From a virus (Duplodnaviria > Caudoviricetes), in the IMG/VR virus record IMGVR_UViG_3300021255_005861, positions 64,001 through 128,000 of that record: DNA of 64,000 nucleotides, one strand, 5' to 3'. Position numbers and translations under genes: made by a program. The notes beneath the pieces were generated by a model that did not search any database, had not been told where the DNA came from, and saw nothing but the letters and a program-made list of their open reading frames with translations. The first letter of the stretch is position 1; the number at the start of each line of letters is the position of its first letter. Below are positions 1 to 64,000 of the stretch, one piece after another.

Positions 1-1
1 C

Positions 2-820
2 AAGAAGAACGAAAAGGGCACTACACAGATTGAAACTTATGAGGGCTTTGACGAACTCTTGGGTTATGCCGATGCCGAATATCTGCTTGAAGATGTCGTG
101 GACGTTCTCTCCAAGTATTATACTTACGAAGATGAAACCTTTGACGAAGACCAGGCAAAGGATGACCCCGAATTTACTATCAAGATAGAAGGTGGTGATG
201 AACGGGCTGATTTCTACTCCGAAGATATTTTCTACGTTCATCTGCCTAACAAGGAAGCCGCCGAAGAATTGGCAAAGGTCCTGGGTGGCGAGTTGAGCGA
301 ATCCAAGAAACCCGAATCCTGCAAGGACGGCAAGAAAGAGAGTATGGAACGCTGCGACTCTTGCGGTGCGGTTATGACCGAGTATGACTATGACCGCTAT
401 GGTGGTCTTTGCAAGCGTTGTAGGGATAAGGGCGAGGCGAAGAAGCCTGCTGAAAGTTCCAAGAAGTCCGAAGGCATCTCCGATATGATCGACGCCAAGA
501 TCGACTACAACATGTTCATGCGCATGTGCAAGACCGCTGCATATCTCGAGGAGGACGAGGACTACTGGGATGCCCTGTGGGAATACTACTCCGAAGTAGG
601 TAGCATTGGCGACGCGCTCGTGTTTTTCGACAACTTGTTCCAGTATACCTCTTGGAAAACCGCAGAGGAATTGTGGACGGACTACTCCAATATCCTCGGC
701 GACAAGCCGGAAGGTAAGGACTACGAGGAGGCTCTGGACGCCTACTTGGATGAAAATGACAACGAGGTGGGGAGATCTGCCGTCTACAAGTATGGGGACC
801 ACTACCTCATGCTCCACTAG
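2..820 (+). CDS. Acidic multi-module protein, 5' truncated by the window edge (candidate head-internal polyprotein)
   Basis: Frame is open from position 2; D/E-rich modules separated by SESKKPES / ESSKKSEG linkers; small CxxC..CxxC module. Confidence 0.6.
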   Translation, partial: KKNEKGTTQIETYEGFDELLGYADAEYLLEDVVDVLSKYYTYEDETFDEDQAKDDPEFTIKIEGGDERADFYSEDIFYVHLPNKEAAEELAKVLGGELSESKKPESCKDGKKESMERCDSCGAVMTEYDYDRYGGLCKRCRDKGEAKKPAESSKKSEGISDMIDAKIDYNMFMRMCKTAAYLEEDEDYWDALWEYYSEVGSIGDALVFFDNLFQYTSWKTAEELWTDYSNILGDKPEGKDYEEALDAYLDENDNEVGRSAVYKYGDHYLMLH

Positions 821-856
821 GAAAAAAGGGCACATAATTAGTGTGCCCATTTTCCT
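800..856 (+). terminator. Hairpin (probable intrinsic terminator)
   Basis: GGGCACA-taattag-TGTGCCC followed by a T-rich tract just after the stop at 820. Confidence 0.55.
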
Positions 857-865
857 TATTTTTAT

Positions 866-901
866 TATATTTAAACTAAACAATATATTTAAACTAAACA
901 A
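866..901 (+). repeat. Tandem duplication of TATATTTAAACTAAACA (promoter -10-like unit)
   Basis: Two adjacent copies immediately upstream of the AGGAG RBS of the 917 gene. Confidence 0.7.
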
Positions 902-916
902 AAGGAGTTTATCACT

Positions 917-1330
917 ATGGATTACAGAAAAATCGCCGATGGCTGGGAAACGTACGACTACGAGGAAGCGGTGTTCAACGACGCCAAGGAAGCCATTCTC
1001 GAGTACATCGACTACCACAAGGACGAGGGCGACCTCCCGGACGACATCGAGGACATGCGTGACGAACTGAACGACGTCCTGTGGACGGAAGACTCCGTTA
1101 CCGGCAACGGCAGTGGGTCCTACACCTTCAGCCGCATCATGGCCGAACTCTACCTCATCGGCAACAGCGACCTCTACGAGCAGGCTTTGGAAGACCTCGG
1201 GGGCAAGTTCGACCCTGAACCCGAGAACCGCGACATCGCTATCCGCTGCAACCTGCTCGGCGGCGCCATCGACAAGGCGCTCGAGGACGAGGAAGTGAAA
1301 AAGGCTTTTGAGGACGCAAAAAAGGGCTAG
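917..1330 (+). CDS. Highly acidic phage protein (possible DNA mimic / anti-restriction)
   Basis: RBS AAGGAG; D/E-rich 137 aa; function inferred only from composition. Confidence 0.6.
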   Translation: MDYRKIADGWETYDYEEAVFNDAKEAILEYIDYHKDEGDLPDDIEDMRDELNDVLWTEDSVTGNGSGSYTFSRIMAELYLIGNSDLYEQALEDLGGKFDPEPENRDIAIRCNLLGGAIDKALEDEEVKKAFEDAKKG

Positions 1331-1331
1331 T

Positions 1332-1733
1332 ATGAAGATTACCATTCACGAGGCACGCAAGTCGATAGTCACGGAACTCACGTCCGCTATCCAGAAGAAC
1401 AAGCCCAAGGTTCTATTGAGCGACGACGCCGTGGTGTACTTTGATGACTACGACGATATGCTTGACGAGTTTGAAACCGCCTACCAGACATACGTCCACG
1501 TCAGCGGCAACCCGGACGAGGACATCCTGTTCTTGTACGAGCCCGACGAGAATATCGTGGTTATCGGCGACTTCGACGTAGACCACGAGGCTCGCGACCG
1601 CGCCAAGGAACTCATGGAGAAGTTCGTCCGCGGGGAACTGGTCAAGGCCGACAAGCCCCTCGGTGGACTGGATTACGTCGTTATCGAGGACGGCAATACC
1701 TATACTGCCACGGCATTCGTGGAAAGGGAATAG
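1332..1733 (+). CDS. Hypothetical protein with N-terminal tag MKITIHE
   Basis: ATG 1 nt after the previous stop; phage codon bias. Confidence 0.7.
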   Translation: MKITIHEARKSIVTELTSAIQKNKPKVLLSDDAVVYFDDYDDMLDEFETAYQTYVHVSGNPDEDILFLYEPDENIVVIGDFDVDHEARDRAKELMEKFVRGELVKADKPLGGLDYVVIEDGNTYTATAFVERE

Positions 1734-1734
1734 C

Positions 1735-3099
1735 ATGCGTATTACGAACCATAACATTGCCGAGAAGAAGCTCGGCAAGTCGGACATGAAGAAACTCGCA
1801 TCCGCCATCAACCGCGGATACATCTTCGAGGCCCTGGACATCGCCGAGGAAGTCGCCAAGACCAACCTCGATGAGGTCAAGAAGGCCGGGGAAGCCCTGG
1901 ACGAGTGCGAGCAGGCTCTCGCCGCCATTACCCTGTACAAGGGCAAGCTGGACGCCATCGGCGCTACAGCGGTGCGCAAGGCCATCGACTACACCTACAG
2001 CGAGGAAGGCGAGTCCGCCGAAAAGATAATGAAGACCGTCAAGGAGGCGCTCAAGGAACTGTACACGCAGTTCGGCGACCTCGCCAACGCCCGCGAGATG
2101 GTCAGCACGTTCCGCAGCAAGTACGCCTCCAACGGCACGATGTCGCTCAACAACGGCGGCAACGCCGTGGCCGTGACCCGCCAGGAACTGGAGGAGCTCG
2201 GTCTCGACCCGAATGTGTCCGCGTACGACTACATCTCCCGCACCAGCGTATCCGACAAGACCAAGAACGCCAAGCTGGCCGAGGAACTCGCCCCCATCAT
2301 CGAGAACGCCAAGAGCCTGACCACGTCCATCGTGGCGGCGGGCGAGAAGACGATAGCCGTGGAGGAGTTCAACAAGCTGCTCGCCTACCTCGAGGACCTC
2401 AAGAAGCGCTCCGAGGAAACCACGAAGGTTATCGCTACCCGTTTCTTCCAGGCCACACCCGCCGAGATCGACACTATCCCGAAGGAATCCCGTATGCAGG
2501 AGGGTATCCTGGATACGCTCAAGAATATGTTCAAGGGCGTCATGGACGCCGTTACCGAGGGCGTGGGCAAGGTGCTCGACTATTTGTTCGGGATGCAGGA
2601 CGAGGTGGACAACGCCGTGGACGCCTACGACGATCTCATGGCCACGCTCGCTTCCATGGGCTATAAGGTCAAGACTACCCCGCGTGAGAAGCACGAGAGC
2701 GTGTCTAGCCTCGTTGCCAAGATTAGCGAGTCCGTTGGCGTAGCCTGCGACAACCTGGCCAAGGACGCCTCCCTCGACGGCGAGTTCGTGGACGAGATAA
2801 TCTACACGAAGGAAGCCTTCAAGGACATCGCCGACTCCTTGAACAAGGCTACCGAGTCGCTCAAGGCGCTCAAGGGTATCGCCTCCTACCACGTCAACGA
2901 GGGCAACATGGAAATCGTGGGCATCCTCGCCGACGCCATTACCAAGATTGCCGCGGACAACAGCGGAGAGGAAGAGGACGATGGGAGCGAACTCCCGGAC
3001 GAACTCCCGCAAGAGGTTGACCGCACGTACCAGGGTGGAGAGCAGGAAGTGCCCGAAGAGGAAGAGCCCCCCTTCGGCGAGGAACCCGGCGAGTTCTAA
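1735..3099 (+). CDS. Helical, acidic-tailed virion/prohead core-like protein
   Basis: Starts MRITNHNIAE; coiled-coil composition, ES-type linkers, acidic C-terminus. Confidence 0.6.
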   Translation: MRITNHNIAEKKLGKSDMKKLASAINRGYIFEALDIAEEVAKTNLDEVKKAGEALDECEQALAAITLYKGKLDAIGATAVRKAIDYTYSEEGESAEKIMKTVKEALKELYTQFGDLANAREMVSTFRSKYASNGTMSLNNGGNAVAVTRQELEELGLDPNVSAYDYISRTSVSDKTKNAKLAEELAPIIENAKSLTTSIVAAGEKTIAVEEFNKLLAYLEDLKKRSEETTKVIATRFFQATPAEIDTIPKESRMQEGILDTLKNMFKGVMDAVTEGVGKVLDYLFGMQDEVDNAVDAYDDLMATLASMGYKVKTTPREKHESVSSLVAKISESVGVACDNLAKDASLDGEFVDEIIYTKEAFKDIADSLNKATESLKALKGIASYHVNEGNMEIVGILADAITKIAADNSGEEEDDGSELPDELPQEVDRTYQGGEQEVPEEEEPPFGEEPGEF

Positions 3100-3119
3100 A
3101 CGAGCCTAAAACCGAGATA

Positions 3120-3151
3120 GAAGTTCCGCGGAAGTTCCGCGGAACTTTTTT
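3120..3151 (+). terminator. Intrinsic terminator
   Basis: AAGTTCCGCGG..CCGCGGAACTT followed by a T run. Confidence 0.65.
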
Positions 3152-3221
3152 CATTTAGGGGGCTCGGAATCTTTAGTTTTTATGTATATTTAGGGTATAT
3201 TTTTCACGAGGTTAAACCTTT

Positions 3222-4247
3222 ATGATTATTGACCGCATACTCGACCGAAAGGGCTGGGAAGAGGACGGGAAGTACGACTACTACGACCCGAAGGAGTTCT
3301 ACAACGACATGATGGGCTATGCCGACATGGGCGGAGAGGAGATAGCCCGCGCCATGGACTTCGGCGAGGAAGAGGACGTCCGCAGGGAACTCTGCAAGTA
3401 CATCACCGACCATAACTACAACCCCGAGATATGCAAGTACATCAACTCGGTAAACTGGCTCACGGCCAACGAGCCCCCGAAAGTTAAGAAGGAGCCGTAT
3501 TGGGTCAAGTCCCACGGCGTGAACCCGATATTCAAGTACGTCCTTCGCCGCATGGAGTTCGGCGAGCCTTACGACTACAGCGAGTTCGCGAAGATAGTCA
3601 AGAAGGAAGCCAAGCCCGGATTCCACGGACACCACCCGCTCTACTACGCCGTCGTGACGTACAAGGACGAGACGGAAACGAAGGAAGTGCTCTGCGACAT
3701 GGTGCGCCGCAACCTAAGCAAGTTCGTGGATATGGACGTGGATAAGATATGCAACTTCGTGAACTCCGTGGACTGGATTCCGTCGAAGAAGACGGAAGAC
3801 TACGACGAGTCCGGCTACGTCCCGTGTCTCGTGGATTCCTACGACGGGGACTGGCTGTGGGAATTCTCGGGAGGGAACTCCATTGATGATTGCGGATTCG
3901 CGTTCAACGTGGACAAGTGGGTTGCGCTCGCGGGGATAGAGGACAAGGATGTTGCCCGTCGCCTCGTCGAGAATAACGACATGCTATCGGAGGAGTTCGC
4001 TCGTGTGGCCATCAGGTCCTTCTCCGTGTCCGCCGGCGGGTTCTATTCCGACGGGGTGCGTACTTCCGTGGAAGACCTCCCCAGCAGGGACGAATTCGCG
4101 GGCATGCTCAAGGACTGCGTGGACAACGTACTGAACATCAACCTTGAGGGGCTGGCCGAGGACGTCGAGCAGGCGCTGCTCTCCGACGAGGTCGTGGACA
4201 AGATGTACGACGAGTTCTACGACACCTACCACAATTACGAGGAGTAG
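3222..4247 (+). CDS. Hypothetical acidic protein with an internal duplicated module
   Basis: EICKYINSVNWL and KICNFVNSVDWI repeats. Confidence 0.7.
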   Translation: MIIDRILDRKGWEEDGKYDYYDPKEFYNDMMGYADMGGEEIARAMDFGEEEDVRRELCKYITDHNYNPEICKYINSVNWLTANEPPKVKKEPYWVKSHGVNPIFKYVLRRMEFGEPYDYSEFAKIVKKEAKPGFHGHHPLYYAVVTYKDETETKEVLCDMVRRNLSKFVDMDVDKICNFVNSVDWIPSKKTEDYDESGYVPCLVDSYDGDWLWEFSGGNSIDDCGFAFNVDKWVALAGIEDKDVARRLVENNDMLSEEFARVAIRSFSVSAGGFYSDGVRTSVEDLPSRDEFAGMLKDCVDNVLNINLEGLAEDVEQALLSDEVVDKMYDEFYDTYHNYEE

Positions 4248-4251
4248 TCCT

Positions 4252-4776
4252 ATGCTCAAAATCCGAGTTCACGAAAGACTTAACGAGGCATTCAACCCCA
4301 AGACCGTCAAGATTGGCAACCAGGTGTGGATGGCAGAAAATCTCGCCATTGACGATGGTGGCGAGGGTATTAAGGTTCGGAATGGAAATACATATTATGA
4401 TTGGGATGCTGCGATGCGTGTGGCTTCAAACATAAAAGGTTGGCATCTGCCGACATTATCCGAATTTGAAGATTTAGTTGAATTTGTAGGTCCCAAACCC
4501 GCAAATAAATTGAAATCCACAGAGGGATGGGTATTTGAAGAATGGCGGGGTTTAGATACAAAAGGCACTGATGATTTTGGATTTACAGCCCTGCCCGTGG
4601 GGTGTATGGACGTAGCGGGTCTTGGAGGCGTAGGCTACCGCACTCGGTTTTGGAGTTCCTCTTGTAGTGATAAAAAAACCGCCCGAACACTGTCATTATG
4701 GAATGATTTGTCCCGTGTAAATTTCCTACACGATGATAAAGAACTTCTTTTGTCCGTCCGCTTAATCAAGGACTAG
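4252..4776 (+). CDS. FISUMP (Fibrobacter succinogenes major paralogous) domain protein with N-terminal tag
   Basis: TVKIGNQVWMAENL, YYDWDAA, GWHLPT..EF..L, GTDDFGFTALP.G, FWSS, SVRLIKD motifs. Confidence 0.85.
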   Translation: MLKIRVHERLNEAFNPKTVKIGNQVWMAENLAIDDGGEGIKVRNGNTYYDWDAAMRVASNIKGWHLPTLSEFEDLVEFVGPKPANKLKSTEGWVFEEWRGLDTKGTDDFGFTALPVGCMDVAGLGGVGYRTRFWSSSCSDKKTARTLSLWNDLSRVNFLHDDKELLLSVRLIKD

Positions 4777-4780
4777 CCCT

Positions 4781-5458
4781 ATGCCTCGCAGCCTCGACGA
4801 CATGGAATACCTCAAGGGCAAGCACGCCCAGAACGTGATAACGAATATCGCGGACCTCCATACCTATGTCGCCTTGAAGCACAGCATATCCATCATCGGG
4901 TACAACACCGAGGTGTACCTGCCCCGCGAGGGCAAGCGCATCGACGAGCCCGAGGAACTGACACCGGGCGGACGCCCCGACCTATACGGCGCCCCCATAC
5001 TGGGCGACTACGAGCCCGAGACGAGAACGGGCTCCCTCTACAACGACAAGGACCATGAGTACCTGTACGAGGACACCCCGGACTTCATCGCCCGCATCGC
5101 GTTCCTCGACCCGCAGGCGCAGCCCGTTATCCGCGGCACGGATACGTTCATCAGCGAGGAGAACACCGCCTACACGCTCAAGTGGACCGACGGCGAGGAG
5201 GGTTCCGTAGTGGACAGCGCCCGCGACGACATCGTCACGTCCCGCCCGTACCCCCAGCCGATATCCTACAAGGACGGCAAGCCCACGCACCGCAACTACT
5301 GCCCTGGCGATATCGCCCTCTACAGCAAGCTGCTCATTCACTACGGCGGCGAGGACTTGAGCTACTTCGTGAAGAACGTGCGCGTGCTCCGCAACCCGAA
5401 TGCCAAGTACGAGGCGCATGAAGCCCTAATTTACCTGGATTTAGTCCTCCACTTGTAG
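4781..5458 (+). CDS. Hypothetical protein (possibly structural)
   Basis: Clean ORF with phage codon usage. Confidence 0.65.
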   Translation: MPRSLDDMEYLKGKHAQNVITNIADLHTYVALKHSISIIGYNTEVYLPREGKRIDEPEELTPGGRPDLYGAPILGDYEPETRTGSLYNDKDHEYLYEDTPDFIARIAFLDPQAQPVIRGTDTFISEENTAYTLKWTDGEEGSVVDSARDDIVTSRPYPQPISYKDGKPTHRNYCPGDIALYSKLLIHYGGEDLSYFVKNVRVLRNPNAKYEAHEALIYLDLVLHL

Positions 5459-5481
5459 CAAAAAAGAATTATATTTACGGT

Positions 5482-8247
5482 ATGCCTAAGTCCGCATTTC
5501 TACATAAGAAGAGTCTGCTCGACACGTTCAAGGACGACTACAGGGTCACGAACCCGATAAAGGCCGCCCGAGCCGAGCGCACGTGGGACAACCCCATCGT
5601 GCGCCACAAGCGCGAACGCGAGATAAACAAGTGGGCTCACTCCTTCGCGGGCAAGAAGCACTTCAGGAAACTGACGCGGTTCAACGCCACCAGAGAGGCG
5701 AACGAGTCCTGCCGGGTGCTATACCCGCTGGAAGACGTGGTCAAGGTGGTAACGGACGCCCTGCGAACCATACGGACGCGCATATACCAGGTGGACGGGT
5801 ACTACCAGTTCATACAGGACAAGTTACAATACGGCATGGTCGTGGCCAAGGATATCGCCCACAGGGACTTCCCGTACAGGTGGGAGGTGCAGGCCAACCT
5901 GGTCACGCGCTTGAAGAAGGGCAACGAGATAGTAATGGAATACCATCCGGATACCCCGGAACAACTTAGCGAGTACCTTCAGGAAGAAGGTGCTATAGAA
6001 TCCAACGAGGCTAAAATGAAGATCAGCGTACGCGAGAGCAAGAAAAACGAAAAGGACGAACCGACCTACGTATGGTTCGGCCTGGAACATGACGAGGACG
6101 GGGATTATACTGACTCCCTGGCCGTATTCGTGGACGACGTTTCCAACGGCATGGTTACGGTCTATGCCCACATGGGACAGCACTCTTCTGCGAGCCTGGA
6201 CTACGTGGCAGGACTGGAAGCAGACCCGAACCCGAAGGGCGACTTGTACAAGGAACTCATCGGACAGGGCTACGACAACCTCGTGGTTGTTAATACGGAT
6301 GTGGCCGAGGATATGCTCGGCATCCGCATGCACCCGGACGACGATGCCCGCGAACTTGAAGACCCGGAGAAGTACGACAAGTACGAAGCCCGCGAGGTCA
6401 AGACGGCCTGGACGTATCTCGGGGAACTTGAAAAATTGGAAGGTGCTGACTCCCGCAAGGAGGCTACCGGAAAGATGCTGGATGCGCTCGGCTATACGCA
6501 GGGTACTGAAGGTCGCTGGTATGACGATGAAGGCGACGAGGTGAATATCATCGACGTGCTTGACAACACTGAGTGGGACAAGGCCGTGACTATATGCGGC
6601 CCGCTCCAGGAGTCCAAGAACGCCCGCGAGGACTTCTACAAGGGTAAAGACCGCGGGTTTCTCGTGCTCGTGCAGAAATTGATTGCCGACAACTGGTATG
6701 CCGGTGCACGCAAGGAATATCCCGGCCTTACCCTCGACTGCTACGAGATGGACGGTGCCGGCGACGACATGAAGATTTGTTTCGAGGCCTACGGCGAGGA
6801 GATAGACGACCCGATGTCTGAAGGCCTCATGGAGGTAGCGGAGGAGTCCGCAAAGAAGGGATGCGCCGACGCGAACCGCAGTACCTACCCGCGTATCGCG
6901 GACTACGGTCTGGAAGCCAACTTTATCAGTTGGGACGAGCCCAACGTGTTCCGCGACCAGTGGAATTACGTGATAAACTTGAGTTCCAAGCCCAAGGGCA
7001 AGAAGGGCGAGTCCAAGAAACAGGCCAATGAAATGGTTGGTAATAAAAAATGGGTTATCCGCATCAAGCGTCTTGGTAAGAACTATTACGTATGTAGCAG
7101 TTCGTTTAGAGTCAATAAGGCATTCCGTTATCCTTCATTGGGTGGACCATTTGTCTGCTCGGATTGGGATATAACTGAAAGGGATATAGCCAAATACGAC
7201 AATTACAATGACGCAAAGAAAGCGTGGGATAGTATGGCACAGGTTCTACGTGGAGGATTGCCATTCTATAAGGAAGGTGAAGATTACGAGATAGTCCAAG
7301 TAAATTTTTCTATGATGGGCGAGTCCAAGGAACCTGCCGACGAAAAGTTGGGTTATGAAAAAGGACACAAGAACAGCAAGGGCGAGCCTGCCCCGTGGGT
7401 TATCCGTTCCCACGAGGACAACCGCGTACTCGCCTCCTTCGCGAACAAGGACGATGCCTACGCCCACCTCCAGCGCATGAAGCAGTACTCTGAGAGCCGC
7501 TCCGTGGACGACTACGACACCCTGCGTGACGGACTCAAGGAACTCGGCTTCGAACTTGACTCCGATACCCGCAATGGTAAGGTCTACGCCTACCGCTCCC
7601 GCTTCAAGGCTACGAAGGACGGAGTTGTTTACCGGTTCATCATAAACGAGGACGGAGAGGATACCGCTTCCATCGAGGTCTTTGTCGGCGACGACGAGAA
7701 GTCCACAAGATACAAGACCGTGAATGACGTGCTGACAGCATTTAAAGGTACGTCCGAGTCCTTCCACAAGGTCCAGGTCAAGGACACGCTGTTCGACATT
7801 CTCAAGAAGCACGGGGTAAACGACAAGGCCAAGGTGTCCTATGACGGCGACGCCATCGTGTGCGAGTATGACGGCACCACGATCCGTATCGACAACGACC
7901 TCGCCCTGACCGCCAAGATGCAGGACAAGACCATCGACCGCAAGTACGGTACGCTGGCAGACCTCTCCGCAGACCTGGACAAGTATTTTACCAAGTACGT
8001 CAAGGAGTCCCTTGAGAAGAACGGCGTCATCGTCGTTCCCGAATGGTTGTGGATAGCCTACGAGACGGGCGACTCCTCCAACCTCTCCGTCGAGGAGGAG
8101 CAGATACTGGATGGGTTCCGGGCGATGGCCGCGGGCAAGGTGTTTGACGCTGAAGCCGAGCCCTCGTTCAGTGCGTTCAACGACTTCGACGACTACGCCG
8201 GAAACTGCTACGAGGTGCAAGTCTATACAATCAAGGAAGGTGTATAA
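5482..8247 (+). CDS. 921 aa multi-module polyprotein-like protein
   Basis: Unrelated ~60-110 aa modules separated by ESKK/ESKN/ESKE/SES linkers; internal RBS and ATG at 6016 (MKISVRESKK). Confidence 0.75.
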   Translation: MPKSAFLHKKSLLDTFKDDYRVTNPIKAARAERTWDNPIVRHKREREINKWAHSFAGKKHFRKLTRFNATREANESCRVLYPLEDVVKVVTDALRTIRTRIYQVDGYYQFIQDKLQYGMVVAKDIAHRDFPYRWEVQANLVTRLKKGNEIVMEYHPDTPEQLSEYLQEEGAIESNEAKMKISVRESKKNEKDEPTYVWFGLEHDEDGDYTDSLAVFVDDVSNGMVTVYAHMGQHSSASLDYVAGLEADPNPKGDLYKELIGQGYDNLVVVNTDVAEDMLGIRMHPDDDARELEDPEKYDKYEAREVKTAWTYLGELEKLEGADSRKEATGKMLDALGYTQGTEGRWYDDEGDEVNIIDVLDNTEWDKAVTICGPLQESKNAREDFYKGKDRGFLVLVQKLIADNWYAGARKEYPGLTLDCYEMDGAGDDMKICFEAYGEEIDDPMSEGLMEVAEESAKKGCADANRSTYPRIADYGLEANFISWDEPNVFRDQWNYVINLSSKPKGKKGESKKQANEMVGNKKWVIRIKRLGKNYYVCSSSFRVNKAFRYPSLGGPFVCSDWDITERDIAKYDNYNDAKKAWDSMAQVLRGGLPFYKEGEDYEIVQVNFSMMGESKEPADEKLGYEKGHKNSKGEPAPWVIRSHEDNRVLASFANKDDAYAHLQRMKQYSESRSVDDYDTLRDGLKELGFELDSDTRNGKVYAYRSRFKATKDGVVYRFIINEDGEDTASIEVFVGDDEKSTRYKTVNDVLTAFKGTSESFHKVQVKDTLFDILKKHGVNDKAKVSYDGDAIVCEYDGTTIRIDNDLALTAKMQDKTIDRKYGTLADLSADLDKYFTKYVKESLEKNGVIVVPEWLWIAYETGDSSNLSVEEEQILDGFRAMAAGKVFDAEAEPSFSAFNDFDDYAGNCYEVQVYTIKEGV

Positions 8248-8477
8248 TGATTATCAAGGTAAAGGAAAGCAAGAAGTACGACGTGTTCGTGCGCCTCGGC
8301 GTGATGATGCAGTTCACGGAAGAGGAACTGCTGAAGATGGCGGAAGGCGACAACATGCCGATGCAGCAGGCGCTCGCCAAGGGCGACTACCGCGTGAGCG
8401 GCGAGACCTACATCCCGCAGGCCGCACTCGAGGACGCCGGCATCCCGTTCGACGATGATATCAGTATGGATCTGTAA
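8247..8477 (+). CDS. Small protein with tag MIIKVKESKK
   Basis: TAATG coupling to the upstream gene. Confidence 0.7.
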   Translation: MIIKVKESKKYDVFVRLGVMMQFTEEELLKMAEGDNMPMQQALAKGDYRVSGETYIPQAALEDAGIPFDDDISMDL

Positions 8478-8540
8478 GCAAGATATAAGTTGCTTTGCCC
8501 CAAAGAATAACTTATATTTTGTTCAAAGAGAAATGCTACC

Positions 8541-8681
8541 ATGCCTGTCAAGATATCGGTAAAACGAATAAACAAGTCGAGGTTTGTCCCCCAGGACAAG
8601 CCCGCTATGTCGTTTATGGATGCATTTGAGATTGTGAAGAAACAATACAAGGATGCGTTTGATTACTTGAGGGACAAATGA
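8541..8681 (+). CDS. 46 aa protein with an antitoxin-like C-terminus
   Basis: MPVKISVKRINK...FEIVKKQYKDAFDYLRDK; below the ORF-track cutoff. Confidence 0.5.
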   Translation: MPVKISVKRINKSRFVPQDKPAMSFMDAFEIVKKQYKDAFDYLRDK

Positions 8682-8740
8682 TTACTGCTACCCTAAAGGA
8701 CAAACTTTAACTGTAAACCAGTAACAATTATCTAATTTTT

Positions 8741-10036
8741 ATGAAAACGGTTAAATTGCAAATATCTAATATACCTGATATACAAGATGACTTACGTACG
8801 TTTAGTAGTATGGTACGTATTGCATTTAATCGTTTTTATGAGGGGCATACCGAAAAACAAATTACTGAATATTTAAAGATACGATTTGTTACTAATAGCT
8901 GGGTCATTCGTTCGGCGATACAATCTGCCCATAATTTATATGTTGCACAAATTCCAAAAAATTCTATTTTTGGAGGAAAGACTAATCTTGTTCGTTATTT
9001 AAAAGGTTTAATTACAAAAGAACAATTTAGACGTAATCGGCAGTTTCCGTTTAGTAGTACTGGTGAAACACATTATAGAGGTAACAGACTATTTGATTTT
9101 GATTTTGATAATAATCAAGTAATATATAAGTTACATAAGGGATCATGTAAAGTTATTCAATTCCGTCCAGTAAAGAAGAAACTAGCCAACGAGTTAGCCA
9201 AGGTTCAAGAGCTGGCAGACCAGAAGAAGATGTCTGTAACCGTCAAGTTCACGGACAAATACCTCTATCTTACCTATGATGAGTCCTTGATTTACAATGA
9301 TGCCTATAAAGGTTTAAAGGCTAATAGAGTTCTAGGTATAGATATGAACCCCAACTACATAGGGGTGTCTGTTATTGAGTTCAACAAGAACGATGAATTT
9401 AGGGTCTTGCATAAGGAAGTGTATGATCTGACAATGCTTACGAAGCCTAGTGGTAAGTCTAGTAGTGATGCTAAATCAAAGTATCTTACAAATAAGTTGA
9501 AGCACGAGACCATCGCTATTGCACATAAGATAAATAAGTTAGTGGATTATTGGAAGTGCAGTAAACTTGCTATTGAAGATCTGTCTATTAAGTCCTCGGA
9601 TAAAGGTAAGGGCAAGGTTTTTAACCGCCTATGCAACAACAAGTGGGAACGCCAACTCTTTGTGAACAAACTCAAAATGTTGGCTAATATCCACCGCTAT
9701 GAGTTGGTTGAGGTTAATCCGGCCTATTCTTCAATAGTTGGCAATTTCGCATATGGGAGTCCGAATACTCCCGATATGATAGCCGCGTCTATTGAGATCG
9801 CCCGTAGAGCATACAAGAAGTTTGAAAAGGGATGGTTCTATCCCAGGTTTAACGTTGAAACCCAAGACGAGCGATGGAAGCAAACGCTTGGTGGAGTGGA
9901 AACCTGGAAGGGCTTATTCCAAAAAATAAAAAAAGCGAAACTCAAATATCGTTTTCTGCTATCCGACTATGTTGGAAATGCAGTTTTTAGTAATTCCTAT
10001 AAAAATCATAAATGGAAATTTCTATCATTTAATTAA
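8741..10036 (+). CDS. tnpB: TnpB-related RuvC nuclease lacking the C-terminal zinc finger
   Basis: VLGIDMN (RuvC-I), AIEDL (II), VNPAYSS..PDMIAAS (III); AT-rich relative to flanks; element ends not resolved. Confidence 0.8.
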   Translation: MKTVKLQISNIPDIQDDLRTFSSMVRIAFNRFYEGHTEKQITEYLKIRFVTNSWVIRSAIQSAHNLYVAQIPKNSIFGGKTNLVRYLKGLITKEQFRRNRQFPFSSTGETHYRGNRLFDFDFDNNQVIYKLHKGSCKVIQFRPVKKKLANELAKVQELADQKKMSVTVKFTDKYLYLTYDESLIYNDAYKGLKANRVLGIDMNPNYIGVSVIEFNKNDEFRVLHKEVYDLTMLTKPSGKSSSDAKSKYLTNKLKHETIAIAHKINKLVDYWKCSKLAIEDLSIKSSDKGKGKVFNRLCNNKWERQLFVNKLKMLANIHRYELVEVNPAYSSIVGNFAYGSPNTPDMIAASIEIARRAYKKFEKGWFYPRFNVETQDERWKQTLGGVETWKGLFQKIKKAKLKYRFLLSDYVGNAVFSNSYKNHKWKFLSFN

Positions 10037-10048
10037 AGGAGTTATATT

Positions 10049-10645
10049 TTGCAGACCCTCTATGTACCGAAATACAACCTGCACTACCGAGTGAACCCGA
10101 GGAACCCCCGCGAGCTCCAGTGGTCGCGCAAGCCGTTCGGTCCGGCCACCCAGTGGCAGCACGCGATGTCCTTCAAGAACCCCATCCGAGCCCTCGACCT
10201 CGACGACGAGACGAAGCAGGGTGTAGTTGTACTTAACGACAGCACCACGTACGTAGGGTCCGGCGTCCGTACGTGGGGGCGCAAGTTCTACCCCGCGGGA
10301 ACACGTATCTATAGCCTCTACGCTATCGGAGAATCAACGGAGAAAAAACCTATGTCCAAACTCAAGATTAAAGTACGCGAAGCATTCGGCGGTCCCTGCA
10401 CCCCGAAGGAACTCAAGAACGAGATGGCCAAAGTAATCTCGGACTTCCACAAATACATCGGCGAGCACAAGGGCAACGACCGCTATACCGGCACCGTCGC
10501 CTTCTACATCGACGACCTGGGCTACGGCAGCACCGAGGACGACAAGAAGGTGGTGCTGGACGTCATCGAGCTCCTCCGCAACGAACTCCTTCAGCTCAAG
10601 TCCATGATAGAGGACTCGCCCGTACCGGAGAATGACAATGCTTAA
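10049..10645 (+). CDS. Hypothetical protein, apparently two fused units
   Basis: RBS GGAG with TTG start; internal GGAG and ATG at 10352 (MSKLKIKVREA). Confidence 0.6.
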   Translation: MQTLYVPKYNLHYRVNPRNPRELQWSRKPFGPATQWQHAMSFKNPIRALDLDDETKQGVVVLNDSTTYVGSGVRTWGRKFYPAGTRIYSLYAIGESTEKKPMSKLKIKVREAFGGPCTPKELKNEMAKVISDFHKYIGEHKGNDRYTGTVAFYIDDLGYGSTEDDKKVVLDVIELLRNELLQLKSMIEDSPVPENDNA

Positions 10646-10994
10646 AATAAAAGTTTCAGAGGGCAAGCGCGAACTCCGCAACAAGCTCTACAATGCGCTA
10701 AAGCCCATCAACGGCAAGTTCTACAACAAGTCCCGCTCCGTCCTCGCCCTGGACGACTTCAAGCGCATCATGGACGGGACGCTCCCGAAGGGAATGCACT
10801 ACACGCTGGGCTCCCTCCACGACGGCATGAAACTCGACCGCGACGGCTCCGGCCACTTCTGGTTCGAGTTCCCCTTCTCGGTGCAGGAGGACGGCACGCT
10901 GAAGGAGGTGCTCTCCGGGCTCATCACGCTTTCCCCGTCAGGTACCGAGGACGACCCGATGCACCGCTACGACACTACTATCCAGATTTTCTAG
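10632..10994 (+). CDS. Hypothetical protein with tag MLKIKVSE
   Basis: RBS GGAG; phage codon bias. Confidence 0.7.
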   Translation: MTMLKIKVSEGKRELRNKLYNALKPINGKFYNKSRSVLALDDFKRIMDGTLPKGMHYTLGSLHDGMKLDRDGSGHFWFEFPFSVQEDGTLKEVLSGLITLSPSGTEDDPMHRYDTTIQIF

Positions 10995-11005
10995 GAGGTT
11001 TCACA

Positions 11006-11842
11006 ATGACTAAGTTCATTCGCCCCGACCACGAGTACACAAAGCAGAAACCCGGCTACCCCAAGCCCTTCGATCCCGCATACCACGACGACATCACGCG
11101 CCAGGTGTGGCAATATATCAAGGACCACAAGGAACTAGGCCTGGACAGCGGGTGGAAGGGACACACCTTCGTAGTCCTGGACGGGAAAAATGAACTCGCC
11201 CGCATCGACTACGACCGCGACACCGACAGCATCAAGGTGGACGTGAAGGGCATCACGAAGTCCTTCCCGTTCGACGGCGCCACCATCGAGGACGTGCTCC
11301 TCCCGGTCATCGACAATGCCAAGGACGAGGCCGCCAAGACCATCTGGGCGGTCAAGTTCGACACGCCCGAAATCGCCCTTGACGAGGAATACTACTTCCG
11401 CGACGCCTGGGGACACGTGGTCAACACCGCCGTAGTGGGAGACACTGTGTACCTCGAGCCTGATGGAGACAAGGGCGAGAAGGCCATCAAGGAATGGTAC
11501 GGGGACAAGGTGTCCCGTGTGCAGATGACCGACGAGGTATATGCGATTCTCCACCCGTCCGAGTCCAAGAAGTGCGAGCGCCTCTCCGACTACGGCTACG
11601 ATGACATCGTGAAGGAGATCGCGGGCGAAGTAGAGCATACCTTCGCCGACGAGGAAATCTATGACAAGACGGACAAGTACGACGTGAAAGTAGCACTGGC
11701 GAAGGCGCTCCGTACGTGGGCCCCGGACCTGCTCCTGAACATCGCCGAGGACGCCATGGAGAAACTCGGGTACTTCGCCAAGGACTACGACGCCTTTATG
11801 TCCGTGGTGAATGATGCAGTAGGCGATGCACTGAACGACTAG
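11006..11842 (+). CDS. Multi-module hypothetical protein
   Basis: RBS GGAGG; PSESKKCE linker before an acidic C-terminal module. Confidence 0.7.
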   Translation: MTKFIRPDHEYTKQKPGYPKPFDPAYHDDITRQVWQYIKDHKELGLDSGWKGHTFVVLDGKNELARIDYDRDTDSIKVDVKGITKSFPFDGATIEDVLLPVIDNAKDEAAKTIWAVKFDTPEIALDEEYYFRDAWGHVVNTAVVGDTVYLEPDGDKGEKAIKEWYGDKVSRVQMTDEVYAILHPSESKKCERLSDYGYDDIVKEIAGEVEHTFADEEIYDKTDKYDVKVALAKALRTWAPDLLLNIAEDAMEKLGYFAKDYDAFMSVVNDAVGDALND

Positions 11843-11897
11843 AACTTTCCGCAAACATAGGTATGGCGGGCACTACGGTGCCCGCTATATTTGTACC

Positions 11898-12113
11898 ATG
11901 AACGCTTCCGACTTACCTAGACCCATATCCATGGACTACGCCCCCGCGAATTGCGGAGAGCGCACGTCTGCCGGCACCAAGCGCTCGTGCATATACTGCG
12001 GGCGCAAGACCTACCGTTACGTCATGTCCAAGCCAGTGTGCTCCTACTGCACGCCCAGGGCGGGCAAGCTCGCCCGCGAGTGGAACGACAAGCTCCCGCA
12101 CGGTGACGGCTAG
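11898..12113 (+). CDS. Small zinc-ribbon protein
   Basis: CIYC..CSYC; TATATT 6 nt upstream of the ATG. Confidence 0.55.
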   Translation: MNASDLPRPISMDYAPANCGERTSAGTKRSCIYCGRKTYRYVMSKPVCSYCTPRAGKLAREWNDKLPHGDG

Positions 12114-12130
12114 CCCCCTATATTGGTAGC

Positions 12131-14380
12131 ATGAGTAATGCCATAGCCAACATGAGCCAGTCCGACCTGTACAAGGCGGCGGCACTTGCCGAGGGGTACG
12201 AGTCCGTACCCGTAGACATAGAAACGTTTATTAACGACCCGCAGTACCTCGGACAACTGTTCGCAGGCAACGTCTATCCTTACTGGATGGAGCGCCTGAA
12301 GAAGATATACCCGAATCCGTTCTATTCCCCTGCGCAGGAAATACTAATAACCGGCTGTATAGGCGCCGGAAAGAGTGTTACCTTTTACACACAAGTTTGT
12401 TGTGAGAATACGAAAAAACTAGCAAAGAATATTACGCTTGGCGACAAGGTGTGCGGCACGGACGGGCGCTACTACCCCGTGCTCGGCATCTTCCCGCAGG
12501 GTGTCCTCCATACCTACACGCTGGACGTGCAGCTCCAATCCCCTGACGGAGACCCTGATGACGAGCCCTACGATAGCGTGGACACCAGCGACGACCATAT
12601 CTGGACGGTATACGAGGACGGGGACAAGAAGGACATGCTCACGTCCGAAATCGTGGAAGGCTTGAAGGCTGGCCGTACCTTCTGCCTGCCTACATTGTAT
12701 GGCGACCCAGGTAGGTACTTTTGTGGGTGGCATGACGCAGGATTCCAGGAATGCGTCTGTTTCCATGTGGGCAGCCCCGACCATTTGTTCGCCGTGAACA
12801 ACGGCACGTTCACGCACAATACCACGGTATCGCTCATAGGCATCCTATACGACCTGTACCGCATAACGCTCCTACGCAACCCGCACAAGAAGTGGCACCT
12901 AATCCCCACAACGCATATCGTGTTTACGCTCATCACGGCGACGATGGATCTCGCAGGAGTGGTTCTTGCCGACCAGATCATCGACGCCATATCGGCCTCC
13001 CCGTACTTCTGCTCAAAGTTGATGCCGGGTAAAGGAGACCACATCGATGAGGATATGTTCCCTCATCGCGTGGGGATATCCTTCGGTTCCCGCCAGCGTC
13101 ATAGCATGGGTAAGGCTGTTATCGGTGCTATCCTTGACGAGGCGAACTTCCAGGACGCGGTTGCCGACCAGGCGGTAAAGAACTACAACAGCATCAAGCG
13201 TCGTATGGAATCCCGCTTCATGTCCAAGGGCGGGGAACTGCCCTGCCGCCTGTGGATAGTCTCGTCCCGTACGGACAATGCTTCCTTCCTGGAGAGCCAT
13301 ATCGACGCCAACCGGAACAATCCCAAGGCGTTCATATATGAACCCGCCATATGGGAGATCAAGGCGCACCTCGGCATCTACAGCGGGAAGACATTTCCCG
13401 TGTTCATCGGCTCGGACGTGGAGCAACCAAGAATCCTACATTCGGAAAAGGAGATGGACGACTACATGGGGCGGACCATACAGGTGCCCGTAGAACTCCA
13501 GGAGTCCTTCGAGAACAACCTGCCGGGAGCATTGCAGGACTTGGCGGGCGTGGCCACCCGCAACGGCGTCAACCTCATATACAACGTGGAGGCACTAGAC
13601 AGGTCGATGTGCCTCGACAACTGCATGAAGTCCGACGAACTGCACCTCACGCTCGACGGCGACGACCAGATCGCCGACTTCTACAAGGGCAACCTACCGC
13701 AGGGCAAGTACTACGTCCACCTGGACGGCGGCCTCAAGAGCGACCGCTTCGGCTTTGCCATGACCCGAGTCACCGAGCACATATCGGTGGATGTGACCTC
13801 CGCCGTGGACGGTATGAAGACGAGCCGCATCAGCCCCTCCGTGGAAACCCCCCTCGTGTTCGGCATCAAGGCGCTCCCCGGATCCGAGGTGCCGTTCTGG
13901 AAGGTGAGGCAGTTCCTCGTGTACCTGCGCTCCCAGAAGGTAAGCATCGCCCTCGTCACGTGCGATGGCTACCAGTCCGCCGACATGATGCAGTTGCTGA
14001 TTAAATTGGGCTTCAACGCCAAGTACGCCTCCGTGGACCGCACGAAGGACCCGTATTTGAAACTGAGCAGCAACATACTGCTCGGGCTCATAAAGATGCC
14101 CAAGTCCCCTATCCTGCGCAACGAACTGATGAACCTGCAGAACCTGCCCAAGAAGATAGACCACCCCGCCACGATAATGGTGGACGGGAAGCAGGTCGCG
14201 GGCGGAAAGGACATCGCGGACGCCGTGGCCGCCAGTTCCTACGAGGCGATAGGGGCGTCCATGACGCTCGGCGCATCCTCGCTCATCAATATGCAGAAGA
14301 GCGCCCCCGTGCACATGAACATGCGGGAGCGCCAGGAGTTCGTGATGGAGAAATTCCTCAAGATACCGGTTCGGCGGTAG
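12131..14380 (+). CDS. terL: Terminase large subunit (intein-containing)
   Basis: Walker A GCIGAGK/T, Walker B AILDE, nuclease YYVHLD..., TCDGYQS, KIDHP...KDIADAVA. Confidence 0.88.
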   Translation: MSNAIANMSQSDLYKAAALAEGYESVPVDIETFINDPQYLGQLFAGNVYPYWMERLKKIYPNPFYSPAQEILITGCIGAGKSVTFYTQVCCENTKKLAKNITLGDKVCGTDGRYYPVLGIFPQGVLHTYTLDVQLQSPDGDPDDEPYDSVDTSDDHIWTVYEDGDKKDMLTSEIVEGLKAGRTFCLPTLYGDPGRYFCGWHDAGFQECVCFHVGSPDHLFAVNNGTFTHNTTVSLIGILYDLYRITLLRNPHKKWHLIPTTHIVFTLITATMDLAGVVLADQIIDAISASPYFCSKLMPGKGDHIDEDMFPHRVGISFGSRQRHSMGKAVIGAILDEANFQDAVADQAVKNYNSIKRRMESRFMSKGGELPCRLWIVSSRTDNASFLESHIDANRNNPKAFIYEPAIWEIKAHLGIYSGKTFPVFIGSDVEQPRILHSEKEMDDYMGRTIQVPVELQESFENNLPGALQDLAGVATRNGVNLIYNVEALDRSMCLDNCMKSDELHLTLDGDDQIADFYKGNLPQGKYYVHLDGGLKSDRFGFAMTRVTEHISVDVTSAVDGMKTSRISPSVETPLVFGIKALPGSEVPFWKVRQFLVYLRSQKVSIALVTCDGYQSADMMQLLIKLGFNAKYASVDRTKDPYLKLSSNILLGLIKMPKSPILRNELMNLQNLPKKIDHPATIMVDGKQVAGGKDIADAVAASSYEAIGASMTLGASSLINMQKSAPVHMNMRERQEFVMEKFLKIPVRR
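12374..12820 (+). other. Mini-intein (149 aa, no homing endonuclease) inside the terminase Walker A motif
   Basis: GAGK|SVTFYT...SDDHIWTV (block B His)...NGTFTHN|T. Confidence 0.88.
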
Positions 14381-14744
14381 GCTTCTTTCCGTAGTCCTCG
14401 CCGTAGATGACCTTGGCCCCGATTATCTCGCGCAGGGCGTAGCGGGTCTTGCCGTTGAGGTTGTCGTGCTGCATCCTGTAGAACTCGACGCAGTTCTCCA
14501 CGGGGAGGTCCTTGAACAGGTTGACGACTGTCGCGTCGGCGGGTTCCTTGTAGGAGGGCTTCTTGCGGTTTTCGGGGGCGGGGCCGTCGGGATAAATGGT
14601 TTTTGTTCCTACGAGGGCTCGCATGAGGAAGCGGGACTGGAAGGGGAATTCCTGGGCGTGCTCCTTATAGAACGTCAGCGCCTCGTTGATGGGGGCTTTC
14701 GAGAACCAGTTCAGTTTTTCCTTCAGCTCCAGTGGGATGTTCAT
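14358..14744 (-). CDS. Hypothetical protein with two internal repeats
   Basis: RBS AGGAG; LVGTKTIY / IIGAKVIY repeats. Confidence 0.65.
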   Translation of the reverse strand: MNIPLELKEKLNWFSKAPINEALTFYKEHAQEFPFQSRFLMRALVGTKTIYPDGPAPENRKKPSYKEPADATVVNLFKDLPVENCVEFYRMQHDNLNGKTRYALREIIGAKVIYGEDYGKKPTAEPVS

Positions 14745-14806
14745 AGTGGGTCTCCTATATTGTGGGTAGAAAAAATATAGTAAGTGGGCAAAATCTTACT
14801 TTTTAC

Positions 14807-14835
14807 TTGCCAAATTGTTAGGAAATATATATATT
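14807..14835 (+). promoter_or_regulatory. Sigma70-like promoter
   Basis: TTGCCA-17 nt-TATATT. Confidence 0.65.
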
Positions 14836-14916
14836 AAGTACCGTGCAATGAGTTTTAGTCTCATATACGCCCGTACTTGTATATTGGACAGATTTGAATT
14901 ATTTTTTTAGTTCAAG

Positions 14917-14954
14917 AAAATCCTTAGGAAGTACGGGTTCCTAGGGTTTTTTTT
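14917..14954 (+). terminator. Terminator hairpin (possibly conditional)
   Basis: AAAATCC-T-TAGGAA / TTCCTA-GGGTTTT plus T8; AAGTACGGG (14929-14937) is complementary to CCCGTACTT (14870-14878). Confidence 0.6.
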
Positions 14955-14964
14955 GTACCCATAT

Positions 14965-15625
14965 ATGAGTCTAGGCATTGTATGGGCGGGAGCGACTCCC
15001 GTTACGGCGACGGCCCTGGTTTCCACGTAGGAGTGGTTATCCACGGGGGGCTGATAGAAACGAATAGACCGACTACTAGAAAAACCACAATCCATGAACA
15101 GACATAGGCGCGAGCACTGGAGGGGAATCCGAGAGTTGCGCACGAACTGCCTACGGGCAGATGCCCCCATCGGGGGACAGGCGAGAACGCCGAACTGCGG
15201 AAAACAAGTCTGCCGTGAATCCCACGGGCAGTGAGACCGCGACGGAAACCGAGCCAGCGAGCCACGGCGTCCGCACCTAAAGTGAGCGGCTGATGGCGGC
15301 ACGAGAACATGCCATCAGGCTTTCTATAAGGGCAGTGCAGCGGTGCCAGCCATACCCGTCCGAGTGACGCCCAGCACGCGTCACACATCCCGCCTTTTAA
15401 CAGTAATGTTGGTAATTACGTTCGAGAAGCCTGCACACAGGAAGACCGGCGCAGTTGGGCTACGACCCAGTAGAACGTAGCGGAGCAATCCGCCTGTCGC
15501 ACTCCAGACGCATACGAAGCCGGCCATGAGCCGAATTAGCGGTGGAGAGGATAGTCTACTTTCCGTTTTGGGGGGTAAACTGTCCTCTCCACCGCACCGA
15601 GCCGGCGCCGAGCCGAGGCGCGTTG
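14965..15625 (+). ncRNA. Putative large structured non-coding RNA (family not identified)
   Basis: No credible ORF; dense hairpins at 15147-15160, 15164-15176, 15290-15318, 15364-15384 and a long stem at 15539-15595; strand inferred from the upstream promoter. Confidence 0.5.
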
Positions 15626-15923
15626 ACGAGTTCACGAGTTAATGAGTTGAGGCGTATGAGGATGTGTGGGTGCATACGGCGGGCATGAAGGACGAACGCA
15701 GTTCGGCGTGAATGTGGAATAGGGTGAAGCCTGTGTAGGACGAACGCAGTTCGCCTGGAACACGGCGAACGAGATGACGCCGTATGTGATGGATACGAGT
15801 AAGAGCGTATGACGAGTATAGCGCGTGCTGTGCCACGATGGTTTCTAGGTAGGAGGGCTAGGTAAGAAAAATGTAAGTTGCGATGTGGTAGAGATTTAGG
15901 TATATTTAGACAAGGAGAGACAA

Positions 15924-16361
15924 GTGAGAATCAAGGTTAGCGATAGACAGCGTAACGAGATGTCCCGTGTGGGGAATCTCGGGGAGTTCGAGGTGCAGGT
16001 TTGGAGCAAGGATTGCGGTCCTGCCGTATGGACGCCTGCTCACGTATATATCTATATCCCTCATGTACACGTCTATAGTGAGGTCTCGGGACTGGATGCC
16101 TGCATCAAACTGGCTGAACCTATGTACTTTCCTTACGGCCCACACGTAGATATCCTAAACGAATCGCAGCGTAAGATGTTCAACGAGTTCATGCACCGCC
16201 CGCACCGTACAGGAAAGTTCACATCCAACTACGAGTACGCCGTGTTTCTGTGGAACGACAACAACTCGTCCCACGAGATAGAGTTGAAACTGGACGCTAA
16301 CGGGGAGGTCATTATTCCCGACTATAGCGAAATTGCAAAATATGTACCCAATAGGAGTTAG
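15924..16361 (+). CDS. DUF4160-like protein with N-terminal tag
   Basis: GTG start after AGGAG; MRIKVSDRQRNE|MSRVG..., PHVHV motif, C-terminal PDY. Confidence 0.6.
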   Translation: MRIKVSDRQRNEMSRVGNLGEFEVQVWSKDCGPAVWTPAHVYIYIPHVHVYSEVSGLDACIKLAEPMYFPYGPHVDILNESQRKMFNEFMHRPHRTGKFTSNYEYAVFLWNDNNSSHEIELKLDANGEVIIPDYSEIAKYVPNRS

Positions 16362-16364
16362 TTT

Positions 16365-16895
16365 ATGAATATCCGAGTACGAAATGCCCTGTCGGCGCTT
16401 AATGAGCAGGCTATCAAGATTTCAAGCTATACCGACAAGGCTATAGACCTCAGCGAGCAGATTCTGTATCACTGCTCGTACTTTCTGCTATACAATGCAT
16501 CCCAGACCTTCCCGCATTGGAAGAAGGACGTGTATGCATTCGTTAAGCCGCTCAAGGCGATGGCGGTCAAGTCCGGGGACAAGCAGGAGGCTACTTACGA
16601 GGGGCTTATGGAGGGACCTTGCGGCAAGGACTTCTGCGAGTATCGAGACCCGGAAACTGCCCGCAGGCTGTTCAAGGACATCTATGACAGCGAGGACATT
16701 CCGCATTCGTTCGACTACGATATGGACAATCCGAAGAACCAGGATGTATACTTCGGGGCAATCTCGGCATTCTATAACGAGTTTCTTATCCCGTGGATAG
16801 CACAGACGGACAAATTCCCGGATCCGGAACCCCTAAATTCCGCTATAGATACGTATCTCGTTGCACGGCAGAAGGACTTTGTACAGCCGCTATAA
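16365..16895 (+). CDS. DUF29-like helical protein with N-terminal tag
   Basis: MNIRVRNALSALNE; ILYH...HWKKDVYAF pattern. Confidence 0.5.
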   Translation: MNIRVRNALSALNEQAIKISSYTDKAIDLSEQILYHCSYFLLYNASQTFPHWKKDVYAFVKPLKAMAVKSGDKQEATYEGLMEGPCGKDFCEYRDPETARRLFKDIYDSEDIPHSFDYDMDNPKNQDVYFGAISAFYNEFLIPWIAQTDKFPDPEPLNSAIDTYLVARQKDFVQPL

Positions 16896-16903
16896 TTACT
16901 CTC

Positions 16904-17647
16904 ATGAGCATAGATGAAGAACTCTGGAAATTCAGCGACATCTTCTTCGAGGAGGAGACGCACCGCTACACGGACTCCTATGGGACTAAGTACACCTCCG
17001 TAACAACGAAGGTCCACGACTTCTGCCCCGAGCAGGACTGGGACGAGATCGCCCGCAAGTACGCCGTGAAGAACGGCAGGGACGTGAACGAGGTCAAGGC
17101 CGAGTGGGACCTGAAGAAGAACATCGCCGCCGACATGGGCACGCAGGTCCACAGTTATATGGAGAACCTGTGGAAGCGCAAGCACTACCGCCCCGAGAAG
17201 CCTATAGGGGACTACGAGAAGAAGCACAAGGTGGGCCTGATGGCGTACGAGAAACTGCGCCGCCGTTTCGTTCCCGTGCGGAACGAGCTTATCGTGTACG
17301 ACCGCGAGTGGGCGGTTTGCGGCACTATAGACTTCCTGTGCTGGGACAAGGGGAAGGGATGCTTGGCCATCCTGGACTGGAAGACGAACGCCAAGATAGA
17401 CCGGGAGAACCCGTACCAGACGTGCATCGGGCCATTGCATGGGATGCCGGACTGCAACTACACGCACTACTCGGCGCAGTTATCCTTGTACAAGGCTATA
17501 GTGGAGCGGAACACGGAGCTCCGGATAGGGGAGTTGGCGCTGGTGCACATCGGGATGGACGACTGGGAGTACATCCCGTGTATCGACCGCTCGGTAGAAA
17601 TTAGAGTATATTTGGATGAACAAAGGAAAAAGAATGCGAATAATTAA
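16904..17647 (+). CDS. PD-(D/E)XK exonuclease
   Basis: YTSVTT, GTQVH, CGTID, ILDWKT, YSAQLSLY. Confidence 0.85.
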   Translation: MSIDEELWKFSDIFFEEETHRYTDSYGTKYTSVTTKVHDFCPEQDWDEIARKYAVKNGRDVNEVKAEWDLKKNIAADMGTQVHSYMENLWKRKHYRPEKPIGDYEKKHKVGLMAYEKLRRRFVPVRNELIVYDREWAVCGTIDFLCWDKGKGCLAILDWKTNAKIDRENPYQTCIGPLHGMPDCNYTHYSAQLSLYKAIVERNTELRIGELALVHIGMDDWEYIPCIDRSVEIRVYLDEQRKKNANN

Positions 17648-18695
17648 GATGAACCCCGACATGGACGTGCGGGAACAACTAGCGTCCGACATGAACAACT
17701 CCATCTTCCTTGCCGGCCCGTGCCCCCGCAAGGACTACTCCGACGATTGGCGCAACGAGGCCTTCCGCATTCTTGATGAACTCGGCTTCGACGGCAACGT
17801 GATAACCCCTACCAACGACCGCTTCCAGGAACTGCGGGACAACTACGGGAACGACGCCCTCGTACAGCAGACCCGCTGGGAGTACGAGGCCATGAAGAAG
17901 GCCTCCGCCATCGTGTTCTGGGTGGATAGGCATATCGACAGGGGATTCCCCGCCTTCACTACGAACATCGAGTTCGGGGACTGGTATGACAGGGAAGGTA
18001 CCTACTTCGGCTTCCCCGATGGTGCTGACAAGAACGAGTACCTGAAGGTGCGCCTGGACATGGTGGGCAAGCCATACTACACGGAACTGAAGGACGTGCT
18101 CAAGGCAGCGGTGGACGCCCTAAACCGCCCCGGACAGCGGTTTTTCACCTCGGACACGCACTTCTCGCAGGAGAGGACACGTGAACTCTCCCGCAGGCCG
18201 TTCCCCAATCTCTACGAGATGGACCTCGAAATGATTTCCAACTGGAACAAGGCGGTGACGATGAACGACACCGTGTTCCACGCGGGTGACTTCGGGGATA
18301 TCGAGACGATGCGGGACATCCTGTCCTGCCTGAACTACAAGACGCTAGTACTGGTGCTCGGTAACTACGACCGTAAGATAGTGTCCGAGATAGAGAACGA
18401 GCTCTCCATGCTCGGCAGGGACGTCGTAATCTCCTCCGTGGAGAGCTTCGAGGAGGACAGCAAGACATATTACGTGGTGCACGAGCCGGACGAGGGGACG
18501 TACGTGCCGGAATACCCCGAGGGCATCGTGCTGTATGGGCACATCCACGGCAGGTCGTTCGCCAAGCGTAACGGCTTCGACCTGGCTACGGACTACCACC
18601 GCTACACGCCCATCTCGATGGAGCAGGTCAAGTGGTTCGCCAATGCTATCCAATACTGGGACCATAACGTATTTTGTGATAAGGCCTCGGTATGA
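17634..18695 (+). CDS. Nucleoside 2-deoxyribosyltransferase-like domain fused to a calcineurin-like metallophosphoesterase
   Basis: SIFLAGP..R...WR, WE, TNIEFG; then TSDTHF, GDFG, LGNYD, HEP, GHIHG. Confidence 0.8.
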   Translation: MRIIKMNPDMDVREQLASDMNNSIFLAGPCPRKDYSDDWRNEAFRILDELGFDGNVITPTNDRFQELRDNYGNDALVQQTRWEYEAMKKASAIVFWVDRHIDRGFPAFTTNIEFGDWYDREGTYFGFPDGADKNEYLKVRLDMVGKPYYTELKDVLKAAVDALNRPGQRFFTSDTHFSQERTRELSRRPFPNLYEMDLEMISNWNKAVTMNDTVFHAGDFGDIETMRDILSCLNYKTLVLVLGNYDRKIVSEIENELSMLGRDVVISSVESFEEDSKTYYVVHEPDEGTYVPEYPEGIVLYGHIHGRSFAKRNGFDLATDYHRYTPISMEQVKWFANAIQYWDHNVFCDKASV

Positions 18696-18946
18696 TTATG
18701 GACAAGTACGGAAACGTTGAATTTGATATTCATTGCAAGATGAAGGCACGCTGGGTGCCCTACTTCATCGCTATGCTCAAGCGGATGCAGGCCAACGGCG
18801 AGGCGGGGCATAGTTCCATCCTCGCCTTCTACGCCGACGGGGACGGGGACTTCCGCCCCAAGTTCGTGGCATCCGTGGACGAGCCCTTCCCGCAGACCCG
18901 CAAGTACCCGGACTGCGAGGTTGAGGAATTGTTCGACGCCGGATAA
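18692..18946 (+). CDS. Hypothetical phage protein
   Basis: ATGA overlap; FYADGDGDFRPKF motif. Confidence 0.65.
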   Translation: MIMDKYGNVEFDIHCKMKARWVPYFIAMLKRMQANGEAGHSSILAFYADGDGDFRPKFVASVDEPFPQTRKYPDCEVEELFDAG

Positions 18947-18954
18947 GAAATATC

Positions 18955-19003
18955 TTATTTATTTCTTACATTGTGTATTTATTGCCCTTCAATTAGTTAT
19001 ATT
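18955..19003 (+). promoter_or_regulatory. Phage-specific promoter motif, copy 1
   Basis: TTATTTATTTCTTAC-N26-GTTATATT. Confidence 0.6.
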
Positions 19004-19040
19004 ATGGTTATACGAAACCACACAACAAGAGGATACCACA

Positions 19041-19535
19041 ATGGCAACAAAACTCGTACTCTTCACTCCCGATGAACTCAAGAAATTCTCCTTCAGCGAC
19101 GGGGCTCTCGCCGCCTACGCCTGGGCACTCGCCAACGCAGGCAAGGTGGACGAGGCCGCCGTCAAGGAGTTCATCGCCACCCGCAACTCCATGGCCGAGG
19201 GATTCCGCGACCTGTGGGAAGTGAAATCGTTCTGCGAGAAGCTCGTAGAAACCATCAAGATGGTGGTCAAGCACGCAATGAACGAGGGCGATGAGAAGGA
19301 TCTCCCCAAGTGTGCCTCGTGGAACGCGCAGACCTTCCAGACCAAGTTCAGCGACCCGGTGGGTGCGGCCAAGATCCTTGCCGAGAAGTTCGGGAAGGAC
19401 ATCGCCGAGTTCACCTGCTCCCTCACGCCCACGCAGGCGATGAAGGTGGCGAACATCAACGAGGACGCACTGACGGAAGCGGTCGGGGAGAACTTCGTCA
19501 AGACCCCGAAGGAACGCACCCTCGTCATCAAGTAG
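19041..19535 (+). CDS. Hypothetical protein
   Basis: RBS GAGG; strong codon bias. Confidence 0.75.
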   Translation: MATKLVLFTPDELKKFSFSDGALAAYAWALANAGKVDEAAVKEFIATRNSMAEGFRDLWEVKSFCEKLVETIKMVVKHAMNEGDEKDLPKCASWNAQTFQTKFSDPVGAAKILAEKFGKDIAEFTCSLTPTQAMKVANINEDALTEAVGENFVKTPKERTLVIK

Positions 19536-19544
19536 GCTACTGCC

Positions 19545-19778
19545 ATGACAATGAACGACATGCGAATACTGGAGCGTGCCTACGAGGACGCCCTGCGGGA
19601 GCTTTCTTGCTCGGCCACGGCCATCGCGGACCTCGTGTCTGACGGCCAGCCCGTCCCCGAGGAATTGCTCCGGCGCTATTGGGCGGCGAAACTCGGTGTC
19701 GAGTCCACGCGCCGGGACGTGGAATACTGCCTCTCGCTCGAAATTTCCGAGATTTTGGGCGACATTCCAAAGAAATAA
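19545..19778 (+). CDS. Hypothetical protein
   Basis: Follows the 19041 gene in an operon. Confidence 0.55.
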   Translation: MTMNDMRILERAYEDALRELSCSATAIADLVSDGQPVPEELLRRYWAAKLGVESTRRDVEYCLSLEISEILGDIPKK

Positions 19779-19884
19779 TGTATATTTAGGGACGGATCCA
19801 TTCTTCCTTTGGTTTCCGTTGTTGAGGTTCGGGAGGGGGGAGACAATTCCTCCCTCCCGTTTCCCTTAGAAGGAAAGATAACCG

Positions 19885-20649
19885 ATGGTCATATCTATAG
19901 CGATACAGGCGTATTTTGCGCAACTCCGCAAGCTGCTCACGAGGCAGGGCTTCGACGCGTCCACGAAGATAGTGTACGGGGCTGATGCCGAGGGTCCGCA
20001 GAGGCTGCTAGACCAGGACATGGCCGACAAGAAGATGCCGAAGAAGGGGGAAACGGACAGGGAGAACGTGAGGAGCGACCCGTTCACGTACCTGTTCTGG
20101 GACCGCACGTCCCCGCAGAACATCATCCGCCGCTCGATAAACCTGCAGGACGGGAACACGGGGGACACGCGGAACTTCAAGAAGACCGTGTCCATATCGT
20201 TCGCCTTGAACTGCGTGTTCGTGTCCAATAAGGCGAACTTGATAGAGGACTTCGCGGAAGCCTTCGCCGCCGAGTACCAGAACTCCCACACCGTGCCCGT
20301 GAACCTCAAGTACGGGTACGACGACCGCAGAGGGATAGCGCAGGGCGGGTACGACGCGGGCATCAACATTACCTGCATACAGGAACTGGGCAAGGAGGAA
20401 CTCGTGTCCTTCCGCATCGGGGACCTGTTCTCGTACTCGTGGAACGCCACGCTGTATTTGAACGTGGCGTCCGAGTTCGCCACCATCCCGAAGGCCCGCC
20501 TGCGGAAGGTGGTCGTAGACCTGTACAACCCGGAGGGAGTGCCGATAGCCTCCCTGGACGCAGACGGGAAGCCCGAGTGGAAGGAGGAGACCTTTGGGGA
20601 GATTACGAAGACAGTGCCCGAGCGGGCGTACGTTGAGAACAACATGTAG
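19885..20649 (+). CDS. Hypothetical, probably structural (tail/neck completion-like) protein
   Basis: Clean ORF; function guessed from size and context. Confidence 0.55.
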   Translation: MVISIAIQAYFAQLRKLLTRQGFDASTKIVYGADAEGPQRLLDQDMADKKMPKKGETDRENVRSDPFTYLFWDRTSPQNIIRRSINLQDGNTGDTRNFKKTVSISFALNCVFVSNKANLIEDFAEAFAAEYQNSHTVPVNLKYGYDDRRGIAQGGYDAGINITCIQELGKEELVSFRIGDLFSYSWNATLYLNVASEFATIPKARLRKVVVDLYNPEGVPIASLDADGKPEWKEETFGEITKTVPERAYVENNM

Positions 20650-20716
20650 CAAAATTTTAAGAAAATTATAAGAAGCAGGGCACATTGTTCTGCTTTTTAT
20701 GTATATTTATATCACA

Positions 20717-20827
20717 AAGTACCCAAGGGACTTGGGGAACGGATAAAACCGTTAAGCCTGTTGATACTGGTAAGGATACTTACCTTGAGCAGGAAATCCA
20801 CCGGTCTTTAGCCGGTGGGTAGTTCAT
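20717..20827 (+). mobile_element. Orphan IS200/IS605 right end / omegaRNA-like relic without tnpB
   Basis: GTACCCAAG..CTTGGG stem and GAAATCCACCGG-TCTTTAG-CCGGTGGGTAGTTCA end motif, matching the style of the 50245 element end. Confidence 0.65.
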
Positions 20828-20857
20828 ATTTAAGAGCAAAATAGGAGATTCTTTTTT

Positions 20858-21304
20858 ATGAAATACACAGTAGACAAGGACCTGCGCAACTTCGACTTTT
20901 GGTCGGGTGCAGTGGACAACGCCAAGGAACTCACTACCGAGGAACTCGACCAGCTCGACGGTATCCTGCCGGAATACTTCGGAGAGGAGGTAACGGACAC
21001 GGACATCAACGACATGTTCTGGTTCGAGTTCGAGACCATCGTGCACGCCCTGGGCTACGCCTACATCAACGGAAAGATTGTCCGCGACGTAGACGACATT
21101 CCCGAGGATCTCGCCAAGGATAAGCTTAAGGAGAACCTCGACGGCTTCTTCAAGTACGACGACGAGTCCCTAGAAAAGCTGTACCAGGCCTGCCTCGAGG
21201 ACGGCGACGTGTTCAAGGTCGATGCCGACAACGACGACATCGAGGTGGATTTCACGCTCGTACAGGTACTCGCCAAGGAAGCGGGACTGCCGGAAGAGGA
21301 ATAG
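20858..21304 (+). CDS. Highly acidic phage protein
   Basis: RBS AGGAG; FDFWSGA...TDTDINDMFWFE. Confidence 0.75.
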   Translation: MKYTVDKDLRNFDFWSGAVDNAKELTTEELDQLDGILPEYFGEEVTDTDINDMFWFEFETIVHALGYAYINGKIVRDVDDIPEDLAKDKLKENLDGFFKYDDESLEKLYQACLEDGDVFKVDADNDDIEVDFTLVQVLAKEAGLPEEE

Positions 21305-21310
21305 TTACCC

Positions 21311-22192
21311 ATGTCCTGGAAGGTGGCATATAAGAACCTGTATGGCGAACTGGAGAGCGAGGTGTTCGACACCCGTGACCAGGCCGACGCACGCTATGAC
21401 GAGCTGTCCCGCAGGTGTGACCTCTACTGGTCCACGCTGCGCGGTGGCGAGGACATACCCGATACCTGCGACATCGACTGGGTGGACGAGCCCGAGGAGG
21501 TGGACGAGGACGGGTCGTCCGCGTGTGCGCTGGGGGCTGTACCCACCGGGATGATAATTCCGAAGAGGAAGACTATGAAAATGAAGGAAAACGAGGAATT
21601 CTGGATTGACGTGGCGGCGCCCGAGTATAGGGGTGCGCCCGCTCCCAAATTCAACCCGAAGGCCATCAACGAGCCCCGCATCCCGGACGGAATGCGATAT
21701 AAGGAATACACGTGGTCCGAGGACGAGTTCACCGATGGTGATGTTATCTTGGACTGGGTGACACAGGAGACCTACACGCCGGAAGACCGCGAGGCCTTCA
21801 AGTCCGAGGTGAAGCGTGCACTCAAGGCGAACGGGTTCAAGGGCAAGGTTCAAGTCAATTTGAACGTCCGCGGCGAGGACGACATCGAGACGTTCTTCAT
21901 CGACATGGGCAAGAACGAGGCGTTCAACGCCAACCGCAAGGACTGGGCTAACGCCGCCAGTTATGACAGGTTCGCCCGTGGCGCCAGCGCGATGTACACG
22001 ATACTCGCCTTCGACCGCCGTATCGACGATGTGCTCGCGGACTACAACGACGCCTTGAAGTACATCCCGCACGGGGTCAACGGCGCGGTAGTGCCGTTTT
22101 TGAGCAAGTACGAGGCCGAGGACCTCTCCGAGGAACTAGCCTCCAAGGGCATCGAGCACTGCGTGTTCAAGCAGACACTGGAGATCGCGTAA
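21311..22192 (+). CDS. Multi-module hypothetical protein
   Basis: Clean ORF; possible internal start MKMKENEE. Confidence 0.6.
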   Translation: MSWKVAYKNLYGELESEVFDTRDQADARYDELSRRCDLYWSTLRGGEDIPDTCDIDWVDEPEEVDEDGSSACALGAVPTGMIIPKRKTMKMKENEEFWIDVAAPEYRGAPAPKFNPKAINEPRIPDGMRYKEYTWSEDEFTDGDVILDWVTQETYTPEDREAFKSEVKRALKANGFKGKVQVNLNVRGEDDIETFFIDMGKNEAFNANRKDWANAASYDRFARGASAMYTILAFDRRIDDVLADYNDALKYIPHGVNGAVVPFLSKYEAEDLSEELASKGIEHCVFKQTLEIA

Positions 22193-22569
22193 TGATTATC
22201 AAGGTACACGAACACAAGGTGAAGGAAGCCGCTGCACTCGTATCCTACGTCATCGTTGCGGCGTTCGGCAAGTACAAGGACAGCAACGGCAGGGAGGGGA
22301 CTCTCTACGACGCCAGCACGATCGTCACGACCCGCGAGTTCGGCACCCCGAAGGAACTCGTGGACTACATCTTCCGCAAGCTGAAGATGAACCCCAGGAA
22401 CTGCACCGTGTCCGAAAAGGATTCCTCCAGTGAGTATTGCCTGGAGATAGTCTACCGCACGAAGGTTACGGCGCAGTCCTATATTGTTTACATCCAAGGG
22501 TACGAGAAACGCGAGATACCCAAGGCTGACGTGTCCGCCGCGTTCTCCTCCGTAATAAAGGAAGGCTGA
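22192..22569 (+). CDS. Hypothetical protein with tag MIIKVHE
   Basis: TAATG coupling. Confidence 0.7.
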   Translation: MIIKVHEHKVKEAAALVSYVIVAAFGKYKDSNGREGTLYDASTIVTTREFGTPKELVDYIFRKLKMNPRNCTVSEKDSSSEYCLEIVYRTKVTAQSYIVYIQGYEKREIPKADVSAAFSSVIKEG

Positions 22570-23036
22570 TGATTATCCGCGTACACGAGAACACTTCATA
22601 TTCCCCGAGGAGCAAGAAGTTCGTCGGGCTAACGTGGTCTATGGATAACCTCTCCGTGGACGACGGCAAGGGCGGCATATTCGAGAAGGACGGCGAGCAC
22701 TACTACACGTGGGACGCCGCCGTTCGCGTGGCCAAGTCCATCCCCGGATGGCACCTGCCCACTCCCTCCGAGTTCGAGAAACTGGCGGAGTACCTCTCCT
22801 ACGAGACGGACTCCACCATGGACGAATTCAACATCGTGCTCGCTGGCGAGGGATTCCTACTCGGCAAGCCCGCTATATACGGGGAAGGCGAGGTTGCCTC
22901 GTTCTGGACATCCGAGTATCTCGTGACGGCAGACCTGCTGGACGACCCGCAGGAACTAGTGGTCGGAAAACTTAGTGATACGTACGGGGACAGCCGATAT
23001 ACGGGCTGCTCCGTACGACTTGTAAAGGAAGGCTAA
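22569..23036 (+). CDS. FISUMP domain protein with tag MIIRVHE
   Basis: TWSMDNL, YYTWDAA, GWHLPT..EF..L, FWTS, SVRLVKE; paralog of the 4252 gene. Confidence 0.8.
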   Translation: MIIRVHENTSYSPRSKKFVGLTWSMDNLSVDDGKGGIFEKDGEHYYTWDAAVRVAKSIPGWHLPTPSEFEKLAEYLSYETDSTMDEFNIVLAGEGFLLGKPAIYGEGEVASFWTSEYLVTADLLDDPQELVVGKLSDTYGDSRYTGCSVRLVKEG

Positions 23037-23041
23037 AGAAA

Positions 23042-24064
23042 ATGGTTATCGCTGAAGACTACATCCCGTTCGACGGGTTCGAGTTCATAGACGACATCTC
23101 GAAGGTGAGCGAGTCCGCCCAGTCCGAGGTGGCGAACTCCAAGGGCACGATACTTGCCATCGTCAAGGGCAAGCACTTCTGCCCCGGCGGCGTGTCCCGC
23201 AACCACCGCCTCTACACCGAGGAATTGTGGAAGTCCGTCGGCGAGAACGACGAACTGAAGCACCGCATGGACGACAACCAGATGCTCGGTCGCATCGGCC
23301 ACGAGGCCGAGATGACCGACGAGGACATCGCCGACGGCAAGTTCTCCCACTACACGAGGAACATCAACTGGGAAACCGGCGAGGCCGAGGACGTCATCCT
23401 CAACACCCCGATGGGCAACACGCTCTACACGCTCCTCCGCTCGGGCGTCAAGCTCTATGTGAGCAGCCGTGCGGACGGCGACTACAACGGCAAGGACGAG
23501 GACGGCAACGACATCCTCGACCCCGAAACGTACAAGCTGGAACGCTTCGACTTCGTGCAGGATCCGGGCTTCCTCGAGGCCAAGCCCAAGATGATAACCG
23601 AGTCCGTCAAGAAGACCGAGGCGGCGCACGAGAAGCAGGCCGAGGCACTCTTGGACGTTGCCCGCAGGCTCGGCGCCCCCGTGGAACTCGACGACAGCGA
23701 GTACATCGTGGAGAGCATGGGTGCTGGCAAGGTGTCGCTCGGGGGCATGTCCGGCACGGAGGACTGCTCGCTCAACGACTTTACCGAGGTCACGGCTGAC
23801 ATCGCCGAGTCCATCGTCAAGTACGTGGACGGCCTGCGTAGGGAACTGGACGAGAGCAAGGACACGATAAAGATGCTCCGCTTCGCCAACAGCAACGGCC
23901 TGGACGAGGACTACGTGGAACGCAAGATAGGCGAAGGGGCCACCTACGAGAGCCTCGCCCACGAGAAGCCCAAGCCGAGGCAGTTCAAGATGGTCGAGGC
24001 CAAGATGGACGAACCCGCGGACAGCGGCGACGACGTGTCCTTTCTCAATACCATATTCGGATAG
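23042..24064 (+). CDS. Prohead core protein protease (T4 gp21-like)
   Basis: SRNHRLY, LGRIGH, LNTPMG, VSSRADG, FDFVQDPGF. Confidence 0.85.
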   Translation: MVIAEDYIPFDGFEFIDDISKVSESAQSEVANSKGTILAIVKGKHFCPGGVSRNHRLYTEELWKSVGENDELKHRMDDNQMLGRIGHEAEMTDEDIADGKFSHYTRNINWETGEAEDVILNTPMGNTLYTLLRSGVKLYVSSRADGDYNGKDEDGNDILDPETYKLERFDFVQDPGFLEAKPKMITESVKKTEAAHEKQAEALLDVARRLGAPVELDDSEYIVESMGAGKVSLGGMSGTEDCSLNDFTEVTADIAESIVKYVDGLRRELDESKDTIKMLRFANSNGLDEDYVERKIGEGATYESLAHEKPKPRQFKMVEAKMDEPADSGDDVSFLNTIFG

Positions 24065-24161
24065 CCAGGGGGTCGCGTCCAATGCGCCGCACCCCGTGGA
24101 CAATATTAGAGAGACCTACGGCCTACGCCTGTAGGTTTCTTGCTGTTTTGGGGGGGGTGTC

Positions 24162-25097
24162 ATGAACTACGGCTTTGTGGACATTTACAGGGACATACCG
24201 GTAGATGTGGTATTCGAGGTGAACTCCGCAAGGAAGGGCAAGGGTAAGATACCCCTGGACCGCCTCGTGGACATGCTCAAGGTGGAGTTCAACGTAAAGG
24301 GGTCGGCCACGGTGGCGGAGATATCCGCCATGACCGGTATGCATATCGGGGATACGTGGGCCGTGTCGGACAGCGGGACGCTCCCGAGCGGACTCGCACT
24401 GACCGCAGGCGACCTGGTGCGCTGGGACGGGAGCGAGTGGAAGCTCATACTCCACATCGACTTGAGCGCCTACGCCACGAAGCAGGAACTGGACACGGAA
24501 GCGTCCGCCCGCGTGGCTGGGGACGAGGAATTGGCCGGGTACATCTCGGAGCACCTGCAGGACAAGGACAACCCCCACGAGGTCACTGCAGGACAGGTAG
24601 GGGCGTACACCAAGTCTGAAACTGACGAGGCCATAGCGGAGGCGCTTTCGGGTGAGATCGGCGGATGGCTGGGCAACCTTACCGTGGCGGAGGTGAACGC
24701 CCTCACGACGCATAGGAAGGGCGACAGCGCCACGATGCTGGACTCGGGAATAGTTATGCCTGGCAACGTGTCCGTGAGCGTCGGCGACGACATCATGTGG
24801 GTGGACTCGCTCGGCGTGTGGCAGCCGAAGATATCCGACCGCTTGCACCACGACACAACACTCGTGGGCACGGGCAGTACGAACGACCCCATCGGCGTGA
24901 ACCCGCAGGAGGTGGTCACGTCGGGCAGCATCGCCAACTTCGTGGAACAGGAAAACGACTCCTCGGACACGTTGAACATAGTGACGTCGGTGACGGCGTC
25001 GAACGGTAAACTAAAGGTAAAGAACAAGTCCGATGTCGGACTGTACTTCATCGGAAGCGCACACAGGATGGGCTTCGGAACATACTGGGAAGGTTAA
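24162..25097 (+). CDS. Tail-fibre-associated structural protein
   Basis: GDTW..GDLVRWDG, DKDNPHEVT..QVG, GGWLGNLTVAEVN modules. Confidence 0.7.
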   Translation: MNYGFVDIYRDIPVDVVFEVNSARKGKGKIPLDRLVDMLKVEFNVKGSATVAEISAMTGMHIGDTWAVSDSGTLPSGLALTAGDLVRWDGSEWKLILHIDLSAYATKQELDTEASARVAGDEELAGYISEHLQDKDNPHEVTAGQVGAYTKSETDEAIAEALSGEIGGWLGNLTVAEVNALTTHRKGDSATMLDSGIVMPGNVSVSVGDDIMWVDSLGVWQPKISDRLHHDTTLVGTGSTNDPIGVNPQEVVTSGSIANFVEQENDSSDTLNIVTSVTASNGKLKVKNKSDVGLYFIGSAHRMGFGTYWEG

Positions 25098-25099
25098 TC

Positions 25100-27787
25100 A
25101 TGGCAGATACATACAGGCCCTACGTAGCGGAACTCGCGGACAAGCGCGGATACATCCACCCGATACATGCGAAGCAACTCGCGGAGGAACGCACCGTCAC
25201 GATGACGGGTGACGTGACGGGTACGGCGAACTGGGACTTCGGGGAGCCCGCGAGCGCATCGCAGGCGTCCGAGTCCATGGCCCTCAGCATCGGCGAGCAG
25301 AAGGTCACGACGCCCAAGCTGGCCGACGGGTCGGTAACCACTCCCAAGGTGGCCGACGACGCCGTGACGCTTGCGAAGATAGACGACAACGCGATGAACG
25401 GCACGGTGCAGGACAACGACTCCAAGCTGGCGACGCACGCCGCGGTCAAGACGTACGTGGACGCGCAGATAAGCGGGCAGGGCACGTACCTCGGCAAGAA
25501 GACCGTGGCCGAGGTCAACGCGATGGTGACGGCGAACCTGCACAACGGTGACCGCGTGCAGATGGCCGACGCGGGCACCATCAACCTCGGTCCGGGTGGC
25601 GTCGGGTTCGACGTGGTGGCGGGCGAGGACCTTATCCTGTACAAGTCCGGGAGCACGGTGCAGTGGGACACGATGGACGGGGACTTCAAGACGAAGCAGA
25701 CGCCCGTGTCCGACCCCGCGGCGGACGGCACGACCATAACCGCCATCGACACGGTATCGCAGAACGCAAACGGCGAGATAACGGCAACCAAGAAGACGAT
25801 ACGTACCGGCAACGGGTCGAATATCGGCGTGGTCAAGCTGTCAGACTCCACCAGTTCCACGTCCGGCGTGAGCGGTGGCGTGGCGGCCACTCCCGCCGCT
25901 GTAAAGGCGGCCTACGACCTGGCGTCGAACAAGAAGGACAAGCAGACCGCCATCGACACGGACACGTCGTCGGGGTCGGGCAAGGGCGGGACTACGCGCA
26001 CGCTGACGCGCCTGCAGCAAGATGCGAACGGCGTCATCACGCCTACGTTCGCTGACATACCCACGGCCTCGGAGCAGACGAAGGGCCTGATGGGAACTGC
26101 CGAGTACACGAAACTGTCCGGGATAGCCGAGGGTGCTGAAGTCAACCAGAACGCCTTCGGCAACGTGAAGGTCGGGAGTGCCACTATAGCGGCTGACTCG
26201 AAGACGGACACGCTGGAGATAGCGGGCGGTACGGGTATAGACGCAGTCGGGGATACGACCAACGACAAGGTGACGCTGTCTCTGAACTCGGCAACGCAGG
26301 CGTCGCTCGGAAAGGCCGATAGTGCCGTGCAGGACGTGACCGTTGACGGGGTCAGCGTGGTCAACTCGTCCACGAAGGTAGCGGCAGTGCCGAACGCCAG
26401 CACTAGCGCGAAGGGCGCGGTGCAGTTGGCGGGTAGCATCGGGGCGACCGTAGCCTCCGAGAACAACAAGGCCGCGACGGAGAAGGCGGTAAGGGATGCC
26501 ATCAACGCTCTCGATGCCGAAGTGACAAGTAATGACGGCACGAACGTTCAGGTCAAGGTGACGGAGGCCGACGGCAAGATAAGCGCGGTCAATGTCACGA
26601 CGGACAACACCGAGAACAAAAACAACAAGGTGTCCTCGTGGCAGACGACGCCGGACAACACGCACTACCCGAGCGAGAAACTCGTCAAGGACGAGCTGGA
26701 TGCGAAGGCGGATGCGGATAGTGTTGTGGCGATTGCTGACGCATCTGTATTACGTCGCGGACAGGTCGGTCAAGGGTGGTACAAACTCGCAGAAACTACA
26801 ACTCCCCGTGCTAACTACAATATAAACTCGGTTTTTGACGTAGTTGCATCAACGTCTAATTGCGGTGAACTTCGAGGTTCTTTCGTGATGAGCGTTCGGT
26901 ACGAAGGCACCGGCGTAGTCAATGTATTTACGAAATCATTGTTCAGCGATGACTGGTCTTCTGATTATCCTATTAAGATTGTTACTACTAAAGTATCTAG
27001 CACTGTGCTTAAAGTGGAACTGTTTTTCGGTGTTAATCCGAGTAATACGACTACCGCCGTATACTCAGGAATAAGCCTCTCCGAACAAAATGCGGGAAAC
27101 TACGGCGGCGTCAATAAAAAGAATGCTTGGACTTACACGAGTTACACGGATGTTGCGGGCTCTGCCTCTCCAGAGCCCGACCCTACATCGGACAAGGAAG
27201 TCGTAGACGTTGACATTGTGGCTCGCCAGCACGCCATCGCCTCCCCGACGAACAACAACCTCGTGGCGATGGACGAGAGCGGACTAGTCAAGGACAGCGG
27301 GCTCACGAAGTCGTCCGTGGAGAGCGCCATCACGTCCGCAGGAACCGCCATACAGGGCGTGAAGGTCAACAACACCACGCTCACGCCGGACGCGAACAAG
27401 GTGGTGACGGTGCCGCTGGCCACGACGAGCGCGGACGGCGCGATGAGCGCTGCGGACAAGACGAAACTGAACAATGCCGCTACGTACACGCAGAGCAGCG
27501 GTACAGCGCCCGTCAAGGTGGACGCGTATGGCGCTTTGACTGCAGTCCCGATGGACAGCACTCCCACCGCGTCGTCTACCAACCTAATGACGAGTGGAGA
27601 CATCAAGACCGCGCTGGACGAGGCCATTGCCACTAGCCTGACCGATGTGGAATACGTGGCCGCACAGAGTGGCGGTGGCGGCAACCTCAACAAGACGAAG
27701 AACGGCACCACGACATCCGTGCTGTCCTTCATGACAACCGCCGAGGCCACCTCCCTGTGGCAGTCCGCGTGGGCTGCCGCCAACTAA
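25100..27787 (+). CDS. Long tail fibre protein
   Basis: VTTPKLAD repeats, GVVKLSDSTSS..AATPAAVKAAYD fibre repeat, A-T-S-rich. Confidence 0.85.
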   Translation: MADTYRPYVAELADKRGYIHPIHAKQLAEERTVTMTGDVTGTANWDFGEPASASQASESMALSIGEQKVTTPKLADGSVTTPKVADDAVTLAKIDDNAMNGTVQDNDSKLATHAAVKTYVDAQISGQGTYLGKKTVAEVNAMVTANLHNGDRVQMADAGTINLGPGGVGFDVVAGEDLILYKSGSTVQWDTMDGDFKTKQTPVSDPAADGTTITAIDTVSQNANGEITATKKTIRTGNGSNIGVVKLSDSTSSTSGVSGGVAATPAAVKAAYDLASNKKDKQTAIDTDTSSGSGKGGTTRTLTRLQQDANGVITPTFADIPTASEQTKGLMGTAEYTKLSGIAEGAEVNQNAFGNVKVGSATIAADSKTDTLEIAGGTGIDAVGDTTNDKVTLSLNSATQASLGKADSAVQDVTVDGVSVVNSSTKVAAVPNASTSAKGAVQLAGSIGATVASENNKAATEKAVRDAINALDAEVTSNDGTNVQVKVTEADGKISAVNVTTDNTENKNNKVSSWQTTPDNTHYPSEKLVKDELDAKADADSVVAIADASVLRRGQVGQGWYKLAETTTPRANYNINSVFDVVASTSNCGELRGSFVMSVRYEGTGVVNVFTKSLFSDDWSSDYPIKIVTTKVSSTVLKVELFFGVNPSNTTTAVYSGISLSEQNAGNYGGVNKKNAWTYTSYTDVAGSASPEPDPTSDKEVVDVDIVARQHAIASPTNNNLVAMDESGLVKDSGLTKSSVESAITSAGTAIQGVKVNNTTLTPDANKVVTVPLATTSADGAMSAADKTKLNNAATYTQSSGTAPVKVDAYGALTAVPMDSTPTASSTNLMTSGDIKTALDEAIATSLTDVEYVAAQSGGGGNLNKTKNGTTTSVLSFMTTAEATSLWQSAWAAAN

Positions 27788-27805
27788 CTATAAGGAATAA
27801 CTACT

Positions 27806-29848
27806 ATGGCTGAATCATACGACGAAAAGGGGATACTTGGAAAGGAACTTAAGTCCATCCTTACCGGAGTGGCCTCCGAGATAAAGAAGAAACTGGACAT
27901 CGACGACGTAGAGACCGTGGACGGAACAGCCACCTTCGACGCCGAGAACCACCGCCTAATCTTCAACAACATCATCTTCGACTCCATCTACCCGGTCGTA
28001 GGCAAGTACGGCCTCGCCGTGTTCCCCGAAACCACCAACGACCCCGACGCCACCGAGTCCGCGGGCGACCCCGAGTGGCTCCTGGACTGGCGCCCCTACC
28101 TCGTGGACATGTCCGCTGTCGCCGGCGAGACCGCCAAGACCCCCGTCGCCTCCCTCCAGCGCGACAACTGGCTCCGCTCCGTGGACGGCTCCTTCGCCCC
28201 CGTCTGCGGCGTCAAGTCCACCCAGGCGAACGCCCTGAACAACCTCGCCGCTTCCCTCTACTGGGACTCCGCCAAGACGAACCTCGTCACCGCCATCTGC
28301 CCCGGCGCGTACGACGCCTCGGGCAACTTCCAGGCCGAGTACTTCTGGAACTACGTCAAGGACAACCTCTCCACGGTCAACGCCAAGGCGGGCATAACCT
28401 ATTCCTGCCCGATAGAGGTCAAGCTGTACAGCGGGTTGGCTACGTACGAGTACGGGGCGTACACCGACTACCACATCCCCGCCCCGTGGGAAACGACCGA
28501 GACCAAATACTCCGTGTTCGTCGGGCGCGCCTCCGACGTGTACGTCGTGGACGGCTACTCCGAGACCACGGGCGAGCACATGCGCGGGCTCGCCGCCAAG
28601 GCCGTCCCCGTGGGCAGCGAGGGCTTCGACCCCGAGTTCTACCGCCTGCGCCGCACCGGCATCTCCCCCGGACCCTCCACCACGGTAGGGAACAAGGTGC
28701 GCAACTTCTTCTACAACTACAAGGGCGTGGACTCCAACATGGCGGGACACAACGGGACCGCCTCCACCGGCATATTCTACAACAACGGCACGTATCCCCG
28801 CACCGTAGACGCCAGCCAGTACAGCACGGCCTCGTGGTCGCGCGCGTGCAACTCCGGGGGAAGCTCCGGGAACGCCGTGCCGGTGGGCGAGATGGGCTAC
28901 CACGCCCTGAACGCCTTCCTGTGCTCCCTGGAGGCGGCGTACGGCACCCGCAACCTGTGGGATGCCAACCGCTTCAGCGAGGGCGTGAGCGCCAACTTCT
29001 CCGCCTCCGCGGCCAACGGTGGCGTCAGCGTCGACGGCACGTGGAAGAAGTGGGATACCTTCGAGTCCACGCTCGGCGTGTCCGGCAACTACTCCACGAC
29101 CATAAACAACCAGTACGCCAAGTTCCAGTGCATGGAACCCCAGATTGCCGCCTCCCTCGCCACCGAGATGGGGATTTCCGCCGGCACGTCGTTCCACTGG
29201 AACGGCGGAGACTGGCACTTCGAGGTGCCCTCGAACCTGGGCACCGTGAAGACACTGGGAGGAGGGGCGATGAACTGCCGCATGTACAAGCTCACCGACG
29301 CCAAGACGGTGAACGGCCATACGGTCAGGTGCAACCTGGTGTGCGCACTGGCCGAGGGCGTGAACCCCGTCGGCGACATCTGGTGGTACGTGGGCGGCGG
29401 TGCCGAACTAGTGTACCTCACCGACGGCACCGGGAACACCAACTACAAGGCATTCTTCTACCTGGAACCGGACCAGGCGAAGTGGGTGAATACCAGCACC
29501 ACCGAGAAGATTACCTCGGGGACATTCGCCTTCGAGTCGTCGTATAGGAAACTGCTCGACGCAAGCACCGCGGGTGGACTGGGAAACACGTACTGCCTGG
29601 CAAGGACCGGGTACACGCCCGTCAGGAGGGTGCCCGGAGGCGCGAACAACACCGGCGAATGCACCTATCAGTACAGGCAGATTGACGACGACGCCAAGGG
29701 TTCCGCGGGGATACGTTCCCGGCGCAGGATGATGTTCCGTGGCCGTGCGGCTTACTCGTTCTGCTCGCCCCGCTACCTCAACTCCGGTGGCCGCCCGTCC
29801 CTCGCCAGCGTCAACCTCGGTTGCGCTGCCCAGGTTCTCCTTGCATAG
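27806..29848 (+). CDS. DGR target protein (probable receptor-binding protein with C-terminal CLec-like variable region)
   Basis: 3' end contains the VR; located directly downstream of the tail fibre gene. Confidence 0.85.
   Translation: MAESYDEKGILGKELKSILTGVASEIKKKLDIDDVETVDGTATFDAENHRLIFNNIIFDSIYPVVGKYGLAVFPETTNDPDATESAGDPEWLLDWRPYLVDMSAVAGETAKTPVASLQRDNWLRSVDGSFAPVCGVKSTQANALNNLAASLYWDSAKTNLVTAICPGAYDASGNFQAEYFWNYVKDNLSTVNAKAGITYSCPIEVKLYSGLATYEYGAYTDYHIPAPWETTETKYSVFVGRASDVYVVDGYSETTGEHMRGLAAKAVPVGSEGFDPEFYRLRRTGISPGPSTTVGNKVRNFFYNYKGVDSNMAGHNGTASTGIFYNNGTYPRTVDASQYSTASWSRACNSGGSSGNAVPVGEMGYHALNAFLCSLEAAYGTRNLWDANRFSEGVSANFSASAANGGVSVDGTWKKWDTFESTLGVSGNYSTTINNQYAKFQCMEPQIAASLATEMGISAGTSFHWNGGDWHFEVPSNLGTVKTLGGGAMNCRMYKLTDAKTVNGHTVRCNLVCALAEGVNPVGDIWWYVGGGAELVYLTDGTGNTNYKAFFYLEPDQAKWVNTSTTEKITSGTFAFESSYRKLLDASTAGGLGNTYCLARTGYTPVRRVPGGANNTGECTYQYRQIDDDAKGSAGIRSRRRMMFRGRAAYSFCSPRYLNSGGRPSLASVNLGCAAQVLLA
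29718..29834 (+). repeat. DGR variable repeat (VR)
   Basis: 117 bp match to the TR; all 10 differences are at TR adenines. Confidence 0.95.
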
Positions 29849-29857
29849 GGGGACACC

Positions 29858-29907
29858 CGGCGCGCAGCGCCGCACGCAGTGCGGCCAACGGCACGGCGCA
29901 GCCGTGC
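29858..29907 (+). promoter_or_regulatory. DGR target-recognition hairpins (three GCA-loop stems)
   Basis: CGGCGC-GCA-GCGCCG, GCCGCAC-GCA-GTGCGGC, GCACGGC-GCA-GCCGTGC. Confidence 0.75.
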
Positions 29908-30053
29908 GTAACGTACAAACTATCAAGGAGGTGCTCCGTATAAACTAACACGGGTCGGACTGCCGACCCCGGTACGGCGGACAGGCGAGCGAACGCAGCA
30001 TCAGGACCGCGTCTACGAACCCGAACTACGCCGTAACGAACGGGACCGACGGA

Positions 30054-30170
30054 CCCGGCGCAGGATGATGTTCCGTGGCAATGCGGCTAACACGAACTGC
30101 TCGCCCCGCTACCTCAACTCCGATAACCGCCCGTCCCTCGCCAGCGTCAACCTCGGTTGCGCTGCACAGG
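30054..30170 (+). repeat. DGR template repeat (TR)
   Basis: AAT/AAC-rich copy of the VR. Confidence 0.95.
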
Positions 30171-30321
30171 CTAGGCTAGACTCGAGCAATGCAGAAACTA
30201 CGCACGGTCCCGTGCCCAAGAGAGGCGAACATAAAGTACAAGGTCCCGGAAGGCGAGAGCCCGAAGAGGGGACCGACCGGCACCGCCGGTCACGCTGCCC
30301 AAACCTGGGCGGCGAGTCATC

Positions 30322-30347
30322 AAGCCCGGAAACTACCGGGCGTTTTT
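30322..30347. terminator. Hairpin between the TR transcript and the convergent RT gene
   Basis: GCCCGG-aaacta-CCGGGC followed by gttttt; overlaps the RT stop. Confidence 0.55.
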
Positions 30348-31688
30348 CATCCCGTCCGGCAGCGCCAGGTTTCCCCGTGCACAGTACAGCTCGCGGTTAG
30401 TAGTGCCTTTGAACATGTAGCCCATAGAGTTCTCGAGTTCGCAGCCTTCTATCGGCAGCACGTCCTCGCCCGCCGCTATCAAGGCCTTGACGCGGGCGAG
30501 GAACTCCACGACGGCGGGTGCTTCCGTCTTGGCCGTGTAGCGCAGTTCCCTTCCCGTGGGCTGTCCGTCCACATACTCGGGCACGCCGACGAGCAGGCGC
30601 ACCCAGTTCGGCGTTTCCTTCCCGTCCTTGCCCTTCGCGTAGCGTAGCGAGAAGTCGTACAGGTTGAACGGGGCTCGGGCGAGTTCCTTGATGGCGATGG
30701 GTTCCGCGTCGAAGGCACGGTCTATCTTTATCTTTTCCGTGAGTTTCGCGAAGTTCATCCTTTCCTCTATAGATTTCATCGTGTCGTAGGAGTCCGTGTG
30801 CCGCAATATACCAAAGTACGACGCCCACGACTTGTCGGACCTGCAGGCGCGGGCGCGTTTGAGGATGTTGCGCCGTACCCGCGTGTACTTGCCTTCCCGG
30901 TATACTACGAGCCCGCAGAAGGACACGGGGCACCTGTCCATGTCCACAATGGCGGGGTTGCGCTTGGCGAGCACGCCGTACTCGTACCACCAGAAGTTCT
31001 TGATGCGCCACTTGGCGGCATTCGCCTCCTCCCTTGTGCGGAAGAACAGGATAATGTCGTCGGCGTAGCGGAACTTGGGGCCGGGGACTGACCCGAGCCA
31101 GCGGTCGAAGGCGAGCATGATGATGTGGTGGGCGAGCGGGGACGTGGGCGTGCCTATCGGGAACGAGTTCACGTGGAACGTGACGGCGACGCCGAAGTCC
31201 ACGAGTTCCGGGTCGTCCGTGAGGGACTTGAGGGCGCGACGAAATAGCCTCCTCGTCATGTGGCCGTAGCAGTGGCGCTGGTCGATGTGCAGGGCGTAAT
31301 GCAGGTCGGTGCGGGAGTAGACGACGGACTTGAGGCGGTGGGCGAGGGAGGTGTCCGGGTTGCGGGCGTGGATGCCGTAGCCCTTCTTGCAGTTGAAGGC
31401 GACGTGAGGGTCCATCTTGCCGTATAGTGGCTGGACTAGAAGGATGAACAAATGCTGCAGGACTCTCGTGAAGAGCGACGGCTGCTCTATGTGGCGTTGT
31501 TTGCCGTTCGAGTTGGTGGTGTCGAACTCGCGGTAGGACAGGGGGTAGTCGCGGAGGGTTACGGCTCGGGCTACGGCCAGGGCGTAGTCGTTGGGAGAGT
31601 CGAGCATGGCACGCACCTCCGCCCTGCGGGAGTGGCCGCGGGCGGCGTTCTGCATGGCCAGTAAAATTTGTTCGAAAGAAACCTGCAT
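30333..31688 (-). CDS. DGR reverse transcriptase with a ~140 aa C-terminal extension
   Basis: GKQRHI..P..RVLQH, HIDQRHCY, FPIGTPTSP, FRYADD, FCG, SYFGIL. Confidence 0.93.
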   Translation of the reverse strand: MQVSFEQILLAMQNAARGHSRRAEVRAMLDSPNDYALAVARAVTLRDYPLSYREFDTTNSNGKQRHIEQPSLFTRVLQHLFILLVQPLYGKMDPHVAFNCKKGYGIHARNPDTSLAHRLKSVVYSRTDLHYALHIDQRHCYGHMTRRLFRRALKSLTDDPELVDFGVAVTFHVNSFPIGTPTSPLAHHIIMLAFDRWLGSVPGPKFRYADDIILFFRTREEANAAKWRIKNFWWYEYGVLAKRNPAIVDMDRCPVSFCGLVVYREGKYTRVRRNILKRARACRSDKSWASYFGILRHTDSYDTMKSIEERMNFAKLTEKIKIDRAFDAEPIAIKELARAPFNLYDFSLRYAKGKDGKETPNWVRLLVGVPEYVDGQPTGRELRYTAKTEAPAVVEFLARVKALIAAGEDVLPIEGCELENSMGYMFKGTTNRELYCARGNLALPDGMKNAR

Positions 31689-31742
31689 CTAGGAAATCCG
31701 TTGCGTTTGAACTATATTGTATAGTAAAAAGGAAAGGTACGC

Positions 31743-31913
31743 ATGGTAGAGATACGCGAGGTACAGTACAGGAAGGACGGCATACTGCACGTCCTCACGT
31801 TGCCGGGAGCAGTGCGCATAGAGGACATGGACGCGGATACGGTGGACGTGGAGCGTTGCATGGTCGAGGTGCTGGACTACCTTCGCCGCGAGTGCGTAAT
31901 TACGAGGAAGTAG
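31743..31913 (+). CDS. Small hypothetical protein (56 aa)
   Basis: RBS AAGG; fills the gap before the 31917 gene. Confidence 0.5.
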   Translation: MVEIREVQYRKDGILHVLTLPGAVRIEDMDADTVDVERCMVEVLDYLRRECVITRK

Positions 31914-31916
31914 AAG

Positions 31917-33803
31917 ATGGCTACAGAGTACATATACGAACTGGGCGACAGCTTGAGCACCGGGGCATCGAGCAACGGTCCGCATGTCAAGGTAATAGCT
32001 CCCGAAAAGTACAAGGAGTCCGGGAGCGAGACGTACAAGACGATAAGCGTAGAGATAAACTCCAAGTACACCAAGCCGTCTGGTGGCATCCCGAAATCCG
32101 ACCTTGCGAGTGCCGTGCAGGCAAGCCTCGTCAACAACGTCACGCTTGGTAACGGCGAGGCGCTGGCGATAACGTTCCCGTATTCGTTGAGAACCGGGCG
32201 AAGCACGGCTCTCGTATTGGTGTCGGGCAATAACTCCAAGTACAGCCTTGTAGAGATAGGGTGGTTCAAGTCCGCTAACACAGCCATAGCGACAAACCGC
32301 ATCTACACCCACGTACTCGCGAGCAGGGATTCCGAACGTGACAGCGTGCCCGCAATTTACGTGGACTACGGGACGTCCGAGTCCGGTTGCGCCATTTATC
32401 TCGGCTTGAATAATAGCGAATGGACCACGCAGATGTCGGTGTTGCTGAACTGCGAGAACGCAGGTAGCGTTGCCATTGGTGCGGTAAGCCCTGCGACGGC
32501 ATCCTCCGCAACTGACATAAGCGGTAATATGGTGTGGAACGTGGACAGCCGTCGGGTGCTGGGTACGTTGTCATCGTCGTCGTGGAGCGGTGACGACACC
32601 AACATTCCTACGCGCGGGGCCGTGGAAGAGAAGATTTCGGATGCGATGAGCGGTGAACTCGGCGGGTGGCTTGGGGTGTTCACGGTTGCCGCGGCCAACT
32701 ACAAATGCGCGGCAAAGAACTTCAAGAAGGGCGACTGGATGACGGTCAGCGAGGCTGGTACGCTCACGTATTGGCCTCAGAACGGGAGCACGTCCACAAC
32801 GCTCGCCGTGGCCGCGAACAGCGACGTGTACTGGACCAGCGACGGATACCTACAAGTCAAGCCCTCTACGGCTGTTCAAGTATACCCCGTTACCAGCCTT
32901 TCGGACTGGAATACGCTCACTAGCACCGGGCTGTATCAAGTTGCATCGCAGGCTAGCAACGTGCAGAACTCTCCTGCAGACGGAGTGACGGGCATCAGTT
33001 GCCTCGTAAGCGCATCCGGCGGAAAGGTGCTGCAGATGGCGCAGACCAACTCGACGATATTCTACAGGGCTTACGTCACGGGAAACTGGAGCGCATGGCG
33101 AGACGTGAAAAGTGCGGAGAGCGCAACGAATGCCGTCAACTATATGACGAATGGGCAGCCGTATGGTATTGATACGAGATTCCGCGAATTGCAGACTGCG
33201 ATAGGGAACACGATAAATACATGGATGCTCGTCAACAACTCTAATAATTGGGTCAAGTACAACGCGTATACTGGTACTAGCTACGACTCGGGGACACTCC
33301 AGTCGTCGGTGCTTATAAACGAGATTGTCTATGCCGCTGGAAATACAACTGAACTAGACCTACGTATAGGCATAGGAAGTATTACGGACGACGAGAAATT
33401 TGCGATGTTTCCTCCTTTTGGATATTGCGGTATTAACGGAAGTGGTGTAGAACTTCGTAGGGCTTGGAAGCGTTTTGTGCGCTACCGTATAACGATATAC
33501 AACACGAGCGATTCCACCGCCGCATTGTATGCGATATGCGGTGGCCGCGCGACTGATACTAGGGCAGGCTATTGGAGAAGAGGCGCGGTAGTTGTTGACT
33601 ATACGGAATATTTAACCCCAAATACAGACCCTAGAGGATGGTCTGTAGGCTGGTTGAACAAGGTCCAGTTCGCCACGCTATTGGCGCACAAGTGGGGAAC
33701 ATGGGAAGTCTGGTGGTATCGCGATGGGCCTGAAAATGACCCGAATTTTTCAAGCTACGACTACATGTTCATCACTACAATCAAGGCACCTAGTATAATT
33801 TAA
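31917..33803 (+). CDS. Tail fibre / receptor-binding-type protein with a pyocin-knob-like module
   Basis: SGELGGWLG module shared with 24162; DWNTLTSTGLY...FYRAY..NWSAW. Confidence 0.7.
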   Translation: MATEYIYELGDSLSTGASSNGPHVKVIAPEKYKESGSETYKTISVEINSKYTKPSGGIPKSDLASAVQASLVNNVTLGNGEALAITFPYSLRTGRSTALVLVSGNNSKYSLVEIGWFKSANTAIATNRIYTHVLASRDSERDSVPAIYVDYGTSESGCAIYLGLNNSEWTTQMSVLLNCENAGSVAIGAVSPATASSATDISGNMVWNVDSRRVLGTLSSSSWSGDDTNIPTRGAVEEKISDAMSGELGGWLGVFTVAAANYKCAAKNFKKGDWMTVSEAGTLTYWPQNGSTSTTLAVAANSDVYWTSDGYLQVKPSTAVQVYPVTSLSDWNTLTSTGLYQVASQASNVQNSPADGVTGISCLVSASGGKVLQMAQTNSTIFYRAYVTGNWSAWRDVKSAESATNAVNYMTNGQPYGIDTRFRELQTAIGNTINTWMLVNNSNNWVKYNAYTGTSYDSGTLQSSVLINEIVYAAGNTTELDLRIGIGSITDDEKFAMFPPFGYCGINGSGVELRRAWKRFVRYRITIYNTSDSTAALYAICGGRATDTRAGYWRRGAVVVDYTEYLTPNTDPRGWSVGWLNKVQFATLLAHKWGTWEVWWYRDGPENDPNFSSYDYMFITTIKAPSII

Positions 33804-33810
33804 CGACTCG

Positions 33811-33851
33811 GGCAAGAAATCCCACTCATCTTTAGCGTGTGGGTAGTTCAT
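33811..33851 (+). mobile_element. IS200/IS605 right-end remnant
   Basis: CAAGAAATCCCAC..CTTTAG..GTGGGTAGTTCA. Confidence 0.55.
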
Positions 33852-33863
33852 CGGAGATAACTT

Positions 33864-34061
33864 ATGGGCAGCAATATAGCAAAATGGATACGCATGATGC
33901 GCAAGACCAATCCAAAAGCCTCTATCGTCCCTTCCTTCAACGAGGCAGACTCCGGCAAGGTGCTCGCCGCAGGGAAGGACGGGGAGCCCACGTGGGCGGA
34001 CTGCGAAGGCGGGGTACCGCTGGAGGACGGCGAGTCCATCATCGTGTCCAAGGAAGAGTAG
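33864..34061 (+). CDS. Small hypothetical protein
   Basis: RBS GGAG; D.GKVL..G.P.W motif seen in fibre proteins. Confidence 0.55.
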   Translation: MGSNIAKWIRMMRKTNPKASIVPSFNEADSGKVLAAGKDGEPTWADCEGGVPLEDGESIIVSKEE

Positions 34062-35900
34062 ATGTCTACGAGAGAACGGGTACTGCAACGGGTGCGGGAA
34101 CTACGAGCCCAGCATTTCCACCCGTCGCGCCTTACTGACGGCGACCGATTCCTGTTGGAGCGCCTAACTACACTGCATGGCTACCGCACCTTCTACACGG
34201 GAACCCCGCAGGGCGAACTCTTCATACACTGGTTCTACCGCGACCGCTCCGAGGACCGCCTGTCCCGCTGCGAGATATTTCACTTGAACATGCTCCGCTA
34301 CTTCAACGTGATGGACAAGGTGGAAGCCATACATATCCGTTGTGCAACGACACAGGGAAAGACCCGCGCGATGGAGCAGGCGATATCTATTATCTCCGAG
34401 GGTCACGCGTCCGTGGACTTCCAGTTAGTGACGCCCAAGCGCTCGTGGGAACACGACACCTTCAAGGAGTGCGTCGAGTACGCCGTGTCCTCGGGCAAGT
34501 TCGTATACTACATCCACTTCAAAGGCGCCTCCCGCATTTCTGATCCAACCCTGGGCATACCCGGCAGGATACTGAACCACTGCTCCGAACTGGACCTGCT
34601 CTATTGGAACTACCTCATGTACCTTGCGATGTTCAACGCCCCCGACGGCGTGAAGGCCATAGGCCCGCTCCTGCACAAGGGAATGAACAAGACGTACAAG
34701 AACAGGGACAAGTCGTGGTCGCAACTGTGCACGGGGGCTCAGGTGTTCCACTACTCAGGCAGTTTCCAGGCCTTCTCCGGCAACTACATCCGCGAGTGCC
34801 TCTCCGCATGCGGTATGGCAGACCGTCCTGTAAGGGACGCCAGGCTGTGGGTCAACGACCCGTATACGGTAGAGATGTTTCTCAGCCTCGTAGCCTTGCG
34901 GAAGGACGTGTATTCGCTAGACGTCCCCTATACGGCCACCAACGGGATATACGCCTGTTACACGAAACACAAGATTCCGAAGTATGAGGCGGCGTTTAAA
35001 AAATTATTTGCAAGTATTTGTATTGCTAATTGGTCTTATAAGAATATTGGTGGAACTGAAACGTTTAACTATGCTTTGGCAACGGCCTTAAAACAATTAG
35101 GGTATTTCGTTTGTTATTATTCGCCTAATATGGGTGTTGACGGGCTTACAGAAAAGGAATTGGTTGCCGCGGGTATTACCCCTTATAGGGGCGAACCGCT
35201 TCTTTGTTGCTTTGCTAATCAAAATGTCGGTGTGCATTTTTTGGGGAAATGCCCTGTTATACAGACGTGTCATTCTGCAATAATAGGCCCCGAACGGCCT
35301 ATTCGTAATATGAATGCTTACGTATCTATTACGGAAGAAGTTTCGGACTACTTGGATAAACTTGGATATAAGTCTGTACAGATTAGAAACGGTGTTGATT
35401 TGGAGCGGTTTAATTCCCGGAAACCTTTGCGTGCTATACCCCGAGTTCTTTCTATTTGTCAAGGCGATGACGCTTTATTGCAGGAAGCCTGTTCTCGTTT
35501 GGGGTGGTCTTTCGTGAATGTTCCAAAATCTTCGGATGCTCGTATATGGCACATAGAGGATTTGATAAACGACGCTGATATCGTTGTAGGCATAGGACGC
35601 TCGCTCTACGATGCCATGGCGTGCGGACGTGTTTGTATTTCGTGGGATAACCGTCCGCTGAACCCGTATACGGGTTGCGGATACGTGACGGCTGAACGCT
35701 GGCATGACTACGCCCGCACGAACTTCACGGGGAGAGGATATCCGAGGATAGACACGGTAGATGGGCTTATACGAGAGTTATGTAAGTACCGCCCCGCGGA
35801 CGGGGTTACGATGCGGGTATTCGCCGAGCGGGAGCTGGACATGCGCAGGAACGTGCTGAAGTACTTGGCGTTGGCCGGGATAGAAATAAGCAAAAAGTAA
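34062..35900 (+). CDS. Two-domain glycosyltransferase-like protein (GT-B/GT4-like C-terminal half)
   Basis: GGTETF, IRNGVDLERF, ADIVVGIGRSLYDAMACGR. Confidence 0.75.
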   Translation: MSTRERVLQRVRELRAQHFHPSRLTDGDRFLLERLTTLHGYRTFYTGTPQGELFIHWFYRDRSEDRLSRCEIFHLNMLRYFNVMDKVEAIHIRCATTQGKTRAMEQAISIISEGHASVDFQLVTPKRSWEHDTFKECVEYAVSSGKFVYYIHFKGASRISDPTLGIPGRILNHCSELDLLYWNYLMYLAMFNAPDGVKAIGPLLHKGMNKTYKNRDKSWSQLCTGAQVFHYSGSFQAFSGNYIRECLSACGMADRPVRDARLWVNDPYTVEMFLSLVALRKDVYSLDVPYTATNGIYACYTKHKIPKYEAAFKKLFASICIANWSYKNIGGTETFNYALATALKQLGYFVCYYSPNMGVDGLTEKELVAAGITPYRGEPLLCCFANQNVGVHFLGKCPVIQTCHSAIIGPERPIRNMNAYVSITEEVSDYLDKLGYKSVQIRNGVDLERFNSRKPLRAIPRVLSICQGDDALLQEACSRLGWSFVNVPKSSDARIWHIEDLINDADIVVGIGRSLYDAMACGRVCISWDNRPLNPYTGCGYVTAERWHDYARTNFTGRGYPRIDTVDGLIRELCKYRPADGVTMRVFAERELDMRRNVLKYLALAGIEISKK

Positions 35901-35957
35901 GTTTACTCTTGTTCTTACAAAATGTATATTTAAGGTAAGAAAAATAGGAGTTAGATT

Positions 35958-36407
35958 ATGCCTTTGAAGATTAAGGTACATAGAACTAATGAGGATTTCG
36001 TCTGCGAGATGGCGAACAAATGGCAGGAGGAAACCGGCCTGCCCATGAACATCTGGATAGACGAGTCCCAGTGGTACCTGCAGGGAGGGCACTCCAAGCG
36101 CCTCAAGTTCCAGCTAGATACATCCGATCGCCTAAAGAAGGACGAACTTGGCGAGATGGACATGGACGGTAACATATGGCCTAAGAAACTCAAGACTCCG
36201 AACCTGCGGGAGAAGGATCTTTCGCAACTGCGGAACTTTGTACACAATAACCGCTACGCCCTCGAGTACGTGGCGGACATGGACGTACGACTTTACCAGA
36301 TTTGGAATGACCTCATCAAGGGTGGCAAGCGTGCAACGGACGAGCAGATAGCGGAACTGAACCGTAAGGTGGACGCCGTGCTAGCGAAGAACAGGAGGAA
36401 GAAATGA
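35958..36407 (+). CDS. DUF4160-like protein with tag MPLKIKVHRTNE
   Basis: CE|MANKW..TGLP.NIWID..H..RLKF. Confidence 0.65.
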   Translation: MPLKIKVHRTNEDFVCEMANKWQEETGLPMNIWIDESQWYLQGGHSKRLKFQLDTSDRLKKDELGEMDMDGNIWPKKLKTPNLREKDLSQLRNFVHNNRYALEYVADMDVRLYQIWNDLIKGGKRATDEQIAELNRKVDAVLAKNRRKK

Positions 36408-36856
36408 CTATTAAGATAAGAGTTAATGAAAGAATATCCGAGGACGCTCTCATGGAGATGGCTACCCTGCGCCCCAAGAAGTCCGGCCTGCCCGTTGTGC
36501 TCTACATCGACGACTCGGGCAGCTACATCCGTGGCAAGCACGCACCCCGTATCAAGTTCGAGCTCAGCCGAACATCCTCACCTAATACTCGTTCCCACGC
36601 AAGCATGGCGACGATGGATTTCGACGGCGAGGTTATTACGGGCAAGCATCCGCCGAAGGCTTCCGACCAGATCACGAACTCGGAAATCGGGGAAATCCGG
36701 AATTTTGTTAAGAACAACCGCGAGGCGCTACAGCTAGTGGCTGACGAGCGCATCGACTATGACGACTTCGTGCCCATAATGATCCGCGGGGGCAAGCCCG
36801 CCACGGAACAGGAACTGCAGGAACTCTCTGGGAAACTCAAGGAACTCACGGAATAG
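36404..36856 (+). CDS. Paralog of the preceding gene, tag MTIKIRVNE
   Basis: ME|MATL..SGLP..LYID..H.PRIKF..RNFV.NN. Confidence 0.65.
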   Translation: MTIKIRVNERISEDALMEMATLRPKKSGLPVVLYIDDSGSYIRGKHAPRIKFELSRTSSPNTRSHASMATMDFDGEVITGKHPPKASDQITNSEIGEIRNFVKNNREALQLVADERIDYDDFVPIMIRGGKPATEQELQELSGKLKELTE

Positions 36857-36938
36857 ATAAGGAGGTATAATAAAAATTTAAATTTTTATATGAAAATAGT
36901 TGCATCTTAATGAAATTTTATATATATTAAACATAGTT

Positions 36939-37517
36939 ATGAAGCAAGAGTTAAAAATAAGTGAATACGCTAAAAAGGTACGATGCTGTACCCGCACAGT
37001 ATGGAATAAGATATATGCCCATACGATAGATGCCCGTAAGACCGAAAACGGGTGGCGTATTTTTGTTGACGATGGTATCGCAGAGCCTAAATATGCCGTA
37101 TATGCTAGGGTTTCTTCCGCAGAGAACAAGGACAACCTGGAACGGCAGAAACAGCGTTTATTGGACTTTTGCGCAGCTAAGGGATGGCCCGTAGAGAAAT
37201 CCGTCGAAGAGGTTGGATCGGGCTTGAATGACGAACGAAAGAAACTTGCCAAGCTGCTTGCTGACGAGACAATAACGCATATTGTTGTCGAGCACAAGGA
37301 TAGGTTCTCCCGTTTCGGGTTTCGTTATGTAGAACAGCTCCTAAAACAACAAGGCCGCTGTATCGTGGTAATTAACGAGCAGGACAATGAACGGGATGAC
37401 TTGATGGAAGATTTTGTATCTATTATTACGTCGTTTACGGCACGTCTCTATGGCAGGAGACGCTCCCGTAGAAGGACTGAAAAACTTATAGAGGAACTGA
37501 AGAAGGATGATGCCTAG
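36939..37517 (+). CDS. tnpA: IS607 serine recombinase TnpA
   Basis: N-terminal HTH, YARVSS, EVGSGLN, EHKDR..RFG, LYGRR. Confidence 0.93.
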   Translation: MKQELKISEYAKKVRCCTRTVWNKIYAHTIDARKTENGWRIFVDDGIAEPKYAVYARVSSAENKDNLERQKQRLLDFCAAKGWPVEKSVEEVGSGLNDERKKLAKLLADETITHIVVEHKDRFSRFGFRYVEQLLKQQGRCIVVINEQDNERDDLMEDFVSIITSFTARLYGRRRSRRRTEKLIEELKKDDA

Positions 37518-38814
37518 AACAGACAAGAATGTGTACGCCTGCAGCTACTCGTTGCCTTTCTATGGCAACGGTAAGTTGCTATGCGAGATGCACAAGGCGA
37601 AATCCCTCTACAATGCCACCTTATGGTACTATCGACAAGCACTTGATGAACACCACCTAGCGAAGGCGGAAGGGCGAAATCCGCTCGTAGAATATCCGAA
37701 TAATTTTGAACTAGAACATAAATTTAGGGAAGAATACCAGGTGAACTTTTTCAGCCTGCCCCAGAAGGTAAGCCAACAGGTTCTACGCGACGTGCAGTCC
37801 GATTGGGCATCTTACGTCGCCCACGTAGTCCGAAACAGGGCATATCCCGAAGATTCTCCCGAACGCAAGGAAAAGATAAACCCACCTAGATACAAGAAGA
37901 AGGACGGGTACGGACGTCTCCGGTATACGATTCAGGCGATATCCTTCAAGAAGTATCCTGGAAAGGCGTGCCCTAGCGGCTTAGATATTGGGTTAGACAT
38001 ACCTCCATTCATAGACCCAAAAAGAATCCAGCAACTCATAATAGAACCCGATGGTGCGGACTATATCCGAGTGACATTTATCTATAGGGTAGACCTTGCT
38101 GAAGAACGAGAGGACAATGGACGGGTAATGGGTATTGACTTGGGCGTAAACAATCTTGCCACATGCGGTACGAATGTAGGCCGGGGCTTGATTATTGACG
38201 GCAAGCCCTTGAAGTCAATGAACCAGTACTTTAACAAGAAACTTGCAAAGATGAAGTCCGATAACGATGCGTTACTGGACAAGGAACTGAAAAGGAAGGT
38301 AGAGACACAAAGACATCACTGTACAAGGAATATCGAACGGCTGTACAGGAAGCGCAGAAACAAAGTTAAGGATTATCTGCACAAGGCATCCTGCTGCATA
38401 TTCGACTATGTAGCATCCAATGACATCACCACGATAGTGGTCGGAAAGAATGTAGGTTGGAAGCAAGAGTGCGATATGGGTGCCCGCAATAACCAGACCT
38501 TTGTACAGATCCCGCATGCCAAGTTCATAGATATCCTTGCCTATAAGGCCCGTGCACATGGGATAATGCTCGTTACTACGGAGGAGTCATACACATCCAA
38601 GTGTTCCTTCATAGACAACGAGGAAATGTGCCATCACGAGCAGTATATGGGAAAGCGTATAAAGCGCGGGTTGTTCCGTACCAAGGAAGGCAGACTGATA
38701 AATGCCGACTTGAACGGGGCGCTCAATATCATAAGAAAAGTAGTCCCCAACGCATTTGCCGAGGGGATAGAGGCGGTTGTAGTTCCGCCAACACGTACCC
38801 TAGTGGCTGCGTGA
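37507..38814 (+). CDS. tnpB: TnpB nuclease
   Basis: MGIDLG, EESYTSK, INADLNGA. Confidence 0.9.
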   Translation: MMPRTDKNVYACSYSLPFYGNGKLLCEMHKAKSLYNATLWYYRQALDEHHLAKAEGRNPLVEYPNNFELEHKFREEYQVNFFSLPQKVSQQVLRDVQSDWASYVAHVVRNRAYPEDSPERKEKINPPRYKKKDGYGRLRYTIQAISFKKYPGKACPSGLDIGLDIPPFIDPKRIQQLIIEPDGADYIRVTFIYRVDLAEEREDNGRVMGIDLGVNNLATCGTNVGRGLIIDGKPLKSMNQYFNKKLAKMKSDNDALLDKELKRKVETQRHHCTRNIERLYRKRRNKVKDYLHKASCCIFDYVASNDITTIVVGKNVGWKQECDMGARNNQTFVQIPHAKFIDILAYKARAHGIMLVTTEESYTSKCSFIDNEEMCHHEQYMGKRIKRGLFRTKEGRLINADLNGALNIIRKVVPNAFAEGIEAVVVPPTRTLVAA

Positions 38815-38852
38815 CTAACCTGTTTCATTGTTTTGCATTGAAATTGGAAACT

Positions 38853-39248
38853 ATGCACATCCTCATACAGGTGAATGCGGATGAGCACCATATCGGTAAC
38901 CCCTACTTCAAGGTCTATAACGATGCTTCCTACGGAACGGCTACGGCGATGAACCGAGTATCGTTCAACGCCCCCGAATATATAAGGCATACCACCTACG
39001 GCAAGAACAGGTGGTTCCTGAACTCCAAGGAGAAGCGGAATCCAATCGCCTTGCTGAACGCCCCGTCCGACCACATCGACCGGCGAGACACGTCATGGGA
39101 ATATACGAACTGGGAATGGGCCATTATTCAGTACAACAATGAAATCTGCGCCGTGGGCGAGAAGGACACTGTAGAGGGCAGGCTGAAGGGTAAGGCGCTC
39201 TCTATAGACCTATCGATGCCGGACTATCTAGGATTGCCCCGGAAATAA
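38853..39248 (+). CDS. DUF4160-like hypothetical protein
   Basis: DEHHIGNPYFKVY, C-terminal MPDY; RBS displaced by the IS607. Confidence 0.55.
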   Translation: MHILIQVNADEHHIGNPYFKVYNDASYGTATAMNRVSFNAPEYIRHTTYGKNRWFLNSKEKRNPIALLNAPSDHIDRRDTSWEYTNWEWAIIQYNNEICAVGEKDTVEGRLKGKALSIDLSMPDYLGLPRK

Positions 39249-39288
39249 GAATGTTGCACGGGGCACCTAAAAAACCTATATTTAGGAC

Positions 39289-39819
39289 ATGAACTTCGAC
39301 CTAGGCACATCGGCGCTCCGCCGCGCCCTCGCACCCCGCACCTACACCCTGCGCTGCAAGGTGTCCGAGGCAGGCTCTCCCCTCAAGGTGCACTGCGTAC
39401 TCAACGCAAAGAAGGAAATCGCCCTTGACTTCTGGGCCAAGCCCCTCCTCTCCCAGTCCTACTCCTACGAGGTGGACGACGAGGTCATCGTGGAAGTCCG
39501 CTCGCTCTGCGAGGCGTACGTCCTCGGGCTCGCGTCCGAACTTTCCGGCACGGACACCGACCAAGAGTTCTACGTCCGGCTGGGCAAGAACATCCTCAAG
39601 GGGCGCAAGGACGGGACGACATTCGAGTTCACGGGCGGCGACGGGAACTTCAAGTTGGAGCACACGGCGCTCGGAACCAGCGTCACCACGAAGGGCGTGC
39701 TCACGCTCACGGGAGACTTCGTGAATATAGGCGACGCGATGGGCTTCGGGCTGAACTGCAACACGGTATGCCCCCTCCAGGGCATGCACGTGCCCACGCA
39801 GATGAAGACGCAGCTCTAG
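39289..39819 (+). CDS. Probable baseplate spike / gpV-like protein
   Basis: N-terminal OB-like region, beta-rich repeats, C-terminal Cys/His; TTGCAC-17-TATATT promoter 6 nt before the ATG. Confidence 0.5.
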   Translation: MNFDLGTSALRRALAPRTYTLRCKVSEAGSPLKVHCVLNAKKEIALDFWAKPLLSQSYSYEVDDEVIVEVRSLCEAYVLGLASELSGTDTDQEFYVRLGKNILKGRKDGTTFEFTGGDGNFKLEHTALGTSVTTKGVLTLTGDFVNIGDAMGFGLNCNTVCPLQGMHVPTQMKTQL

Positions 39820-40097
39820 CGGAACTTCTGCAGGCGGGCTATGAATCGGCGTGTTCTCTCTGCCGCACGTGACGGGGGTGCGGAATCCCCCCTAGCCTTG
39901 ATTTCCTTACGCATCATTCTCGTTATTTTCTTCAGGTAGGCGTCCTCGTCCACGAGGCGGATCATGCCATTGTTGTCTACGCAGAACTCGTCTATCAAGG
40001 CATCCGGCACTATGACGTCGAACACGTCCGGTGCTGTGAGGTATGTTTCGTACGTGCCGTTCGCTACTGCGTCCTTCACGATTTCGTCTAACGTCAT
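39816..40097 (-). CDS. Hypothetical protein
   Basis: RBS GGAG; follows the 40108 gene. Confidence 0.6.
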   Translation of the reverse strand: MTLDEIVKDAVANGTYETYLTAPDVFDVIVPDALIDEFCVDNNGMIRLVDEDAYLKKITRMMRKEIKARGDSAPPSRAAERTRRFIARLQKFR

Positions 40098-40107
40098 GTG
40101 CTTTCTC

Positions 40108-41817
40108 CTATAGTTGTCCGTAGTCTTCTTTGAATATCCGCAGCACCTCGGGGAACGCTGTCGCCGAACCTATGTCCATGGCTATTTTCAAACTGTCGTA
40201 GTCGTACTTGCCCTTGGTCTCTATGACGAGTTCGTCGAATACGTTCGCGCTACGTAACCCTAACTTTTTCAATATATAGGTTTGCGACATAACCATCAGC
40301 AGGCTCTCGTACTTAAATATTTCCGCATTGCGAAGCGGCGTCCCTATCATCTTCTCGTACTGGGCGCGTGTCTCGTTGTACATGTCTATCAGGAAACCCT
40401 TGTCCTCAGCATGGTAGTCCTCGGTAGAATGGATGACCTGCGACGCGAACAGGCGGTCGGACTTCGTAAAGTATATGCGGTTCAGCAACCGCTTGAACAG
40501 CTTGCGTTCCTCGGGTACGAGGGGTATCCCGAACACGGCCTTGAACAAGTCCCCGTAGATGTCGCGCTGCCCATTGCTCTCGTACTCGCCGTTGCGCAGG
40601 CACATCGTGAGGTGGTGGATGGAGGCACTCCGGTCTATGCGCTCGTAGCCACCTACCCCGAATATCTTGTCCAATACTCGTTTGCGCTCGGACGTTTCCC
40701 AACATCCGTGGTTTTTCTTGTCGTGACTTGATAGCAGGGCTACCTTCGAGTACGCCCTGCAGGATATTCCGTCCACGATGGAGTTGCAGGACGTGTTGAC
40801 CTTGAAGTTGCACCTTACCTTCAGCATATCTTTTACCCAGTTTTCGTCCGGTGCGGAACCCTCAATAATGGTCTTTTTACGCGAATTTTGGCAATTTTCG
40901 GTAATAACTACATCATCCATTGTAGTAATAATGGTGGTGGCGGGTGCCGAGTGGGGCCGGGCGCCCGTAGGGCGCTTTTTTATGGATAGGTTTGAACGTA
41001 GTAAATCATGGTGCATGTGCTCGTATGGTTTGTAGCTGTCATTGTCAGTACCGTACGAGGAAAGCGCGTTGCATGTAGCGATATGGTGCCGGAGGTTGTG
41101 GACGCACGTGGACGAGGTAAGGATGAGGTTGTTAATGTATGCCCTGGCTTCGAGGTTGGAGAGTTGGGAGGGTGGAACGATTGCTGTGACTTTGCGCTTG
41201 GACTTGATCTGTTCCTCGACGTCGCGCTTCCACTTTTCCACGGCTTTGCTGCGCTTGGAGAGGTGCTGAACCTTGCGCGTGGCACGTTCACGTACCTTGT
41301 CCGACCATGAGGTCTTGAGGTACTTGCATCCTTTGGGTAACTTTCCTTCTTCGCGCAGGGTGGCGAGCCATGCCTGGAGCTTATATCGGTTCACGTAGTA
41401 CAGCTTGCACCTGCCCCCGTAGTACGAGTAGTCCCCGTTGTCCGCGAGGACGAGGAACCCGGCCTGCAGGAACCAGTAGAGGGTACGCCGGGTCATTTCG
41501 TGTACGCTCTTCTTGGATATGTTCAAAAGTTCGTCCAGCCCTTCCTGGTCGGTGGCTAGCGGGGTTGGATGGATGACGCCGTCCACGGGGGCGTGCGAGT
41601 GCTCCAGCACCCAGTAGGCGTAGAGGACGCGGTTGTTGAGGGAGTCCCGTCGCATACGGAAGTCGGGCATGTGGAACTCGCGGTGTCGGTAGCGTTCCTT
41701 GAAGCCCAGTTCGGCCATGGTGCGCCCGTCGTTCCACGGGACGGTGTAGTCGTCGTATCGGGATGGTGGCCGCTGCGCCTCGTGTCGTTGCCGTAATTTT
41801 AGTTCTTTGATTACCAT
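40108..41817 (-). CDS. Large basic protein with a divergent family-A-polymerase-like C-terminus
   Basis: ERIDRSAS (motif A-like), RKLFKRLLNRIYF (B-like), ESLLM..NVFDELVI (C-like). Confidence 0.5.
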   Translation of the reverse strand: MVIKELKLRQRHEAQRPPSRYDDYTVPWNDGRTMAELGFKERYRHREFHMPDFRMRRDSLNNRVLYAYWVLEHSHAPVDGVIHPTPLATDQEGLDELLNISKKSVHEMTRRTLYWFLQAGFLVLADNGDYSYYGGRCKLYYVNRYKLQAWLATLREEGKLPKGCKYLKTSWSDKVRERATRKVQHLSKRSKAVEKWKRDVEEQIKSKRKVTAIVPPSQLSNLEARAYINNLILTSSTCVHNLRHHIATCNALSSYGTDNDSYKPYEHMHHDLLRSNLSIKKRPTGARPHSAPATTIITTMDDVVITENCQNSRKKTIIEGSAPDENWVKDMLKVRCNFKVNTSCNSIVDGISCRAYSKVALLSSHDKKNHGCWETSERKRVLDKIFGVGGYERIDRSASIHHLTMCLRNGEYESNGQRDIYGDLFKAVFGIPLVPEERKLFKRLLNRIYFTKSDRLFASQVIHSTEDYHAEDKGFLIDMYNETRAQYEKMIGTPLRNAEIFKYESLLMVMSQTYILKKLGLRSANVFDELVIETKGKYDYDSLKIAMDIGSATAFPEVLRIFKEDYGQL

Positions 41818-41957
41818 TATGAACGCAAATTCCCCCGGCAGGGAACTAAAAAGCCGCCGGGGGAATTGCTTTTAGCAATATCGTTTTAGTTTCCTACCGA
41901 ATCCGTGGACCGTCCTCGCGTGTTTGCTAAAAGCAAGACAGTCCTATGTACTCTCTA

Positions 41958-41986
41958 AAGATACATTGTTTTTCGGCAGAAGTCAA
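41958..41986 (-). promoter_or_regulatory. Sigma70-like promoter for the 41817 gene
   Basis: TTGACT-17-TATCTT on the minus strand. Confidence 0.65.
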
Positions 41987-42122
41987 TAGGCCATTGAACT
42001 AAAGCACGTATTTTCCGTACATAAAAATATAGGTTTTTGGCAAAATCCCTCCCGTTTGCGCCCTGAATAATATATATTTGGAATAACAAGGGGGAAAAAT
42101 TTCCCCGTTCCGAGGAATTGAC

Positions 42123-42611
42123 ATGTACAGATATATCGTATCCGCCGACACCGGCGCATCCTACCAGCTCACGTCCGAGCACGCCGACGCCACCTTCACC
42201 GTGGGCGCCGCCGACAAGACCCTCACCCTCATCGACACTGGCAAGACCGGCGAGCAGGTGTGGATCAAGGGCGACCGCCTCTCCATCAAGCGGGCCTGCA
42301 TCTCCAACAACACGGCCAGCGTGAACGGCAACGGCACGCTCGCGGCCAAGCTGACCTGCAAGCTGGTGCGGAAGGATTCGGGTGAGGACACCGACTTCGA
42401 CCCGTTCGTGCTTCCGCTGTCCAAGTGGGGCGTGTGGGAGGACAAGACGATAGTGCTCGTGCGCAAGGACGGCCCGTCGGACGCGGAGTACACGATAGTC
42501 CTGGACAAGGACGGGCAGTTCAACCTGTGGGACTTCAACGTGCTGGACGGCCTCAAGGACATGTACGTCAACCCCGTGCTCGAGCTGGACATCTCCGAGG
42601 GCGGGGTCTAG
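42123..42611 (+). CDS. Hypothetical beta-rich protein
   Basis: RBS GAGG; strong codon bias. Confidence 0.7.
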   Translation: MYRYIVSADTGASYQLTSEHADATFTVGAADKTLTLIDTGKTGEQVWIKGDRLSIKRACISNNTASVNGNGTLAAKLTCKLVRKDSGEDTDFDPFVLPLSKWGVWEDKTIVLVRKDGPSDAEYTIVLDKDGQFNLWDFNVLDGLKDMYVNPVLELDISEGGV

Positions 42612-42645
42612 AATCTGCCACTTAACAAATAAAGGAAAGAAACTC

Positions 42646-43071
42646 ATGAAGAAGTTCGAATGCTCAATGGCAAAGAAATTGGAGTCCCTCGCTAAGAACG
42701 AGGATTCCGTTGGACTTAAACCCCTGGATCGCTACAAGGTACCGACGTCCATGGCTGACGAGATGCGCCTTGACGCCAAGTCCGGTATTGGCGACCTCGA
42801 GGACTTCGCCCGCAAGTACCGCAAGGTGGAATTGAAGGACGTGTCCCATGGATACGTTGACGGCGGCGACGTCGTGTTCAGGAAGTACCGCCTTACGGTG
42901 CCCAACGACCCGGTGGCTATCAAGCAGGGGGCGGATAAGGTCAAGACGTTCTTCCTCAACGTCGGATGGAACAACAAAGACGGGGTTCCGTATGTATCCC
43001 TCAGCGGCTCTCGTTTCGGCAGCGTGCCGGAACTCGTGGACGCTATGTCGGACTACATGGACCACCTGTAA
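42646..43071 (+). CDS. Hypothetical protein
   Basis: RBS AAGGA. Confidence 0.7.
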   Translation: MKKFECSMAKKLESLAKNEDSVGLKPLDRYKVPTSMADEMRLDAKSGIGDLEDFARKYRKVELKDVSHGYVDGGDVVFRKYRLTVPNDPVAIKQGADKVKTFFLNVGWNNKDGVPYVSLSGSRFGSVPELVDAMSDYMDHL

Positions 43072-43241
43072 TGGCGGAGAGAATGACGGAGATAGCGTGA
43101 AGTAACTGGCTCTGTTTCCGTTTTTTTCGTTATTTTAGGCATTCTAATGTCGGAGAGATTTGGTGTGGAGTTAGCTGCCACTCTGCGCTGGGGTTAAGGT
43201 AGAGTGGTGGCGGGCGGAGTCCTCCGGGGCTCCGTCTTTTA

Positions 43242-43289
43242 TTATTTGTTTCTTACGTTTGCACTATCTTGTGGAAAGTTTGTTATATT
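43242..43289 (+). promoter_or_regulatory. Phage-specific promoter motif, copy 2
   Basis: TTATTTGTTTCTTAC-N25-GTTATATT. Confidence 0.6.
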
Positions 43290-43296
43290 TATCGGT

Positions 43297-43542
43297 ATGT
43301 CCAGGAAATCCCGCATAGCCTCCCGCCTCGCCGTGTTCCACGTACGGCTAATTCGCACGAGGGGCGGGTACATGTTCTTCTCGGATCCGGTACCTGTTGG
43401 CGAACACGACTGCACCTACTCGCAGGTAACGGGGATACGCAGGCTCGCTGACCTCCCCGAGGACGAGTGGGTGAGACGGGGTGCTCGGTTTGCAAGGCTA
43501 GCCTGCCCCGAACTCTGCGGGCATATCTTGGATGGAGTTTGA
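43297..43542 (+). CDS. Small hypothetical protein
   Basis: ATG 7 nt after TATATT. Confidence 0.55.
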   Translation: MSRKSRIASRLAVFHVRLIRTRGGYMFFSDPVPVGEHDCTYSQVTGIRRLADLPEDEWVRRGARFARLACPELCGHILDGV

Positions 43543-43550
43543 GAAAATTA

Positions 43551-43598
43551 TTATTTATTTCTTACGTTTTGTGTTTCTTATTTTAAATAAGTTATCTT
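43551..43598 (+). promoter_or_regulatory. Phage-specific promoter motif, copy 3
   Basis: TTATTTATTTCTTAC-N25-GTTATCTT. Confidence 0.6.
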
Positions 43599-43607
43599 TA
43601 GGCTAGG

Positions 43608-43961
43608 ATGAACCAAACTGATTACGTTGCAGAGATAGAGAGGCTCAAGCGCCGCATCGAGGACATACAGGCGTCCAACTACGCCGTATGCACCGACCTC
43701 GGCATGGACTGTCGTCGGTACCTACGGGAACTCTGGCGCTCCCGTGCCCGCAACGCACACACGCAGGTGCGGTTCTGGACGGTGCGCAACGCCTGCGCCT
43801 TTACTCCAGCCAACATTGAGGGGCGCATCCCCGGCATCCTCAAGGACGCACCCGCGGTCAAGGGGGTGCTGCGTACCCAGGGCGAGTGGATCCGTATCTG
43901 GGAGAGGGTGGAGAAGATATGCTCGGAATACGCTTTGAATTATACAAATACGCTAAGGTAG
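43608..43961 (+). CDS. Hypothetical protein
   Basis: ORF directly after the promoter motif. Confidence 0.6.
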   Translation: MNQTDYVAEIERLKRRIEDIQASNYAVCTDLGMDCRRYLRELWRSRARNAHTQVRFWTVRNACAFTPANIEGRIPGILKDAPAVKGVLRTQGEWIRIWERVEKICSEYALNYTNTLR

Positions 43962-43967
43962 AAAACA

Positions 43968-44318
43968 ATGGAAAAGATAACGGACCTAACTAAATCGGAC
44001 GTGCGCCACTACGTGCGCGACCACTTTTACAGTTCCGACACTTTTTTCGGGCAGCGGACTCCCGACGAGATACTCCACCTGCCGGCACGCTACGGCGACA
44101 CCTGCATCGTATGCGGAATCCCCGACGAGCAATTAAAGGTGGACGGGAAGCCCCAGTTCCACAAGGACGGCACCCCCGTAATGGTGCCGGGGATAGCCAC
44201 CATCGACGGCGTGTCCGTCCGCAACGGGGACTGGTTATTGCGCTGCAATGGATGGACTATAATTGATTCAATAATGGAGAAGGAAGATGACCTTGGACGG
44301 AAAGAAACTAATCGCTGA
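43968..44318 (+). CDS. Hypothetical protein
   Basis: Operon context. Confidence 0.6.
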   Translation: MEKITDLTKSDVRHYVRDHFYSSDTFFGQRTPDEILHLPARYGDTCIVCGIPDEQLKVDGKPQFHKDGTPVMVPGIATIDGVSVRNGDWLLRCNGWTIIDSIMEKEDDLGRKETNR

Positions 44319-44910
44319 CTCCCTGCAGGTCGTGACCGCATTGCGGGGCATGGCTCCCACCGTGTCCCTCGAGCGGGGCAACGTGGCGGGTATGCCCGTA
44401 CTCGTGGCCCACGTGAACTGGGGCGAGCCCTCGTTCTGCGGGAATACGCCCGTGGACTGCGCACGTGTTACTATCACCCCGAGGAGCGCAACCGTGGACG
44501 GCGATTATGGCACCTACGTGTTCGCCAAGAACATCCGCGACCCCTTCACGTTCTTCGTAGGTCGCAACCCCGACTTCTTCTACTGGAGCGAGAAGATCGA
44601 GTCTGCCCCGCGATGGTACTATGACAAGGAGGTGGACGGGGACCTGCTCCGGCAGAACCTACAGGAGGCCCTGGATACCCGCTTCAGCCCCGGCGAGTTT
44701 GATGCGGAGTCCTTGCCCGATGCCGACCGCTATACTCCCGAGTCCTGGTATGACGTCATCTCTGCCGAGGCGGAGCGGAACGAGTGGGGTCTGGACTCCG
44801 AGGAGATAGGCGGCATCGTGTCATCGTCCACCAAGCCGGACAAGTGCTTCGTGTCCGTGTGCTACATCCTGCAATACGTAGAGAACCTCGCAAAGTACGG
44901 AGAGAACTAA
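44287..44910 (+). CDS. Hypothetical phage protein
   Basis: V.GDYG.YVF and YW.EKI motifs; RBS AAGGA. Confidence 0.7.
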   Translation: MTLDGKKLIADSLQVVTALRGMAPTVSLERGNVAGMPVLVAHVNWGEPSFCGNTPVDCARVTITPRSATVDGDYGTYVFAKNIRDPFTFFVGRNPDFFYWSEKIESAPRWYYDKEVDGDLLRQNLQEALDTRFSPGEFDAESLPDADRYTPESWYDVISAEAERNEWGLDSEEIGGIVSSSTKPDKCFVSVCYILQYVENLAKYGEN

Positions 44911-45074
44911 CATGGAGAGTCCGCACATATTTATCGTGTCCCTAGATGGGAAACCTCACCGCTTCTTCGACTTCAAGGACGCTGTGGCGTATGCAACCCG
45001 TGAGATAATGTACAATGACCGCATAGTGGTGTCGCAGAACGGCAAGGAACGCCTCGTTATTCAATGGAAATAAC

Positions 45075-45122
45075 TTATTTGTTTCTTACACCGTGTAACT
45101 TTATCGGAAAATTAGTTATATT
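45075..45122 (+). promoter_or_regulatory. Phage-specific promoter motif, copy 4
   Basis: TTATTTGTTTCTTAC-N25-GTTATATT. Confidence 0.6.
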
Positions 45123-45255
45123 GTAGGTACACGATAACCACAGAGTGAAGGAACTAATCGATAATGAAGGATAGACTCATCACATACTTCATCGGCCTGT
45201 TCTGCGGGATAGGATTCTCCGCGACCATCATCACGTTCATTAAGTGGATAATGGA

Positions 45256-45765
45256 ATGACAAAAACACCGATACCCGGAAATATCCGAGATATGTTCAAC
45301 CGTTTTGGCAGGTGGAAGCCTACCTCGCTGGAGTCCCTCCGCGAGGCTTGCCACCGCATGCTCACGGCATGCAACGACACGCTGTCCATGCCGAAGGACA
45401 GCAGGTTCGTGTCCAAGCTGCCCGGACGCATATATGTTTCCAATAATGGCATTACCCTCGACTACTACCTCGCCCTCTCCGCCGAGGGGGACACGCTCAA
45501 GTGCCTGCGACTAGGCAAGAAGAACCGGATCGGGGAGCGGGAACTTACCCGAGTGTCCCTGCGCCCCACGGGGCTAGTCGAGAAGGGATTTACGGCGGAT
45601 GGCCTGCACGGCACCATTGTCAAGTTTTCCGCCATAACGTCCCGAGAGGCTGCCGACGGCATCCTGTCCGTGGCGAGGGAGTATGCGGGTGCGTTGCTCA
45701 AGGACGTGGATGCGTTCGGGTACAAGTCGGTTAGACCGAGGAAGAGAGCATGTGGAAGAAAGTAG
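45256..45765 (+). CDS. Hypothetical protein
   Basis: Clean ORF. Confidence 0.55.
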   Translation: MTKTPIPGNIRDMFNRFGRWKPTSLESLREACHRMLTACNDTLSMPKDSRFVSKLPGRIYVSNNGITLDYYLALSAEGDTLKCLRLGKKNRIGERELTRVSLRPTGLVEKGFTADGLHGTIVKFSAITSREAADGILSVAREYAGALLKDVDAFGYKSVRPRKRACGRK

Positions 45766-45848
45766 ATGAGGAGAAGCCGCCCGTGGACGGGGATAAGTGG
45801 TGTCCGTGTCCCGACGGCTACGACGATTAACCACAAAGGAACAGGACT

Positions 45849-46061
45849 ATGGCAATATGCGAATTTTGCGGGAAAGAAGTTCCCGAAGAAGATACCTACC
45901 TTTACGAAATGACCTGCCCGAACGGTGCGGTGTATTCCCACGACATTTGTCCCGACTGTGCGTCTGCGATTGTCGGGACTGTAAACAAGGTCCGCAGCGA
46001 ACGCAGCCGTAAAGTGAGCCAGGAACACTTGTATGACGATGTTCCAGGCGAAGTTCTTTAA
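45849..46061 (+). CDS. Small zinc-ribbon protein
   Basis: CEFC..CPDC; RBS AGGA. Confidence 0.6.
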   Translation: MAICEFCGKEVPEEDTYLYEMTCPNGAVYSHDICPDCASAIVGTVNKVRSERSRKVSQEHLYDDVPGEVL

Positions 46062-46076
46062 GCACAGGAAAACCCT

Positions 46077-46355
46077 ATGAATACAGCAATCTGCATTACA
46101 GCAATTATCGTCGCAGGCATTGTGGCTATTGTCGCATTGTCGCAGTATCACCTTCGTAAGACCACCTGCAAGCACAAGTGGAAAATCATTGATTCGGACG
46201 TTAAGGAATTTTATAGGGAACGACCATCATTGAATTACAGCAGTCGCTACAACTTGAAAATCTATACGCTCCAATGTGACCACTGCGGGGAAGTCCGTAT
46301 GGTTACGGACGAGGAACTTACGGAGCGTTTCCGCAATAAACTGTCTAACGGTTAG
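46077..46355 (+). CDS. Membrane-anchored small protein with CKHKW..CDHC
   Basis: Hydrophobic N-terminus. Confidence 0.6.
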   Translation: MNTAICITAIIVAGIVAIVALSQYHLRKTTCKHKWKIIDSDVKEFYRERPSLNYSSRYNLKIYTLQCDHCGEVRMVTDEELTERFRNKLSNG

Positions 46356-46358
46356 GAT

Positions 46359-46679
46359 ATGGATATGGCTACACAGATACCCGATATTGCTTTGGAAATT
46401 ACTTTGTCGTGGTTGGCACGGTTCAACCGCCACGAATTTTTTACGAAGGAACTTTACAAGAAACTGCCCGCTTACAAGAAAAGCGGTATTAGACGGGACA
46501 AGACCGAAATCCAGGTGGCGTTTATCTGCAAGGCGTTGCAGGACAGGGGCATTTATATGACACCCTGCGGTATCGCCTGGTGCCACGTATGGGACGACTC
46601 CGAAACCGTGACGGAATACCTGGAACGCTATCAGCCTATCTTTGACGGCTACGTGGCGTGGTGTGCGAAGCAGAGGTAG
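46359..46679 (+). CDS. Hypothetical protein
   Basis: Operon context. Confidence 0.55.
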   Translation: MDMATQIPDIALEITLSWLARFNRHEFFTKELYKKLPAYKKSGIRRDKTEIQVAFICKALQDRGIYMTPCGIAWCHVWDDSETVTEYLERYQPIFDGYVAWCAKQR

Positions 46680-47220
46680 CGTATGTCCGAAGACGACCTT
46701 TACAGACCGCTCAACAGCCAGGGAATGAATGTCTTTGACATTATGGAGTTCCACGGAATGACAGGTCCCGTGAAAATTGTCAAGGACGTGTTGGCTGCGA
46801 AGAATGCCGAAATCGCACGGTTGCAGGAACGCAACGGGCATATTGACGACGGCAGGGTGAAACTGTTGGAAGCCCACGCCAGGACCTTGCAGGACACTGT
46901 GAACAGCCTGCAAGCCGACCTGGAACAAGTCCGCATTTTTATCAAGGCTTTGGACGTTACGAAGTTGGTTGCGGAGCGTGACAGCCTATCCAGGCAGAAT
47001 GAAGAACTAATCGCAGAAGTTGAAGACTACAAAGAGAAGTATTGCAAGTGGCGTAATCTTACACGGGACATTTGCACAGTGTTCGGGGACTCAACCTACA
47101 CCTACGTGGCTATGGAGGGTTGGTTGAAGAAAATGTGCGATGCCGACGTTTTGGACCGATACCTGGCTTTGGCTGACGACGTATGCAAACGCTTGCTGAA
47201 AGTCAAGCCCCACGAATGGG

Positions 47221-48848
47221 ATAGCAACTAATAATCGTATTTTACCAACAATTAGGGGTTTAGGCATTTTCTACATAAAATTTTCTTGAAAATTCCCTTG
47301 ATTTCCAATGAAAATAAATGTAGATTGTTATAAACTTTAAGTGTATGCAAGTTCGTGGTGGTTCTTGTATATAGGAATGGACTTTGAATGCCCGTTGGAT
47401 GCTAACCACCACTTTAAGCGTCTAACGGGCATTTGCTATTGTATGGAACAGCAGTGCGGACGGAAAATATGCTTGAAACCGAGCAAGGCACAGGTACGGA
47501 CGATGTACCGTATGTGTGCCGTCTCCCGCCGTGCCTACAACTGGAAACTGGCCGAGCAGAACAAGGCTTACGAGGAAGCCAAGGCCAACACGCCGGAAGG
47601 CGAGAAGGTCAAATGCACCCTCGGAACGCCGAGGGACTGGCACAAGGAATGGTGCATCTACAAGAAGCTCCCTGATAACAAGTGGATGACGGAAGTTTCC
47701 AAGTTCTGTGGCCAGGAAGCACTAATCGACCTCGGTTCCGCATGGAAGCGTTTCTTCAAAGGATTAGCCAAGCATCCACGCTTCCACCGCTATAACCAGG
47801 ACAACTCGTTCCGCTGCTCAGGTGGTGTATTCATCGGTCATGATTTCGTCCAGCTCCCTACCCTCGGCAGAATCAAGCTCCGCGAGAAGGACTACATCAA
47901 GATACCGAAGGATGCCGAGAAGATACCGCTTGCCATGGCGACCGTATCGGTGGATGCCGCTGGTAAATGGTATGTCTCCTTTGCCTATGTAGCCGACATC
48001 GTTCCAGTCCACGAATCCATATCTTCGTTCGATGAGCAGGACATCGTAGGCGTCGATTTCGGTGTGAAGGACCTCGCAATCACGAGCGACGGCATCGTGT
48101 ATGCCAACCCGAAAGCCTATCGCCATGCAAAGGCTAGGCTCCGTCGTGCTCAACGGGCACTCTCCCGCAAGAAGAAACACTCCAAGAATAGGGAACGGTG
48201 CAAGAAACTACTTGGTAGAATCCACCGCAGAATAACCAACATCCGTGTCAATGCGGCTCATCAGTTTACCGCTGACATTACAAAACACACGAAGCCGAAG
48301 GCTATAGTCATCGAGGACTTGAAGCCAAAGAACATGTCCAAGAACCATAAATTGGCTTCGGCTATCCTCGATGCCAACTTTGGTAGGATGAGGCAGTTCC
48401 TTGAATACAAGTGTGCATGGTTAGGCATACTGCTGTTCTTCGCTCCGCAGTTCTATGCTTCGTCAAGATATTGCTCCCACTGCGGGCAATACTACAACAA
48501 GGATTTGACCCTGGACGACAGGGAGTGGGTATGCCCGGTATGCGGACATAAACACGACAGAGATTACAATGCAGCCAGGAACTTGCAGTTCTATGGCCTG
48601 TGGCTACTAAATCTAGTAGTCCCAACTAATGACAATGCGGTGAGATACACCGTAAGCGACAATTCCGTTGCGAATGCTTGCCCCCACGGCAACGCCCAGT
48701 GCGTTACCTATCGGGAAGGTATGGTTTACACCAGCCCCAGAGACATGAGGTTGCAGTTCTTTGAAACACAGGAACAGTGCATGGCGATGAAGCAAGAAAT
48801 CACCAATACATATTTAATTGGTAGAAATGTGTAGAAATGATTTATCGG
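47221..48848 (+). mobile_element. Non-autonomous IS607-like tnpB-only element, copy A
   Basis: Ends shared with the 53681 copy (ATGGG|A..GCAACT left; GTAGAAATGTGTAGAAATGATTTATCGG right); no tnpA. Confidence 0.8.
47443..48834 (+). CDS. tnpB: TnpB nuclease
   Basis: VGVDFG, VIEDL, CSHC..CPVC, DRDYNAA. Confidence 0.92.
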   Translation: MEQQCGRKICLKPSKAQVRTMYRMCAVSRRAYNWKLAEQNKAYEEAKANTPEGEKVKCTLGTPRDWHKEWCIYKKLPDNKWMTEVSKFCGQEALIDLGSAWKRFFKGLAKHPRFHRYNQDNSFRCSGGVFIGHDFVQLPTLGRIKLREKDYIKIPKDAEKIPLAMATVSVDAAGKWYVSFAYVADIVPVHESISSFDEQDIVGVDFGVKDLAITSDGIVYANPKAYRHAKARLRRAQRALSRKKKHSKNRERCKKLLGRIHRRITNIRVNAAHQFTADITKHTKPKAIVIEDLKPKNMSKNHKLASAILDANFGRMRQFLEYKCAWLGILLFFAPQFYASSRYCSHCGQYYNKDLTLDDREWVCPVCGHKHDRDYNAARNLQFYGLWLLNLVVPTNDNAVRYTVSDNSVANACPHGNAQCVTYREGMVYTSPRDMRLQFFETQEQCMAMKQEITNTYLIGRNV

Positions 48849-49169
48849 AAGGAATTGTTTTCTTATGGGGCAGGTTTTCTCGGCTCGTGTACGCAGTATG
48901 TTGGTAAGGCGGGTAAGCATGAGATTGCCGGTATACTTGGTGTTTCCTCGGAATTATACATTTCCGAGGATGGTACTTTAAAGAGCAAGAGTACTATTCC
49001 GTTTGAATCCTTCCATGACAAGGACTTTGCTATCTTAGCCAAGTCCATCCGTGAACTGGAGGGCTTATGATTCGTACCGTGCTCGACCTCGCCATTGATA
49101 TCGCCTTCGTGGGGGCGCTCCTCTGCGGTACCGCCCTTATCTATGTATTTTCAAACTAGGAGAACCTTT

Positions 49170-49337
49170 ATGCAGTTCAAACTACGTAAGGCCTCGGACT
49201 ATTTTATGGATAATCAAGAGGATGTGGATGTCTCTACGTTAGAGGATTTGCAGGAACTCTGCTTGCGCTACGACAAGGAACTTATCGTGGATTTTCGGGA
49301 TAACACTATTGTGGTGTACGATTCTTATATTGAGTAG
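49170..49337 (+). CDS. Small phage protein
   Basis: RBS AGGAG; ...TLEDL....ELIV....IVVYD.YIE. Confidence 0.6.
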   Translation: MQFKLRKASDYFMDNQEDVDVSTLEDLQELCLRYDKELIVDFRDNTIVVYDSYIE

Positions 49338-49347
49338 GTAGGCGATT

Positions 49348-49764
49348 ATGAAAAATATGGAAAAGAAAATCAAGGAAAGTCCCTTGCTGAAAGATTTGAT
49401 GTTCAGCGGAGATGATTTAGATGCAATTCGCAATGTTGTTCTGGAGGCAATTTGCAAGTACCATAATTTAGTAGATACCGACCGCTTGATAAATAATCAA
49501 GCGGAAATGCGATATGTATATCATGCCTGGGAACGTACGGATGAACTAGAAACTAAATTATACTATTGTACTATGCAGGACGCATCTGAAGATTATATTG
49601 GTACAACTCATGGTGTAGAGGCAACATTACGGCGACCGCAGACAATAATCTACACGCATGCATATACCGTAATCACTCCGGTAGACGTCATTGAAAGATA
49701 TATACAAAAGGACTATCGTATAGATACATCTATGCACTTTAAACTTTATAAAAGGTTTGAATAA
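49348..49764 (+). CDS. Hypothetical protein
   Basis: AT-rich ORF. Confidence 0.5.
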   Translation: MKNMEKKIKESPLLKDLMFSGDDLDAIRNVVLEAICKYHNLVDTDRLINNQAEMRYVYHAWERTDELETKLYYCTMQDASEDYIGTTHGVEATLRRPQTIIYTHAYTVITPVDVIERYIQKDYRIDTSMHFKLYKRFE

Positions 49765-49779
49765 TTTTCATTTTCTCTC

Positions 49780-49808
49780 TTGACGGAAACCTTTTTATAT
49801 TATATATT
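49780..49808 (+). promoter_or_regulatory. Sigma70-like promoter of the tRNA operon
   Basis: TTGACG-17-TATATT. Confidence 0.75.
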
Positions 49809-49833
49809 TGAATCTGAAAAGGAAAAACTCTCT

Positions 49834-49917
49834 ATGCTGAAGACAAACGCAAATAAAAATTTCTTCCGTGCCACGGCCAGTTTCGTGGGCGGTTCTGCGA
49901 ATATCCAGCGGTGGTAG
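49834..49917 (+). CDS. Putative leader peptide MLKTNANKNFFRATASFVGGSANIQRW
   Basis: AAGGA upstream; its 3' end overlaps the antiterminator arm. Confidence 0.6.
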   Translation: MLKTNANKNFFRATASFVGGSANIQRW

Positions 49918-49974
49918 AGTTTTTCCAAGTGCTTAACGAGAATAGCCCCCCGCTGGAACAAGCGGGGCCTTTTT
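49904..49974 (+). promoter_or_regulatory. Terminator/antiterminator switch
   Basis: Terminator CCCCGCT-ggaaca-AGCGGGG plus T5; TCCAGCGG (49904-49911) pairs with CCGCTGGA (49950-49957). Confidence 0.65.
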
Positions 49975-49981
49975 CGTATAT

Positions 49982-50054
49982 GCCAAGGCATCCTATCGTG
50001 GGAAAGGACGGGACTGAAAATCTCAGAAACCCGGTTCAACTCCGGGACTTGGCA
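49982..50054 (+). tRNA. tRNA-Phe(GAA)
   Basis: GCCAAG/CTTGGC acceptor stem, loop CTGAAAA, CCCGG-TTCAACT-CCGGG. Confidence 0.8.
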
Positions 50055-50063
50055 CGAACATAT

Positions 50064-50137
50064 CGGCGTGTGGCGCAACTGGATAGCGCAGCGGACCTTT
50101 AATCCGCGGGGTCTAGGTTCAAGTCCTGGTACGCCGA
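50064..50137 (+). tRNA. tRNA-Lys(UUU) with C33
   Basis: Full cloverleaf; GCGGA-CCTTTAA-TCCGC. Confidence 0.88.
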
Positions 50138-50142
50138 CTCTT

Positions 50143-50215
50143 GGGACGGTAGCTCAGTTGGTAGAGCGCCTGCCTTGCAAGCAGGGGGTTGTCGGTTCGA
50201 TCCCGACCCGCTCCA
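50143..50215 (+). tRNA. tRNA-Ala(UGC)
   Basis: Cloverleaf with G3:U70; CCTGC-CTTGCAA-GCAGG. Confidence 0.92.
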
Positions 50216-50244
50216 TACAATATTTTAGGAATGTTAGCATCGTG

Positions 50245-51625
50245 GTCAACTACTCACCGCCTAAAGGCGGTGAGCTTGTAATGCCCCAGATGTTTCCATA
50301 GGGGACTTACAGTACGATCGGGTGGTTGACTCACACCCTGCCCTCCAGGTTTGCAATGCTCCATCAAGGGGCATCTTGAACGAGAAGGGATGTTTGCTCT
50401 TCCGAGCGATGTTGATTGCCGCATTCCAATCCGAATCAAGGATGGTACCGTTCTTGCAATAGAACCTTCGGTTCTTGCGAGTACCTTCCTTTTTGCCAGT
50501 GGTGCAGTCAATCTGGCTTGTCATGAATGGGGAAACTGTTTCTACCCGCTTGCCCGCGAGTAGTGCCTTGTATGACAGGATTTGTTTTAACTTATAGAAC
50601 GGCACCTGGGAAATCCTACGGTTGTGGCCCTTCCTCTTCTTGCCGTCCTTGGTCTTTGAAGTTTTCTGCTTTATTTTTGACAGGTCTTCGAGCACGATGA
50701 TGCTTGCGTCGGTACTGTGTATGATGGCGTTCGCTACTCGGCAGCACATGTCATCGGACTGCCGTTGCTCCTTCTTGCATAGCTTGTGCCTATGCCTGTG
50801 TGCACTCTTCGTGCCCTTCTTCTGTAGACTACTCTTCAAGTAACGAATCTTTCTGCGTCTAGCGTTATATTCCTTGTCGTTGAGCATCAACCCGTCAGAA
50901 GTTATCACAAAACGGCGCTCGCCCAGGTCAACGCCTATGCAAGTTTCGTCCTTCAAAGGTACTTCCGGAACCTCAAACGACAGTGCGAGGAAGAACCTAT
51001 CATCATGCTTAAATATCAGCGGATCATGCACGGGATACTTTCCGAACATCTCTTCCAGCTTCGGGTACTTGACTATATCGGCATCTACCCGCTTTCCTGG
51101 ATTGGCCGAGCATAATGAAATCGAAGATAAACTTAACCTGGAATACAGACGCTTGTCAAGACGCATCGAAAGGTTCTTCTTCGTAGGCACCTTGTGCTCG
51201 ACATGACCGTTGCTGTTGATTGAACGGAACGCCGATATGCAATCCTTGTATATCTTGATTATTCCCTGCGACGGTATCGTCGGAAACTTCTTGCGTAATT
51301 CGTAGTACACTGCGTTGTGTACAGACTGCAAGTCCAGGTGTACCTTACGGGTGGTTATGATGTTAGCACATTCGTTGTACGCAAGTCGAGATACTTCAAG
51401 AAGACTCGTCCAGTATTCCTGGCCGGCAATATCCTTGAATTTTAGCTCGGCATTGTATGTTATTGTACTCATCTATACTTCACCCGTGTTCACCTATAAG
51501 TTTAGATAATTTCAGTTACAAAAACAAGCAATTTCCGCATTATAACAAAATAAAGCGTTCCCAAAATGTTCTCGCAAGCATTCCTATGCCGCCCTAAAGG
51601 GACGGCATCTTCCTGCCAACTTTTT
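50245..51625 (-). mobile_element. IS200/IS605-family (IS1341-type) tnpB-only element
   Basis: Subterminal hairpins with TTTA loops at both ends; right end ...GTAGTTGAC; TTCAC immediately 5' of the left end. Confidence 0.85.
50261..51472 (-). CDS. tnpB: TnpB nuclease
   Basis: IGVDLG, VLEDL, SP..TSQ, DSDWNAA. Confidence 0.92.
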   Translation of the reverse strand: MSTITYNAELKFKDIAGQEYWTSLLEVSRLAYNECANIITTRKVHLDLQSVHNAVYYELRKKFPTIPSQGIIKIYKDCISAFRSINSNGHVEHKVPTKKNLSMRLDKRLYSRLSLSSISLCSANPGKRVDADIVKYPKLEEMFGKYPVHDPLIFKHDDRFFLALSFEVPEVPLKDETCIGVDLGERRFVITSDGLMLNDKEYNARRRKIRYLKSSLQKKGTKSAHRHRHKLCKKEQRQSDDMCCRVANAIIHSTDASIIVLEDLSKIKQKTSKTKDGKKRKGHNRRISQVPFYKLKQILSYKALLAGKRVETVSPFMTSQIDCTTGKKEGTRKNRRFYCKNGTILDSDWNAAINIARKSKHPFSFKMPLDGALQTWRAGCESTTRSYCKSPMETSGALQAHRL

Positions 51626-51691
51626 GTGAACTGCACATATCTCCATGGTATGTGTGAGGCGGGTCCGACTCCCGCACTTTCCCCGAAACAT

Positions 51692-51764
51692 TGGATAGTA
51701 GCTCAATGGTAGAGCGTCCCGCTGTTAACGGGAGGGTTGTAGGTTCGAGTCCCTTCTTCTCCGC
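51692..51764 (+). tRNA. tRNA-Asn(GUU), imperfect stems
   Basis: GCTC-AATGGTA-GAGC, TCCCG-CTGTTAA-CGGGA; mismatched T and acceptor stems. Confidence 0.7.
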
Positions 51765-51769
51765 TAGAT

Positions 51770-51843
51770 GCGGCTATAGCACAGCCTGGTCAGTGTGCCG
51801 GTTTGCCATATCGGAGACTCGGGTTCAAGTCCGGTCGTCCGCT
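51770..51843 (+). tRNA. tRNA-Gly(GCC), imperfect stems
   Basis: GCGG/CCGC acceptor, CCGGT-TTGCCAT-ATCGG, GGTTCAAGTCC. Confidence 0.7.
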
Positions 51844-52062
51844 CTATTTGAGTTGCTTTATGGAGAGGTCCTCACCCCAGATATCCGTGACGCTCGCCCC
51901 GTAGACGCGGACGAACTTCCTGCCGTCGTAGGCCTTCATCCATTGCCACGAGCGGGCGTCGGGAATCGTAAGTGTGTAGCAGTTGTCCCCGCGGCAGACC
52001 TCGAAGGACAGGGCAGATGCGGTGACGGCAAGCAGTAGGACGGACAGTGCGATGGCTTTCAT
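51844..52062 (-). CDS. Small secreted protein
   Basis: RBS AGGAG; signal peptide MKAIALSVLLLAVTASA. Confidence 0.7.
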   Translation of the reverse strand: MKAIALSVLLLAVTASALSFEVCRGDNCYTLTIPDARSWQWMKAYDGRKFVRVYGASVTDIWGEDLSIKQLK

Positions 52063-52299
52063 AGGGAAACTCCTTGTACTCTAAATATATATTTTTCTTA
52101 CATTTTAAAAATCTATTGACTGCGTTTTGTGCATAATCTATATTGGAAGAACTACAGAGGTTATTATGCTGAAGATACACGTGAACGAGCAGAAGATTGA
52201 AGATGTGGCTGGACGACAAGTCAGCATCGGATCCCCGCAGTACCAACAGGGAGGCCTGCAATCTTGAGTGGCGCAGGCTCCACGGATAAGGATTTAGAA

Positions 52300-53502
52300 A
52301 TGATTGAAATTCAAGGAAAATACAATACCGCCAAGGTATATACCGACAATATCGAGGAGGCAGCCTATAAGCAAATCCTCAACTTGATGAACCAGAAGTT
52401 CGCCGAGGGTTCACATTTCGCCATTATGCCCGACTGCCATGCCGGGGTCGGCTGCGTCATCGGGCTTACCATGAAAATCGTAGACCGTGTCGTACCGAAC
52501 CTGGTCGGTGTGGATATCGGGTGTTCTATGCTCGTGCTCAAGGTAGACAAGTCCTTCCACTTCGACCTTCCGAAAGTGGACAAGGTGTGGCACCAGTGCA
52601 TCCCGTCGGGAATGAACCATAATGTAAAGAAGCACCGGTTTGCCGACCGCGTAAACCTCGAGGACATGATAGCCCCGGTGAACGTGGACAAGCTGAAATT
52701 GTCCATTGGGACTCTCGGTGGGGGTAACCACTTCGGCGAAATCAACGAGGACGACGAGGGCAACCACTATATCGTAATCCACTCCGGGTCGCGCCACCTC
52801 GGTATCGAGGTGTGCCGGTACTACCAGGACTTGGCAATCAAGTACCACCGCAATGACCGCACGGCAATGCAGGATGCCATCAAGCGCCTGAAGCAGGCTG
52901 GTCGCGAGTATGAGATCGAGGACACCCTGCAACGTATGAGCGCGGAGCGTACACCTGTACCGAACGAACTCGCTTACCTGGAAGGTGCACTTATGCAGGA
53001 CTACCTTCACGACATGCGGATAGCGCAGGATTTTGCTATGTGGAACCGCGAGGCGATGATGGACGTCCTTGTGTCCGAACTGGGAATCAAGAAGCGTCAT
53101 ATCCAGGACAAGTTCTGTACGATGCACAACTACATAGATTTGGATAACATGGTTCTCCGCAAGGGCGCCATATCCCTGCAAAAGGACGAGGTCGCCCTAA
53201 TCCCTATGAATATGCGGGACGGCTCTCTAATCGTCAAGGGAAAGGGTAACCCGGAGTGGAACTGCTCGGGTCCGCACGGGGCTGGGCGACTCATGTCCCG
53301 CTCGAAGGCGAAGGAATCGTTGAAAATGGAGGACTTCAAGGCTGCCATGTCCGGCATCTACACTACTTGCGTGAGCTCCTCCACTATAGACGAGTCCCCG
53401 ATGGCCTACAAGCCGATGGACGAGATAGTGGCGAACATCCAGGACACCGCCGAGGTTATCAAGGTCATCAAGCCTATCTACAACTTCAAGGCCTCCGAAT
53501 GA
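52300..53502 (+). CDS. rtcB: RNA-splicing/repair ligase RtcB
   Basis: MPDCHAG, VGVDIGC, GTLGGGNHF, IHSGSR, HNY, RKGA, HGAGR, DESP.AYK. Confidence 0.96.
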   Translation: MIEIQGKYNTAKVYTDNIEEAAYKQILNLMNQKFAEGSHFAIMPDCHAGVGCVIGLTMKIVDRVVPNLVGVDIGCSMLVLKVDKSFHFDLPKVDKVWHQCIPSGMNHNVKKHRFADRVNLEDMIAPVNVDKLKLSIGTLGGGNHFGEINEDDEGNHYIVIHSGSRHLGIEVCRYYQDLAIKYHRNDRTAMQDAIKRLKQAGREYEIEDTLQRMSAERTPVPNELAYLEGALMQDYLHDMRIAQDFAMWNREAMMDVLVSELGIKKRHIQDKFCTMHNYIDLDNMVLRKGAISLQKDEVALIPMNMRDGSLIVKGKGNPEWNCSGPHGAGRLMSRSKAKESLKMEDFKAAMSGIYTTCVSSSTIDESPMAYKPMDEIVANIQDTAEVIKVIKPIYNFKASE

Positions 53503-53680
53503 GATACGCACAACAGTACAGGTTCAAGGACTGGACGAACGAGCAGGTACAGCTCGTGCTCCAGGACAAGATACCGGAAGGAAAGACATACAACCAGTGC
53601 TACTACTTCAGCAACCGCTACCTGCATCGCCCGTTCACGCCCGCCCGCAAGAAGCAGCACGCACGTATAATCGAGATGGG

Positions 53681-55298
53681 ACGGCAACTGATAACCGTAT
53701 TTCTACCAACAATTACCATTTTTAGGCATTTTCTATATAAAATTTTCTTCAAAAATTTCTTGTTTTTGTATAAAAATAAATGTAGATTATTATAAACTTG
53801 ATAATGTATGCGAGTATGTGAGAGTCCCCGCATAACACTAGAACGGACTTTTGAATGCCCGATGGATGCCGACTCTCACAATAGGTGATCATCGGGCATT
53901 TGCTATATGGACTATGGAACAGCACTGCGGAAGGAAGATATGCTTGAAGCCGAGCAAGGCACAAATACCGATTCTATATCGGATGTGTGCCGTTTCCCGT
54001 CGTGCTTATAATTGGAAACTCGCAGAACAGAACAAGGTTTACGAGTTGGCTAAAGCCAATACGCCCGAAGGCGAGAAGGTTAAGTGCAAGTTCGGTTCTC
54101 CTATTGATTGGCACAGGGAATGGTGCATACACAAGAAACTCCCCGAAAACAAGTGGATGACCGAAGTCTCCAAGTTCTGCGGTCAGGAAGCCTTGATAGA
54201 CTTGGGTGCTGCGTGGAAGCGGTTCTTCAAGGGTCAAGCCAAGCATCCACGTTTCCACAAGTATAACCGGGATAACTCGTTTAGGTGCAGCGGTGGCGTG
54301 TTCATCGGTCGTGATTTCGTGCAACTTCCGACACTTGGAAAAGTTCGCCTGCAAGAGAAGGATTACATCAAGATACCGAAGGACAGCGAGAAGATACCGC
54401 TTGCGATGGCTACCGTATCGGTGGACGCAAGCGGGAAGTGGTTCGTGTCGTTCGCCTACGTGACGGATATTATACCTATACACGAAGTAGTGTCTAGCAT
54501 AGCCACTGACGATATTGTAGGCATAGACTTCGGTATTAAAGACTTGGCTATCACTAGCGAGGGTATCGTGTATGCGAATCCCAAGGGATATGCCCGTGCA
54601 AAGGCTAGACTTCGGAGATACCAAAGGGCTTTGAGTAGGAAGAAGAAATGCTCAAAGAACAAGAACAAGTGCCGTAAGCGTATAGCCCGTCTGTATAGGC
54701 GTATAACTAACGTCCGCATAGATACGGCACATCAGTTTACTAGCGATGTCGTTTACAAGTCCAAACCGAAAATGGTAGTCATTGAGGACTTGAAGCCACA
54801 GAATATGGCGAAGAACCACAAGTTAGCATCTGCCATCCTGGATGCCAATTTCGGGCGTATGCGGACATACCTTGAATACAAGTGCAGATGGAATAACATA
54901 AACTTGGCTGTTGCACCGAGATTTTACGCTAGTAGTCAGTATTGCTCGCACTGCGGACAATACAAGAACGAAGATTTGAAACTGAATGACAGAGAGTGGG
55001 TATGCCCCGTATGCGGGCATAAACACGACCGAGATTACAATGCAGCCAGGAACTTGCAGTTCTATGGCTTGTGGCTCACTGGACTCGTGAGAACACAAAA
55101 TAGTTGCGGTGAGAACACCGTCAAAGCCTGCCCCCACGGAAACACAGGATGTGTTTCTTATCGGGAAGGTATGACCTATGTCAGCCCTAGAGATATGAGG
55201 TTGCAGTTCTTGGAATCCCAAGAGCAGTGCATATCGCTGAAGCAGGAAATCACTAATACATATTTAATTGGTAGAAATGTGTAGAAATGATTTATCGG
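53681..55298 (+). mobile_element. Non-autonomous IS607-like tnpB-only element, copy B
   Basis: Ends and protein homologous to copy A. Confidence 0.8.
53914..55284 (+). CDS. tnpB: TnpB nuclease
   Basis: VGIDFG, VIEDL, zinc finger, DRDYNAA. Confidence 0.92.
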   Translation: MEQHCGRKICLKPSKAQIPILYRMCAVSRRAYNWKLAEQNKVYELAKANTPEGEKVKCKFGSPIDWHREWCIHKKLPENKWMTEVSKFCGQEALIDLGAAWKRFFKGQAKHPRFHKYNRDNSFRCSGGVFIGRDFVQLPTLGKVRLQEKDYIKIPKDSEKIPLAMATVSVDASGKWFVSFAYVTDIIPIHEVVSSIATDDIVGIDFGIKDLAITSEGIVYANPKGYARAKARLRRYQRALSRKKKCSKNKNKCRKRIARLYRRITNVRIDTAHQFTSDVVYKSKPKMVVIEDLKPQNMAKNHKLASAILDANFGRMRTYLEYKCRWNNINLAVAPRFYASSQYCSHCGQYKNEDLKLNDREWVCPVCGHKHDRDYNAARNLQFYGLWLTGLVRTQNSCGENTVKACPHGNTGCVSYREGMTYVSPRDMRLQFLESQEQCISLKQEITNTYLIGRNV

Positions 55299-55415
55299 GG
55301 AACAGATAGAGGATATGCTCAACCAGCTCCTCTCCTACGCGGAGATAGCCGAGCGGTTCAACCTATCCAAGCAGAGAATCTATAGCATTATGCAACGATA
55401 CAAGGAATTAAAGAG

Positions 55416-55895
55416 ATGATAAAAATCAAGGTACACGAGAAGCACATTACCCTGGAGGACGTGGACGATGCGTTCAAGTCCCAGGCGTACAACCTCATGG
55501 AGAACTGGTGCCTCGTACGGGTATCCGAGCTGGACGATGCCTTCTCCTACGAGCACAACCACTGGATCGACGAACTCTATGCTGCCCTGTTTAACTGCTT
55601 GAAGGTAATATTGAACATACCTCACTCCCAGAGGGCCTTGCTCAAGCGGATAGACAAGGGGCTGAATCTGCCCATCATCACCGACCCGGACAAGTCACGG
55701 AACCTTATTGAGACCAAGTTCCTCGTGAAGGAGCATATTCCCGAGGACGTGTTCAACCAGGTGCTCGCGGAGTGGTACACGGACGGCAAGGCCGAGCTCC
55801 GCAAGGTGCTGACCTCCGAGCAGAGCCTCGTGTCCTACATCCGGGCCAAGCAGGCTACGGCGCCCGCAAAGAAAACAAGAAAGAGACGCAAGTGA
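55416..55895 (+). CDS. DUF29-like helical protein with tag MIKIKVHE
   Basis: LMENWCL..NHWIDEL pattern. Confidence 0.55.
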   Translation: MIKIKVHEKHITLEDVDDAFKSQAYNLMENWCLVRVSELDDAFSYEHNHWIDELYAALFNCLKVILNIPHSQRALLKRIDKGLNLPIITDPDKSRNLIETKFLVKEHIPEDVFNQVLAEWYTDGKAELRKVLTSEQSLVSYIRAKQATAPAKKTRKRRK

Positions 55896-55902
55896 GGATT
55901 TT

Positions 55903-56532
55903 ATGCGACACTTCAAGGATCTGCCCCAGTCTACGGGGCATTCTATGACTTATGCCGGTATCGGCAACCGCGACCTCGACGGGGTGCGGGAAAGCAACAC
56001 CCACGAGCCCGTACAGAACGTGATGGCGTGGATAGCCGGAGAACTAGAGAAACTCGGCTACACGTTGAACAGCGGTGGTGCGAAGGGCGCGGACCTTTCC
56101 TTCGAGAGTGGCGTAAAGTCCCGCGGTCACAAGAACGTGTTCTATGCCGCCGATGCAACCGAGGAAACCCGCGCCATAGCGCAGGAACTGCACCCGAGGC
56201 ACGGGAACCTTTCCGGCATCGCCCTCGACCTGTTCGCCCGCAACACGAACCAGGTGTTCGGCCTGAACCTGGATACGACCGTGGACTTCGTGGTGTGCTA
56301 TACCCGCGACGGGTGCGAAACTGCGAGGGAACGTACACGTGATACGGGTGGCACGGGGCAGGCGATAGAGATGGCCGACCGCAAGGGGGCCCCCGTGTTC
56401 AACATGAAGAAGAAGGACTGGCTCGACAGGCTTAACGCCTTCCTCAAGTCGCACGGGGTAACGGACAAGGACATTGAGTTCCCGAAGGGGAAGCTCCCGT
56501 CGGTTCCCGCACGCTTCCTCTGGCACAGGTAA
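55903..56532 (+). CDS. SLOG-superfamily (DprA/Smf-like) nucleotide-binding protein
   Basis: YAGIGNR, SGGAKGAD..FE, ARN..QV.G, GGTGQA. Confidence 0.8.
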   Translation: MRHFKDLPQSTGHSMTYAGIGNRDLDGVRESNTHEPVQNVMAWIAGELEKLGYTLNSGGAKGADLSFESGVKSRGHKNVFYAADATEETRAIAQELHPRHGNLSGIALDLFARNTNQVFGLNLDTTVDFVVCYTRDGCETARERTRDTGGTGQAIEMADRKGAPVFNMKKKDWLDRLNAFLKSHGVTDKDIEFPKGKLPSVPARFLWHR

Positions 56533-56535
56533 CCC

Positions 56536-57468
56536 ATGACCGATTGGAAACGGCTATTCGAGGACCTCGGCGTTCCCTGCTTCGATAGCGGGAAGAACGT
56601 GTCCCCCGGTAACATCAACATCCAGTGCCCCTTCTGCTCCGATTCATCGGATCATCTGGGATTCTCCATAGAGAAGGGTAACTGCCACTGTTGGCGTTGC
56701 AAGGCGGGCGCTCCCGCCAAGGCTGTGTCCCTCGCGGCCCACATACCCCTGGAGAAGGCGAAGGACTTGATACGCAAGTATACCACGGGCGACATGTCCG
56801 TGCTGGGCATAACGCAACGAAAGCGGGCACGGGCCAGCGAGATAACCATGCCTGGGACGGCGCTGGGAGCACCCCACCGAAAGTACCTGGAGGGACGCAA
56901 CTTCGACCCGGACGAACTCGTGTTCTACCACGGGATAAAGGGGACGGACTTCTCGGGGATGTGGAACGGGATAGACTTCCGCTACCGCATAATGATACCC
57001 GTGTACGACGGCGACGGCAGGCTCTGCACCTTCCAGGGTCGCGACTATACCGGAAAGTCCGACCTCCGCTATAAGTGCTGCCCCGTGGAGAAGGCGATAG
57101 TCCACCACAAGCACCTGCTATATGGTGCGGAGATGGCGCAAGGCCTCAAGCGTATCGTGGTGGTGGAGGGCGTGTTCGACCAGTGGCGGATGGGGCAGGG
57201 GTGCGTGGCCACCTTCGGTACCTCGCTCACGAGGGAGCAGGTAAACCTGCTTACCAACTGGAAGGAGGTGATATTCCTGTTCGATCCCGAGCCCGAGGCC
57301 CAGCAACACGCAAGGGACTACGCGCAAGACATAGCGGCCTGCGGGTGCTCCGTGGAGATATGCGCCGCCGAGTTCGGCAACGACAAGGACGGCAATCCGA
57401 TAGACCCTGGCGACCTCTCCCCCGAGAGGGCACGGGACATAATGAGAGATTTTGGTTTCAAAAGATAG
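56536..57468 (+). CDS. DNA primase (zinc-binding domain + TOPRIM)
   Basis: CPFC..H...CWRC, YL..R, RIMIP, FQGR, VEGVFD. Confidence 0.88.
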   Translation: MTDWKRLFEDLGVPCFDSGKNVSPGNINIQCPFCSDSSDHLGFSIEKGNCHCWRCKAGAPAKAVSLAAHIPLEKAKDLIRKYTTGDMSVLGITQRKRARASEITMPGTALGAPHRKYLEGRNFDPDELVFYHGIKGTDFSGMWNGIDFRYRIMIPVYDGDGRLCTFQGRDYTGKSDLRYKCCPVEKAIVHHKHLLYGAEMAQGLKRIVVVEGVFDQWRMGQGCVATFGTSLTREQVNLLTNWKEVIFLFDPEPEAQQHARDYAQDIAACGCSVEICAAEFGNDKDGNPIDPGDLSPERARDIMRDFGFKR

Positions 57469-57476
57469 GAGTTACT

Positions 57477-58514
57477 ATGGGCTTTGATTTCAGCATGGGC
57501 GCCTCAGACCACGTGTCGGTCGGCAGGGACGCCCTCAAGAGATTTATCGGCGTGGCACGCAAGGTGGTGCCCCAGCGCAACATCATGGAGATACTCAAGA
57601 CGGTGCACGTGCAGTGCTTCGGCACTATCGGGTATCTCTCCGTTACGGACAGCTACAACTTCCTTACGCTCCCCGTAAAGGGTAGCGGCGGCTTCGACGT
57701 GTGCGTGGACTTCAAGGGGTTCTGCGACCTCGTGGCCGGATCCACATCGGACGAGGTGACCCTGGAGTACTCGGACGGGGAACTGCGTATGACCGTGTTT
57801 GGCACCACGCAGGGCAGCATATCCACCATACCCGGCGAGGACTTCCCCCCGAACCTCTGCAGGAAGGACTTGGGTAGCGGATATGCGATATCCAGGGAAC
57901 TCGGGAGCACGCTCTCCCGCCTTACCTCGCTCTGCGTGGACGACGGGAGATTCCCGGCCCTTTCCCATATCCTCGTGACGGCCAAGGACTCCGTGGGGTT
58001 CCGTTGTGGCGGTGCCTTCCTGATGGGCACGGCGTGGGAGGTATCCCGCGAGGACAACTTCGTTCTCCCGAACGTGGCGGCATCCATGCTCAAGGACGGG
58101 GGTACGCTCTATAGGAACGGGGGAGACTTCAGCATATCCGCCAACGGGATGACCATCGGCGGAAAGACGGTATCCTCCCCGTACCCGTTTCCGAACCTGC
58201 CGAACTACGTGAACGGCGTGGACGTGGACGTGCAGGGGCTGTCGTCTCTGCTCAAGGCGCTCCCCGTGGACTGCGACCGGGCGCTCCTACACCTTTCCCC
58301 GATGACGCTGGACGCCGAGGGCGAGATTACTCCCGAGGAGGCGGTTATGGACAACGGACCCGTATGGCTATCCCGCGACCTGCTCGGCAAGGTGCTGGAA
58401 CTCGTATCCGCCTACCCCTCGGTCAACGTATGCACCGCGGGCGCGACCAGGGCTACGATGTGGACGGCGGGGAACCTGTCGTTCGTCCTTATGCCAATGC
58501 ACCCGAAGAAGTAA
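57477..58514 (+). CDS. DNA polymerase III beta-clamp-like protein (divergent)
   Basis: VVPQRNIMEILKTV, EDFP, RFPALSHI, C-terminal VLMPM. Confidence 0.7.
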   Translation: MGFDFSMGASDHVSVGRDALKRFIGVARKVVPQRNIMEILKTVHVQCFGTIGYLSVTDSYNFLTLPVKGSGGFDVCVDFKGFCDLVAGSTSDEVTLEYSDGELRMTVFGTTQGSISTIPGEDFPPNLCRKDLGSGYAISRELGSTLSRLTSLCVDDGRFPALSHILVTAKDSVGFRCGGAFLMGTAWEVSREDNFVLPNVAASMLKDGGTLYRNGGDFSISANGMTIGGKTVSSPYPFPNLPNYVNGVDVDVQGLSSLLKALPVDCDRALLHLSPMTLDAEGEITPEEAVMDNGPVWLSRDLLGKVLELVSAYPSVNVCTAGATRATMWTAGNLSFVLMPMHPKK

Positions 58515-58538
58515 GCCCACGTGCTATAAGTTAAGATA

Positions 58539-58571
58539 GGGCTACGGGAAATTCCTCCCGTAGCCATTTTT
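58539..58571 (+). terminator. Intrinsic terminator
   Basis: GGCTACGGGA/TCCCGTAGCC followed by a T run. Confidence 0.7.
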
Positions 58572-58587
58572 CCCGTAAGGAAACAAC

Positions 58588-58857
58588 ATGTTCAGTTACA
58601 AGTACAACGGGGATAGGGATCTCCTCAAGAACGCAAGGATAAACAAGAAGAGGGCGGTAGCGGTGCATTCGTGCTGCGACTGCGGTTCTACCGAGGACAC
58701 CCGCCCCATCGGGCCGAACACATACATGTGCAAGGCATGCCTGCTGAAGCCCGTGGACGGGATGGACAAAAATTCCTCCCCGTACGGCTACACTTTCGTC
58801 AATAATAATGTATTTTTAGAGCATGGACAAGCTGAAGAACATAAGGGTGACGCATAG
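58588..58857 (+). CDS. Small zinc-ribbon protein
   Basis: CCDC..CKAC. Confidence 0.55.
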   Translation: MFSYKYNGDRDLLKNARINKKRAVAVHSCCDCGSTEDTRPIGPNTYMCKACLLKPVDGMDKNSSPYGYTFVNNNVFLEHGQAEEHKGDA

Positions 58858-59641
58858 GCTGTGGGCTAACATCTCGCGGTGGGGACGGCTGTCCCCGAAG
58901 TACCTCGTCATCCACTTCACGTCGGGTATAGGCGACAGCGCCGACCTGGCACCGGCAATGTTCAAAATATACAAGACCTACGTGGATAGGGGAAGCAACG
59001 CCCACTACATGGTGGGCAGGTCCGAGATATGGGAGATGGTGGATCCCAAGACCTACTACACGAAGTACTCATGCGGGTCGCCCGTAGGGAAGAAGAACGC
59101 CTGCAGGATACCCGACTGGGGCGTCACGGCATATCAAGGCCCGCTGTCCATGAGCCACGCTGGCCTGGCCGGGCACACGAACACGATAAACGTGGAGGTG
59201 TGCTCGCTAAAGCTGGGGCCGAAGCGTTGCTCCCCGATGGACGACGGGTGGTACTTCCACCCGGACACGTACGGCAACGCGGTGCGGCTGTCCGCGTGGA
59301 TATGCGAGGAATTCGGCATCAAGGTGTCGAACATCATCATGCACAACCAGATCACGGGCAAGCTCTGCCCCGCGATGTGGTGCAACCGGGACGGGGCGGA
59401 GGCGCAGTTCGAGCAGTTCAAGATGGATGTGGGTGCACTCTTGAACGACGCCCCCGTACCCGAACCCCCGAAGGCGCCCGCGGGCGGCACGGTAAAGGTG
59501 TCCGCGGGCTCGCTGTTCTACGCCAAGCCCGATGCCGGCGGTATCGTGCTGGCGCAGGCCAAGGCCGACATGTCGCTGGAGTACACCATAAAGAACGGCC
59601 TGTTCGTATATACGGACATGGGATGGGTCATTTCCAACTAG
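58823..59641 (+). CDS. N-acetylmuramoyl-L-alanine amidase (endolysin)
   Basis: YLVIHFT, AHYMV, INVEVC, IIMH....K.CP. Confidence 0.88.
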   Translation: MDKLKNIRVTHRLWANISRWGRLSPKYLVIHFTSGIGDSADLAPAMFKIYKTYVDRGSNAHYMVGRSEIWEMVDPKTYYTKYSCGSPVGKKNACRIPDWGVTAYQGPLSMSHAGLAGHTNTINVEVCSLKLGPKRCSPMDDGWYFHPDTYGNAVRLSAWICEEFGIKVSNIIMHNQITGKLCPAMWCNRDGAEAQFEQFKMDVGALLNDAPVPEPPKAPAGGTVKVSAGSLFYAKPDAGGIVLAQAKADMSLEYTIKNGLFVYTDMGWVISN

Positions 59642-59650
59642 GAGACTTTC

Positions 59651-60088
59651 ATGATTACGCTGAAGAAAATGGCAAGCCAGTTCTACGACCTCTTCAAGAA
59701 CGTGAAGCCCACGCCGAAGGTGCGCCACCTGCGTATCCTTACGTGGGGCGACGACGTAGTGTTCCAAGGTTCGTGCATGGGCACGCAAGGGCTGTACACG
59801 ATGGACATACGCCTGCGCAAGGACGAGGAGGGGAAGGTATCGTACCTCTCCCCCGTGTCCGACATCTTCTGCGGGTGTCCCGCCTTCAAGTACTACGTGC
59901 AGGACCCCTTGGCCAAGGCCGGGTCCGCCGAGCCCACGGGACACGTGAATATGCGTATCAACAACCCGAAGCAGATTCCCGCTCCCTGCAAGCATCTCTA
60001 CGCATACATTCAGTACATAATGACGAGGGGACTCATTACGCAGGCCAACATGCGAAGCGCCAAGTCTGCCTTGAAGGACGTTAAGTAG
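59651..60088 (+). CDS. SWIM zinc-finger protein
   Basis: CGCPAF...PCKHL. Confidence 0.75.
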   Translation: MITLKKMASQFYDLFKNVKPTPKVRHLRILTWGDDVVFQGSCMGTQGLYTMDIRLRKDEEGKVSYLSPVSDIFCGCPAFKYYVQDPLAKAGSAEPTGHVNMRINNPKQIPAPCKHLYAYIQYIMTRGLITQANMRSAKSALKDVK

Positions 60089-60092
60089 CCCG

Positions 60093-62834
60093 ATGTCGTT
60101 CCTGTCCTCCATAGTATCCAAGTTCGGCAAGCCCGACGAGGGCGGTATCGGCGACGACAATTCGTCCCAGGCCGCCAAGGACAACAACCCGTACATCGCG
60201 GGCCCGGCGCTCGGCGCTCGCAACGCCTATGATGCGATATACTCGGCTGTCCGGTGGATGGCCGAGGGCAAGCGCAAGTCGCTGGAAACGATAGACGCGT
60301 GGCTGCGCGAGTGGGAGAAGGAGATAGACCGGATCGCGGCGCAGTACGAGGAACTGCTCAAGAAGATAGGTGACGTCATGGGCAGCGCCGAGGCGACGTT
60401 CACGATGGACCTCGCCAAGGAGGCGTGGGAAATAATCCAGGGCTCGCCCGAGCTCCGCAGGTACATGGGCGAAGCCAACTATTGGTACCTGCACGACACG
60501 TTGGGACTGCTGGCTACGCAGACCGGGTCGATGACCGCGGAACTTATGGAGGGCGTCAAGGCGGCGCTGAAGGCCACCATACTGGCTGTCCTGTCCGCTA
60601 CCGACGGCCTGCTCCAGGTGGAGAGCTACTACGGGCGGATAGCGCAGTACTGGGGCGGCCTCTACCAGAAGATGCTCCCCCTCCCGCTTACGGACAGCAT
60701 CTGCCCGCAGGTCACCTGCGCTTACTACTACAAGCCCACGCACGTTACCGATAGGGACGGGTACGTCCTCGAGAACCCCGTACCCGGAAACGGCTTCTCG
60801 CCCATACCGCTACCGCTACCCGACGTGGAAACGGCGGGCAGGTACGGTCTGCCCAGCGCCTTCCCCGATTACCAGGACCCGGCGTCGTGGTACGTGGACG
60901 GGGTCGGACGCACCCCGTGGTACATGCAGACCTCGATGGATATGTTCTGGCGCTCCCTTAACTACTGGGGCAGTTCCTACAGGGACTCCGTACCCCCGCT
61001 CGTAGGCATCGTATACGGGCAACGTGACTATACCGCCCGAGAGGATGGGGAGCACCCGTTGATAGTGGGGAAGACCTTCGCCCAGCTCGACACGTCCCTT
61101 ACCGCCATATCCGGCGGGAACACCGCATCGTCCAAGATTTCCGATATCCTCGGAGCGGTATTCACCGAGGACGTGGTCCCGTACCTGAACGAGTGGCAGG
61201 AGGCCTACGAGGCCATGCGGGATATTGTATTTAACTGGGCGGCAACCAACGGAATTAACTCCGTTACCGACCTGTACTACGCCACGGTTGGCAATACTCG
61301 TGCACTGTTCGCGCTCAAGGCGTACCTGGATTCAAGCGCCGACTACAAGACGGCACGTGAAAGACTTATAGGGGCATGGAACGGGATGGTTAATGCCTCG
61401 GGTACCGGATCCTATGCCGACTTCTACAGGGAGTGTCTGCGGGTGCTCCAGGAGGTGGCGCATGCTACGGGAGACCTCAAGGGCGAGAACGTGTATGCCA
61501 TGCCCGTTCCGATGGCGCTGTCCACGGACCCCGTCGTGAGTGTTGTAGATGGCGTTACCCTAGCAGCCCCGCAGTCCCCTGACATGTACGGGCTCCGCGG
61601 CATGGTAACAATTACGGGATGGGCGGCATCTCCTACAACTGACTATAGCGACGTGTTTGGCGTGGGTCGTTTTATCCTGCCGTCCGTGCAGGGTTTCGTC
61701 ATGTTCCCCCAGGACTACACTCCCGCGATGTACTCGGACGCATTGTGGTACCCCGTGGCGTACATGAGGCAACTGTCCGTTCTTACCAACAATGTTGATA
61801 TCGGGGTGGGAGAGGCTACCGTCAAGGGCGACTCCGAGATACTGCGCTACTCCTACGGGACGGCGTGGAACGCATCGGACACGGTGGGTACGCCCCCGTC
61901 GGCATTGTCTGACCCGGACGCCTGCGGGGTGGCGGATCCCGCCATTGTCGGCGACCGCTACATGTTCTGCAACCTGTTGTTCCCAGACGGCGTGATAGTT
62001 TCCGACGGGAGCATGTCCGACGCCCCGGACACCTTCGTTACCATATACCGGAAGTACGCCACTGCGTACATGGCATCCGAGGAACTAGCTGACGAGGTTG
62101 GGTACTCCATACGGGAGGGCCGCCAGGTCCTGTTCCCGTGCTTCGGCGTGTACGGCGAGTGGCTCGGAATGTACTCTTGGGAGTTCCGCGAGATGCCCTC
62201 GTCCACGTTCGGCGCCACCTATGCCCGCTGCAGAAGCGGGAGCGACCTCTACTACGAGAAGACGAGGCCATCTCACGTCGTGTTCCGCCACTCCCGCTAT
62301 TACTCCGACACGCGGGCCATGTCCATGACCATATACCACGAGGCCATAGCTCACTCCGAGCGCTCCGCCGGTGAGGAGAGGTACGACTTCTACGTGTTCC
62401 CTATGGAGAGCGTGTCTATAGGTACGCACAGGGACGGGGACTACGACCTCGGCAGCCTGTGGCCCGTCAACGTGACCAAGGACGGGGTCGGATACCGCTA
62501 CATAACTATGCGCAACGCCATTCCGAAGTGTCCCAAGTACGTGGACCCCGAGCTGTGGTCGTTCATGGACCTCGTGCACGAACTCTACTTCCTCGCCGAG
62601 AGCCTGTCGGGGCTGTGCGCGGACAACGGGGAGCGGATGGACAATATCGAGAAGACGCTCTCGGACTTCGGGCTCGAGCCCCCGCAGTTCCTCGGGCAGC
62701 TTCCCGCCGACAACGGGAAGCACATCGACTACAAGTTTACTATATTCCAACAGTACGCGGACAGGCTGAAGAAGGCGCTGGACAACGTCTACTCCCTGCG
62801 CGACAAGATTTTCAAGGCTACCGAGAACTGGTAG
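60093..62834 (+). CDS. Large hypothetical (probably virion) protein
   Basis: 913 aa clean ORF with helical termini. Confidence 0.7.
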   Translation: MSFLSSIVSKFGKPDEGGIGDDNSSQAAKDNNPYIAGPALGARNAYDAIYSAVRWMAEGKRKSLETIDAWLREWEKEIDRIAAQYEELLKKIGDVMGSAEATFTMDLAKEAWEIIQGSPELRRYMGEANYWYLHDTLGLLATQTGSMTAELMEGVKAALKATILAVLSATDGLLQVESYYGRIAQYWGGLYQKMLPLPLTDSICPQVTCAYYYKPTHVTDRDGYVLENPVPGNGFSPIPLPLPDVETAGRYGLPSAFPDYQDPASWYVDGVGRTPWYMQTSMDMFWRSLNYWGSSYRDSVPPLVGIVYGQRDYTAREDGEHPLIVGKTFAQLDTSLTAISGGNTASSKISDILGAVFTEDVVPYLNEWQEAYEAMRDIVFNWAATNGINSVTDLYYATVGNTRALFALKAYLDSSADYKTARERLIGAWNGMVNASGTGSYADFYRECLRVLQEVAHATGDLKGENVYAMPVPMALSTDPVVSVVDGVTLAAPQSPDMYGLRGMVTITGWAASPTTDYSDVFGVGRFILPSVQGFVMFPQDYTPAMYSDALWYPVAYMRQLSVLTNNVDIGVGEATVKGDSEILRYSYGTAWNASDTVGTPPSALSDPDACGVADPAIVGDRYMFCNLLFPDGVIVSDGSMSDAPDTFVTIYRKYATAYMASEELADEVGYSIREGRQVLFPCFGVYGEWLGMYSWEFREMPSSTFGATYARCRSGSDLYYEKTRPSHVVFRHSRYYSDTRAMSMTIYHEAIAHSERSAGEERYDFYVFPMESVSIGTHRDGDYDLGSLWPVNVTKDGVGYRYITMRNAIPKCPKYVDPELWSFMDLVHELYFLAESLSGLCADNGERMDNIEKTLSDFGLEPPQFLGQLPADNGKHIDYKFTIFQQYADRLKKALDNVYSLRDKIFKATENW

Positions 62835-62847
62835 CGACGGAGGATTC

Positions 62848-63996
62848 ATGCTTACCAATCCTAACTGGAACGTACATACGAACTATGCGGTAAACGACGT
62901 ATTTAAGCCGGTCGCCGCGAACCAGCTCGTATCGACCATCCCTTACGACTACGTCATCACGCAGGCCATGCTGGACTGGGGTGTCGCCAATGCCAGCGAC
63001 TCCAACGGAATCGACATCGCGAAGGTGCTCAAGAAGGGGGACACGGGCAGTACTGCCGGCATAACTTCCAAGAAGCGTATCTCCGTAATGCTGGACTGCG
63101 ATACCGACTCGACTATGACGCTGAACTTCCGTAACCTTGTTGGATCCCCGTGGTTCGCTGAGGGGCAGGGCACCAACACCCTGGACATCTATCCGAAGGC
63201 ACCGTTCATATTTACCGGGCGCTCGGGACCGACATATATCTATAACGGATACAAGAACTTTGTAATCATCCTGGACACCGTCCAGCAGGCAACCCTGTAT
63301 GTGGGTGTGTTCACGTGCACCTCGAATATCCCGTGGAGTACTGGTTCGTTTATCTACGAGGCCGTCCAGGGCAACAACGTACCTTCCGGCGCAAGTGTCG
63401 TCCATACCGCATGGATGACGAACAAGGTGCCCGTGAGCGTATCCGACATATCCGACTTGCCCTCGTTGACCGCGGACATGTTCATCCTGCACAGTGGGAA
63501 TATGATACAGGACCAAGTGGATAATACTACGTTCACAGTCATCCAGGAGAAACTGGGTAGTAATATTGTACCATACCTCGTTACGTCCTATTCGGAAGGC
63601 CTTAACAAATTCTGTCCCTTGATAAATATAGAGGCGGGCTGTATTCCAGTGTTCCGTGACGAGAGTGGTAAACGCAACCTTCGCTTGGAATACGATAGTA
63701 CTCAACAGGTGTACAAGTGGAATATCGTGAACGACTTTAAATTCCCTGGCCTCATCCAGTTCCCCGGAGCGGGGGTAACGCAGCTTGACGTCTATAATAT
63801 GCTTGTGGAAAATATTACGGCCAACGGACTGCCCAAGCTCGCATATACTCCGTCGGGGTCGCAGACGTTCCTTGTCCCTGGTACGTCATATTTAAAACTA
63901 AGCAATACCTCGTATAATTTCTATTGGACGTATTCCTCCGGGAGCACTACCAATACCTTGTGGATGAACGGACAGGGTACATGGAATATTGATTGA
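62848..63996 (+). CDS. Hypothetical beta-rich protein
   Basis: RBS GGAGG; clean ORF. Confidence 0.65.
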   Translation: MLTNPNWNVHTNYAVNDVFKPVAANQLVSTIPYDYVITQAMLDWGVANASDSNGIDIAKVLKKGDTGSTAGITSKKRISVMLDCDTDSTMTLNFRNLVGSPWFAEGQGTNTLDIYPKAPFIFTGRSGPTYIYNGYKNFVIILDTVQQATLYVGVFTCTSNIPWSTGSFIYEAVQGNNVPSGASVVHTAWMTNKVPVSVSDISDLPSLTADMFILHSGNMIQDQVDNTTFTVIQEKLGSNIVPYLVTSYSEGLNKFCPLINIEAGCIPVFRDESGKRNLRLEYDSTQQVYKWNIVNDFKFPGLIQFPGAGVTQLDVYNMLVENITANGLPKLAYTPSGSQTFLVPGTSYLKLSNTSYNFYWTYSSGSTTNTLWMNGQGTWNID

Positions 63997-64000
63997 TGAA

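Follow-up and report, generated by a model that had tools for sequence, protein, structure and literature searches.

The array of tRNA genes in the phage genome analysed here is preceded by a short leader that most likely functions as a ribosome-mediated (leader-peptide) transcription attenuator gating the array. The leader has a conserved anatomy and its codons match the tRNAs encoded downstream. An attenuator had been proposed in a preliminary description of this DNA, and that reading is supported by comparative evidence on the ORF, on the helices and on the way leader codons track tRNA content. To our knowledge, almost nothing is known about the regulation of phage tRNA genes, and why phages carry such genes has been a matter of debate for decades. 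With its codons drawn from its own array, a leader would indicate the quantity measured by the phage, namely the decoding speed of those codons, and the role of phage tRNAs would become a testable circuit.

The window, i.e. the whole stretch of DNA that was analysed, covers 64,000 nt and all positions refer to it; its carrier is a large gut or rumen phage. Features of the leader and of the array are collected in Table 1. The promoter is the top-ranking sigma-70-like match within positions 47000–54000, and the transcript is predicted to start near 49815. Its hexamers are kept in 13 of 13 leaders, with a variable spacer and a variable stretch between the −10 hexamer and the Shine–Dalgarno sequence. 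The latter is invariant in alignment A2 and its AGGA core lies 10 nt upstream of the leader ATG, the usual range in this genome being 6–10 nt. The terminator is built from a 7-bp G+C-rich stem, a 6-nt loop and a U-run, and ends 7 nt before the first tRNA gene. In all leaders the tRNA-Phe gene starts about 10 nt or less past the U-run; such a gap leaves no room for a tRNA promoter downstream of the hairpin, an arrangement named at the outset as incompatible with attenuation. A promoter hidden in the terminator region was also considered and dropped, no plausible hexamers being present there.

Promoter, ribosome-binding site, 27-codon ORF, terminator and complementarity between the ORF end and the terminator arm were all found as the preliminary description had them. 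The 8-nt segment TCCAGCGG (49904–49911) is the exact 8-bp complement of CCGCTGGA (49950–49957). The ORF end and stop codon (49904–49926) can also pair with the Shine–Dalgarno sequence and AUG (49821–49839), which makes a complete 1:2 / 2:3 / 3:4 attenuator. The geometry first put forward therefore stands as to terminator and antiterminator, and has been completed by the 1:2 helix missing from that account. The CCACG/CGTGG hairpin reported inside the ORF exists at 49866–49892 and is not kept in the second clade of relatives. In the minimum free energy (MFE) fold, the leader transcript forms a long hairpin closed by its own 5′ and 3′ ends (z = −4.2), with the Shine–Dalgarno sequence and AUG sequestered.

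Table 1. Positions of leader, array and neighbouring features in the window
Feature	Position	Strand	Details
Sigma-70-type promoter	49780–49808	+	TTGACG (49780–49785), 17 nt, TATATT (49803–49808)
Shine–Dalgarno AGGAAAA of leader ORF	49820–49826	+	7 nt upstream of ATG
Region 1 (5′ strand of helix P1)	49821–49839	+	Spans Shine–Dalgarno, AUG and codon 2
Leader ORF	49834–49917	+	27 sense codons, then TAG (49915–49917)
Helix P2, 5′ strand	49848–49851	+	Codons 5–7; partner 49896–49899
Apical hairpin CCACG/CGTGG within ORF	49866–49892	+	Specific to the window's clade; absent from the Glu/Tyr clade
Helix P2, 3′ strand	49896–49899	+	Codons 21–23
Region 2	49904–49926	+	Final four codons, stop and UUUUCC stretch; partner is region 1 (P1) or region 3 (antiterminator)
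TTCCAAGTG	49923–49931	+	Invariant in both clades; initial four bases close P1
Region 3	49947–49957	+	Terminator 5′ arm and first loop bases; antiterminator partner of region 2
Intrinsic terminator	49948–49974	+	Stem 49948–49954 / 49961–49967, U-run to 49974
tRNA-Phe(GAA)-like gene	49982–50054	+	Rfam 27.5 bits, threshold 29; no ARAGORN call
tRNA-Lys(UUU)	50064–50138	+	56.6 bits
tRNA-Ala(UGC)	50142–50216	+	67.5 bits
tRNA-Trp(CCA), 5′ piece	50228–50245	+	Cut off by TnpB element; junction accurate to ~2 nt
TnpB element, inserted	50246–51626	−	tnpB ORF 50261–51472; Pfam Cas12f1-like_TNB, 2.5e-15
tRNA-Trp(CCA), 3′ piece	51627–51684	+	
tRNA-Asn(GUU), chimeric	51692–51764	+	Acceptor stem mismatched
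tRNA-Gly(GCC)	51770–51844	+	35.4 bits vs 65.4 in L024; T stem mismatched
RtcB RNA ligase	52264–53502	+	Pfam RtcB, 9.3e-60; RNA-repair gene beside array

Conservation was followed in 13 distinct leaders, namely that of the window and 12 further ones found via the upstream gene and a motif scan (L024–L031, L143–L155, L158–L160 and L168). These leaders belong to two clades, the window's own and one designated Glu/Tyr, between which the upstream gene is only 31–36% identical. Promoter, Shine–Dalgarno sequence, 27- or 28-codon ORF and terminator are present in 13 of 13, and the only length change is one additional in-frame Phe codon in L159. Eleven of the 27 leader residues are common to both clades; at the 16 positions that differ, nearly all replacements stay within each clade's own array set. 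Across codons 2–23 of the Glu/Tyr clade there are 0 variable states at first, 6 at second and 11 at third codon positions. The conservation of the ORF, which the preliminary description proposed to check, is thus seen in a frame and a length kept in 13 leaders and two clades, with variation highest at third codon positions. Third-position variation and the in-frame codon insertion are signs that the leader ORF is probably translated. Independent lineages are few: the two clades and one unrelated phage described below.

The match between leader codons and array is the second line of evidence. It had been counted that 16 of the 27 codons specify six amino acids of the array, and this count is correct. 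The background frequency of these amino acids in the phage's long ORFs is 0.295, giving a binomial P of about 1e-3; 27-residue windows of the long ORFs reach 16 in 0.45% of cases, and the shuffle comparison suggested for this figure gave 0 of 20,000 stop-free ORF shuffles reaching 16. Leader codons matching their own array number 15–19 of 27 in the window's clade and 20–24 of 27–28 in the Glu/Tyr clade (binomial P of 1e-5 to 8e-9), the latter range covering loci with the whole array. Random amino-acid sets of equal size seldom do as well: 1 of 38,760 for L143, where the array's six are the single best set, 1 of 77,520 for L030, 5 of 77,520 for L024 and 10 of 15,504 for the window. Codons for Glu and Tyr occur in leaders of the Glu/Tyr clade, from which those for Gly, Thr and Arg are absent, and the reverse holds for the window's clade; L024 has 8 codons for Lys, Arg, Thr or Gly and 0 for Glu or Tyr, and L143 has 2 and 7, respectively (Fisher P = 2e-3). 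A comparable leader occurs in an unrelated 386-kb phage (G004), in which 25 of 33 codons match the phage's own array (P = 3e-5) and the ORF end is complementary to its own terminator arm (P = 0.001). Leader codons therefore track tRNA content, as had been anticipated, both between the clades and in this unrelated phage. Tracking is imperfect over short times: the leader of L158 keeps Ala and Asn codons with an array that lacks both tRNAs, Lys-3 is kept without a tRNA-Lys gene in L031 and in the Glu/Tyr clade, and other codons would suit the encoded anticodons better than some of the leader's GCC (Ala), ACA (Thr) and TCG (Ser) codons. A short ORF and a terminator are likewise present at the first array of a further phage, G005; 22 of 37 codons match an array that serves 11 amino acids, a breadth at which the codon test is without power.

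The helices were compared with shuffled sequences. In the window, the region 1:2 duplex amounts to −22.8 kcal/mol versus −6.1 ± 2.4 for shuffles, and the region 2:3 duplex to −20.4 kcal/mol versus −9.0 ± 3.0; the duplexes are stronger than shuffles in 12 of 13 leaders for region 1:2 and in all 13 for region 2:3. With four different terminator stems, binding between cognate region partners exceeds that between non-cognate partners. Pairing reaches 92% in the ground state, compared with 40–53% when the partners are slid, and 84% versus 29–68% in the antiterminator, where three pairs are altered on both sides. The terminator stem covaries among relatives, P1 and P2 are conserved across them, and all three helices are kept despite lineage differences in terminator sequence. 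The pair flanking P2 is A–U in one clade, G–C in the window's relatives and an A–A mismatch in the window itself. The search for covariation that had been advised thus found terminator and antiterminator kept through changes on both sides, and a ribosome that has reached the stop codon would sit on region 2, the 5′ strand of the antiterminator. When a ribosome is placed at codon 12 with region 4 still unmade, 7–9 of the 7–10 arm bases pair with region 2 in 11 of 11 leaders folded. In equilibrium folds of the full transcript, with pairs allowed around the stalled ribosome, the antiterminator formed in the window only for stalls at codons 2–4 and never formed in L149, L155, L158 and L160. This outcome may be regarded as a limit of equilibrium models, and we take it neither for nor against attenuation; since several leaders form no antiterminator at equilibrium, the switch would have to be kinetic, as in trp.

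From these sequence features we infer that the leader is translated, that stalling alters transcription and in which direction it does so. During RNA synthesis, a ribosome would load on the Shine–Dalgarno sequence and translate the 27-codon ORF. If no ribosome loads, regions 1 and 2 would pair, the terminator would form and transcription would stop; a fast ribosome standing at the stop codon would cover region 2, with the same result. A ribosome lagging on the sensor codons would leave region 2 bare, and region 2 would capture region 3 ahead of synthesis of the 3′ arm, a 2:3 pairing that would let RNA polymerase continue into the tRNA genes. The tRNAs are probably made only when ribosomes read the leader codons slowly. 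The sensor codons are the ones that the downstream tRNAs decode, and the circuit would thus measure the cell's capacity to read them: low capacity would lead to supply of the tRNAs and restored capacity to shut-off. Attenuation of genes that encode the sensed molecule would amount to a direct homeostatic loop.

The array itself has been remodelled in the window. The six specificities first listed downstream are partly borne out by ARAGORN and Rfam, which call Lys, Ala, Asn and Gly only; Phe falls below threshold and Trp is split by the TnpB element. In relatives, the gene at the tRNA-Phe position scores 34–48 bits and is called by ARAGORN. Joining 50228–50245 to 51627–51684 across the minus-strand TnpB element yields an ARAGORN call of tRNA-Trp(CCA). 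The element sits between the promoter-proximal tRNAs and the Asn and Gly genes, and it is absent at the corresponding site in L024, L030 and L031. The T arm and 3′ acceptor strand of tRNA-Asn match the relatives' Ser(GCU) gene, and comparison with relatives shows that the tRNA-Gly gene is chimeric as well. A PNKP-type gene lies beside the tRNA array of one relative. No leader was found at the lone tRNA-Glu(CUC) of the window's genome.

Three other explanations have to be weighed. The terminator could be a conditional gate opened by a phage antitermination protein, an RNA-binding protein or an uncharged tRNA in the manner of a T-box, the ORF being secondary. A terminator without downstream promoter must indeed somehow be overcome, and the invariant TTCCAAGTG could be a binding site; this account is nevertheless unlikely, with no T-box or other riboswitch match at E up to 5, and it explains neither why leaders of three separate lineages use the amino acids of their arrays nor why the ORF end, of all segments, is the antiterminator strand. 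Alternatively, the element might be a small structured RNA of ~160 nt, transcribed from a promoter and ended by a terminator of its own, with a chance open frame, the tRNAs being expressed by constitutive leak-through or from upstream transcripts. The long end-closed hairpin (z = −4.2) that hides the Shine–Dalgarno sequence and AUG, the conservation of P1 and P2 and the precedent of the T4 tRNA cluster, which contains small stable RNAs, would suit such an RNA. It is distinctly unlikely, however, given a frame whose length and phase are kept across very different sequences, the third-position peak of variation and the in-frame insertion, together with an amino-acid content that follows the tRNA array, as would not be expected of a non-coding RNA; Rfam contains no matching family.

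It is very improbable that the locus serves to make the 27-residue peptide as a small phage protein, with the terminator marking the end of its gene. The 11 of 27 residues common to the two clades speak for it, as does a longer TTG-started frame listed as a gene by gene callers in two contigs, and the codon match would then stem from tRNAs mirroring phage codon usage. However, the reference for the enrichment was in each case the long ORFs of the phage concerned, which already allows for codon usage; between the clades 16 of 27 positions differ, with replacements nearly all within each clade's own array set, and the conserved antiterminator would be left unexplained. Two known classes of RNA were rejected in their own right: a T-box riboswitch, with no RF00230 match in 49300–52300 at E up to 5, and a Y-RNA-like element, for which the only YrlA match is weak, partial and over a tRNA, with no Ro-type gene seen.

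Additional searches bear on the extent of the leader family around the attenuator candidate. The leader is unique in the window's own genome, where no second copy was found. RtcB-based relatives (L002–L015) have no leader or array at the corresponding place, and in relatives with P0007, P0008 and P0014 the upstream gene is not followed by an array. Exact-word scans of viral contigs for the tRNA-Phe 3′ end and for the inner hairpin gave no matches, nor were any found there with the upstream gene and then its alignment with relatives and the distant P0009. A metagenome scan with the hairpin pattern returned 108 chance matches and no relative, the 45-residue TTG-started frame, used as a protein query, no candidate, a relaxed motif scan no additional family members, and blastn of leaders of both clades against GenBank phages no match.

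It seems fairly likely that codon-matched leader-peptide attenuators are a general control of tRNA genes in large phages, each sampling how well the codons of its own array can be decoded, in a feedback loop that would be switched on by host tRNA depletion, e.g. by anticodon nucleases or host shut-off. If so, the leader would co-evolve with the array and its composition could predict the tRNA pools that a phage expects to lose. Leaders may likewise read out which host tRNAs are attacked in a given phage–host pair, and they could serve synthetic biology as compact, programmable sensors of tRNA availability.

Leader-peptide attenuation itself is a textbook mechanism, and tRNA genes as its target would be the extension; our literature search returned no publication that describes tRNA genes under such control. 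As in the multivalent attenuators of enterobacterial amino-acid operons (thr, ilvGMEDA, and trp, his, pheA and leu), a promoter-proximal short ORF with codons tied to the regulated genes is combined with an intrinsic terminator and mutually exclusive 1:2, 2:3 and 3:4 pairings, and a ribosome that reaches the stop codon would cover region 2; several amino acids would be sensed at once, in the manner of thr and ilv. Unlike in those operons, the putative attenuator is phage-borne and the regulated genes would be tRNAs instead of biosynthetic enzymes, so that the product would be the molecule sensed. Sampling would extend to six or seven amino acids over nearly the whole ORF, whereas enterobacterial leaders sample one to three in a short run, and region 1 consists of the leader's own Shine–Dalgarno sequence and AUG, whereas in classical attenuators such as trp it consists of the sensor codons. 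Leader-peptide control of a component of the translation apparatus is known from the pheST attenuator of E. coli (pheM leader), which responds to the supply of charged tRNA-Phe; its target is an aminoacyl-tRNA synthetase, for a single amino acid and in a cellular genome, and here it would be a phage tRNA array. T-box riboswitches are also terminator/antiterminator leaders that report a specific tRNA pool and adjust translation-related genes, but they bind uncharged tRNA directly and need no ORF, in contrast to the leader ORF found here. We know of no T-box that controls tRNA genes. Studies of phage tRNAs and of tRNA repair as counter-defence address the function of phage tRNAs and not the control of their expression (PMC10264068, PMC11555353), the former making no mention of attenuators, leaders, terminators or promoters. 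Phage tRNA counter-defence, including T4 Pnkp/Rnl against PrrC, shares with the present system the location of tRNA genes beside RNA-repair genes; RtcB in the window and the PNKP-type gene in a relative, both adjacent to arrays, are consistent with the replacement of damaged host tRNAs.

The segment between 49780 and 49974, which the preliminary description took for a leader-peptide attenuator gating a tRNA operon, probably is one. All the features listed for it were located again in the window, which corresponds to bases 64001-128000 of an IMG/VR record of 185,666 bp in all. The sequence AGGAAAA lies 7 nt 5′ of the leader ATG, and its AGGA core has a spacing typical for this genome; a 7-nt gap separates the terminator U-run from a tRNA-Phe-like gene, and TCCAGCGG (49904-49911), near the end of the ORF, is exactly complementary to CCGCTGGA (49950-49957). 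The count of 16 of 27 leader codons for the six amino acids ascribed to the array is right, and also unusual: the background of these amino acids in the long ORFs of the phage is 0.295 (binomial P ~1e-3), only 0.45% of the 27-residue windows of these ORFs have at least 16 matches, and 0 of 20,000 stop-free ORF shuffles get to 16.

Features of the leader locus, the tRNA array and related loci (plain coordinates are window positions; L-codes denote other contigs or loci)
Feature	Location	Strand	Remarks
Promoter	49780-49808	+	TTGACG, 17 nt, TATATT
Leader ORF	49834-49914	+	27 sense codons, then TAG
Intrinsic terminator	49948-49974	+	7-bp G+C-rich stem, U-run
TnpB-only element	50246-51626	minus	tnpB ORF 50261-51472
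PNKP-type phosphatase gene	L149:4656-5123		directly 3′ of array
Tpt1-type 2′-phosphotransferase gene	L156:1413-2060		upstream of homologue of the 138-residue gene; L156 without array there
G004 leader and terminator	L222:11235-11559	minus	non-homologous 33-codon ORF
G005 37-codon ORF and strong terminator	L221 ~930-1250	reverse complement	directly 5′ of 13-gene tRNA array

Relatives retrieved with RtcB had no leader/array locus of this kind. Searching with the 138-residue gene upstream of the leader yielded eight contigs (87-94% identity), among them L024, whose array is free of the TnpB insertion, and an exhaustive profile search with the same gene gave relatives at 31-46% identity; two distant homologues (P0009 and P0013) are followed by the same leader architecture. 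In addition, a motif of the conserved leader parts matched three 215-kb viral contigs and one Clostridia MAG contig from buffalo cecum. Window included, there are 13 distinct leaders in two clades, that of the window and a Glu/Tyr clade. The ORF is conserved, with ATG and frame in 13/13 leaders and a length of 27 codons except in L159 (28, owing to an additional in-frame Phe codon), and the nucleotide alignment between clades needs zero frame-breaking gaps inside it. Within codons 2-23, the Glu/Tyr clade has 0, 6 and 11 variable states at codon positions 1, 2 and 3, with amino-acid changes mostly confined to the array's own set; in the window's clade, third positions hold 6/10 variable states.

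The pairing first proposed, between ORF end and terminator arm, stands but is incomplete. In the MFE fold of 49815-49985 (z = -4.2), the Shine-Dalgarno sequence, AUG and codon 2 (49821-49839; region 1) are paired with 49904-49926, i.e. the last codons, the stop codon and UUUUCC (region 2), in a helix called P1, and codons 5-7 form a second helix, P2, with codons 21-23. Since the ORF end is bound by the Shine-Dalgarno/AUG segment, region 2 has alternative partners, namely region 1 or the 5′ arm of the terminator (region 3; the other arm is region 4), and the predicted pairing of region 1 completes the classical 1:2 / 2:3 / 3:4 scheme. The inner hairpin of the preliminary description is found in the window's clade but is restricted to it. 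Across leaders, duplex energies are -15 to -26 kcal/mol for 2:3 and -9 to -23 kcal/mol for 1:2; the 2:3 duplex is stronger than 500 region-2 shuffles in 13/13 leaders and the 1:2 duplex in 12/13, the exception being L155 (P = 0.07). Terminator stems fall into four sequence types across lineages, each followed by a U-run, and cognate partners bind better than non-cognate ones across these types. On the leader alignment (A2), pairing amounts to 92% for the ground state (P1, P2 and terminator) versus 40-53% for slid partners, with a covariation score reached by 0/500 shuffles, and the antiterminator is 84% paired versus 29-68%, with both-sided change at three pairs, so that the covariation anticipated for the two helices is supported. 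Just 3′ of the leader stop, TTCCAAGTG (49923-49931) is invariant in the window and 12 other leaders while neighbouring bases vary; Shine-Dalgarno pairing explains only its first four bases.

Folded without a ribosome, the full transcript of each leader adopts P1, P2 and the terminator. When a ribosome is modelled at codon 12 with region 4 still untranscribed, the terminator 5′ arm (7-10 bases) pairs with region 2 over 7-9 of its bases (11/11 leaders tested). A ribosome at the stop codon would cover region 2 and the terminator would form; from this leader anatomy follows the sign of regulation, in other words, stalling would give read-through. In several relatives the terminator is favoured by full-length equilibrium folds at any ribosome position, and therefore the decision must be kinetic, as in trp. 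A mid-ORF stall might bar region 1 from region 2, as the ribosome would remove P2, which otherwise nucleates P1; alternatively, a queued second ribosome could sit on the start site and block recapture by region 1.

Leader codons track tRNA content between clades, imperfectly over short times. Arrays of the window's clade serve Phe, Lys or Arg, Ala, Asn, Thr, Ser and Gly, and their leaders contain array amino acids and are devoid of Glu and Tyr; arrays of the other clade serve Phe, Glu, Ala, Asn, Tyr and Ser, and their leaders have 3 Glu and 3-4 Tyr codons, zero Gly/Thr, and Arg only in L158 and L160 (one each). The clade-specific amino acids divide as the arrays divide (Fisher P 2e-3 to 7e-3). 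Leaders match their own arrays at 15-19/27 codons in the window's clade and, for whole arrays, at 20-24 per 27-28 codons in the Glu/Tyr clade (binomial 1e-5 to 8e-9 against the clade's own background). The array set is the single best of equal-size sets in L143 (38,760 sets) and L030 (77,520 sets), and ranks in the best 5/77,520 in L024 and the best 10/15,504 in the window. The match is 12/27 in L158, where the Ala and Asn genes have been lost behind an 830-nt insert, yet the leader retains Ala/Asn codons; the Lys-3 codon is retained at loci without a tRNA-Lys gene. Non-matching residues are mainly the last 3-4 codons, which are fixed by pairing with regions 1 and 3.

Similar arrangements occur in two phages with other arrays. 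G004, an independent case (386 kb, 34% G+C, RtcB 57% identical), has its terminator ~10 nt 5′ of an array of 11 tRNA genes, for Asn, Tyr, Asp, Met, Thr, Glu and Gly; 25/33 leader codons specify array amino acids (P = 3e-5 versus its own ORFs), and complementarity links the end of the ORF with the terminator arm (-13.1 versus -4.4 +/- 1.9 kcal/mol). The first array of G005 serves too many amino acids, leaving the codon-match test without power. A TGATTTCC motif after its ORF stop codon resembles the post-stop motif of the window's family.

Among the six tRNAs originally named, Phe is sub-threshold (27.5 bits; threshold 29), Trp is in two pieces, and Asn and Gly have mismatched stems, so that the window array is partly eroded while its leader is intact; the only genes called by ARAGORN and Rfam are those for Lys(UUU), Ala(UGC), Asn(GUU) and Gly(GCC). 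The TnpB element, antisense to the array, interrupts a tRNA-Trp(CCA) gene in its D-arm region; this gene is called once ~50245 is joined to ~51627. The element also lies between the attenuated promoter and the genes for Asn and Gly. Two other TnpB genes occupy 47341-48834 and 53851-55284. Compared with L024:6036-6210, window segment 51692-51844, 3′ of the element, holds chimeric Asn and Gly genes and is devoid of the relatives' Thr and Ser genes, which looks like distal-array decay: in the Asn gene, the acceptor stem is mismatched and both T arm and 3′ acceptor strand are those of Ser(GCU) in relatives; in the Gly gene, which scores 35 bits versus 65 in a relative, the T stem is mismatched. 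In L143 (4860-4988) and L159 (1314-1526), the Ala gene is separated from the Asn gene by ~130 to 210 nt whose ends resemble a tRNA acceptor and T arm; this stretch drew no call from ARAGORN or Rfam and is perhaps a tRNA that is interrupted or aberrant.

RNA-repair genes adjoin the arrays (RtcB in the window, PNKP-type in L149), which fits host tRNA cleavage as a possible trigger; amino-acid starvation, host shut-off or codon-usage mismatch would be other possible causes of stalling. RtcB of L024 (6830-9010) is called as 726 residues versus 412 in the window, a difference that a fusion or an inserted element, for instance an intein, may account for. C replaces the near-universal U33 of the anticodon loop in tRNA-Lys(UUU) (50064-50138) and in a relative's tRNA-Thr(CGU) (L024:5964-6039); changes of this type have been proposed as evasion of anticodon nucleases (PMC10264068).

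A full-text literature search found no leader-peptide attenuator described for tRNA genes of either phages or cells, and the phage-tRNA paper PMC10264068 mentions neither leader, terminator nor promoter. The mechanism class is known, being textbook leader-peptide attenuation; the tRNA genes as target and the broad codon sampling are new, as is the composition of region 1. The 1:2 / 2:3 / 3:4 scheme is common to classical trp-type attenuators and the phage leader, whereas the use of Shine-Dalgarno and AUG as region 1 belongs to the phage leader.
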